Shown here: in pieces, positions 1 to 64,000 of the stretch
Layout of the letters: each line of letters starts with the position of its first letter
Position numbering within the stretch: position 1 is the stretch's first letter
Source: Saccostrea cucullata
Lineage: Eukaryota
DNA: 64,000 nucleotides
Direction: 5' to 3'
NCBI RefSeq assembly: GCF_032062105.1
Contig: NW_026935164.1
Location: 558,001-622,000 of the forward strand
Program-made: the position numbers and the translations under genes
The notes under the pieces: generated by a model
Told to the model about the DNA's origin: nothing
Seen by the model: the letters and a program-made list of their open reading frames with translations, nothing else
The model's database searches: none

Positions 1-309
1 TAATTTTTTTTTTTTGAGTATGTTCATAAATGCTTGTCCAAAAAACTCATTATTCATATTTTTTACATCATCCTTTTGCCCTATTTGATAGTTTAATAAC
101 TCAGATTTCCCTGGTGTGCACTTACTTTCTGGTGTAACCATATGATGAAATAAATAATTAAGATTTGATTCATTTGTTACTTTGAATTTTTTATGACTTA
201 GATCCAAGGATGAAAGAAATTAACAGCTAAACCTGCAAATGAAATAAGAAGATGTACATATAAACAAAAGTTTTTCTGGCTGTGGCTCTGATATATAAAT
301 CCAAGACTG

Positions 310-1359
310 CTACACACTAGCATTTGGTTTGTATATTTTAGCATTTGGTATTAGAGTATGGATGTTTACTGGTCCTTTCAAAGAGAGTCTGAGGTCAATA
401 TAGGTGTGCTCCCAGTGATGATCTGTGAAAGAAAATGGCAGAGGTTTTCTCTTTGCTCCTAAAATTTTAAGTGTTTTACATGCTTTCTTTTGTTTTTCAC
501 CAAGGTGCATCCATCTCTTGCATTGGTTGTAAAAATGGAAAAACTTTGCAGGATCAATTGTTGGAAAGAAATACTCAGCTGGAGCTAAGTAAGTTCCATT
601 CACGTGTGTGTCTGGGTAAGAGTATTCTCCCTTGAAATCTCTGTATACCAGTGTTACAAAATGAGGTCCAGTGCTATCCAGGACATTCCACATGTGATGG
701 AAAGATGGCAGCCTGTCCATCAATTTCTTCATGAAAGGATGTTTTGGTCTACAACCAATTATTGCATTTATCACCAAATTCTCAAAGTTTCCATCTAGAA
801 GAGGATGTTCGTATGGCTCTTGTGATACAAAGCATGCATATTTCTTTGTAAAAGGTTCAACAGATTTTAAACTCTCTAAATCCATATCGGCATAAATCCC
901 TCCAAATTCATACATTATTACATATCGCAATGCATCAGCTCTTCTTATCCCTTCAGTATAACTATCAAAGGTGTTTAACAAATGTGGATGCCTTTCTTGA
1001 ATGAGCTGTCTTGCACTTATGTCTGTCCACAAATAATATGTCCAGTCTGGATGGTTTTTTACCCATGTCTGAACCCACTTTGAAAATTTACTAGGAATAT
1101 CCTCATTTTTCCAAGTTTGGTGAATAATACGAGGAATCCTTTCATCACCATCTGTTGGAAAAGCCTCTGGATCCCTTATTCCTAAAGGCACAAAGTCGGG
1201 CTCCACTGGAATGTCAATGTCATGAAATGCTCCGTTTTCTTTTATTTGTTCAAACTTGATAAGATAATGTAGAACAATTAAGAACATACTGCCATGACAG
1301 AGGGTTTTTAACGTCTGGGGTCTGGTAAGTGCCAAAATAAATTTTCTGGGCTGTCTCAT
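310..1359 (-). CDS. Glycosyltransferase family 32 (DXD, OCH1/SUR1/A4GALT-like) type II membrane protein, single coding exon
   Basis: 349-aa ORF with N-terminal hydrophobic anchor and the motifs IPRIIHQTWK, RADALRYVIMYEFGGIYADMD (DXD) and STGP. Splice acceptor (ctttcag|gATG) lies directly before the start; a probable 5'UTR exon ends near 3180. Confidence 0.9.
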   Translation of the reverse strand: MRQPRKFILALTRPQTLKTLCHGSMFLIVLHYLIKFEQIKENGAFHDIDIPVEPDFVPLGIRDPEAFPTDGDERIPRIIHQTWKNEDIPSKFSKWVQTWVKNHPDWTYYLWTDISARQLIQERHPHLLNTFDSYTEGIRRADALRYVIMYEFGGIYADMDLESLKSVEPFTKKYACFVSQEPYEHPLLDGNFENLVINAIIGCRPKHPFMKKLMDRLPSFHHMWNVLDSTGPHFVTLVYRDFKGEYSYPDTHVNGTYLAPAEYFFPTIDPAKFFHFYNQCKRWMHLGEKQKKACKTLKILGAKRKPLPFSFTDHHWEHTYIDLRLSLKGPVNIHTLIPNAKIYKPNASV

Positions 1360-1460
1360 CCTGAAAGTTAGATATTGAATATGTTGGATTGAATAAATAC
1401 AAGCTATTTCATAAGGACATACTCAACAGGTCTAGGAAAATCACTATATTTAGCTATATA

Positions 1461-1685
1461 CTGTATAAGTGGAAATTTTAGCGAGACGCAAATTTAGTGA
1501 TTTCTCCATAAAGAATGGTATTTTATTTTTAGCAAGATGCAAATTTAGCGATTTTAAAATGTTCACTAAAGAGACTTTAACAAAGAAAATGCAATTAATT
1601 TTTAGCGATATTAAATTTTAGCAATCCCAGCATTCTCGCTAATAATGCCAAAATTACATCCTCGCTAATAATTCTGCTTATACGG
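1461..1685. mobile_element. Tc1/mariner-type MITE (TA TSD)
   Basis: TIRs ctgtataagtggaaattttagcgag / ctcgctaataattctgcttatacgg flanked by TA; a second copy lies at 47144-47369. Confidence 0.75.
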
Positions 1686-1908
1686 TAGCTAAATCTACCT
1701 ATATAGCTTTATTTACCTATATAATATAGCTCTATTCAGCTATTTCAGTGTAAATTTCTGTTCTATGAAAAGCAGACAAAAAGACATATAATGAGGCAGT
1801 AATAGCTTTCAACTTTAAAATGGACTGAAAACAATTCACCAAAAACCCAACTCTAAAAATGTTTCTCCTTTTGTGCAATTGCAAAGATCCAAAAGTTTTG
1901 GGACTGTT

Positions 1909-2380
1909 GGCCACTTACACACATGTAGATTAGGTAACCTGGGTTTAATGACTGATCTAAAAATCAGGTAAACTTGGCTCAACCCTAGCTTAAGTTGTAC
2001 TCAGGTGAGCTAGCTGTTGTTGGGTTGCTGACCTATCACTCAAGCATTTCTTACATAAGTGCAGGCTGAACCAGGATTTATTTTGAATATGACATCAAAG
2101 AAGGCACCAAATTTTACAGAATTTGAAAAGGCTGTATTTCTTGAATTAATCAGTGAAAGAAAATCAATCGTTGAAAGTAAACTAAATGATGGGAGAATAA
2201 TCTGTAAGAAAAAAAAGGAATGGGAAAATATTAAGAATGAATTCAGAAGTATAACACAGTTAAAATCTTTGAGCTGATCTCATCTGAGTTTTTCAAGTGT
2301 GCAAGTGAATCACCAAATATGAGCTAAACTTAAGCCTGGATTACACTGACCCAGGTTTAACACAGATGTGTGCAAGTGAT
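1909..2380 (+). mobile_element. PIF/Harbinger deletion derivative carrying a Myb/SANT-like ORF fragment (2089-2277)
   Basis: Inverted ends ggccacttacacacat...aacctgggt / acccaggttt...atgtgtgcaagtga. The ORF KKAPNFTEFEKAVFLELI...KKKKEWENIKNEF resembles the Myb/SANT DNA-binding protein of Harbinger elements. Confidence 0.65.
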
Positions 2381-2392
2381 TAAGCAGCTACT

Positions 2393-2945
2393 TTAAAGGT
2401 ACTTGGACACAGATTTGAAGTATAATAACGACTTATATATTTTAATAGCATTTCACACAAAAATTAATTAAAAATCTTATTTGTAAAAGTGAAATTTCAA
2501 ATTTTTCGGTGGGTTTGATTGACATATCCTTGAACTCTCACAAATTTAATTTTATTCTTAATCCTTAGGAAAAGTGGCAATCTCGTTTTGTATAATGAAA
2601 AATATTAATACTATAATCCAGAAAATTCAGAGTAGACACGTTCGAAAGCAAAACAAACACACAATATAATGTCAGTCCGTGTAGTTGTGGCAAAGCAATC
2701 ACACTGAACGCACCCGGTGCTAAATATAAACCCACTCGAGCCCTGTTTACAAAAACTGTGTACATAACACGAGTGTGCTTGATTTGCATTTTTTGGAATG
2801 AAAATACTTGTGAAGGTGTTTTGCTTTCTAACATTTCTACTCTGATTAAAATTATTTTTTTGATTAAAGTTTTAATAAGTTAAAAATATTTTTAATTAAT
2901 TTTTGTGTGAAATGCCATAATTTTGAGAAAATGCGACTTTTTTGT
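2393..2945. mobile_element. Probable truncated Kolobok-like (TTAA) MITE
   Basis: Begins ttaaaggtacttggacac; no matching right TIR was found. Confidence 0.35.
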
Positions 2946-3179
2946 CTGCTATTCATAAAACAAACACTTATTCTAAAATATCTAAATAAAGCTATATTAT
3001 ATAGGTACCCGGTAAATAAAGCTATATAATATAGTTCATCTATATAGCTAAATATAGTGATTTTCCTGGACCTGCGCAAGAAAAAAGTTCAAGACACACA
3101 AATATCAATTAAGACTGCTAGTAACAAAAATAAACTGTTCAATAAAAATCTTGATAGAGCTAACCTTTCAAACTCTAAC

Positions 3180-3497
3180 CATATTCGTTTGTTCAGAAGC
3201 TGCAGAAACCGCATCTCTCATCTTCACGACAAATAAATACATCGGGTTCAAGCTTGTTCCTCTAATTACCCCAAAATTATTTTTTTTTTCACTTCCTTCA
3301 TTCTATATATTAAAGTGTATGACAATTTATTTTTTTCTATATAAAAAAGTATTTTAAAATATAGTAATATTCTTTAAGATGTAACGTTATTCATACTATT
3401 TGTTCATAGCAGTCTGATATAATCATTTTGCGGTTTTTAGGAGAGCCTGAATACAAAATTTACCTCCAGTGGCAGAACTCTTCAGCCGACTTTCAAC
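3180..3497. promoter_or_regulatory. Putative bidirectional promoter, GT32 gene / PSMA4
   Basis: Minus-strand donor (atatg|gttag) at ~3179 and PSMA4 ATG at 3498 diverge within ~320 bp. Confidence 0.5.
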
Positions 3498-8790
<5,293 letters not shown>

Positions 8791-8955
8791 TTGTAAGTCA
8801 TTATTATATAAAAGGATTTCTCTAAGGAAGAATCATCATACTAGTATGCACTTCTGAAAATTTAGTTTTAATTACATTACACTCTTTACTTGTATTTTTG
8901 ATGTTCAGTCAAAACTCATAAAATTGCAAAATATTTTTATTTTCTCCAATCGAAA

Positions 8956-9797
8956 CATAGTTGCCAACTCACCCGATTTCGTCGGGTCACACCCGATTTT
9001 TCCACCCGTAACCCGATTATTTTTTATGACCCGGCGGGTCATGCTTATCACCCGTTTTTGTAAAATATTTCCGGATTTGGTTCGTTTAGGTTGCACTTTT
9101 AACTTCCAGTTACAACCCAAGCTTAGATCTACGTAAACAATGCCGATGGATTAATTATCTTTGCAGGTGTAAACAATTAACTGGGTGTTGTTTTGACAAA
9201 TCAATGTTTGAAGTCAATTATAATGGCTTCCGATAGAACTAGATCGTTATCAGGGCCAACAGGAACAAATTGAACCAAACACATGTCTCTGATTGAACCA
9301 AGTAAAACTAAAAGAGAAACGATATTTCTGTACATATCAAGGAATCTTGGGGAAAAAGACTTTCATTCTTGATAAAATAAAGTGATCAAAGACAGTGTAG
9401 GCCTAAGTTCAAATTTAAAACATGTTGCAGTAGTTAATTAATTAAGAGAGAGGAAAAATAACTTCAAAACTGAAATTGGTATACTTTCAAATTTAGCAGA
9501 AACTGAAAAGGCTTTTTAAAAAAAATGCACATTTGCTTCAGGTCAATACTGAAATATGAAACCTTCAATTTTCATTTTTAACATGTAAATTAAAGCAAAT
9601 TATGTATGTTTTTTTTATCATAGTAAATTAAATCCTTTTTCAATAAAAGAATTCTCAATACACAAATACTTTGTATACATGTATAAAATTTTATCATGGT
9701 AAATATGTCGTGAATGTCGTTACGCGTTATGACCAGATTTTTACTTTCCAAATCTGGTCATGACCAGATTTTTACATGCTGGAGGTTGGCAAGTATG
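8956..9797. mobile_element. hAT non-autonomous element
   Basis: TIRs catagttgccaac / gttggcaagtatg; perfect 8-bp TSD aatcgaaa (8948-8955, 9798-9805). Confidence 0.88.
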
Positions 9798-10256
9798 AAT
9801 CGAAACAATGAATCAATTAAAAGCACAGAATTGAAGCTATAATAGCATGTATTTGTAAAATATTGTTTGTAGTTCATTTCTTTCGCAAAAGGTTGTTTGT
9901 ATAACTTTTTGAATTAAAATCCATGTACTTATTTTCTTTCAGGACATTCAGAATGGAAGAAATCTGTCCACCATCTCTTGTGTTATCACCTCACGCTTTA
10001 GTGAACAAGAACATTAGTGCTGTTGTACATACTGTGAATCATCATTTTATCTGATCTTTGTCATTAAATATATTATTATAATGACTTGACTTAAGCTTTA
10101 ATGGAGGAGCAAAAAAATTGTGTTCGTATAATGATATCGGATCTTCAATTTCCTATATAAAATATTATAATTGTGGTTTTTCTCCCTTCAAGGCCTCAGC
10201 TCCATTACCTCTAAGGAATTGAACGCTACTTGTACATTAACTTTATTGTAAAATAT

Positions 10257-11534
10257 TAGTGTTGGCAAATCGGACGAATTTTATTAACTGTACTCGTCTT
10301 CAATCTTCCGCACAAATTTTCTGTTTTTTTCTTATAACTTTTTTTATTGTTGCCCAATCAAGTTTAAATTTGGTATGGTAGTTTAATAGGCAGAAATACA
10401 TATTTTGTTGCTAAGTTTGAATCTATATGTCTTCTAGTTTGGAGCTGGGGTGGTGGGGTAGATTCCTTAACTATGCAATTACTTTTTTTATGGTTGCCCA
10501 ATTTTTAAGATCAAATTTTACGGTAGTTCAGTAGGCAAAAATACATATTTTGATGCTAATTTATTATTAAACTTATCCTTTTACATATTGAGAGAAATAA
10601 ATAATAAATGTTACATATATGACTTTATTTACAAACACAAACTACTAAAACACAATATCTTCGAAGAATTTTGATTTTAAATGTCACTTGAAACTGAAAT
10701 GGGAATTTTTGTTTTTGTTCCTAAAAAAAGAAAAGATAATTTTGATTTACCTACACCTCAAGAATGTTTTTAATTTTTAAAGAAGACATTTGTTATTGTA
10801 ACTTTAGAAGAAAATGATGAGAGAGGTACAATTAATCCCTTGGGATTAATTAACATACCCTGTAACAGTTTGCAATTACTGGTTATTTTTGTTTAAAAAT
10901 AAATTCAATGTTAAGTTTGCCATGAATATTATTTTCAAGTCATGTTGCTTTTTCTTTGTACATTTATTAATCATTCTGTAAGCTGCACCCTTTTAATTCT
11001 ACCCAATGGCGGGGCCCTTGCTGACTGGTCAGTTTTCTAGTTTTTGTTGAGTTTCATGCAAGTCATGGTTTTCGAATTATTTTTCAATCTTAGATGATTT
11101 AGCATATTTGTAGTTCCACCCGTATACGACGACTACTATTCTGAGAGATTTCGAGTTAGCCATTTTTTACAATGTTTCCATGCTTTAGATCTTTGTGGCG
11201 CCATCATGTTCAATTATGATCCTCTGACTAACACAGGTCTAAATGAGGTAATTATAACTCGGGTCTTCAAAATGTTTACCCCCTGACAATTAAAGTCATC
11301 AATTAAACTAATCAAAACAAATCGATCCTATTTGTGAACCAATAGAGCAAGCCGAATGGTAATTAAATTAGGGAAATGTGTCAATATACATTTACAAATA
11401 ACCAAAAAAATATTTTAAACGTATTTACTATGAAAAATGTATTTTTATCCGAGTAACCGAATTGCACTTTTTCTAACCGGTACTCGCATCGTTCGACGGT
11501 TAACCGGTTAATAGGGTACTCGTTGCCAACACTA
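10257..11534. mobile_element. hAT non-autonomous element
   Basis: TIRs tagtgttggcaa / ttgccaacacta; perfect 8-bp TSD taaaatat (10249-10256, 11535-11542). Confidence 0.85.
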
Positions 11535-12209
11535 TAAAATATGCATATATGGAACAGATGTGGCAAATTCTGTGGTGTATTCACTGGTATATATTGAGTC
11601 AACGTGTGAATTGAAATAACATGTATTATTGATTGATCAAACATCATCGGTATACATGTATCTGCATGAATGACAAGTTGAAGCCCACAGCAAGTAGTTT
11701 CTTCTTCTCATTGAGAAGTTTTCGAGTAAATTCTGGTTCTTAGGAATTTAAAAACAGATTGGCTGATAAAGGAGTACAAATAGAACCCATAAGGATTCCA
11801 AAAGTTTTTTGGATGACCTAATTTCTGAAGATTACATAAATATCAATGACAAACCCCAACATCCTTTCTTGTATGTGAATTTGTATGTTTCCACATAAGT
11901 GTGAGTTTTTCTGGTACATAAGACTGGTTCTTGATTTGATGTGAACATATTTTCTTATGTGCTGATACATAAATGGGTTGGGCAGCAGACACAGCCTATA
12001 TATGAAGCTTCCTAAATTAGAATAGACTCTAAATTGTTCAAATCATGGCCCCCAGGGGTAGGGTTGGACCGCAATATAGGGAATCAAATGTTTTACATTG
12101 AAAAATATTGTTTTAAAAATTAATAATTCTCTTGATCAAGAATCACTGGGTCAGAAACTTCCTGAGGTAGTCTAAATTCTAAGTTGTTCAAATCATGACC
12201 CCAGGCTTG

Positions 12210-12370
12210 GGGGCCATAAAACTTAGATGAGCTCACTTTTGATCTCAGTCTCACATTTCCACTATTAATCCCTTTTGAAAAAGTGAGACTTAGATCATAA
12301 GTGAGCTCGTCTTAGTTTTTGAGAAAGTGAGACTTAGATCATAAGTGAGCTCGTCTTAGTTTTATGGCCC
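12210..12370. mobile_element. Small Harbinger-like MITE with a tandemly duplicated right arm, inserted in a Cg170-like satellite
   Basis: ggggccataaaacttagatgagctcact... mirrors ...agtgagctcgtcttagttttatggccc; a ~45-bp arm segment is present twice. Confidence 0.6.
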
Positions 12371-13622
12371 GGAGCCAGGAGTAGGGATGGCCCACAGTAA
12401 GTATTATAAATGGGGAAATCTATTGAAGAACAGCAGGGTCAGATTTACTCAGGTGAGCGTTGTGACCCATGGACCTCATTAAATTTATTGTGAGGAATGG
12501 GTATTATTGTGTATAGGAAGGTTTTACATTTTGAAATAGTTTTTTTTTTTTGTTATTTGATGATTTTAAATTTTCCGGATTTTATTTTTTTTATGGGGGG
12601 GGGGGTCCACAACTGAATTACAGCACTACTAGAATACTCCGTTACATTCATCTGACAGTCAATATTAACTTATAAACAGCAAAGCTATATGTGTCATATT
12701 AATTCAAAAGCATTCTAATGAAGTGTAGATTTAAGTTTGTTCAAATACTTCACCCCCACCCCTACCCACTTTTATAATATATATAAACTTTTCACTACTA
12801 GCTGGCCAGTTGCTCCGGTGAGCGATGTGACGCGATGTGACCCCTGAGCCTCTTGTTATAGTCCATTAGTGTTTCTGCTTACATAAAAGAGTACTTTACT
12901 TCGAAGAAACTATCCTATACTATTCTCAGCATACAGGTGTCATTGATCACACGTCTGTAAAATTAAATCCATAACCTTCTTATCTTTCTCGCTCTCTAGG
13001 GTTAGAGGGAATCACCTTTTGGTAAGACCTTTTAAATGGTGCAACAAATGTGAAAAATTTATATAAATTTTCTGATACGGTGTACATATTTTTGAAGAAG
13101 ATCGTTCAGAAATGGCTCTATCATTAGGTTTTTGTTAAACTTGAATGTTTTACAAAGTGTTAAACTTTAGTGTTTTACAGGGTGTTACCATACTAAGTAG
13201 TTGTGGGGATATTACGGGGAATTACTCGATTTTTTTTTTATTTGTAGACTTTTTTTTCAAAAAAAAAGTTTATAAGGTTAAGAAAAAAAAACGATTAAAC
13301 AATATTATTTTGTTATACAGAAATTACTATGAGATGCTAGTCTCTGCCAATATAATTAATGAAATAGTTTTTATGTCGAATTTTGCTAATAAAACAATTG
13401 GTTTAAAGTCGAAGTATTCAATAAGCTTGACATATTAATTTTATGTAAATTACACGAAAAAAATATCTTCTCAAGACTCTCTATGTAATCAAGATATGTG
13501 CAGGTCAGTTCGTTCATTGTGATATGTGAAAACGTTGAATCAAAGGTCTGATAGTACTGTAAGTAGGAATGTACATTTTCTTTACAAGTTCCTGCCACAG
13601 ACTTTACCGGTATTCAGAAGAG

Positions 13623-16600
13623 ATGAAATCTTTAGCTGTCCTCTCTCTTGTCTTCCACGTGGCGTTTTCTTATATATTCCTGGAGAAGCTGTCACACACA
13701 AAGCTTCCCTCCAGGACCACGCCCTCGGTGGTGTATAAGATGTTTGGTGGTGCCGCCGAGGAGGCCGCCTATGACAAACAGCGACAAATTCTATACGTAG
13801 TTGGTAAGCATAATTGTAACGATGTTTAAAGTCTTAGGTGCCATAGATATTAGGGATTTAAAAAAAACCATCTTCCTAAAGATGTTGTTTTTAAGATTTC
13901 TTAAGTGTGCTCCCATCATAGCTCCACTTAGCTAGCCTCTCTTTTTACGAATTCCAGCCTCCAAATGGCACAAATCGTCTGATAAGTTGATAAATGAAAT
14001 CACAGAAGTATGTTTTTATTGTCAGGCGAAGAATCTCGATTACTTCATGTGATGAACTTGGCAGATCCAAAGAACCCTGTTTTAGCTACAAGCTACCAGT
14101 TTACGCCTAGCGACGGAACACCACGTGACGTAGCTGTATGTGGTGATGAGGTCGCTGTTGCTGTGACATCAGGAATCAGAGATGTTTATGAGGGACATGT
14201 GTATTTCTTTCATGCATATTCTGCCGGGGAGCCAGAACTGAGATTTGACGGAAAACTTCCAAGTAAGGAAAAGGACTGTTTCAAAAACGTTTTTCTCTTT
14301 TCATTTAGGGAATATCCCAAAAATTCACCACTGCTAATTTTAATATGAATATACATTGTAATTACTTTCTTATGTTTAGCTGGCTACTTTCCGGATATGT
14401 TGACATTTACTAGCGACTGTAAGAAAGTTCTGATAGCCAATGAAGGAAGGCCAGGGAAAGATATCAATAACGTTTTCGTGGATCCAGAAGGATCTGTTAC
14501 AGTCATAGAGCGGGAAAGATCAGGAAACCCGTCAGAGCGAACAGTTTTCTTCAGCGGTCAAAACCAAAGGTTAGCCCCCCCCTCCCCCGGCTTAAAAATA
14601 TCTGCTTGAAAAAAAGCAAAACAATAACAAAGGAAAATAAAACTAGTACATTGTGACAAAATCTGCATTTTGTGTTGAAACCGAACCCAACCCTTTTCTC
14701 TTGTAGATTTGATTTAAGGTTTCCTATTCGATATATACCCCAGAATGTATGGCCAGGCACGGCCAATCCAACCTTTGAACAAGACGCTACACCGGAGTAT
14801 ATTGCTGTTTCCCCGGATAATAAATACGCTTACATTATTTTACAGGTAATGCTTCAATCAAAAAAGAGTCCGGTAGAAGTAGACAAGTTTATCTTTTAAA
14901 AAAGATAGGTGAGCTAGCGCCTTTGCAATTTTTAAACACAGAAAGGAAGGTCGGTAATCAAGTGATTTATTTTGCTGAATTTCTTAATGTTTATCGAGGC
15001 TGGGGTATGGTAAAGTTATAATTTTTTTGTGAAGTATATTTTATATATTGACACATAGGTAAAGAAACGAGGGGGGAGTGAAGTTTTTGTGTTGACCCAT
15101 TGGAGTTTCCAGAGAGTTCCAAATGTGAAGATGTGAAGTAGCTTGACCCTTTGGGTCTGACATCCTTGTCAAGAACTGTTAGGTTAAAAGACATACACAG
15201 AATTTTTTAGATAAATAATGTATTTGTTCGTAATTTTTAGTGTAAATCCTTGTTTATGGATTTTTTTGCTTGGCCTACATAGCCATGATTGTGAGCATAT
15301 GGAACATATTTTTATTGTGGTGAGGTCTTGAAAACAGAGTCTATCTTTTGTTTAGACGTAAAAAAACTCCCTTGTCTTTGTTTAGACCTATCAGATAATG
15401 AGTCGGGCTTTTCCGTCAGAAAAAAGGGGAAATTTGAAGTATTACATTTATGTAGTTATCTTTAAAGTGTACGCTACACAATAGATAAATAAAGTTATTT
15501 AATGATACAACGAAATTTTTGTCGTACTGTTTATCTATAGTAGTTTTCACACACTCGGAGTTCCTCGGATGGTTCGTACCTAACGGAGGCAGCCGAAGAT
15601 TGCCGATTGGTTTACACAGATTTCCCAGAATGCACGACCGTGAAGCTGAGCATGCGCATTTCAGGACCTTGGACTAACGTAGTTGCTAGCTCTCGAGAGC
15701 GCTAGCAAAAAGTCATGTAGTCCATTGATGCGACATCTAGGATTTCGTCGATCACACGACGATGTGACGGTGCGATGACGATGGCACGATCGATGACATA
15801 ATGGCGATGACGTGAGAAACGACGATAAGTGCCCTTTATCGCATCATCGTGTCATGCAGGCGCGTAACCAGGAATTTTTTCCGGGGGGGGGGTCCACCCT
15901 AGTGAAAAAAAAAAATCCAACCTAGCTAGAAATTTGTTGACAAGCAACAAAAAACCAACAAAAAAAGAAGTTACCCCACCAAAACATGAAAATCCTATTT
16001 TTTTTTTGGGGGGGGGGGTCCAAGGTCACTTTTTACTTGGTTAAGTAAATAAGTTCAATACCCCCCCCCCCCCCGGATCCACGCATGTCATGGCATTGCA
16101 TCACACGTGCTATCGCACCGCCGTCACGTCATCGTCATTGTCACCGCAACATCGAGTTGATAGTGTACTTTTTAAAAATATTAAATGTGCTTCTCGTATA
16201 ACATCGAATTGGCACAGGTATGGCACGCCAAATTCACAAAAATGAGCTAAATATAGTTTCACAGTCGATAAACTATCTTTATCGGTGGTAAACTTTAGTT
16301 TACGGATCGTAAAATAGAGTTAACAACGTTAATCTATATTTTACATCTGTAAACCATAGTTAACGCGATAATATATGTTTCAGAACCGTAAACTATACTT
16401 AAATACCCAATTTTATGTTAACGCCTCTTCGACCACTCCCCCTCCTCTGGTAACCGTACGGTAAAAAAAATTGGATCTTTAACACCGAAAACAATCATTT
16501 GCGATTGCAAAACATAGATTATCTGATAAATACAGTTTCACGATTTGTAAACTATGGTTTACAACTCTTAACTATAGTTAACGATCTGATAAATACAGTT

Positions 16601-18406
16601 TCACGATTTGTGAAACTATGATTAACAACTCTTAACTATAGTTCACTATGGCACGCCAAATTCACAAAAATGAGATAATCATAGTTTCACAATCGATAAA
16701 CTAGGTTTATCGGTTGTAAACTATAGTTTACAAACCGTAAACTATAGTTAACAACGTTAATCCATATTTCACATCTGTAAACCATAGTTAACGCGATAAT
16801 CTATGTTTCACAACCGTAAACTATACTTTACACTGAAAACAATCATTTGCGATTGCAAAACATAGATTATCTGATAAATACAGTTTCACAATTTGTAAAC
16901 TATAGTTTACAAACCGTTAACTATAGTTAACGATCTGATAAATATAGTTTCACGATTTGTGAAACTATGATTAACAACTCTTAACTATAGTTTACGATTG
17001 TAAACTATAGTTTACAAACGTGAATCTATGTTTATCAACAAAATCTATTGTTAACGCTTATTACAGACAGATAAACTTAGATTATCATTCGTAAACTATA
17101 ATTAACAACCGTTAAATATAGTTTTACAGATGAAAACTATACTTAACGAATCGTTAACTATACTTAACGAATCGTTAACTATAGTTTACGGTTTGTAAAC
17201 TATAGTTTACAGTCGATAAACCTAGTTTATCAAATGTGAAACTAGGTTTATCTCATTTTTGTGAATTTGGCGTGCCATAGTTCACGATGTAAATTATAGT
17301 TTACAGACGTGAATCTATGTTTATCAACAAAATCTATTTTTAACGTTTTATTACAGACAGATAGACTTAGATTAGCGTTCGTAAACTATAGTTAACAACC
17401 GTTAAATATAGTTTTACAGATGAAAACTATAGTTAACGAATTGTTAACTATAGTTCACGGTTTGTAAACTATAGTTTACAGTCGATAAACCTAGTTTATC
17501 AACTGTGAAACTATAATTAGCTTATTTTTGTGAATTTGGCATGCCATACACAGGCATTCAATTATAAACTAGAGGTACTGTGAGCACTGAGCTCAGTAAA
17601 TGATACCTACGCCTCCTATATAATTGTAATGGCAAAGTCTATGTTTGCTCTTGGAAACCTGAAATAAGCGTCAGATCAAAAAGTAAAATAGGAGGTGCAC
17701 AATGGCACTGTGTCAAAGATTTTGTGTCTCATAAATTTCATTTAGTGGTTGCGGATAAGAGATGGATACTCCAAATACGGACGGATGGACGGACGGACAT
17801 CTCGATCATTCGGGTGTATACCGTGTTAATGTGGAAAGGAACAAAATATGCTATTATGTATTTAAATGTCCAATTCAATACTTATAATACGAGTAGATAT
17901 GCAACACTTTAGATATATGTAGTTTGAAAGTGTTAGTAACACAAAAGTAGAAAATAACATCAAAACTCCACAATACCATCATACTTTTTTTATGCAGAGG
18001 AACAATGCTGTGGCGACAATGTCCCTATCAACATACGAGATACAATCAATTAAACCTATACCAAAGAAAGACTGGAGCAAGTACACCATTGACCCCAGCG
18101 ACAGAGACGGAGGTTTATATTATAGATCATACAGTAGTTTTAATAGTTTAGAATATACAGGGACTTAGCATCGTGAGTGCATGAAAAATAACATATTTGG
18201 CATGCGCGGATCTAGAGGGGGGGGGATCGGGGGGTCAGGACCCCCCTGGAATTTACCAGGTTAAAAAAAATGTATATACTAAAACAAGAAAAAAGTTACC
18301 ATGGACCCCCCCTGGAAAACGCTGACCCCCCCCCCCCCCGCTGGTATACGCGAATATGTGTGAAATGGGTATGGAAAGTGAAAGATTTGAGGCAAGAGAA
18401 GTCACC

Positions 18407-18475
<69 letters not shown>

Positions 18476-21400
18476 GAAATAGGTTTTTGACGTTTGGGGA
18501 AGTTTAGGTTTTTTTTTTCTTTTTTGCTTGCCAAGAAATTTCTGGCATTGGATTTTTTTTTGACTGGGGTGGACCCCCCCTGGAAAAAATTTCTGGATCC
18601 GCACCTGTTTGGGGAGAATAAAGAAGCATACATTTTTTAAATTGGAAAATTCAAATTCGAGAAACATTTCGTGATGGGAGGGAAACGGGACTATTTGTCA
18701 ATCATCTCTCTCTCTCTCTGGTCGAAAAAGAGATCCTGTCCTTGTATTAAAAATTCCGTATTGAATTAATGGAAAAGGATTTTTCTGTGGTTGGGATTAG
18801 TGGAGGGGGGAGAGGGGGGTCAGCTGAGGTCTCCATCCTCCCGGTACTATGTGTCTGAAATAACTTATGCTGAGCTTATAAATATAGATTTATTTGCTGT
18901 GTTTTATTTTCGCAATGTCCATAATAATGAAGCTAGATCCTTTGTACTGTATTGTATTGGTTTACATACATTCTGACAGACATTTTTCATACTGATTGTG
19001 AGGCTTAGGCCATTCAGTATTTGCAAACTTAATTGTCGACTGATTTTTCCGATATTTATCGATCATGCCAAGGAGCACACGACGGGTGTGACCGGTTGGC
19101 AGGGGATGCTCACTCACTCCTCCATGGCACCTGATCCCACCTCAGATGTTTTAGAGGTCCGTGTTTGCTCTGCTCTTGCTTTGTATTGTTCAAATAGACC
19201 TTTGAACATAAACACTGTTCGTTATCCCCATATATTCCATGCATATGATTTGTTCATCGGCAAATGTATCATTAATGAGAAATTTCATAGCGATTTTGGT
19301 ATGAAGGAAATGTTGAATACATGTATTTTTTTTATTTATTCCAAAAGGCGTTCATCTCAGACAATATCCACTCAAGAGCGTGCGACAGCCAGACAACGCC
19401 AAAGTGATCACGATCGGTCGGACCAGCTTCCTGATCACGGCGGACGAGGGGCGGACCACGGATTTTACCTCTGCACATGACGGATTCGCTTGGTCCGATC
19501 ACAGCTTGGCAGATGTTTTAACCAGACGTAAAACAATTTACTGCATGCTTTAGTCTACTTTTGATTGTACATTTGTTGTTCAGTAGACAAATTAAATGTT
19601 AAATACTGCACAATGTACATGTATGATACAAGTTAGAAGTTTTATTATTACTAACTACTGTCTGTAGATCTAAATGTACATGTATTACGTTTTCTTTGAG
19701 CTAGCTTAAACTTTATATTACAAAACAAGCCCCTGTGAAAATTTTCAAGATTGTTCGAATGTCATGATTGAACAACATTAAAAAAGGTTGACAAGGACTT
19801 GAACTATAAAGCCAGAGAACTTTTTTCAGTCCTAGGTTTTTAATAAAGAATTGACAATGATTTCATTTCAGAGAATAAGTTTGATACCACAGTCATCAAT
19901 AATGACACATTTATAGAGGCTCTTAAAATGGACAATAAAGCGGGTAAGTAATTTCAATTTCATTTGAAGATTTCTTTAAAATGGACCAAGCACCGCTGCC
20001 ATTTATGTCTTTGTTTGTTGGAACCACAGGGGAAAGGGGGGGGGGCTCATAAATTTCAAGTGCCCAAATTGGTTTTTCTTAAAACACGTATACCTCTCTC
20101 TATATATATAATCTTATTTGAGTTTTATTGTATAGTACAAATTGGCAAAATTGGGGGAGGGGGCAACGATAGATTTTCTTATTTTTACTGAATTATGAAG
20201 TATATGCATGCAAATAGGCAGAATTATAAGGGGAACCCCCTCTCCTCGTTCCTGCCGACCTTGTCTAAGAATTCATTCTGTGCTTATAGGTAGACTAACA
20301 TTGAGCACGATTGACGGTCTGAATCTTTTTACGGGGAAAATGGATGAAGTCAATCACTTTGGTGGTCGAGGATTTTCCGTTTGGAAGGCTTCAGATTTGT
20401 CGCTAGTGTTCGACTCTGGTGATGAAATAGAGAAAGAGCTGGCCAACTCTATCAAAACTGTCTTCAATACAGACTGTATTAAAAACACAATAACCTACCA
20501 GAGTCCAGAAAATTTAAGAGACACACAGTCCGATAATTATGTAAGTTGTAAATTTATTAATTTTTTTTCTCTGTGATTAGCTTTGATATTTGTGGGCAGC
20601 AAACACCCAGTATTTTCTATACGATTTAACTTGATATCAAGAAAATTCGGTAATCAACAAATACTTCATCCTCATACATGTAAAAATGACTGACATTTTT
20701 TTAAATTCGTTTGAAAAGTTCTTAAAATGTTCAATGTTACTTGAGGTTTAATAAAACATGAGGCAGGATCATATGCTGCTGTTGACCGGTCCCATCCTCC
20801 ATGTGCGCCTTTAGCCTTGTCATGATTGGGTAAATGAAACAAAAACTTGTTGTGACAATATAATGACCTAGCAGTCTGTTTGAAACGCCAGTCAATATTC
20901 AATTCAATGATAAATATTTAATATTGCTGATAAGGTCTTTATATTGACCATAGAATTGTGAAATATTGACGTTAAATGAGACTGTTAATATCCTTGTTTC
21001 ATCAACTTATTTGATAATAGCTTGCCTCATTCAGAAAACATGCTCTTGCATGTCGAATCAACAGGGAGAGATAAACTCCATATGCAGGTGATAATGAAAA
21101 AAAGCTTCATAAATGAGAAAAAGCTGACAATTTGAGAAGTTGTAATGCATTTAATTATAATCACACTATGGGTTTACACCACTTAACAGTCTCTCCCCCC
21201 CCCCCCTCCATTTTCACTAACTGATTTTGCTTCCTGGCCTGCAAATATTTACAAATAATGGATCTTGTTTGTATTATTGTATTTTCAGGGTCCAAAAGTA
21301 GGTTCCTTAGATTACATTAAGGACTATGACCAGGAGTATATTGTAGTGGGCAGTGAAACAACAGGTACTATATTTGTCTACTCCGTGAATTCCACATCTG

Positions 21401-21804
21401 GTAAACCAAAGCCTCAGTTTGAAACGGCTTATAGGACCGGGGACACCGATTATGTGTGGAGTGAGCTGTATGAGATGGGGACCGCAGGGGATGCTGGACT
21501 CTCGGCTGTAGGGTTAGTATTTACTGTAGCATTTTGTGACTGTGATTGTATACACTGTAGAACTTGATTTCAACAATCATTATGTAGAAAAGGATAAAAA
21601 TAGAAAAAGATACTTCCACTTCCTTCTGAAATAATTATTGAACAGGGACTTTATCTTAATAAAATTGGTGGTGATAATATTAAAAAAAAAAATTTATATT
21701 TCAGATTTATCGGCCGAGATGACAATCCTCTAAACAGAACCTTGATTTATGCCATAGGAGAGTACTCAGGATCTGTGACCTTATTTCAGATAGAAAACTT
21801 GTAG
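13623..21804 (+). CDS. MSP130-like (mesenchyme-specific cell surface glycoprotein; choice-of-anchor I / alkaline-phosphatase-associated beta-propeller family) secreted protein, 10 coding exons, ~562 aa
   Basis: Exons 13623-13803, 14026-14262, 14380-14569, 14707-14845, 17998-18112, 19348-19527, 19872-19943, 20290-20540, 21289-21512, 21705-21804 are in frame (1689 nt). Signal peptide plus motifs GAAEEAAYD, PDMLTFT, IANEG, DPEGSVTVI, PEYIAVS, LQRNNAVA, DPSDRDGG, QPD, ITADEG, FGGRGFSVW, VFDSGDEIE. Confidence 0.88.
15857..16087. mobile_element. G/C-run-rich MITE with 5-bp TSD
   Basis: caggcgcgtaacc...ggatccacgcatg; TSD tcatg (15852-15856, 16088-16092). Confidence 0.75.
16219..17548. mobile_element. 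IS3EU-like MITE (TATGG termini, 6-bp TSD), outer copy
   Basis: TIR tatggcacgccaaattcacaaaaatgag; TSD cacagg (16213-16218, 17549-17554); internal aaactatagttt repeats. Confidence 0.82.
16647..17279. mobile_element. IS3EU-like MITE, inner copy of the same family
   Basis: Same TIRs; TSD gttcac (16641-16646, 17280-17285). Confidence 0.85.
18201..18607. mobile_element. G/C-run-rich MITE with 5-bp TSD, containing a ~65-nt poly(C) tract
   Basis: catgcgcggatc...ggatccgcacctg; TSD tttgg (18196-18200, 18608-18612); related to 15857-16087 in opposite orientation. Confidence 0.78.
19080..19230 (+). mobile_element. Probable Penelope-like retroelement terminal fragment
   Basis: gggtgtgaccggttggcaggggatgctcact...ggcacctgatcccacct resembles a common bivalve Penelope-associated repeat (recognised from memory only). 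Confidence 0.45.
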
Positions 21805-21945
21805 CAATGTAAACAATAACTCAGCAATTACACTGTTCCACTGTATATATGATAAACAGTTCATTTTCATTAATGTTCACATCTTAATTGTCATTTTGAA
21901 ACCCTGTGAGCTAAAATAAAGACTAATTTTTGCTCTTGTTTTTCT

Positions 21946-23267
21946 TCAACTGTCATCCCCAATTTCTCCTGTATCTGTGTCCATGTATTTCTCGCGAACG
22001 TCTTTGATTTTCTCATATTCAAACTCTGCCTGAACAGCACAGGACATCATGGATTGAATGTCTCTTTCTTCTAGATCCCCAAACACATAACCATTGGCTT
22101 TGTCCACCTGTCTCATCACTCGCAGCATTGATTCTTTGTCCTGTTAAAAATAAAATCTTTAAAAATTGTCTGTTTGCTCTTTCCTAATTGAGTGACTAAA
22201 ACTGATCCGACTCAGACTTTTTTTTCACTTCTACACAATGAATATTATTTTTATTTATTCTTGAGTATTCCCATCCCATCAAATTAATTAATCTTAATTT
22301 TGACAATTTTGTTCTTTTTTGGAGCAAATTGATTTTTAACATAAAAACATGTGAAAAAATCGAGAGAGGGATGTTACAACAAACAAACGTTATTCTGTTG
22401 TTGATCTTTACCTCTACATTGAGTGGAACAAATGAGACTAGACTGTAGTCTTGTACAAGGTCTATCAGAGCTGAATTTAACTTCTTATACTTCTGCAGTG
22501 ATTTGTCCGCCTACAAAACAATGTTAAGTGTTAACATATAATAGAAGTGTTCTTGAAAATAATAGTATTTATAAAGAATATTATAATTAGATGTAAACTT
22601 AATTAATTTTTCCAAAAAAAGTAAACAAAATAGCTATATTGTATCACTGTGTATCACTAACTTTAAATTCATCCAACAGATAGCCAAGTTCCAACACATC
22701 TGTATAAAAATCCAGGTTAAATGAGAGCTTTCCAAATTTCTCTATCAAGTCACATTTTGACAGAACATTAACATGTGGAAGTTCTAGCTGTAGCATTGTG
22801 GACAGAGAAGTTAATAACACTGAGATGAACTTTGATGGATCACTGCAATAATGAGAATCAACAAGATGTACAGCCACGAGGCGATAGTCCCACTTCTGTA
22901 ACTGAGCTAGTATATTGCGAACACATTTGTAATGAGTGTATAATTCAACTTGTCCTGGGAAATCAAACAACAAGTACTTGTTTTTAAGTTTTGCGAGCTC
23001 GTTCTGAAGCCAGTCAATGTTTTGCTCCAAGTATTCCATGCAATAGATAAGACCACCATTAGGTCCAAGTTTTAAGGAGTCCATGACATCAGAAAGGGTA
23101 ATTAAGGTCGATATATCGACGTCACATTTGTAGGGAAGATGGTCATTAGCAGGATCTAGGTTGATGACTGCCACCTCTCTTCCAAAGGCTGATAAAAACT
23201 CGGACATGCCATGACAATAGGTGGTTTTGCCCGATCCTGGGGGCCCGATGACTACTTGTCCAAACAT
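21946..23267 (-). CDS. GPN2: GPN-loop GTPase 2, 3 exons, 299 aa
   Basis: Exons 23267-22662, 22510-22412, 22140-21946; [53 protein letters not shown]. Confidence 0.95.
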
Positions 23268-23633
23268 TGTGTTACGCTTCTTAACACACAAGTATGTTTT
23301 ATGCCTATATCATTCCTGACTTACATACAAACTACCAAAAATCCAAGACCTAGTCAAGTTGCCAAATGCTTTCCATGAAAGTGAAAGTACATTGTAATAT
23401 GCGAAACGTAAACGATAACTTTATTTCCGGAAGAAAAAACGACAACCCTCCCACAGATGTATAACAGTATGAGGCCTTATGATAAGGCTACCATTAGATC
23501 TAAGTATAAATATCTCTAGTAAAGAATTTTTGAAAGTTTATATATAACTTTCAGTTTAGAATGTGTTTTGATTTCCCACTTTAAAAAATTGTAAATATGA
23601 AAACGAAAGTAACGTGTTAGGCAGCGAGCTGAG
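23268..23633. promoter_or_regulatory. Bidirectional promoter GPN2 / LINS1
   Basis: Divergent ATGs 366 bp apart; palindromic ETS-type ttccggaag at ~23425. Confidence 0.65.
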
Positions 23634-26450
23634 ATGGAGTCGTCAGTGACACCCACGTTTGTGTCATGTCCAGAGCTCGAAGTTTCTGAGATTGTCAAAA
23701 GTTGGTTGTTGTCAAAAAACTACCAGGACAATCTTAAAGATAAACTGAAATGTATTAACAGTGCAAGTAAATTGACTGAAAAGTATAAATCCTCAATTTG
23801 TTTTGAAACCCTGGGACCTGTTGTGCATATCACGGTGAGTAATATCAGTGATGTACTTGGGTATATACCCCTGGTACGTATATATAAGTTTCTGTTAATA
23901 TTCTTTGTAGAAAACTATCTATGCAAAATGATAACGATATTATTTTTTAATAAAACAAATAATTAATATCATTTAAAAGTTAATATTAGTTTATTTTTTA
24001 TTGAATAAGTTAACTAATGTACACAACCAATCCAACCAGACATTGATCATGTTTATAATAATTAATTTAACCATCTTAATTTATTTATTTACAGAGAGAA
24101 GCACTCTCAGATGAAGATCCTTTTGTGCGTTATTCAGCAGCTATAGCATTGGGAGACATCTTAAATCACTTTGATAATACAGATTTCACTCAAGTGATCA
24201 ATGACATGATCTCAACCATGTCAACAATGCAGTGTGGACGGAGAGTGAGCATTCTTGACTTACTGTGGCATCATCTCTCCAAGTCTGAGAGTAAAGAGAA
24301 CTGTCTTGTATCCGTGACAGTCCTAGGGCAGCAATGGACATACCTGTGTGAACTGTGTCTTTTTGACAGTCTTGTCGTAAAGCATGAATGTTCTTCTTTC
24401 CTCATCAAACAAACCTCTGAAAAGGTTGTCATGCACTGTGAATTTCTCAGCTTATGGAAAAGAATGATAAAAACATGCGTTAACAGCAAACAAGAACAAA
24501 TCATTGACTTTTTGAAACCAATTTTTAAGTTGATATCAGTGGTCAGACCCAAGGTTCTAGAAAATAGATTGACATTTCGGGCTGTGTTGAAATTCATTTA
24601 TGTTGCTGTAAAAAATATTGCCGAGATTTCTGAATTTGAGGGTGCCTCAAAAGACATAAGCATTCAGCTTGCAAAAACTTTAGTGGATTGCTTTAGTTCT
24701 GAATGGTTCGAAGACTTTCCATGTGATTTTAAAGATGGATTTGGAGGAGAATTAACAATAAATTCAAACAAGCAACAAAGCTTCCTAATTTGTAGAATAG
24801 TTGGAAACATCTGTGTTAAGCTGGTGTCATTTGTACTAGGACTAGGTGAATTCATTTTTTTCTGAAAGGCACATGAAAATTTATTTATCATTGTATATCA
24901 ATTAACTTAAGATCCATGTAAAAATATATTTTTAATACATTGTACATGTTTTCTATTTTACAGATATAGATTCTGGTAGCAGAAATTTAGCATCAATTCT
25001 CAGAGTCTTAATTTCTCTAGATACCTGGATGGGTAGAACTTCACCACAAAATCATTTTCTCTGGGTTCCGGCTGTTTATTCAGAACAAGATGATGCATGG
25101 ATTAATATTTTAATGACATTGTTGGAAATATACATCAACATGAAATCCAGGTATGTTAAACAGAATACTTGTAAAAGTGAAATAAAAACCAAACCCAAAA
25201 TTTCACTTTTAAATTTTCTAAAAGAGTAAGCTAATTTGTAAGTTTTTTGGGGGGGATTACTACAGTTGAGGAGTGATGTTGTGGCATCTAATCTTCACAA
25301 GGGTTGTCAACTCAAATATTTTGTTAGCAGTTACTCATCTGTTTTTCTGGTGAAGTACTCAAGTATTGGTCATTATTCAAGAAAAAGATCAAAATTTAAA
25401 CTCGTCTTCACTATTGTACAGTGAAACTTGTCTAAACTGGATGCTGTAATCCGAAATCTTGTCTAATATGGCAGAAGCTTTAAGTTGTTTTTAATGAAAT
25501 GTTGTATATAAATTATTTTCTACATTGCATAATTGTATAAATTTGTGACCCAAATGCCAACATAAGTATATTAAACCTGGAATGAAAGAAAAAGACAAAA
25601 TCCCTCTAATTTTAGCATACATGTATGTGATTTCATGATCAAACATGACATATTTTTGTCAATCTGATTAAAATCAAATCCTTTGATCCGCTCCCGTAGA
25701 TCGCTACACAAACCCTTTTGTGTAGCGATCTACGGGAGCGGATCAAAGGATTTGATTTTAATCAGATTGTATTTTTGTGTTTGAAGATTACAAGATGAGG
25801 AAGCCTGCACTGTGATTCAGGATGCATTAGATATGATCCAACCCCACAAACAATTTTTACTGTTTTTGGACACCACTGGATTTGATGACACCCTGATTGT
25901 GGACCTCCTGATATCACCAGAGACCTGTTTCCTTACGTACTTTACTAAGTACCTAAGGCTGGTCTCTTCTGAATGGACAGAATTTGTTACCACACACTCT
26001 GAGTACACTGTAAGTACTTCAGTGAACAGATTCAGCAATAAGGAAAAGGTACACTTAGAGGAAGAATTATCTGACGGAGATGAAGACACATTATCTGTTC
26101 ATAAAGAACTTGATACTGTAAAACATTCTGGCCCAGAACCTAAAATATCTGATGGACTAACGTTACTTCATCAGTATGGGGATGATGAGGAGGAGGAGGA
26201 AATTGCTGATGAAGATGAAGAGGATACCAGTATGGGAAAAACTCCTATCCACAGCGTAATTGATCATTCTATAGATTCTCAATTTGATGTTTTCCCCACA
26301 CAAAGCAATAAGTGTTTGGAAGAAACAATGTCTGTGTTAATTAGAGTTAGATTTAAAATAAAGAAATACCAGGATTCCAGTATATTACCATATGATCCTA
26401 CAGTTTTAATTCATTTAATAGAGGAAGTGGAAGAAATATATGAACAGTAA
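23634..26450 (+). CDS. LINS1: Protein Lines homolog, 4 exons, ~613 aa
   Basis: Exons 23634-23873, 24095-24845, 24964-25150, 25787-26450 (1842 nt). Lines motifs EQDDAW, PHKQFLLFLDTTGFDDTLIVDLLISPETCFLTYFTKYLR and C-terminal LPYDPTVLIHLIEEVE. Confidence 0.85.
25660..25769. mobile_element. 110-bp perfect hairpin MITE with 9-bp TSD
   Basis: Two perfect 53-bp arms around a ccct loop; TSD tatttttgt (25651-25659, 25770-25778). Confidence 0.9.
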
Positions 26451-27218
26451 ATACTGCTATCATTGAGAAATACAGAAAAAGATACAATGTATGTAATTTT
26501 ATGAAGATTGTTTATGCACATCACTGTTTTTACTTTGATAGAAGTCTGTGCCGATTTTCTTGAAAACTGAAAAACAAATTAAAAAGGAGTTTTTAAATTT
26601 TACTTCTGAATCATAATTTTATATGACTGGACCTCTTTTTATTTATTGTTTTGACTTTCTCCAAAAAACTACGGAGCCAGTATTAATTAAACGTGCCACA
26701 AAGCATAACAAAGATCAGGATATTGAATTTCTTCTAGTCTAGAGGTCATTCCCATTTTCAAGGCAAGATAATTAGTGAATATATTTCAAAGTATAATCTT
26801 TTTACAATCTTACATTGAATTTGTAAACTTTGAATCAAGATTCTGGATAAACAAGTTGAAAAGGCATTATAGGTCACCTGAAAACCTGACCCAGTGACCA
26901 TGAAATTCACAATTTTGGAGGAGACACCCTTGCTCATCATAGTTATGAATTAAGTTTGCTTGCCTAATACCCAGGGGCAGATTTTTTAAAAAGAATTATT
27001 GCATCATTGCATTTTCACTATACCTTTAACAGCCCCCCCCCCCCCCCGAACCCATGGGGCCATGTCAGTTTCATATTTTTGCCCATTTCAGCTGGTCAGA
27101 CAGAGACAATGCAGACAAAGTGTCTTGTCAAACTGAAAGTATCCATAAGGGGATTTAACCAGAGACCATTGGTTAATGACAAAACACTTATGACTACTGA
27201 ACCATGTGCTCCACTTAT

Positions 27219-27628
27219 TAGGGATGTGCGATTTTATCAGTATACCAGTATATCGCGATTTTTTGTTGCGTGATACGTATCGTGATACGGAGACCTAAAT
27301 AATGGTCTTTAGGTACATATTATAAAGTCCAGAAATTATTCATTTATTTGTTCAATCTTTCAAATTACAATTACAGAAAGTATAAAAAATGTTGTAAAAT
27401 TAGTGAAAAGAACGGCATTTCACCGTCCAAACATCATTGATTTTATATACATAAAAATTTCAAGAAAGTAAAATTTTGTTTTTCTAGCATATTTTTTAGA
27501 AAAATAATGACTTTTCATAGAAAATCATTGTAAAAACTGCTTTTAAAAATATCACGATATTATCGTGATATTGTGGGAAAAAATCATGATATATCATGAC
27601 ACGAAGTTTTTGGAAATACCCATCCCTA
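27219..27628. mobile_element. hAT MITE
   Basis: tagggatg...catcccta termini; 8-bp TSD ccacttat/ccacttgt; internal atcgtgat repeats. Confidence 0.75.
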
Positions 27629-29677
27629 CCACTTGTGACTACTGAGTCATGTGCTAGACTATCTCTAGATAAGGATTGCTTAAAATATGTATGTCAAATT
27701 TAGTCCCAATTTGGATTTTCATTCACATACCCATCCATCATGAAGGGATTTTTGACTGACATGAGAGTTTTAGTCTATGGGCATCTTATGTTTGCCTCAT
27801 TGGCTGAATGTCTACCCTGATAATTAAATGAAATATGCATCAATTTTTCCAATGTGATTTAGTTCTTAAGTATTGTGAAGAATTCATTCGTACAAAATCT
27901 TTCTAATTCCCTTTCTAGATGTAACATCTTTGCAAGCCAAGGGTGACTATCACCACCCTTGGCTAGCAAAGATGTGCACATATGGGCTTGTACAAATTTA
28001 TCTTGAATTTGAAACCTTGTCCCTTTCTTAATATCCTGTAATAATTCTGTCCAAAATTCGTGGTCTACAAAGACTTGACATGGAAGTATTAACATCACAG
28101 TGAGCTTGTACATCACTTCTTCTCAAGATTAAATAAATTTACTGGTATAGTTGAACAGCAGCTATTTCAAGTTCAGTACATAAGAATGATATTTCACAAT
28201 GCATGTTAACCACTCATAATCATCTGGAGTTAAATTGGGAAAAAACAATCTGTACATTTGTCATACCAAGAAATAAAATGACCCTTCAATTACATTGTGC
28301 AGATGAATTAAAACTGAATAAAAATAGTAAACAGAGCATTGAGAATCTTTATTGGTTCTTTTATTCACAACATGTATATAGCTGATACTTAGAATATAAG
28401 AGATACATCTCTGTTTACAGGTTTATCATCTGACCTAGTTTATAACTTGAGTTCTACATCTTAAAGTGTCGACACCTCAAAGGCACCACTCACTCATAGT
28501 AATGGAAATATCACAGACATCCAGGATCATCTTGTCATGCTCAGACAGATGACATTTCATAAAACAAAAAATTGTAAACTTTATAGATATTTGTTGATTC
28601 AAAAGCACTTAAAACACAAGTCTATATACAGATGAAACTAGAGATTGGAATATTCTGTCTCAGCGTTTAGTCCTTTTGCACATACCGGTACCAATTCACA
28701 GTACACATACCACTTTCATCTCTTTGAAAAAAAATATTAACTTACAACAACTGTACAAGTTCCACAAAAATTAATAAGCAAATAATAACTGCAATTATTA
28801 AAGGGACATGACTCACTAGGTAGCTAAGTAGCATGAAACAAATGAATGAAATGTTCAATTTTTAAGATACATGTACAGACAAAAAATTGTTGCATGTATT
28901 GCATATATGTATATGGCACTAAGAAAAAATGTGTTTGTTTCCAAAAATTAACAGCTAAAATCTAATTAAGTTACCTGTAACATATAAATGTGTATAAATT
29001 GTATGTATTATGTATTCGCTGGAAGAAATGCTTCTTCAAGTTAAAAAAATTGTTATTTTTATTATTATTATTACTCAATATCTAAACAAAATATGCATGT
29101 ATTGGAGATTCGTCATGTAGGAACATGGAATAACTAATGAGTGACATATGTTCAAACATGTACAAATGACATAAACATTTCAACAGAAAAAAATGACATA
29201 AACATTTCAGCAGAAAAAAATATCACAAGAGACAAACTTTCCTCTTACAGCATTCACACAAACATCAACATTACATAGTCATATTCTCAAAAATCCTTTT
29301 TAAAATCTTAAGAAAACTAATTAATAGAGGATTCAAACAAGTCTAGAACAGATATTTATTCACTTAGAACACATATCACCCATTCATAAATGCATATTTA
29401 AATGCAGAGTTATGAATGAAGTAGTGATGGGCTTAGTACAGCTGCAGAACTGTAGCGTTATGGTTTTATATATTATTCTACCTTTCCCTACACTTGGTAG
29501 TGATTAACATTTTCAGCTCTTCAATTATTCTATTAAACAATCTTTCAAATAAAACTCACATACAATGATAAAAAGGAAACAAAACATTGTAAATGTTTCC
29601 ACACTTTCGTTTGAGCACCAGATATTATTTTGTTCAGGAGTATTTTGGAAAATTTCTATGACTTTGTCTCTTTTCTC

Positions 29678-32600
29678 TCACTGTATGGTTGACTGATCTT
29701 TGTCTAAATCAGCATACTCTCCCCTGGCAGTCTTCTTCTTGATGACCACAAACAGTCCCCCAAACATGATGATGATGACCGGTATCCCTAGCCCCGCTGA
29801 TATCACCCCCACCACTAGGGAGGAAACTTTGTCCATGGGAGGGGCACCATAGCCAAGCTGGGCAGTCCTTTACACAACAACATAACAGTAATTATTATGT
29901 ATTATAAATACCTAAGATGGGTATTTTCAAATTATGAGAAATTCATTGTCTATATTTTATCCGTTTTGTACACTTCAAAGGCCCGTTAAAACCTCTGGTA
30001 TTAAAAGCCATTTTTAGAAAAAATACACACACATATTATCAAAATCAAAATGTATAGTATATATAAGAAATTTTTTTTTTAACTTTTAAGCATCAATCTT
30101 ACCAAGAAGTATAGTTAGTTTTAGTGAATCCACCATCTTTTTCCAGACCAAATGTGAAATTTGTTGCATATCTTGATACCATCTGAATATCGGAGAAATA
30201 TGAATATAAAATGCTGTTATTCAGGAAATCATCTACATATTCAGTATATACGAGTCCAGTGGTGTCAACTTTCGTGGCTACTGAGCGAGCCCTGGCAGAC
30301 TTTAAGTAACAAACAGGCTTCCATTGTAAATAGCCTCCATTGTCCTCATTCCCTGGCCGAGTTAACCAGTTAGATACCTACAACATAAATGTATTGTGTA
30401 TTTTGCTGACAGTGATACTAGGTTCACTTTATTATCTTAATAAGATTATTCTCAAACATTGAATCAAATATTACATTTTTTCCTAGTTCATTCGATATGT
30501 TTGTTTAATTTTTTAATGAAGCATTAATTATATTTCTTTGAGGTATTCCAAATTTTTACATTTGCATGAGATTCATATTAATATATTTAAGGAATGACTC
30601 TAATGAAGCGGATTATAAAAAAGCGTAAACTGACCCAAACCAGATTATACTCGATAATTTGGCCAAGAATTAGAGTCATTCCTTATAATTTAATTTTAAA
30701 ATAATTAAACAACTTTTGATGTAAAATTGTGTTGCTTTTTACGAGTTTAAATTTATCGCGCAATAATACAACCTTAGTAACGGAAGTTAAGTGAAGCGAG
30801 GGGAGGTAATAACTGATACATAGATCTAGCAGCCATGATGTGTGTTTACATGAGGTAAGATCGAGTAAGTGTTTGAAGTTAAAGATACAGTTATTAAATC
30901 TTGAATTTTCCATGGATTCCGAGGAGTGGAAATGAGGGGATTGATGATTAAGCTGGTCGTCAAGGGGGTGTGTCCCCATACCATACCAAATTATATAAAT
31001 TGTTTTGCGTTCCTTTTTGGAAATCAACCAATGAGAGGCGAGAATATAAACAAAATTAAATTATTTACAGGTAATTAATTAAAATACTCTAATGAAACTG
31101 ATCTGCATACCTGAAAGACTCCAGGTGTGTACTCATCATCTACAGACTTCTTAGTGACGATGGACATGGGTTTGTCTGTGGAGTCCTGCCCTATGAGGAC
31201 GGCCTCTAGACCCCACCGAGCTGAGGAGGAGTTCCCTGTGTCTATGTCCTGGAGGGTAAAATCAATCTGAGTGGACTCGGCATCATACTGAAGGTGGGGT
31301 AACTCTGTAGATCTGTCACTGTGATCAAACAAGTGAAACTGAAAAAAGACACAATACATATAATAATTATTCAAATCATAATTAAATCATAATTATAGGG
31401 AAAGCATCTTTAGGTTTAGTAGATTCAAGTAAGTTTAAATTAAGGCCTCAGAAACGAACTTGGAGTCAATTGAGATTGAAAGAGAATATAATTCAACTAT
31501 GTATGAACAAGTTTTCATGTATTATTTATTTTAATTTCAATATTTTAGCATTGAATGTAGTATTCTAAATTTCGGACACAGAAAATGAAACGAAAGTCTA
31601 TAGGACTTTGAAGTTAGTTTCACACACTGTAATTAAGATTCTCTAGGACACACTGTTGCTTTTTTGTGCAGATTTCTTCTTGACTGGAGTATTTAGGGTG
31701 CCATGAAAATTACAGATCATACCGGTAGTTATTGCAAATTTGAATATCACTTGTATAACAACACATTTGAGTATATGTAGATCTAACTCTATTAAAGACA
31801 CATTGTACAAATATATTTCAGGTTGTCAGGATTAAGCTGTGAATATTATTCTTTTACTATCTAGTAATCTTTGAAACATTGTATTGTTTCACCTGTTTTG
31901 TTTCATTTAATATATTTTAGACTTGCTTTCATTATAATTAATATATTTGTATTACTGCAAAATTAACAACAGTCAAACATACATGATATACATGTACTAA
32001 ACAAGGTAAATGATAAACAGATGGACAAAAACAATATTTCCAAAGAATAACTTAAGAAATTTTAAGGTAAAGAAGAAAATTCTGAAACTCAGTGATAATT
32101 ACCTGTAGCAATAAAGACTCATTGTAAAAAGCCCTCTCCATCACTTCTCCACTAGTTTTGACCTTCATCACGATGAAATCATTGGATGACCACATAGTTA
32201 GATCCTGCCACTCAAACTTGTCAAAGTCATACACTCTCCAGGCAGTGCTGTTGATGTTGTAGTAATTTATATCGGCTTTGTCAGCGGTGTCATTGTACTG
32301 GAACAGCTGTTAGAATGTAAATAATCAAGCTCATTTTATTGCCCATTTTCTGAAGTCTTTATCATGTTTATGTACCTCCCTCCCAAAATGCATTAACTGA
32401 CACATGGTAAAGGGTTGATGCTTCAAGAGGGTGCAAATTAGAACAAAGATATCATAAAACTAACATACAGATAAACAGACAGACATAAAAATTTATGTCA
32501 TATATTGTTTATTAAAGAGTCAATTAAACTTAAGCTTTATCAAATATGGCCATATGTGAGAAAATACTTAATACTTTTTCTTCTCGAAAAAAAAAATTGA

Positions 32601-34933
32601 ACATATGTCTTAAAACTAGAAAAATACTCTTATAGATATGCAAGTGTATCTTATATCACTACCATTTGACTAAAACTTAAATAAAGATATAGTATGTGTC
32701 ATGCATATTACTTGCCCTTGTAAACACAACCCCAAATGAATATAGCTCCTTTACACCATCTGGTTTGATTATAGCTTCCCTTCTTTCTGTTTCATTTTTA
32801 GAAGCAATCTTTTTACAGTCAATCTGAAGCTGGAATTTGCCTTTTGGTTTGTTAGTCTTAATTACTAGTGCTGAAGGTGGACCCCCTATTGCTGATATGA
32901 TATAGTGCAGAATGTCATTATCTCCCTTGGACACAATGTAAGCAAGACCAGGACTACATTCTTCACATTTCTGTGACTCACAGCCAGGGTTAAAGAATGT
33001 GGTCATCTACAAAAAATATTGACAAATATTACTTATACAAAACAAAAAATAAATGCTTAAAAATTATTTTAAATAATATTAAGAAACTACTTTCTGGAAT
33101 GGCATTTTTTTTAACCATATCACTTTGAAATTAGCTAGACTCTTACATTAGGTCATTTTAAAACAGCCTTAATTAATCTGAATTATCTAAAGATTGTGAC
33201 AAATGATATCACTTCTATCAATTAATAATTTAGTATATAGGCCTTTGCTTCTATCCATTAAAAGAAAGAGAGAATAAATTTCAAATACTTCAGAAAAGAG
33301 TTTTTATACTATCACCTTGCTGATCAATAAGGCTGTCGTAACTAGACTCTGGGACCAACTTGGTTATTAAAACACTTCTAAACCCACTTGCCCAATGAAA
33401 ATTCTACATGTACTGCATTTTGACATTTTTATAGAGTAGAGAGACTATTGGCAAGAGTTTAAAAAATAAAGATCTCAAAGAGATAACTTTCTACATGCAT
33501 GTTTAATGGTTAGGGCCTGCATGGATAACGGCCGAGATAGCTCAATTGGTAGAGCATCTGACTAGCGATGCAGAGGTCCCGGCTTTGATTCCTGGTCCAG
33601 ACATACATTTTTCCTGTTACAGATTTGGTGCCATTGACCACCCTGGGAATTGCAAATGAAAGTCTTGCCAAAGGCTTATAAGAACTTAGGTTGTGTCTTC
33701 GAGGGGGAAGACCATTTTAGGAGGGAGGAAGTAATGATTTTAGATATGGATGTTGGCCTGGATTGTTCAGATTGTAGAGCACCTGACTAGTGATGCAGGG
33801 GTCTCCCAGGTTTGATTACCCGCCCAGCCATACATTTTCTCCTTTCCTGTTAGAGATTTGTCATGGTTTGATTCATGGATATCGGCCCCAAGATAGCTCA
33901 ATCGGTGGAGCACCTGACTAGTGATGCAGGGGTCCTGGGATCAATTCCTGGTCCAACTTTTAATTTAATTCTTTTCTGTAACAGATTTTGTGCCATTGAC
34001 CACCCCTGGAATTGCAAGTGATTGTCCTGGCAGGGGCTAAAAAGAACTTAATTGGGTTATATGTGTTCGAGGGGGAAGACCATATTTTAGGATAGCTGCA
34101 GATCTGTAGCTCTCCGAAAAAATATACATTGATAGACCGGAGAGCTACAGAGCCACCCATTGAAAAAAATGTATATTTATTGCGCACAAAAAAGTGCGTT
34201 CAGTTCTCGATTTATTTCTCCGTGTTTTTAAAACTGCAATATCAAAATATTACTAACCGTGTGTTCCTAACATATTTTTTGACCCTTTCCACAACAAAAC
34301 ATTCCTCATAATTGTTGTTAATGGTCCTCCTGGTCCTGATTTGCAATCATCGAACATTTCGCTTATTTATACTGCCATTTTGGTTTCAAAGATAATTCGG
34401 TCCAATATACCTCATGCAGATGTCAACTACGAGAGTACTTGATAGAGGAGAGAGGAATTTTTTGAAATCTTCCATTTTTTGCAATTGAGGTAAGAATTTG
34501 GAAGAATTAATCAAGAACCGAGCGCACTTTTTTGTGCGCAATAAATATACAGTTTTTTCAATGGGTGGTACTGTAGCTCTCCGGTCTTTCAATATAATTA
34601 TATTTTTTCGGAGAGCTACAGATCTGCAGCTAATTTTAGGAGGGTCAGATTGTAATGTTTGGGCCATGCATAATGGCCTCGATAGCTCAGATGACTAGTG
34701 ATCAGGGGTTTGATTTCTGGTCCAGTCATACATTTTCCCCCTTCCTGTTACACATGTCACATGTAGAATCAAAAACATGTTATTCCTCAATGTTATTACA
34801 CCTATATTTAATTTTAATGTCTGCTTGATCTTAGATAAGTATAACTGAGATTCATCATACTTACACTCCGAACTGGCCCATCACTATGAACAAAAGAAAA
34901 GCAAAAAATTGCTATAAAGCTTTTGAATAGCAT
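29678..34933 (-). CDS. GLMP: Glycosylated lysosomal membrane protein (NCU-G1), 6 exons, ~418 aa
   Basis: Exons 34933-34865, 33006-32716, 32306-32103, 31338-31111, 30377-30103, 29867-29678. Signal peptide, SVDDEYTPGVF, GYLQWKPVCY, GYGAPPMDKVS, single TM (VGVISAGLGIPVIIIMFGGLFVVI), cytosolic YADL (YXXphi). Confidence 0.9.
33528..34750 (+). repeat. Tandem array of four degenerate tRNA-headed units in GLMP intron 1
   Basis: Heads of the form gatagctcaattggtagagcatctgactagcgatgcagaggtcccgg...tgattcctggtccag at ~33530, ~33755, ~33885 and ~34675, each followed by catacattttcctgttac. Confidence 0.75.
34093..34632. mobile_element. MITE with TAG termini, ~115-bp TIRs and 9-bp TSD (Academ/AcademH- or MULE-like)
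   Basis: tagctgcagatctgtagctctccgaaaaaata... is mirrored at the right end; TSD attttagga (34084-34092, 34633-34641). Confidence 0.88.
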
Positions 34934-35243
34934 ATTTCTGCTCCACAGCTCCCCAAACAGATGACAAGATCCGTCACATGACTAGCATTCATGATCACAT
35001 GGTAACAAAATTAAGAATTTCCGAACCCGATCTAAATTATAAAACATCTTTGGTTGTTAAAATTCCCTTCTTTTTATTTTATGTTTGTTTCATTATGATG
35101 AAATATATGAAAATATTTGAATTTGTTAATGATGTTCCTATCTCATTATACCTTATTTTATTTTGTTGATATAAAATATAACGTGACTTCCGGCGGGAAA
35201 TACAAATGGAATATGGCTCCTGAACCGAACGTGAATTTGGACG
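34934..35243. promoter_or_regulatory. Putative bidirectional promoter, GLMP / uncharacterised membrane protein gene
   Basis: gtgacttccggcggg (ETS-like) at ~35185 and a candidate first exon ending at ~35243, opposite the GLMP start at 34933. Confidence 0.5.
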
Positions 35244-35529
35244 GTAGAGTATTTATCATTTTAGCAAAAGAATTTTTGAAATCCGAAGTATAGAAAACTA
35301 TATTTAAACATTCACTACTAAATGATTTTTCCCATCTTTATAATTCATGATATCAGAGGATGGTTGGGAGGAAGATGTAATTTTTTGTTTTGAATTGGTG
35401 GGCAAATGACAAAGTGTCAAACTCGAAGCTAATCAATCTTTGATGTGTGTGTTCTTAAAAAGCTTCGTACTTTGGTATATTTAATCTCTCAATGCCATCA
35501 CACACTAGCATTTCATATGAAATTTGCCC

Positions 35530-35870
35530 CCCCCCCCCCCTCTCCCGACACCCTGAATCTCCAGTCATGCAGGTGCTCTATCAGCTGAGCTATCTGGTCA
35601 CCAGGAATCATACCCATCTGACAACCACATTCTGTCCTTCTTAAAATGTATTTGGCTCCGAAAGACACCAATCCAGGCTCTTTCCTGGCCGGTCTTTCAC
35701 CTTTTACCTCCAGGGCATTGTATGGCACCAAATGTATAATAGGAAAGGAGAAAAATGTGACATATGATACAGGATCAAGATTCAAACCCAGCCCCCCCCC
35801 CCCCCCCCCTGAATCTCCAATCAGGTGATCTATTAACTGAGCTATCTGGATACTGGTGATCAAACCCATC
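35530..35870 (-). repeat. Reverse-strand copies of the same tRNA-headed tandem unit
   Basis: caggtgctctatcagctgagctatct (~35570) and caggtgatctattaactgagctatct (~35822) are reverse complements of the heads at 33.5-34.7 kb. Confidence 0.65.
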
Positions 35871-36144
35871 TGACCACCAAAGATGTATACAGATGTTTCA
35901 ACAGAGGGATGGGGGTCAAGTCCTGGGTACATGTAGGGGTATGCAGCTCATACACTTTTTGCCCAAATTTATTGAACTTAAAAATCTTACTAGCACAGCT
36001 GTTAACACTTGCAATTTCAAATGTGTGTTTAAGTATAGGCTTTACCTTAAAATAATATTGTAATTAATTTTTTTTCTATCATGTTTATGATGATATTAGT
36101 TTTATTTTTATCATTGCACATTTTAGTTGAAGTAAATATTTGAC

Positions 36145-38978
36145 ATGGAGAAGACACCAGTTTACACCACACCCAGTTCTGAGACCATTGGAGAGCCACC
36201 TATCAAGAAGCACAGACTCATCAATAGTGGATCAACTCCACAAAGAAATGGCCTGACCCCCGTCAGACAAAGACTAGAACAACAGAGAAAGAAGCTCCTA
36301 GAGAAAGATACCAGTGCTCAGCAGGAGACCAGCCCTACACTGCAGAAACTGAGGGACACTCCAGGTCTGTAGGAATCTTACTCCAGGATTCCTTAACAAA
36401 AAATAGCTTAATAAGCACACTAACCTATCAGTTGGTATCCCTAGGTTCTGATCTGCTCTTTTCTTAAAAGGGTAGAGGACCACAGGACCAGATAAAAATA
36501 CTTGCCTTTAATACAAAGATCTGATGGAATATGTGACATATGAGATTTGAAATAAGGAATTATATCAAATCTATATTCCCTTCTATCACTACCCTTTGTG
36601 TTCATCTGTGTGCAAAATAAATGGAGACGATCTTGAACCCTGAAACAGACTTATACTTATATTTCATTTATAACTAAGAAACCGTTTCATTGTGTTCTTC
36701 AGGCCTTAGATGTCAATCTGAAAAAAATGTCATATTCAGCTCTTTTAAAGTGGAATTATCTTTTACATGTATTTACATAGGTCGAGTGAACAAAGACAAA
36801 CATGCCTTGATCAACAAGCACCTTGATACAAAGCACAACATGGATCGACTCAGTGTAGGAGGCGGAGTATCACTGTGGCCAGAAATGGAGGACATGCGTC
36901 TCTCGCTTCCTGAAATACTGAAGCTGGGAGCTCTCTGCTTCTCATTGTTTGCAATGGTTATCTTATTATTCACAAAATTACATGGTGAGTAAGATAGGGG
37001 ATTAAACAAAGCAACAATTTTAAAAATTCTACCAGTCAAGCCTCAATATATAAAACATGAATAATGTAAATTCTTATAGTTGAAATCCTGGGTTTAAATT
37101 GCTTAAGTAAGGGGTTTGTATATGCATTGATTATTTCTTATTCAGGTGAGCAGATGAGCCTCTTGTTCTCATTAATGTTTTCACACAGACAAAACATATT
37201 CCTCCTTAAAAATTTGTTTTATATTTTGCAGGTGATGTTGTGCAAAATCTATTGCTGTTTCACCATAGACTTGTAGACTTCAGTAATAAACATGGTATAA
37301 ATGTTACAGCAACAAGTGATAAATTCAGATCATCTGTGATAGAATGGCATCTTCATCATAAACTTTTACTAGTAGGTTCTAGCATTGCAAAAAATTACAG
37401 TAAAACTTGGTTATAGCGAAGTCCTGGGAACCTTTGAATTTAATTCGCAATATCCGTAATTCGTTGTATCCGTATGACGAATTCGTATAAGCATTATAGC
37501 GAATTCGCAATATGCATGCTTTCCTTTAAGTATTACTACCAAATATGTTAGGGAAGCAAATATTACAAAACATATCGATAAATAAGGTTTTATTATGAAT
37601 TGAATTTTATATTCAGATGCTAAAAGGAAATAAGGTCATTTCTTAAAATAATCTTTGTAAGTTCGTTATAAAAGAGTAAATTTCATTATATTTTACCTCA
37701 ACGGGAATCAAAATCAGTTCGCTATATCCGTAAATTCTTTATATCAGAGTTCGTTATAACCGTAAAAATTTACAAAGATTTGTTAATAATTTTGCCGGGG
37801 ACCCAGAAAAACTTCGCTATATCCGTGACTTCGCTATATCCGTGTTCGTACTAAACGAGTTTTACTGTATTGGTGTATGGTTTTGAGGTTTATACAAAGA
37901 ATTGTTTCATAATACATCCACTACACATAGTGCACACCTCCACACATTTTCCTTGTCATTTGTCATTTATTGATTTATTTAGTGATTTGGTTTTCTTTAG
38001 GATGAGATTCATGCCCGTTTTGATGTCAGTAAGTTCCCTATGACCTACGTGATGTATATAGTTGTATATGGAGGAGGAATGGGTACGCTGGTCTACTTCC
38101 TGGCTGACAATGTCTGGTCCAAAAGTAAACTCTCACCACGCCGAATCAAACAATGGTAGGTCTTCTGTTAATTCTACTATATTATTTCAAGTATCAATTT
38201 TTGTTAATTTTCCCCACGAAAATCATTGAAGTTATGTATGCAGTTTTTTAATTGATATTGCCATAATACATTTATTAGCTTTCCTCCTGACTGATACACT
38301 GTATTGCAGTGAATTTTTCATATATTTCCTCTCCCATTAGTTGTGTGCATATTGAAAATGGACTATCAGTACTTTAACAGAGGGTGTGTGAATAGCATAT
38401 CTTTACTACATGTATCACTAATGCTTGTATATTTCTAGGACAAGCCTGCTCACACTGATTGGTACTTGGACAGTGGCCCTGACCTACATGCTTGTTTGTG
38501 CTTACATGGTGGAAATGGCAATAAAAAATAATGTTCACAAAATTACAGAAGTTCTGGTACGATTCAGTTTTCTCCTGGGAAACATTGTTGTCCTTTTTAT
38601 TCTAACCAACAAAATAAAGTAAAATTTCATGTTCAAGTAAAACATTCTACTACATGTATCCCTGAGTATAATAATATATGTATCATTTTTATCCTTTTTA
38701 AAATTGTTCAGTCATTTTGCACTGCATAAATGTTTTATCATTGACAGGGAGAGGCCATAGCAACAGACTTTGACCTTAGTGTTTTACACGCTGTTGTGGA
38801 GTACTGGAGAACTCGTTGCTTAGCAACAGGAACTATTAGGGTCATGGGTCTTCTGGAGGTCAAGGACTTGTTGTTCTATCTACAGTACTACCTTGTCCCC
38901 GTGGCTACAATACTTGGGACTCCTGTCATTAAACTTGTAGTTTCACTTTATCACATATATAGTTATAAACACAAATGA
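36145..38978 (+). CDS. Uncharacterised multi-pass membrane protein, 6 coding exons, ~355 aa
   Basis: Exons 36145-36364, 36781-36984, 37232-37371, 38001-38155, 38439-38556, 38748-38978 join in frame by GT-AG (1068 nt). Hydrophilic N-terminus and about 4 hydrophobic segments. Confidence 0.8.
37398..37867. mobile_element. Pogo/Tc1-type MITE (TA TSD)
   Basis: cagtaaaacttggttatagcgaa / ttcgtactaaacgagttttactg; a shorter copy lies at 45336-45510. Confidence 0.78.
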
Positions 38979-39494
38979 ACCCCTCAAAATTGATATTTGT
39001 AATTCAATGCTTAGGCCAATACATGTATTACACTTACTTAACTTTTTACAGGGTAAAATGTTAGGTCAAAACTTACAGGTTATGCTAAATTAATTATGGA
39101 AAAAAATGTCAGCATCAGTGATGTATTAATGTTTTTCTTTGTGTAAAAATGTGGTTCATTTACATTTCCACTTTCATTTACATGGAAACGATGAGGAGTA
39201 TCAATCATCTGCAATTTATATTTTCATGTTTTACCCCGAACATTGATTAGATGTGCTTTGTTGAAATTTTATTTATAAACTTTCTACTGCTAAATGTTCT
39301 TATATGTACAGTGTATTAAATATGTCTTTTGTAGAACCTCTCTGACTTGCTGTTTTAGCTCAACTGAAATTTTCTTTTAAAAAAGTGCCTTAGGCCTGTC
39401 TGTCAACTTTTTGTTTTCTGCAACACAGCCTCTACTCAAAAGAAATCTTTACACCAAGAATCACTTTTTAATGTTTCTCTCACCAAGTTGCCTA

Positions 39495-39860
39495 GTTGTA
39501 GGGCAGTCGCTTCATGATCATGCAGGAACCCCTGGTTGGATTCTTGTTTGCTACACTGCCTCAAACCTAAGAAGTTAACATAGGTACTGACTGTTCCCTT
39601 GTGGGGCTTCAAGCATTAGAAGTGAAAGTTCAGAGGACTTTAATTCAAATGAGACCTTAAAAAATAAGGCAAGGTCCTGTGTTATGGTAGGCATTGATTT
39701 GATAAAGATCACGCACTGCTCAATGGCCATGTGTGCCAAATACATGTATAGTTTAGGTGTATAGGTATAGGTAAATTCAAAGCCCTTCAGTGGTATATGG
39801 TGACACTGTATATCAGTAAAAAAATTTTTGAATTGGACATGAAACAACAATCAACATTTC
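39495..39860 (+). mobile_element. Degenerate tRNA-derived SINE
   Basis: Core gagaccttaaaaa...ggtcctgtgt...aaagatc...ctgctcaatggcc and tail ggacatgaaacaacaatcaa are shared with other SINEs in the window. Confidence 0.55.
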
Positions 39861-40395
39861 TTATTTAAAGGTAGACCAGGATCCAAACTATGCATTACTG
39901 TTAACCGGCTTTTATTTTCATGTAATAAATATCTACAAGCTTTGTGACCCCTTTTAACTCACAAATATTAATCACTTAACCATATTTTCTGTGCATATGT
40001 ACACAAAAATTTTTAAATCTTTATGGATTTATTTCAATCTACCGAATCATAAATTAAGATGGATAACAGTAATCTGTGTGACCTTGACTTTGTCAAAATA
40101 AGCTTTGTTCACTGCAATGCAAACAATGTGGTAAGTGCACAGGCACTTCTTTTGGTAATAAATTTTTAACCTAAAAGTATAATAATAACATCATGTGTTG
40201 TTATTATAATATTTTTTTTGGAAAGTATCAACTTTTAACACTTTTCATTTTAAAAGGTTTATAACTGGATAAGAATTATTTGTTACATTGAATTTTATAA
40301 ATTACCAGTGATCAAGGTCAAAACACACCATTTAAATCTTGAATGAAGTTTGAAATTTAAAAATTTTCTCTTAGAAATATATGAAACACTGTTAA

Positions 40396-42141
40396 GAGCC
40401 ATTCTCTGTAATGATTTGAAATTTTATATAGAAGCTGTGGCACGCATAGTCTCAGAATTTCTTCAAACTCTCTATGATAAAAGTCATTGATACCCTAAAC
40501 TGAAATCAGGCAAAAATCGGTTGCTATGTTTTATAGTTACCATGGTAACATGTCTTAAAGATCGAAAAATGGCATTTTTTAACATGTTTAGAGCCCCATA
40601 GTTAACATTTGCAGCAAAGCAAACAATTGGCAATGACTGTTTCCAAAAGTTGAAGGTCAGATGTCTCAAATGCATGATAAACATGTTTGGTAAATCAACT
40701 ATTACATACGTTACTATGGTAACAAAGTATTCAAAAGTAAAAAAAATATTCATTGAATTTTGTAAAGTCATACACGTAAAAATAAAAAGCAATTATAGGA
40801 TGAAATGTGACCAAATAATAGAAAAAAGAGCCTTGAAACATATATCAAGAACAAAATATGATATTTTATTTTGGTTGGCAATGGTTGCCAAGGTTTTTAT
40901 ACCACTGTAAGGGAGCCTTCAAAGTAACACTCTGTATGTTTAAATCTGATCCTATCTTTAAAAAAAAAGCACATTTCCTCATAACTAATGATCAATTTTA
41001 TAAGATGTTGGTGTGCTCCACATTTTCCCATTTGAAAAAATTCAGATAAGATTCTTTAAATAGAGCGTTGCTATGGAAATAAGCAGAAAATATATGCTTA
41101 AAAACCTGAAAAATATTTTCTTTCCTTGGATACGTACCCTTAAATGTAGATTCCCAAAACTTTTATGATTGATATTTATTAAAAGCTAACTTGACTTTTA
41201 ATTTTGACTATCATCCAATCTCTAAGTGGATGCAAGAAGTTGGCACACAGGGTTTAATATTGATATAAAGTTCACAAAATCGAACATTTTCCCTTCTTGG
41301 TAACCATAGCAACAGTGTTGTTTTATTCATCAAATTTTATCAATATATGATATTCAACTTCAGTTCTGACAGATAAGTACTATTCAAGCTGAGTCCTTTC
41401 ATTTGTTTCTTGATTAAATGGCAATTTAAGTCTTAATGCAGTGAAAAATAATTCACTTTTAAGCACTGGTACTTTGTTTCCATGGTAACACTGCAAAGTA
41501 GCAATTATACCCAATTTTTCTTATGGTTTTGGTGTTGCAAGGTCCTAAGGATGCATATTTGCCAGTCTTGAATTTTCATGTTTCTCCTCAAGACAGTAGT
41601 ATTAACCCAATCTTAGTTACTGGTTTTGCATGGTTACACTGTGTTACCATGGCAACCATAAAAGTTATTTATAGAATAATATTGCTTATACTTATATACT
41701 TAAAGTCAAACATTTTCATTGTTTTTCTTAAGTCGTTGATTGAATTTGAGCATGTAACACCTACCATTAGTGAATACGAAGTGTTTTTCAGCATATTTCA
41801 GCATTTTAAATGTATTCCAAATGTACCCTTGGTTACCACTTACTAGGAGATATATTCTAAAGAGTTTCTTTATATTATAAGTGACATCAAGGTGTTATGT
41901 TTTTGTGAGAATGGTTTGTTTGCTTTTTCTAGTTTTTATTAAGCCACAGTCAAGATTTAAAGTGGCTGAAAATCTCGATTTTTCAAACTTTTCCGGCTGT
42001 TGCCATAGCAACCGAGACACATAGCAACGAAATTTTGTTTGATATTTGTTTCTGGTGTCAAGTACTAAGCATGGTTGAAGTTTCGTCAAAATCGGTGACC
42101 ATGCGTGGCAACGAAGTTTAAGTGGTTACAGAGAATGGCTA
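40396..42141. mobile_element. Kolobok-like non-autonomous element (TTAA TSD)
   Basis: ttaa|gagccattctctgtaa ... ttacagagaatggcta|ttaa; multiple internal GTTNCCATGGNAAC palindromes. Confidence 0.8.
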
Positions 42142-42302
42142 TTAAAAGGTATCAACATGTATTCCATCTCTGAAAACTTTCAATTATATACTTCTACCAG
42201 TAATACTCATTTATTGCAAGATGCAGCTAGAAAAAAAACTTTATATGTAAACTTGAACCAGATCAAATTACATTGAGTCAAGGTCACAGCACAACTTACA
42301 TA

Positions 42303-42516
42303 GTGTACTTTCCTGGCAGTAACCATGAGGTTGCCAAATTAACTTTCAGATTCAGATCAGGACATATCTAAGGTCATAAGCAATCTTTGCATCACATATT
42401 AGTTTCCAGTGTACTTTCCTGGCTGTAACCACGAGGTTGCCAAATTAACTTCCAGATTCAGATCAGGACATATCTAAGGTCATAAGCAATCTTTGCATCA
42501 CATATTAGTTTCCAGT
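42303..42516. repeat. Tandem duplication, 2 x ~106 bp
   Basis: gtgtactttcctggc...catattagtttcca occurs twice with few mismatches. Confidence 0.85.
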
Positions 42517-42838
42517 GTTCTTCATTATATAAAGATATGGCCTGCATGGACACGTTGCACTCATATGGAGAGATGTACAGACCAGGATGCATCTAACACA
42601 TATTCATTTAAAAAAAAAAAGAAAAGAAAATTCAATTGTATAGATTTTATTTCTTTTTTTTTTGCTTCAGCAACACAACACAGGATTGAATATAAAACAG
42701 TACATGCTTTTCCTTCCATTTCATACAGTTTATTTTTTGCTTCAGCAAAACAACACAGTTTTGAATATAAAAGAGTTCTATTTTTCCACACTCTCTCTCT
42801 TTTGTTCAGCCATTCACACATATATTATTGTTTATTTT

Positions 42839-45800
42839 TCATTCCTCTGGTCCAGACTTGATATTCCCTGTAGATCTGACTGGTATTGATGCTTGTTCTG
42901 TCTTCAGCTGGTCCATACTTGCAAGGTTTTTATATACTGTCATAGCCTGGCAAAAAATAAAATGGTCCATTGTAAACAATGCTTACTGATTAGATTTTGA
43001 CTTTCTGATCTTCATTATTTTTTCCAATTTCATTCAATTTTCATGAAATTCATAACTCCATATTGTAGACTAAAATTTAGCCTTAAGTGAGCTGTGATCT
43101 AATCATAATTAAGAATTTGTATATTTCCTTTATACTCCTATATAAAACTCCTTTTATGGCCCCATCCTATTCCAGGTAATGAACAAACTTGAATCTACAC
43201 TACCAGAGGATGCTTCAAAATGATATGACTAGTCAGGGATTTGCTGTTTTAGAGAATAAAATGTTTTTCTACATGTTAAATTTTGTTTTCCTATTATGCC
43301 ACCCCCCTTTTAACCTCCTATGAGATTCTTTATGAATTTGAAAACTGTTCTTTTTCTCAAAAATGTTGTTGAACTACAAAAAATTGTGACAGGTCATCAG
43401 GAAGATAAGGTAAACATAAGATATAAATTTCACTTTAACAAAGAAATATAAAATTTGATTAGAAAAGCTCAATTGAGGCTTTGACTCAGGTGAGCTAAAA
43501 ATTAACAACAAGTTTTCAATTTAGAAACTAGAAGAAGAAATGTGCTTAGTAATATTTGACAATCCACATTTCTTACTGTGTAACGGACTATATTATCCTT
43601 GTTTTATTTAAAATCTGTTGTAACATAAATTATACAACATTCCAAAAAGAAGTTGGGTTTTGACTCACCTGAGCAACCATCCCCCCGACATCCCCAGAAT
43701 TGGCAGGTAGAATGACGGTGTTGTTTGTTTTGGCCAGTTTACCAAAAGCATCCACATACTGTTCTGCTATACTGTATGCCACGGCATTCATTCCATTCTA
43801 CAATGAGATTTCAGTATTAACAATAATCAACAAGTATTTTACAGTCAAATGTGTTAAATCCTCACCCCACAGGCTTCACAAAGATTGGCCAGATTTGACA
43901 TTTTAGACAACTAAATTAATCCAAATACACTTTACATGTGGATAGAATGTTTTTTCAGCAATAGGAGATTTGGACTATACTATATCAAACAAACTTCATT
44001 GTATTTTCATTTCTTCACAAACAGGAAAAGCACACACCACACATGTAGATTTATGTTCATCGATATGAAACTTCTTGTTTTTAAAAATATTGAAGCAAAT
44101 GAAAGCATTGAAATTTTATTTTGTTAAAAATATAATTAATGAACTGTTAGTTTGTTGAGGAATGTAAATGTGTATTACAATATCAATAAAGATCAGACAT
44201 ACATGAATGAGTATATTTCTGAGCATATATCCTGACCTGTTTACTGATGGCCTCAGACACCTGGACGACCGCCCGGGCCTTGGCCTCCGCCATTGCTCTA
44301 ATGGCCTCCGCTTCACCTGAAGTTTGAAAGAATTTAGTGAGCTTTACTTTTAGTGTTAACATATTGTTTTCCCTTTTTGAAAATTCCCCAAAAATGTAAA
44401 TTTTTCATTTGCTTTGTTGCTTATCTCATTCTAGTTAGGGTTTTCATTAATAAGAGGTAGTAGGTGGTTTACATTTTTGTCGTTCTTTGGAATCACTAAC
44501 ATCTTTCATAATCATATAAATGATATAGTATATTGAATTCCTACCATTTGCGATGTTAATTTGTTCGATCTGGAAGGCCTCTGAATTCAGAATCTTTGCT
44601 TTCTTTTTACCCTCAGCTACATTTATTTCAGCTTCCCTGATACCTATTGAGAGTATAAATAAATGTGAAGAATATTTAAACATCAACATTTACTTAAGCC
44701 TCTCTCAAACCTGTTGAGAGAACAAATTAATATAAAGATTATTCAATCATCTATGTTACTTTCAAACATCAGAGTAAAATCATTTTTAAAGTCATTTAAA
44801 AATCCTTCCTATTTCCATTATACCAAGTCATATACCTAAGCCAACAATCAAAAGAAAAAAAGCTTCAATTTAAAAACAACTCTTGAAGAAAATTGCCCAA
44901 AAGAGCTAAATACATGTAATGGTAGTTCTTAACACATACCTACCTGTACCTGCATTCCAAGTTAAACTTTACTACACGTATGCTTTTTTACATTTGTGAC
45001 CATAAGTATATTTAGAACAAGTATAATTTTTGAAATCAAAATAGAATAGGATGAAACATTGAAAGATTGTGTCACTGATATTGAGCAGCTGTTAAGAAGA
45101 CATTAATAAGCTTACATACCCTCAGATTCCAAGATGCTAGCTCTCTTTTTCCTCTCAGCTTCCACTTGCATCTGCATAGCTTCCTGGATTCTATGGGGTA
45201 GAGTCATGTCCCCTACAAAATACATCAAATTTTAAGTCATTTCGAAACAAAATGATTTTATCACCTCCCACAATACTCAACCTTCTAATTTCTGTCTGTA
45301 GGGAGAACAATTATTCCCTAAAGTTCATCTAGATACAGCAAAACTCGGTTATAACGAAGTCGCTGGGACCTTTGAAATTACTTCGCTATATCCGTAATTC
45401 GTTATAACCATATAAGAAATTCATTAAATTTATATAGCTCGCGATCCAAAATGACTTTGCTATATCCGAGAATTTGCAATATCCGTATTCGTACCAAGAG
45501 AGTTTCACTGTATGATGATATTGCATAAAACTTTGAGCTTTTTCAATCCAAATTAGAAGTCTCAAACTGATTTAATATATAAGTTATCTGTGGATGAATA
45601 AAAGACAGACAAAAGTAACATGGTTCATAATCTTTAATCTCAAGTTAAATATTTCATTGTATCACCTGTACTTACTAATTTCATATCGTAAACAAGAAAT
45701 TCCCCATGGTTCTGATGCTTTGTTGATGGCATCTAAAATGGGAAAAAAAAAAACTTTTTGCAAATTCTAGTATTAGCAATCAGCTCTATATATTTTTTCA

Positions 45801-47996
45801 AAATAATTCTTTTTCTGAAATATTTTTTAAAATATATACAACGAATTTACTTGTCTCAAAAGATTCACACCATTTCAACATGTTCAAAGATTAAGTCACA
45901 ATATTTATTATATTACTTTATGACTGTACTGTTTTACATGCTTTGGAAAATGTGCTATACATCATATACCAATGTTGGTTACATGTACATGTATAATGAA
46001 CTGCTTGAATGATCATTGTCTATTAAAATACCATTTGAATATGGTGCAATGTTATTGAAACTTACCAACAATATTTACATTCAAAACTTCTCTCTCTCTG
46101 AAAACAGTATCTAGTGTAATTTTCCCTATTTCAGATCTCATGGTGGTTTGGGCTAATTTCTTGATGGCAAATTCAGCATTTTCTACATTATAACTACACT
46201 GTAAAAAATGTATAAGTAATTACAAACATTTTTAAAAAACACAATTATAAAGTTAAATGATGTATATTGAAATTTTAACATGTGTATGAATGCATTACCT
46301 TATATGGATCAAACACTTTAGTGTATAATACACCATCTAGTCCAAGTGTAACATTATCTATAATGAGAAAATTAAGTTTTTAAAAATAAACAACTTCAAA
46401 AGAGGTCTACAATGGAAAAAAACACCATAAACATTGGAATGATATTAAAGCATTAGCCATGTTTAGAGATGCTGCCAATGTTTTACCTGATGTTACAGCT
46501 GCCTGCTCTGGGACTTCTGAGGCCACCTCCTTTAGAGATTGTACATATTTAATTTTATCCACAAACGGTAAGATAAAGTTAAGTCCCTGTAAAGCAAAAA
46601 AAAAAAAAAAAGTTAACAAGTTTATTTCAAGGAAATAATTCCCTCCAATGCACTTATCTTCACATTTCTAGTACACCGACAATCCCAAATTATTTTTAAA
46701 CATATCTCAATCATATGTTAAATTAAAATCATAGTGTAGGAGTAATACACTTACCGGGTTCAAAACTCTATCAAACTTTCCAAACCTTTCCACTACCCAT
46801 GCTTCTTGTTGAGGTACAAACAGTATTATTGTGTTCATTGGTTGGTTTCGAGAAGTGAATTTCATATTTTGACTCCATTGACTCGGTATTGTTTTTCTCT
46901 GAAATTATATACATTTATTTATTTTTTTTTAAAGTTCATACTTTTACATACTTGTATTATTAATTAAGATTTAAAATAGTGTAAAAACATAATAGCATCG
47001 AGACATATCGATGTGATACATCAACCTTGCTGTTTTTTTGGGGGGAGGGGAGAGGAAACATCGTGTTACATACGACACCATGTGACATCAGAGTCTAGAC
47101 GCATCAAATAACACATGCGGCTTGACGAGCCCGATCTAAATTACCGTATAAGTAGAATTTTTAGTGAGGATTTTAATTTTGACATTATTAGCGAGGGTGC
47201 TGACATCGCTAAAATTTAATATCGCTAAAAAATGATTGCGTATTATCTGTAATATCTTCTTCAGTTAGCATTTCAAAATCACTAAAATTACTTTTCGTTA
47301 AAAATAAAACACCACATTTTAGGTCGAAATCGCTAAATTTGCGTCTCACTAAAATTTCCACTCATAAGGTATAACAAAAGAAATATCTGCAATCACCATA
47401 ATGGTCCCATCGTCAACATATTAACAGGGATATCAAAATCAAAAAAGTTTGTTTCAATCAATTTGGTTGTTAAATTAATTGCAACTGATACTGGGCCTTC
47501 CTTTCTTTGTATTCTTCGAAATCATTTCGGAGCTGATCCTCTCCGATTTGCTACATTGCAAGTATATGGGATGTATTTTGACTGTGGTGAGGTCTTGTCT
47601 GAGAAACATTTAAATTATTCTGTGTATAAATAGCAAAATCCTGAATAAGAAATTGAATATATCCAGGGCAGGCTTTGATTCAATTCCCTTGCTTATCAAT
47701 CCAATCTGGAAATGAATTGCAGCCAGATATTTAAATTCATATTTATATACATATTATTAAATAGATATATTGGAGACTTTAAAGTAAATTCAAGTGCAGA
47801 ACATTAAACTTCAATGTACGTATGAAGTAACACAAGGAAAAATTACGTAAGATCCACATTGGACAATAAAATAAACAAAAATGAACCCGTGTTGTAAATG
47901 CACAGAAAGTATGTTTTCTACTAAATCTGAATTTACATCTAGGCAAACACTGACCTGTAGAATTCTAATGCTTCTTGAAATGCACACTCTAGACAT
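42839..47996 (-). CDS. STOML2: Stomatin-like protein 2, mitochondrial, ~11 exons
   Basis: MSRVCISRSIRILQ presequence; FVPQQEAWVVERFGKF, GLNFILPFVDKIKYVQSLKE, LAQTTMRSEIGKITLDTVF, EAMQMQVEAERKKRASILESEG, AEQYVDAFGKLAKTNNTVILPAN; last exon ends GPEE* at 42839. Confidence 0.95.
45336..45510. mobile_element. Short copy of the 37398-37867 MITE
   Basis: Shared TIRs and TA flanks. Confidence 0.72.
47144..47369. mobile_element. Second copy of the 1461-1685 MITE
   Basis: Shared TIRs and internal cgctaaaattt repeats; opposite orientation. Confidence 0.72.
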
Positions 47997-48288
47997 GATG
48001 ATCTGACGTTCACGTTGACTCCTGTTTTTCACCAATTTTCACCGGAAATTCTCGGAGTCTATGTTAATTTAAAACCAACCATGACAACTCTCCGGATTCC
48101 GTAAGGTTACAACATAAATAGTCCATTTGTAGCCTGGTACACGAGTATGTTTTTAGGGCACGTAAACGAAGTTTCGGGGTACATAGTTTTTGTTGTTTCC
48201 GTCCGTCTGTCTGCATGTCTCTCTCTTTGTTTGTCTGCAAAAACTCTTTTACCTTCCCATAACTTTTGATTTAGTGGAGCTACAGTAT

Positions 48289-51200
48289 CACGGCGGGGAA
48301 TCTACGTCATCGTACGGGATTAGGACACACAAAAATGGAGGACAAATGCTCCGCTTCGATGTAAGAAATTGATATTTTTGCACTTATAAAGAATGGATAT
48401 TAAATCAGTATCCTGCCTAAAGTATGCCAAAGAACGTCAACTACAATATTTATTGTACGTTTGTTTGTGATAGAATCTTATTGCTCCAAACACTTCGACA
48501 CAGTTTGAAAACAAGTGAGAAAAACCCGGGATGTTGGCCACACTTTTTTAAAATTCGACCTATTATTGGCATATCCAGATGTACTAAACATTTTATTCTT
48601 CCGCGTGTACACTAGAACTAATATTTTTAAAAAATTCAGATTTGTTTAATAATTTATTATGCTTTAATTATCCAAGAAAAATGTATAAATCATTTTGTTT
48701 TCAGAAATGATGTAGGTCACACCAACACTAAAACGGATATGGGACACACAATAAGTTACTTTCAAATTGAAATATCGAGCATTCATATCTTAATGTTTCC
48801 ATTTAAATGACTGCTGTTAGATAGTATATAAACAATAACCTGTAAAACTCATCTTTGTAATACTCATCCACATACTTGATTCCCTTGGTTTGCTTGTATA
48901 CAAACAAATATTATAAGTTGAAAATGCTGGTCTATTCCTCAACAAAAGCTTCCAACATGAATTTTTTAAATTTAATTTCATGTAGAAATTTACCGGTGTT
49001 TACTTGTGCAGATCTATACTTCAGAGAGAGGTGGACCGAAGTCCGGGGATTGTGTTTATTTCATGATATTTCTATTTTAAGTTACACGACATCCACCCCC
49101 CACCCCCCATAAAAAAACACACACGCATACACATACACACTCACGAAATAAGTTCTTTTTAGGTTGCTTGTCAAAATAGTTTGGAGTCAGAAAATTCTTT
49201 CAAGTGTGCCCCCCCCCCCCCCACCTTCCATCCCGAAAAAGTTCCTTAATCTGCATATTGGTATTAATAATAAAATCTTCGGCACTAGCATGTCTTTTAA
49301 TATGGGAAAGAGATCAAGAACTTTTCTTATGCTCAAATATTTTGCAACAACTGACCCTCCATGTGAATATAAGAATTTTTTTCCCTACACATGCTACAAT
49401 GGTCTAAAAATAGATCGGGAAATTCCAAATTGAAACAAATAGTTTCGGAAAGCTATTTTATTTGCTCCTAACTTACACTCAGGTGAACATAAAATTAGTA
49501 ATCGAATGTATGAAAGTGGTTGCCAGTGATGGGGAGGGCCAAAACAAAAACTGAAGTTCAAAATTGTCTTTTCGTTGTTGCCAATCAAAGGTTTTTAGCT
49601 GTCATTTTTCTCTGATAATGCCCCCCCCCTCCAAAACTTATCCTATAAAAGAGCTTGACATTATTTCTTTTTTGGGTATAGCTACTAAAGTACTTTTTAC
49701 AAAAAAATCCCAATTTAAACTGCTACAGTATTATTTATTTAACCCTGCTCCTATCACTGCTTTTGGCTAATATTCCAGCAAATGTAAATAAGATGGCATG
49801 ATACGTAATATTTAATCACTTATTCATACATGTATAATAAAACAATAATTGTTGTTTTTTTTTCAATCAATACGATGGTTTAGCCACCTTCCAAGTACAA
49901 TATTCAACTTTATCTTTTTTCTCAAATATGGAGTCGGTGATAAACTATTAGAATTTTGACACAAGTTTGTCAGCTGTTGCAAATATTTGAGCATAAGAAA
50001 AATTCCTTAATCTCCGCTTCCTATCAGCTGACATACTAGAGTCTTGCCGACAAAGATCTAATAAATACAAACACTGAATATTCGAATACAGAAACTTTTC
50101 GAGGGGGGGGGGGGGTTCCACACAAACTAAAAAAAAGTTCTGACTCCAAAATATTTTTACAAGCAAAGAAATTAAACAATCAACCTAAAAAAAGCTGTTT
50201 CTTGTGTGTTCAATAGGATCTGGGTCGTGTTACTCAACACAGAAATATCGTAGAGTACGTAAAATATACGTAGATTCCGGACTTCAACCCTCCTTTTAGA
50301 TCCGCACATGTATATACTAGTATCTTTCAATATGATATTTAATAAAAGTCAAAATTTGAAATTCATTTTGGCAGCTTTTGTTGAGGATCAGGCAGGCCAT
50401 TTCAACTTATAATATTTGAATTTTTGTATGGATACAAGCAAACCAAGGGAAAATCAAATACATGTGTTTGTTATTTGTTATTTGTTAATGTATTTGGATG
50501 AGTATTACAAATATGTGTTGTACAAGATACAAGATATTTTATTTACCAATCAAGGGCCTCGAGGGGCATTTCAACATACATAAATGTACAATTTAAACAT
50601 TCTTTTTTTTTAAATATAATTTTTTTAAACAGTTATATAAATGACCAAGTTACATAATAATATTGATAATATTGTTCTCAGTGTCAATGATCATACATAA
50701 TACAAGTATCCAGAAGAATGTCAATGATCACAAAATAATATAAAAATGTGATGCTATACATGTATAAATTTAAATGGCTTAGCATGCATAAACAAGATGA
50801 CAGAATCTATGTATTTATACATTGGTTCTTTTACCATTTTCAGAAATAAATTTTCCAAGAAAGCATAAAATTTCTTTATTATCATTATTCAGTATCCATA
50901 TAAGTTTTTCAGCAGGTGTCAAAGAAGAGAAGTTTGGGTTGATTTTTGATATTGTTTCCATTAATTGCAACCTTTCATTGCTGTATTTTGGACAAATGAG
51001 CAAAAAATGTTGTTCATCTTCAACTTCCTGTATATTACATTGAGAACACTTCTTAGATTCAGGGGGAAGTCCTGCATATCTTCCCCTTTCAATATTTAAT
51101 TGATGTGCAGAAATGCGAAGTTTAGTTATATTTTTCCTCTGATCATAGTTATTGACAATGTGGAGATAGCGTTCTCTTCCAAAATTGGTTCTGAAGATGG

Positions 51201-52065
51201 AATAAGTTCTTAGTTTACCATCATTTTGCTGTCTATTTTCTCTATACCATTGGTTTATAAAATATTATCTTATAATACATGATGACTTCTTTTTTAAATG
51301 AACAAGTACAATATTTTGGTAAGTCAATATTTTTGAAAGCAGTTAAATGACCCAAAATTGTCTCAATGGATGCAAACCATGATGGTTTATTTTCTAAAAA
51401 GAGGCTTTTTGAGACGGAGTATGCTTCTTTGAGTAGGACAAAAGATGGATGTAATGTTTCTAGTCGAAACCAGTAACTAAGCATAGCTTTGATAACTGAA
51501 TGATACAAGGAAGAGTCATTGTTCATATACTACCAAACAGCAGTCATCTAAATGGAAACATTAAGATATGAATGCTCGATATTTCAATTTGAAAGTAACT
51601 TATTGTGTGTCCCATATCCGTTTTAGTGTTGGTGTGACCAACATCATTTCTGAAAACAAAATGATTTATACATTTTTCTTGGATAATTAAAGCATAATAA
51701 ATTATTAAACAAATCTGAATTTTTTTTAAATATTAGTTCTAGTGTACACGCGGAAGAATAAAATGTTTAGTACATCTGGACATGCGAATAATAGGTCGAA
51801 TTTTAAAAAAGTGTGGCCAACATCCCGGGTTTTTCTCACTTGTTTTCAAACTGTGTCGAAGTGTTTGGAGCAATAAGATTCTATCACAAACAAACGTACA
51901 ATAAATATTGTAGTTGACGTTCTTTGGCATACTTTAGGCAGGATACTGATTTAATATCCATTCTTTATAAGTGCAAAAATATCAATTTCTTACATCGAAG
52001 CGGAACATTTGTCCTCCATTTTTGTGTGTCCTAATCCCGTACGATGACGTAGATTCCCCGCCGTG
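48289..52065. mobile_element. Fold-back non-autonomous DNA transposon with CAC/GTG termini and 5-bp TSD (Transib/RAG-like)
   Basis: ~520-540-bp near-identical TIRs starting cacggcggggaatc; TSD agtat at 48284-48288 and 52066-52070; diverged inner arms ~48830-49360 and ~49960-50520. Confidence 0.85.
50525..51517 (-). mobile_element. 5'-truncated non-LTR retrotransposon (CR1/L2-group-like ORF2 C-terminus and 3'UTR)
   Basis: GKLRTYSIF...TKLRISAHQLNIERGRY...CSQC...VEDEQHFLLICPKY with a frameshift; tail aataaaatatcttgtatcttg. Confidence 0.8.
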
Positions 52066-53136
52066 AGTATGACTTTCTGTAATTCTTGTGAGAAAAACTT
52101 TCATTGGATACCAAGTACTTTGACCCTTTGATATTGACCTTGGAGTTTGACCCACTTTTAAAAAGCAAACTTTGACCACCACTTTAAAGGGTTATATGAA
52201 TTTAATCCTTGTGACAATACCTTTCTTTGGGTACCACCAAATGACTCTTTGCCCTTGGAGTTTGACCTACTTTTCAAAATCGGTAACCTTGGCCATAAAT
52301 TTCGAAGGGTTACGGCAAGACTTTTCATTAAATACCAATTACCTTGACCTTCCAGATTTCTGTCTTATGATAAAACTTTAACCCTGGTCTACTTTCATAT
52401 TTCACAATTGTTTTTCCAGTGAGAATACCCTACTTTGGAAACCAATATATTAAATTCGCATATAAGAAAAGTATAATCTCCGCAATGTTGCCATACGGGG
52501 GCATCAGTGTTTCACAAACGCATCTTGTAATAAACTATATCACCACAGAATGTTATTATAATCACAAACTCGAAATTATGACAAACAAAACAAGAGCTCT
52601 ATGAGCCCCATCGTTTACCTTAGCACTGTGGTTATCAGGCGCGGATCCAGATGTTTTCCAATTTCCCGGGGAGGGGGGGGGGATTCCACCTAAGCCCTCC
52701 AAAGTCCAACCCGGAAATTTCTTAAAAAGCAAAAATGAAATATCCCGTAAACTCCTTTCCCACTGAATCGAATAAATGACTTTTCATACCAAACTCACTA
52801 CAGCTCCATGTTTTCGAGGAGGGGTTTAGCGTTTTCCATGTTTTCTAGGGGGTCCAAGGTCACTTTCCAGGGGGAGTGGGGGTTCCGGACCCCATGGCTA
52901 GGAAAAAAAGCACAAATTAGTTCAACATATTTAGAAAATCTTTAATGTCACACAAGTTGTCAAAATAGTTCACAAAATATACCTGGATTTCTGATAACAG
53001 AACAAGCATCAGACCGATTACATCACGATGACTGAACAAAAGATGGAGGAGATCATGCAATCATGGATGCATGGACGTACAAAAGTGCAGACATAAACAG
53101 TAATCACATACTCATACGTGCCAAAATACAAAGGAC

Positions 53137-53469
53137 TTATATTTCATACTTCAGATACCATTTTTTTATCCTGACGCAGGTTGGTTGTGGATTGATTGTA
53201 TGTTGTTTAACGTCCCCCTCGAGAATTTTTCACTCATATGGAGACGCCACCACTTGCCCGTGGAGAGCTACAAATTTTGTCCCATGCTCGGCACTCAGGG
53301 CAAATGAGCAGTGAGGGATCTTTGTCGTGCCAGCACCTACTGTGACACGGGACCTCGGTTTAAACAGTCTCATCCGAAGGACCTGTCTCCACGTCCCACA
53401 GTAAGGATTGACTCCTTACTTCGCGACTATATCTAGCAAACGCTCTTACCACTACGCCACGCGGGCGAC
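53137..53469 (-). mobile_element. tRNA-derived SINE with 3' transduced flank
   Basis: Reverse complement of 60546-60913; TSD aaggac (53131-53136, 53471-53476). Confidence 0.85.
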
Positions 53470-53596
53470 CAAGGACAGATGAGTAAGGACGGAGGAAGTT
53501 TGCAGCTAGTGAACAAACTAAATCAACCTGAGACAAAGATAGCCTTTAAGATGGAGTTGAAGAATAAATTCTCTGCATTTAGATCATGGATGATGG

Positions 53597-53671
53597 CAGG
53601 CGCGTAGCTAGGCGTACGTTTGTACGCACAAACGTCCATATCATTTTCCAAAAAAGGGAAAAAAGAAAGAA

Positions 53672-53729
<58 letters not shown>

Positions 53730-55310
53730 TGTAAAGCATACTCATCTTTTTTTTTGCAAAATATCAGTAAATGATTTTAAAAATATAAAAAGAAAACAAT
53801 TTCGAATTAACGATAAAAAAAATACGTAGAAACAATTTTGAATTAATGATAAAAAATACTTATAAAGGAATCACTGTCTAGTTAGTATAGTATGCCAGGG
53901 CATCAACGATAGTGATTCCTTATATTTCCATTTCATTGTGAAATAAAATTGTAGATTAAGACTTTAAAAATGTAGACTAATCGATTTAAATCTTTTTTTA
54001 CACGAGGACTCCCATGCCAATTTCAATAGTCCTCGCTCACTGACGTCAAACACAAAGACAGCCGCACGAGATTTACATGCATATTTGGCCTCCTTAGCGT
54101 CAGACACAGAGATAGACACGCACGAGATTTGTATGCATATTAGGCCTCCTTAGCTCCTGGCCCATCGACCTGCCTAATTTAAATTCTGGCAGAATTATCA
54201 AGAAATAAACTCCCCTAACTTTCAAAGAGTTATCACAGAGAAAAAAAAAATAGAAATGGTAATGTATGAAAATCAACAGAATCAGTTTTGGGGGAAAATA
54301 CGATAGTATACACCGCACTGAAATCAAAAGATTTTCCTGGATTTTGGTTAGCTATCGGATATTCCTGATTTTTTTTAAGTGTAATTTCATTCTTAAAGAG
54401 TTTCTCTTTGTAGATTTCACACAATAAAACCCCAGTCGGATCCCTTAAAACAAACGACAATTTTATTTACTATAGTAATGCCAAGACTCTCAATTTCTAT
54501 TACTGGAAATTAACTTCCAGCCGTAATGCTGAACTTCTGTAACGATATTTCCCCAAAATTTTAACCTAATATCAGATTCATGAGGGACTTCAAAATTCAT
54601 AATTCAGCTTTTTATATGAATATCAAAAATCGAAAAATTGGTAAAATTCAGTTAAACCTTAAAAAAAATAACAAAAATAAGGTATGTTGACTTCCGTAAC
54701 ACTACCTTAAAACCAATAGTATATTTTACATGTTTTTATAATTGTTGCAAAAAGTTAAAGATACTAGATTTGGAATTATGAACATTTTTTGTTAAATGTA
54801 TACCATGATGTACATAGGTAATGTGCAAGAAAAAGAGTTGAAGAGAAGTCCTCTCTTTGTTATTTTCAATCTTTAGAGGTGTATTTTTAAAATTAATGTA
54901 AGCCTGACTATCAGTCAATTACGTGGTCTGTCTACACCATTCAACCACTCTAACCAACTACCGTATGTTACCATACGTATTTTGTCGCGGTTCAAAAGTT
55001 TAAAATTGTTTTATTGGGTCGTCAAACAACGCTACTGGACATATTTTTTCTCAGTTTTGAGTGTTTGTCAGCATTTTGTACAAGGAAAGAACAGACCTCA
55101 AATGCGGCCTGCCTAACAAACTGAAAAGATGTAAGAAAAATGCTATCAGAAGGATGCACATCGAAATCGTCGAAAATTCACCAGCTTCCGCGGGCTTTGC
55201 CCCCTGGCCTCCACCTTGGCTTAGCCTTGGACCCATTGGGGTCCTTAAGAAGGCCCCAAACCCCTGCCTATTCAGGCGTCTACATCAAAAGTACCGTGGC
55301 TACGCCCCTG
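53597..55310. mobile_element. Non-autonomous TIR element with 5-bp TSD, containing (GA)n at ~53676-53725
   Basis: caggcgcgtagc / gctacgcccctg termini; TSD gatgg (53592-53596, 55311-55315); RTE sequence continues on both sides. Confidence 0.78.
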
Positions 55311-57629
55311 GATGGAAACAACATAGACAACACGTGGGGTAACATCATGGACTGTCTTTTGCTTCTGCAGCAAATGAGACACTGTAATATAGGAATGTGT
55401 GAAAGAGGAATGGCTAACATCTGAAACATTAATCCCTGTTGACAGGGATTACTGAAACATGGACTCTAATATCAGAGAGAAAGAAGATCAAATCACAGAT
55501 CTTAGACTGCAAAGACAACTCGAAGCAGGAAACTCTATTATTCAAGTCCTACAAGGAAAAAGAAAAAGAAATCAAAAGGAGTGCGAGGCGAAACATGCAG
55601 AAGTGTATATAATACAATCTGAATAGGGCTGAGGATGCAGCAAGGACTGGAAATATTGAAGAACTCTATTAGAACACCAAACTGATGTCTGGCAATTTAC
55701 CAACAATTATTCAAATGTTGTGAAAGACCAAGATGGCAACATCCTTTCGAAGGACAGTGACATCATGGTAAGATGGACAGAACATTTTAGTTCAGTTCTG
55801 AATAGAGGAAACCCAACTCATTCACAAGATATCGAAATCGATAACAACAACACAGCAGAACTTGACATCAGTGTGGAGGAAATACGTGTAGAGGAAGTAC
55901 CGAAAGCCATCAGAAAGATGAAAGACAACAAAGCTGCAGGAGTAGATGTCATCCCAGCAGAATTACTAAAAGCAGACATTAAAACAACATTAAAAGTTAC
56001 ATATAAACATATTTTTCCAAGACATTTGGAGAGCCAACATAGTACCAACGAAGTGAAAAAATTGACTAATTATTAAACTACCAAAAAGGGGAGATAAATC
56101 AGAGTGCAAGAACTGGCGTGAAATCACACTTCTACTCACAATAAGTAAAGTGTTTACCAGAGTGCTTTTAGAGAGAGTGAGACGACAGATCAATGCACAA
56201 CTGAGGAAGTAACAAGCAGGGGTTGGACAAGGAAGATCTTGTTCGATCAAATTTTTGTATTACGGAACACCATAGAGCAGTCAATAGAATGGCAGTCTTC
56301 TCTATACCTTAACGTTGTAAACTTTGAAAAGGTGCTTAATACAGTACAGGAAAGTCTATCAAAGCTTTTGATACTTTATGGCCTACAATCGAAGATGATT
56401 GACATCATCAGGGTACTGCACGAAGGATTCCAGTGTAGTGTAATGTTTGACAATGCTCGAACACTGTGGTTCCCAGTAACTTCGGGATTGAAACTAGGCT
56501 GTATGTTATCGCCTCTGCTCTTCTAGTGGCCATAGATTGTCTCATGGGGGAATCCAACAAAGATATGGATAACTGCGTCAGACGGAGAATGGAAAACAAA
56601 CTGGATGATCTGTATTATGCCGACGAACTATGTCTCATCTCATCCACCTATCAGCAAATCTAGGAGAAAACATCCAAAGTCCATACAACATCTAGAAGTT
56701 TAGGCTTAAAGATCAACTTCAAGACAAAAATAATGAGAATCAATGCACGGAATAACAACCCCTTACATGTAAATGAAGAGCATTTGGAAGATCTAGGCAC
56801 CTTCACATACAACATCAGAAGGTACTGACGAAGACATTACATCAAGAATCAACAAAGCCTGTCATGTGTTTGCAATCTTGAATCCAGTTTGGGCCTCCAT
56901 ATATGACCATTAGGACAAAGCTCAGGATTTTCAAAAGTTATTTTAAATCAGTACTTCTATATTGACAGAATGCTGGAAGCTCGGATCGAAAGACCTCGCA
57001 AGGAAACTGTGAATGTTTGTGAATCGATGCCTACGAACCATATTCAAGATCAGATGGAAAAAATTAGTCTCCAATAATGAGCTCGGAGAGATGTTAGAAC
57101 AAGAAGACATTGAGGTGGAAATTGTACGAAGAAATTGGAGATGGGTTGGCCATGTGCCCAGAAAATATCAGCACAACATCACCAGAGAGGGCATATTTTG
57201 GACGGTTGATGGCAAGGGGAAGGAGCAGACCAAAAACAACATATCTAAAGAATATCAGAGAAAGAGATAGGGATGGCATGGGAGGGAATAAAAACAAAAT
57301 CAAAAGATAGGACTGGGTGGAGGGACTGTTTGGCTGTTGGCTGCCTTATGTGCCACCTGGCATGAAGAGGGCTAAGTAAGTACGTAATCCAATATACTCC
57401 GGTAAAACTGATCGCCCGTTGTGGCCCTGTCTAACCGAAGCAGCCATGATTCGTATAAACTTGAATCTACACTACTAGAGGATGCTTGCATGTATATAAA
57501 TATGACCAGTTCTTATTAAGGACCACAAACATGCTCTAAGGAATACTTGTTTAGTAGAACCTTTTGCATCTGGTTCGCCAAGGGAATGCTATATCACAAC
57601 CAAAACACTTGCTTTACATTATGAAATTC

Positions 57630-57915
57630 ACCTGCGTGGCGCGATGATAACATCTGCTAGATAGAGTCGTGGAGTAAGCCGTTGACCCTACCTCGCAGGT
57701 TAAAATTCCACTGAACGACGTGGAAGCTGGTCCTTCGAATCAGACCATATTAGCCGAGGTGTCGCAGTAGGTGTCGACACAGAAATGATCCCTCACTGCT
57801 CAATGGTCCTAACTGCCGAGTATAAGTCAAATTTTGCAGATCTCCACTTGCAAGTGGTGGCGTCCCCATATGCAGTGAAAAATTCTCGAGAGAAACGTTA
57901 ATCGATATTCAAACA
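57630..57915 (+). mobile_element. Diverged copy of the tRNA-derived SINE
   Basis: Colinear with 60546-60856. Confidence 0.75.
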
Positions 57916-58099
57916 AAATCTAATGAAATAGTTCATGTCCGTTTCCTTAACTTTGGTGAGGAAGCCAACCATTTACCTAGTTACAGTAATTGGACAACTC
58001 AGTAAAGTTAGAGTGGTGGAGTCACAAGAAAAGTTCATGTACATGTATACATCAAGCAAATCGACGTAATAAAGACCTGATTCGGTGGCTATGCTGGAG

Positions 58100-58770
58100 A
58101 AAACTTTAGGCCACTTGACAGAAAAGCAGAAAAGGGAAGGTAATATTTTTTTAAATATACCAATCTATTCGCAAAGTCAGAAAAAGATTTAGGACATAGG
58201 GGTCTCGATTGTCAATCACAGGATTGAACTTGAGGGACATCATTCTATCGAAATACTCACATGAAAAGTTCCAGTTCATCTAAAGAGGAAATTACATATA
58301 CTTATTTGTAAGAGGTGTGATTGAGCAATGGGCAGGTCATTGTCTGTACCTATTTTGTTAGTAAAAAAAAAGAAACGGACTGCTTCTGCATTGATTACAA
58401 TAAATTAAATAGCTGTACAATAAAAGATGCAACACTCTCAACCAAATATAGGTGACTCACTGGATTAGTGCATGGAATGGTAGCTTGGGGTTCTTTAACC
58501 TAGACCTTTGCTCGGAATATTGGCAGAAAGAGATATATCCAGAAAACGAAAACAAGACAGCGTTTGCTACACATTGTGGACTCCCCTAATAAATTCAATA
58601 CTATTCTGCTTATCCTGTGATATACTACATCATCTGAGCGCCTATTGGAAATTTTTTTGACAGCTTTCGGCTGAGATATCTATTTTGTCTACCTAGGTGA
58701 CGTTTTTTTGGAAATGTAAGCAAACCTTAGAAAGGTATTTGACACGAGCGAGGAAGGTGTAGTAAACGAC
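58100..58770 (+). mobile_element. Decayed Ty3/Gypsy reverse transcriptase fragment
   Basis: FCIDYNKLNSCTIKDA, FFNLDLCSEYWQ, KTAFATHCGL and YLGDV in shifting frames. Confidence 0.72.
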
Positions 58771-58774
58771 CAAG

Positions 58775-59040
58775 ATTGATTGATTGTATGTTGTTTAACG
58801 TCCCTCTCGAGAAATTTTCACTAATATGGAGACGCCACCTCTTGCCGGTGGAGAGCTGCAAATTGAGTCCTATGCTTGGCACTCAGGGCCATTGAACAGA
58901 AAGGATCTTTTTCGTGCCAGCACCTACTGCGACACGGAAACTCGGTTTATGCGGTCTCATCCGAAGGACCGGTCCCCTCGTCCCACAGTGGATTTGAACC
59001 CACGACGTAAGTATTGACTCCTTACTTCGCGACTCTAGAT
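58775..59040 (-). mobile_element. 5'-truncated copy of the tRNA-derived SINE
   Basis: Reverse complement of ~60578-60856. Confidence 0.82.
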
Positions 59041-59399
59041 AAGAAACAGTCAATTAATGGCCATTACCAACAAATGTCACTGAAGTACGCTCGTTTCTCT
59101 TTCTCTTCTCTTAGAATAATCAGCTTTAACCAGAGCTTTATTAAAGACTCTATAGCTCGACGAAGCCTCAAGTGAGGTTTTCTGATCGACATTTGTCCAT
59201 TGCCTGTCGTTGTCGTTGTAAATTTTTCACAATTTTACATTCTTCTCCAGAAACCAGGCCAATACCAGCCAAACTTGGTACAAAGTATCTTTGGGTAAAG
59301 GTGATTAAAGTTTATTAAAAAGAAAGGCTACGACCTTTTCCAAGGGAAGATCATTACTATTATATGCGGAAGTATATGTCTACGTTACCTAGAAAAGGA

Positions 59400-60480
59400 A
59401 GGTGGTCAATGTACCATATTTCATTCATGATCATGTCCTCCAGGTAGTAGAAACAGCTAAATACCTGGGAATCCACCTTCATGAAGGCCTGAAGTGGGAC
59501 CACTACAATGACACCATTGCAAAAAAGCTGCCTTTTTGGCGACGCATTTTACATCAGTGTCAATTGGATCAAGTGATTGATTGTATGTTGATTTACGTTC
59601 CATCTGAGATGTCCCCTTATACGGGTAAAGGGGCTTTAAATTTTGACCTTTACTCGACACTTACAGCCATTGATCATTAAGGAATCTTTCTTGTGCCAAC
59701 GTCTACCGTGCCATAGGGCCTTGGTTTTTAAGGTCTCATTCACAGGACCCAAAACTTTCATTTAAAGGTGGCAGGTACATGGAGAGGGAACAGATGCTAC
59801 CCATTTTTTATTGACTAAGGTCATTCGCGGCCGAGATTCGAACTTGAGACCTTTCGCACACGGAGCGACCGCTCTTTGAGCTACCGTGCCGGTAGTTACG
59901 TCCATTGGAAACAAAGGTCCTGTGCTATTAGAACTTAGTTATGCTCAACGTATAATACGGGAACATCATATGGGATCCCTACAACAGGGACATTGCTAGC
60001 AAACAGGAGATGGTTCAAAGACGAGCAGCCCGAATGGTCAAGTCTGATTAAAGGACAACTAGCAGCGTATCAGACATGCTTAGATGGACATCTCTTCAGG
60101 AGCAACGTGGTCGAGCAAAAGCTATTATGATGTACTGCATAGATACTAGCTTGTTGTCATTCCATCATTACTCCTGTTTCCAACCACTACAACCAAGAGA
60201 AACAGCATTATATTTCTGGTTCCTTACGTCAGAACCTAAGTATACCTGAAATCTTTCTTCCCTGATGGTATACGGACGTGGAATTCTCTACCAACATCCC
60301 TGGGAACAAGAACATTCCTAAACAACTTCAAATCTAAGTTACTTAGCCACACCATCCGTCCTTAAACCAACAGAATTATTCTAGATGCACTACATAATTT
60401 TTTATTTCACATTGTTTTCCGTGCACCACCATGCGCCAGTACGAACAGGTAACTGATCTGTACTTTATTTGAAGAGGAAT
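59400..60480 (+). mobile_element. Decayed CR1/L2-group LINE 3' fragment
   Basis: AKYLGIHL...LKWD, WDPY, EMVQRRAARMV, SSVSDML, SFFPDGIRTWNSLP with stops; interrupted by a SINE. Confidence 0.75.
59572..59893 (-). mobile_element. tRNA-derived SINE, second subfamily
   Basis: B-box (gagattcgaac) near 59835 and (gatt)n tail near 59575. Confidence 0.7.
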
Positions 60481-60545
60481 TTCATCTGAGCAATTTTGTT
60501 AACATAATTTAGCATACAAATCACGTAACCTTCACAACCAACCAA

Positions 60546-60856
60546 GTCGCCCGCGTGGCGCAGTGGTTAGAGCGTCTGCTCTAGAGTTGCGGAGTAAGGA
60601 GTCAATCCTTACGTCGTGGGTTCGAATCCCACAGTGGGACGTGGAGACCGGTCCTTCGGTTGAGACCGTATAAACCGAGGTCCCGTGTCACAGAAGGTGC
60701 TGGCACGAAAAAGATCCCTCCCTGCTCAATGGCCCTGAGTGCCGAGTATAGGACAAAATTTGCAGCTCTCCACCGGCAAGTGTTGGCGTCTCCATATGAG
60801 TAAAAATTTCTCGAGAGGGACGTTAAACAATGCTGTATACAATCAATCGATCAATC
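60546..60856 (+). mobile_element. Full-length tRNA-derived SINE (V-domain-like core), likely source copy
   Basis: A box tggcgcagtgg, B box ggttcgaatccc, core ggtccttcggttgagaccgtataaaccgaggtccc, (caat)n tail; 11-bp TSD cacaaccaacc (60533-60543, 60857-60867). Confidence 0.88.
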
Positions 60857-61092
60857 CACAACCAACCTGCGTCAGGATAAAAAAAACTGGTATCTGAAGT
60901 ATAAAATATAAGTCCTTTGAAACAATACAAATCAAGAGAAGAAGAAACCAGGACTTGTCATTAATTTTATTATAAATAAAGAGAATCTGAACATTATGAT
61001 ATTATCGTATTCATAGTACACTTAGTTTGCAACAGACACTGCTCATGGTGCTATTGCTGTTGTATTGGTTAATTCAGTTTATTACTCATATC

Positions 61093-64000
61093 TTAAACGT
61101 ACGTTGTGGTCTTTTCTCTCTCCAATTCTTCATTTTCTTTACAGAATGGGAGTGAAGGGAGCAGGAATTCAGGTTGAACAACGCTTATATCTCCTTGTTC
61201 TTTACTCGTACTGAGTGTGTTGTGGATTTCATGGTTGAACAAAACATGTTTCTTACTCTTAATACATCTGCTTGCTATATTTTTAAGTAACGTCTTCATA
61301 ATACTTTTCGATTCTTCTTCTTTCACGACTGGCAGTTCTGGTAAATGAAAGTATATGCTATCATTACAACTTTCACTTTGGCACGACATCCGTCTTCCAT
61401 AAGTGTGAGACTGCCTTCGCCGTGAAAATGTGGTCTGTTGATCATGATGACGTATTATATCTGGCTCTTCGTGATTGGCTATATCTTGCACAATCATCCG
61501 GGTCTCTTTATCATAATGAACGCCACCTACTGCATGTTCTACAATATCAGAGCCTATTATTTCTTCTTCAAGTGTCACTCTGAGACCAACAGTAACTTGG
61601 ATCAGCTTCAGAAATATGTAAGACATTATTATCGTCCAAGCACATATTGAAACTACAGCCACTGCTTGTATCCCGAGTTGATAAAACTGACCAGACTATA
61701 AGAAAATGCAGGAAATAAAACCTTTTTAACAAGTGATACTGAACAGAATCAATCAAATGAAGCTTTTTTCAAAGTTTCAAGTGACATCAGTTGGTATAGA
61801 AAACGTACATAAACTAGCCCTGTGCGTACTCGTTGTAGCTGTAAGGCATCAGCCAGTTCGTCTTTTTCGGTCAACAACCCAGATGCCAGAAGACTGAACA
61901 TCCCACTCGCTGCATGTGTTCCAACACAACCTAAAATTGAAATATAACTTAGATTTGATATTTCTCACCTATTTGCGGCGATCTTCCATTAGTACTAAGT
62001 ATGCAGGCATAGTGTGATGATTCATTTCGGTATTCAGGTGTATTATCGTTTTAAAATTTGCCTCTGTCACATACTTGTCGTAAATTCCTTTTGATGTTTT
62101 AGAGTGTTGGATGGAATTGTGATGTCACATATGCACATTGTAATACTTATAATAAAAGCTTCATCCACCATTATATTTCATAGACGGTACTTAAAGCAGT
62201 AATTCTGTCAATAACCATAAAAACCAGTGATTCATGTATTATGGAAAAATATAAAGTTAAAGAGGTAGAGACAAGAGTCTAAAAGATGCATCAAAGTTTC
62301 CTTTTGACAGTGTAAATGCTTTGATGCTAAAAAAAATACATATAATTGTTATGTTTGATTATACATTGCACATAAACATGGCTATTGAGTCGTACTCACC
62401 AACTGGGTCATCTATTTTTAGCTTATCTAGCAAAGCGCAGACTCCATTGGTGATCAGGCTTGCGCAAACTCCAATGACCATAGCTTCCCAAGGTTTAGCA
62501 AGGGCACAGCTTGCTGTGTTATAAATATGCAGTACTTTATACCAACTCAGAAACGTTTCACAGAAATATATTTGTATTCCTATCTTTAATCAGATTTACT
62601 TTTCCGATGGCACATTTTATCCTATAAAATTTTATTTTCATTTAATCGACTAAAACTCTAGATAAAAAACGTTCTTACCAGTAATTCCAACAAGTGAACC
62701 CAGAATGCCATTGATAGTATATACTACGTCAAATCTTCTGTTTTTGAAAATATAACTGAAAAAAAAAATATTGCATGTTCAGAACAGTAGGTAAAATAGA
62801 GTAACCTCAGCATAAACTTGTGATTTACATCTTTTAACCCCCTTTATTACGTGAGTCTTTTACGTTACAAGATCATTTAATTCTGCTCATACATACCAAA
62901 TAAATATGGGGAAAAATAACAGTATGATATATGGTAGTGTAGAATTTTAATTACTTGGGTTGGGCCAAAATAAGTATGGAAAGGGGGAAATTTGTTGAAG
63001 AACAGCATGGCCATAGTTACTCAAAAGAGCGATGGGCCTCTTGTTTAAAGAAAAATAATCCTTATAATTTTTGTCACCTTGGCCGTTTCATGAAAAGGGG
63101 AACTAGAATGTTATAATAATACAAATCACAACAAAGATTGATTTTTAAATCGTTGACATTCATTTAAACAAATAATTACTGGAAGTTTTAAAAATTCATG
63201 CAGAAATCCTCAGAATACATGTATTTTCATTTATTCACAAGGGACCAAAATCAGAGAATAAATAGGGGCTGAGTTCTAACTCAAATACAGGTCTGTATCT
63301 TGGGATTTCATTTCATAAAGTACCGGGTATTAATTTTCCACATTGTAATTAAACAGTTTGCATGCACTTAGAGCTCTATTACGATTAAAAATAATTCTGA
63401 ATGCCATAACTCTGGTTATGAATTTGTTTATCGATATTATTTGTTAGCATCTCATCAGTTTAGTGTGTATTATGTGAAACAGCGAGATTATTATTTGTAA
63501 TTCCTTCCTTGTTCTCGTATTCAGTCCTTAAATGAAGAACTTCACACATACCTGGTATCTAATTTCTAAAAAAAAAATTGCACGAAAAATAAATGAATTT
63601 GTTTTAACTAAGATTCTCTTGTTGTTATTGTACGTTCTTCTTACTTCTATGGATCACAAATTTTTCGCGAAACCTTATTTACGCGAGGTAGACATTAACT
63701 CAATATAGCGAGACAAATTTTTCACGAATTGTGGTTACTGCTCTATATTATCTTACGGAACACTAATATATGCAAGACTGATATTTTCGCAAGTACCTTG
63801 TCTCGCGTGATTACGCGAAAATTAAATTCTCACGAATTAAAAGTGATTTACACAAATTGCATGGAATGGAATAAAAATTCTTAGAAAGGTATAAAGATAT
63901 CTGTAATGCATGATCTAGAATTTCAGTTTCTTAGTAAATAAGGGAAAGTTGAAATCATGTTTGTCATACAATGCTACTACCTGGTCATAATCCCCACAAT
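61093..64000 (-). CDS. amt: Ammonium transporter (Amt family), 3' exons only; gene continues beyond the window
   Basis: Exons near 64000-63981, 62756-62680, 62514-62400, 61931-61808, 61695-61093 encode INGILGSLVGIT, CALAKPWEAMVIG, LKIDDPVGCVGTHAASG, GLRVTLEEEIIGSDIVEH. Boundaries approximate. Confidence 0.9.

Follow-up and report, generated by a model that had tools for sequence, protein, structure and literature searches.

The element at positions 48289-52065 of the window, a 64,000-nt stretch of Saccostrea cucullata DNA, is very probably a non-autonomous, long-armed, fold-back-shaped cut-and-paste transposon that belongs to an apparently undescribed P-related lineage and is moved in trans. 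The basis of this reading is its anatomy, copy number, duplications, shared ends, nuclease-motif conservation, and protein fold. CAC ends together with a 5-bp duplication are a common shortcut for calling Transib/RAG-like elements and, through them, for studying where V(D)J recombination came from. An earlier note on this DNA relied on that signature and proposed a Transib/RAG-like element. The coding relatives of the element point to a P-type enzyme instead, and the signature is no proof of RAG ancestry.

Structure of the element in the window

The element is ~3.8 kb long and is flanked by AGTAT on both sides (48284-48288 and 52066-52070), as read directly from the sequence. The left terminus, CACGGCGGGG..., starts at 48289 with CACGGCG, and the right terminus, ...CCCCGCCGTG, stops at 52065 with CGCCGTG. 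The inverted arms pair over 48288-48839 and 51515-52066, 552 nt each, and are 98% complementary (inverted-repeat pair I1). Thus, the ends, the AGTAT duplication, and the ~0.5-kb arms described in the earlier note were all seen.

The outer arm of the left terminal inverted repeat (TIR) occupies 48289-48839 on the plus strand, and at least 40 other arms in the genome match it at 93-98% identity. Its terminal 24 nt, CACGGCGGGGAATCTACGTCATCG (48289-48312, plus strand), are a probable cleavage and transposase-recognition end, and they include a TACGTCAT box at 48303-48310. Three GG(A/C)CACAC motifs are found in each arm. In the left arm, on the plus strand, they are GGACACACAA at 48323-48332, GGCCACACTT at 48536-48545, and GGACACACAA again at 48742-48751, the last of which was also recovered as repeat family D2. 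The mirrored motifs of the right TIR, whose outer arm occupies 51515-52065 on the minus strand, lie at 51603-51612, 51809-51818, and 52022-52031. GGVCACACWW occurs eight times in the window, seven of them within the element (0.95 expected).

Inward of the outer arm, a diverged continuation of the left arm (48836-49342, plus strand; pairs I2-I8) is 76-96% complementary to 49981-50529. The central loop (49343-49980) is non-coding and has no ORF with a family match. A search for transposase remnants inside the element returned none, in line with the earlier statement that no transposase is encoded here. The inner, diverged part of the right arm was placed at 49981-50451 (minus strand) by inverted-repeat pairing and comparison of copies. 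It is separated from the right TIR by a nested independent repeat of ~1 kb (50452-51514, minus strand), which breaks the right arm.

Copies of the family in the genome

The family comprises ~57 copies in the Saccostrea cucullata genome. The 24-nt end had 114 genome matches at ≤3 mismatches, and the reversed control had 0. The earlier note had suggested tabulating the duplication lengths across copies; a perfect 5-bp duplication was found in 34 of the 36 paired copies, and the duplicated sequence is AT-rich and varies by locus. The element is a genuine transposon, and the feature is far beyond chance.

The arms were originally ~970 nt long, as they are in the canonical copy, L057. At least 15 family copies contain the nested ~1-kb repeat, whereas the 3.3-kb ones lack it. 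The repeat also stands alone elsewhere in the genome (226 candidates). A Pfam search of this repeat gave no match. In other copies, its 94-aa ORF is part of longer open frames, which reach 1,184 aa, and on this sole basis the repeat probably represents a non-LTR retrotransposon tail truncated on its 5' side.

Coding relatives

Among the long copies checked for a transposase, relevant coding was found only in L045, a 6,682-bp element on another contig and the only coding element in the genome with the same ends. Two 7.5-kb copies contained no ORF of ≥150 aa. The 52-nt inverted ends of L045 are 88-90% identical to those of the window element, both keep the subterminal GGVCACACWW motif, and the duplication is ACTAT. 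Its right arm is ~76% identical to both window arms across ~560 nt. In L045, an ORF of 874 aa has a YqaJ domain and matches TNP-like RNase H weakly, and the opposite strand carries a C2H2 zinc-finger ORF. The 874-aa protein is a truncated member of a ~1,400-aa family; ~550 residues are missing from its C-terminus, and with them the D(2)H motif and the putative catalytic E. Because its arm is only ~76% identical to the window arms, L045 is taken to be related to the true master element without being that element. In the assembly, no copy with exactly these ends was found to enclose an intact transposase gene, and the closest other family proteins in the Saccostrea cucullata genome are 43-47% identical to the L045 protein.

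Two intact relatives come from other bivalve assemblies. The first, of 14,353 bp, encodes P0007, which is 45% identical to the L045 ORF, and has arms of ~520 nt and a C2H2 ORF. This relative looks recently active, because its five copies are ~99.9% identical and each has its own perfect 5-bp duplication, distinct from the others. The second, of 13.9 kb, encodes P0001, is flanked by the duplication TTTTT, and has a C2H2 ORF 43% identical to that of L045. TACGTCAT lies at positions 15-22 from the end in all three families (window/L045, P0007, and P0001), and their 5-bp duplications were seen across at least three assemblies. Sister families with the same enzyme type end in CAG or CAA; hence, on the ends compared, CAC is not conserved as a terminus across the lineage. 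The protein lineage is large, with 2,354 cluster representatives at E ≤ 0.001.

Identity of the transposase

The Pfam profile TNP-like_RNaseH_N matches the family protein just above the cut-off. An AlphaFold model of the protein (mean pLDDT 82.8) was aligned with the P element transposase 6p5a with a Z of 26.8 and an rmsd of 2.4 Å over 303 residues. The alignment covers chain residues 170-550 and lies on both sides of an exonuclease insert. The same model gave a Z of 8.2-8.8 against RAG1, BbRAGL (the amphioxus RAG-like protein), and Transib (6dbi, 6b40, and 6pqn). The insert is a lambda-exonuclease-like (YqaJ) domain inside the catalytic core, and lambda-exonuclease-type structures were matched by the family protein in several searches. 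Sequence searches of the PDB matched the exonuclease domain alone and gave no P link; hence, the P link is drawn from Pfam and the structural model. The family proteins conserve the motifs DGKK, FDGQW, D..HLLT..R, and E..FFS, together with the YqaJ D/E/K residues. Pfam profiles, the only ones used for this purpose, gave no THAP domain in P0001, P0002, P0005, P0007, or P0012. As modelled, the enzyme of the coding relatives is most likely a P-element-type transposase of ~1,400 aa with an inserted YqaJ exonuclease.

No description of a YqaJ exonuclease inside a P-type DDE core was found in the literature; Repbase and Dfam lay outside that search. The arrangement therefore invites mechanistic study and may also have value in developing tools. 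There is close to an even chance that the lineage is a formally undescribed group of P-related transposons, possibly of superfamily rank, defined by YqaJ in the DDE core, an obligatory C2H2 partner, CA(N)GG...TACGTCAT ends, and a 5-bp stagger, with the window element in an abundant non-coding branch. If this is true, the CAC and 5-bp signature arose independently in an unrelated transposase family, and the fused exonuclease may define a new mode of transposon-end processing.

Relation to Transib/RAG-like and other CAC-ended transposons

In the earlier note, the mobilising enzyme was a Transib/RAG1-like transposase from another locus of the genome, with RAG2L as an optional partner. The CAC...GTG ends and strictly 5-bp duplications of the element agree with this reading, and non-autonomous RAG-like elements have been reported in the pearl oyster (Martin et al., 2020, PMC7204232). 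A Pfam RAG1 search of the whole genome found one RAG1L/RAG2L locus and three decayed copies, all of them unrelated to the present family. The genome thus has a complete RAG-like transposon of its own, which encodes RAG1L and RAG2L and is flanked by a 5-bp duplication. However, the ends of that transposon, CACTATCAAACTTCC (CACTATCAAAC...), have only CAC in common with the window ends. They fit the published protostome RAG-like consensus CACTWMCAAACKTYKBB, with which the CACGGCG... end of the window element likewise shares only CAC. A search around the RAG1-like loci examined returned no match to the window end at ≤6 mismatches, and a direct RAG link was rejected on that ground.

The enzyme evidence also argues against a RAG1-like partner. 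The earlier note had proposed looking for same-ended copies that enclose Transib/RAG1L ORFs. None was found; only L045 has relevant coding between these ends, and L045 and the two intact relatives encode the P-type enzyme. As far as the data allow, this is a non-Transib transposase in the autonomous partner, the outcome that the earlier note had itself named as counting against its assignment. In addition, the sister families end in CAG or CAA.

The layout resembling a recombination signal sequence (RSS) is not supported. ACAAAAATG does occupy 48329-48337, separated from the first seven bases by 33 nt, with a mirror copy at the right end, as the earlier note had described. Its meaning as an RSS nonamer did not hold. 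Nonamer matches of 7/9 number 379 in the window against 383 expected, which is chance level, and ACAAAAATG overlaps the first subterminal motif copy. RSS spacers follow the 12/23 rule, whereas those of the window element are 33/33 nt, alike at both ends. Taken together, a Transib/RAG-like origin is highly improbable.

An assignment to CACTA/Mirage/Chapaev or another known CAC-ended superfamily would account for termini that start with CAC and for the repeated motifs in the subterminal regions. The CACTA/Mirage/Chapaev group makes 2-4 bp duplications, and those of the present family are exactly 5 bp in the 34 copies mentioned above. No CMC-type transposase was found between these ends, and the associated protein is P-type by its modelled fold. 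We give this assignment almost no credence.

A true RAG-like transposon and an unrelated P-type lineage thus share the signature in one genome; therefore, annotation by signature only would miscount RAG relatives in molluscs.

Proposed mechanism and comparison with known systems

Movement in trans of a non-autonomous element with unusually long arms, as the earlier note had proposed, is supported. The window element would retain cis-acting sequence only, namely the 24-nt end with its TACGTCAT box and the three GG(A/C)CACAC motifs per arm. A protein made elsewhere would mobilise it, most likely the ~1,400-aa P-element-type transposase, whose DDE RNase H core is split by the lambda-exonuclease-like YqaJ domain and beside which a C2H2 zinc-finger protein is separately encoded. 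The DDE core would cleave the ends and join them, at a 5-bp stagger, to the target DNA. The repeated subterminal motifs may be bound by the transposase, the zinc-finger protein, or both, and the exonuclease domain may trim the ends or aid repair. The long arms could have arisen when one end of an autonomous ancestor was duplicated in inverted orientation. The interspersed repeat probably entered the right arm of one sublineage before its spread.

The modelled protein of the coding relatives shares the transposase fold of the Drosophila P element/THAP9 (6p5a; TNP-like_RNaseH_N) and has a D..H motif followed by LL(T/K)..R. Cut-and-paste movement, inverted ends, and non-autonomous deletion derivatives are further likenesses. 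Classical P elements make 7-8 bp duplications, whereas those of the present lineage are 5 bp. The lineage also differs in its CA(C/G/A)GG... ends with the TACGTCAT box, in the YqaJ exonuclease domain within the RNase H core, in the lack of a THAP domain by Pfam, and in the separate C2H2 zinc-finger gene conserved in coding elements.

Very long inverted ends are described for the Galileo/Foldback-like elements of Drosophila, members of the P superfamily (PMC3688188). These elements resemble the present family in having arms of 0.5-1 kb with several copies of a short motif, a putative transposase-binding site, and non-coding copies that are almost all arm. They differ in duplication length, end sequences, and transposase architecture.

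The likeness to Transib/ProtoRAG consists of the 5-bp duplication, the CAC...GTG termini, which are limited to the window family, and, broadly, an RNase H-type DDE enzyme. The differences are the far lower structural score of the enzyme than with P (8.2-8.8 vs 26.8), no RAG2-like partner, window ends outside the consensus beyond CAC, and a CAC not kept in sister families.

In ISL2EU, of the PHIS superfamily, a Harbinger-like transposase is paired with a YqaJ nuclease encoded as a separate gene, and the duplication is 2 bp. A YqaJ-type nuclease is thus tied to a DDE transposon in both systems. In the present lineage, however, the nuclease forms part of the transposase itself, as an insert in the P-type core, and the duplications measure 5 bp.

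Age and mobility of the family

Mean divergence is ~8% between copies and ~2% between the two arms of one copy. These values agree with a history in which the YqaJ-P-type element is long dead, the likeness of the arms is due to gene conversion, and the copies are fossils with no present partner. The truncation of the sole coding relative with these ends points the same way, as do the nested retroelements in several copies, such as the Ty3/gypsy retroelement in a 9-kb copy on contig C767. Against it, some copy pairs are >99% identical, though assembly duplicates were also seen. We consider this history a substantial possibility, at somewhat less than even chance. It bears on the age of the family, not on its identity, and is compatible with a non-autonomous P-related element moved in trans. 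Because the only same-ended coding relative in the assembly is broken, movement of the family may have ceased, or it may now require a related enzyme.

Insertion site

No alternative haplotig of the window locus was found within the assembly. One paralogue of the host repeat, 76% identical, is continuous across the insertion site, but its divergence is too great for it to count as a clean empty site. The earlier note had placed the element ~290 bp upstream of the STOML2 start codon. STOML2 lies on the minus strand, and its nearest recognisable exon is at ~46.8 kb. An ATG at ~47996 is a plausible STOML2 start and the source of that distance. The insertion would then lie near the 5' end of STOML2, whose regulation it may influence.

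Structure of the window element

The element lies at 48289-52065 of the window, between two copies of a target duplication, AGTAT (48284-48288 and 52066-52070). On direct reading, the left junction is ...GGAGCTAC AGTAT followed by CACGGCGGGGAATC..., and the right junction is ...GATTCCCCGCCGTG followed by AGTAT GACTTTC.... At 552 nt each, the outer arms (48288-48839 and 51515-52066) show 98% complementarity; beyond them, diverged inverted symmetry extends inward (48836-49342 versus 49981-50529). ACAAAAATG (48329-48337) follows a spacer of 33 nt, and the right end carries its mirror image. The ends, duplication, arms, and mirrored ACAAAAATG described in the earlier note are all present, and the feature is a genuine transposon. 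Each arm contains three copies of the motif GGVCACACWW (offsets approximately 35, 248, and 454 nt). Seven of the eight window matches to this motif fall inside the element, versus 0.95 expected, for a pattern derived from the data and arms that are not independent samples. No transposase remnant is present within the window element.

Copies of the family in the genome

A search of the window's own genome (1.17 Gb) retrieved at least 40 arms with 93-98% identity to the left arm. The 24-nt end CACGGCGGGGAATCTACGTCATCG had 55 forward and 59 reverse matches with at most three mismatches (reversed control, 0), which corresponds to approximately 57 elements, including some assembly duplicates. Three contig pairs (C502/C22027, C14116/C14425, and the contigs of L063/L064) share both insertion and flanks, two of them in reverse orientation. 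These pairs represent duplicate haplotype contigs, and the copy counts are slightly inflated. L063 and L064 are 2,991 and 3,322 bp long, respectively.

A perfect 5-bp duplication was found in 34 of the 36 paired copies whose flanks were read; the exceptions are on C100 (none) and C767 (4 bp). The 31 distinct loci yielded 30 different pentamers, with an A+T content of 84.5% versus 65.5% in the window. Duplication of 5 bp is firmly established as a family trait; the cis elements, copy number, and stagger are all directly observed.

The most frequent form is approximately 3.3 kb long and ends in CACGGCGGAG; in the canonical copy (L057), arms of approximately 970 nt (95% identity) enclose a centre of approximately 1.35 kb. 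The window copy belongs to a CACGGCGGGG sublineage, and its right arm is split at arm position ~551-592 by a nested 1,063-nt segment (50452-51514). This segment, with 226 candidate copies genome-wide, is nested in at least 15 members of the family and stands alone elsewhere; it is an independent interspersed repeat. Other copies of the segment place its 94-aa ORF within open frames that reach 1,184 aa, which suggests the truncated tail of a putative non-LTR retrotransposon. Segment-bearing copies occupy different loci with different duplications (e.g., L048 with AGGCA); hence, the sublineage transposed after gaining the segment. The identity between arms has a median of approximately 98% within one copy versus a mean of 92% between copies.

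A coding element with related ends

Among the longer copies, most lack any relevant gene. No long ORF was found in the 7.5-kb copies, and a 9-kb copy contains a nested Ty3/gypsy-type element. The latter (L043:2162-6353, on C767) was judged by eye to be of this type from its ORF translations (gag, protease, reverse transcriptase, and integrase-like sequences). The exception is L045 (C18823:51200-58700), a 6,682-bp element with the duplication ACTAT and 52-nt inverted ends (98%). Its ends share 88-90% identity with the first 50-56 nt of the window element, and its right arm shows ~76% identity to both window arms over ~560 nt. In L045, an ORF of 874 aa contains a YqaJ domain (E 7e-6) and weakly matches TNP-like RNase H; a 196-aa C2H2 zinc-finger ORF lies on the opposite strand. 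The 874-aa ORF is truncated, its homology to full-length relatives ending near residue 960 of 1,515.

No intact partner with the exact end sequence of the window element was found in the assembly. The protein family has 178 candidates in this genome, whose open frames reach 1,500 aa; the closest is 43-47% identical to the L045 ORF. Public data contain 2,354 cluster representatives (E<=0.001), and the named matches are from Mytilus, Mya, Ruditapes, and Pinctada. A 1,391-aa member of this animal transposase family (P0004) was deposited as a protein of Candidatus Thiodiazotropha sp., from a bacterial MAG contig of 4,957 bp; the sequence probably came from the bivalve host and was mis-binned into the symbiont genome.

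Intact relatives in other bivalve assemblies

Protein P0007 (1,421 aa, 45% identity to the L045 ORF) is encoded within a 14,353-bp element with ends CAGGGTGACAAACGTACGTCATAG, arms of ~520 nt (92% identity), and an oppositely oriented C2H2 ORF. Its five copies are ~99.9% identical to one another, carry the duplications TTCAT, CAATT, AGTTA, TAGCT, and TTCAG, and include one inserted into another. In this self-nested 14.35-kb arrangement (L078, ENA ERZ25073814 ctg9135), the flanks overlap by 5 bp, that is, a 5-bp duplication. Protein P0001 (1,515 aa) lies within a 13.9-kb element (L079, 8350-22271) with the duplication TTTTT, the end CAAGGGTGACAACCTACGTCATAG, and, read from the opposite end, CAGGGGTAGCAACCTACGTCATAG; its C2H2 ORF is 43% identical to that of L045. 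The zinc-finger partner gene is conserved in the coding elements. TACGTCAT occupies positions 15-22 from the tip in all three families (L045-type, P0007, and P0001), whose ends differ in having C, G, or A as the third base. Both genes thus accompany the end motif and the 5-bp stagger, so the ORF belongs to these elements and is not a nested guest.

The associated protein is a P-type transposase

P0001 and P0002 passed the Pfam TNP-like_RNaseH_N model at 25 bits (cut-off 24.6). An alignment of 33 sequences revealed the near-invariant motifs DGKK...GDVDL.G.E, FDGQW, D..HLLT..R, and E..FFS; within the YqaJ portion, little or no variation is seen at the D, E, and K of SPDG...VEIKCP. For P0007, residues 290-1400 were modelled with AlphaFold2 (mean pLDDT 82.8, pTM 0.71), and the model was compared in a full structural scan with 48,161 PDB representatives. 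The top match was the Drosophila P element transposase (6p5a_A; Z 26.8, rmsd 2.4 Å, 303 residues). Since this alignment covers model residues 12-1111, the match flanks the exonuclease insert, where lambda-exonuclease-type nucleases scored Z 12-16 (model residues ~220-440). Foldseek was concordant (lambda exonuclease, E 2e-5; 6p5a, E 4e-3). Window-type ends are associated with a P-type DDE enzyme carrying an internal YqaJ nuclease, with catalytic motifs intact.

No support for a RAG/Transib assignment

In the structural scan, RAG1 (6dbi, Z 8.8; 6cij, 8.4; 4wwx, 8.2), the amphioxus RAG-like protein (6b40, 8.7), and HzTransib (6pqn, 8.2) scored at the background stated for the tool (~7-8), and no RAG or Transib chain appeared in the Foldseek listing for the P0007 model. 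The genome does contain an apparently complete RAG-like transposon (L039, 1766-9294; C20275), with the duplication ATATA on both sides and ends CACTATCAAACTTCC.... Its RAG1L gene (Pfam RAG1, E 6e-59; RING finger) faces a RAG2L gene encoding kelch and PHD domains. RAG1L is read as two overlapping ORFs of 882 and 132 aa, with a frameshift or an intron at ~6366-6444, and RAG2L is divided between two ORFs. The L039 ends agree with the protostome RAG-like consensus CACTWMCAAACKTYKBB (Martin et al., 2020, PMC7204232) and have only CAC in common with the window element.

The earlier note assigned the window element to Transib/RAG and read an RSS-like layout from a 7/9 nonamer match. Such matches occur at the chance rate (379 versus 383 expected), and the assignment is not supported, given the P-type coding element that shares the ends and the CAC-only likeness to L039. 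As far as the data allow, the partner encodes a non-Transib transposase, which the earlier note itself had named as evidence against its reading.

Three decayed RAG1-like copies (C6888:15610-16813, C13579:24581-25784, and C16554:4157-5294; L033-L038) have the same stop counts in one matched segment (6 TGA, 5 TAG, and 9 TAA). They are either duplicates of already dead sequence or assembly duplicates.

Proposed mechanism and relationship to P elements

The DDE core would carry out cleavage and strand transfer, and proteins are predicted to bind at the TACGTCAT box and at the motifs repeated in the subterminal regions. The exonuclease may resect ends or aid donor-site repair. Past the first ~56 nt, the window arms resemble only the right arm of L045, and the long arms may have arisen by inverted duplication of one end.

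Judged by its enzyme, this lineage groups with the P superfamily. P elements generate target duplications of 7-8 bp, whereas this lineage makes 5-bp duplications; it also differs in its end sequences, in the exonuclease domain fused inside the catalytic core, and in the zinc-finger gene that accompanies it, and no THAP domain was detected. Full-text literature searches turned up no description of this architecture, and the window element is a passenger of a P-related lineage that appears to be undescribed. Its long arms, with their repeated motifs, resemble those of Galileo, a member of the P superfamily (PMC3688188). The wider value of the result lies in a caution against naming RAG relatives from CAC ends and 5-bp duplications.

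Insertion site

STOML2 is on the minus strand, with an exon reading ...NTIILFVPQQEAWVVERFGKF... at ~46.8 kb and a putative start codon at ~47996, 288 nt from the element. Both insertion flanks (48147-48283 and 52074-52530) are abundant repeats, with 1,065 and 5,310 candidates, respectively; thus, its insertion point, a short way upstream of STOML2, was itself within another repeat. The right flank contains ~115-nt units in tandem (52134 and 52249).
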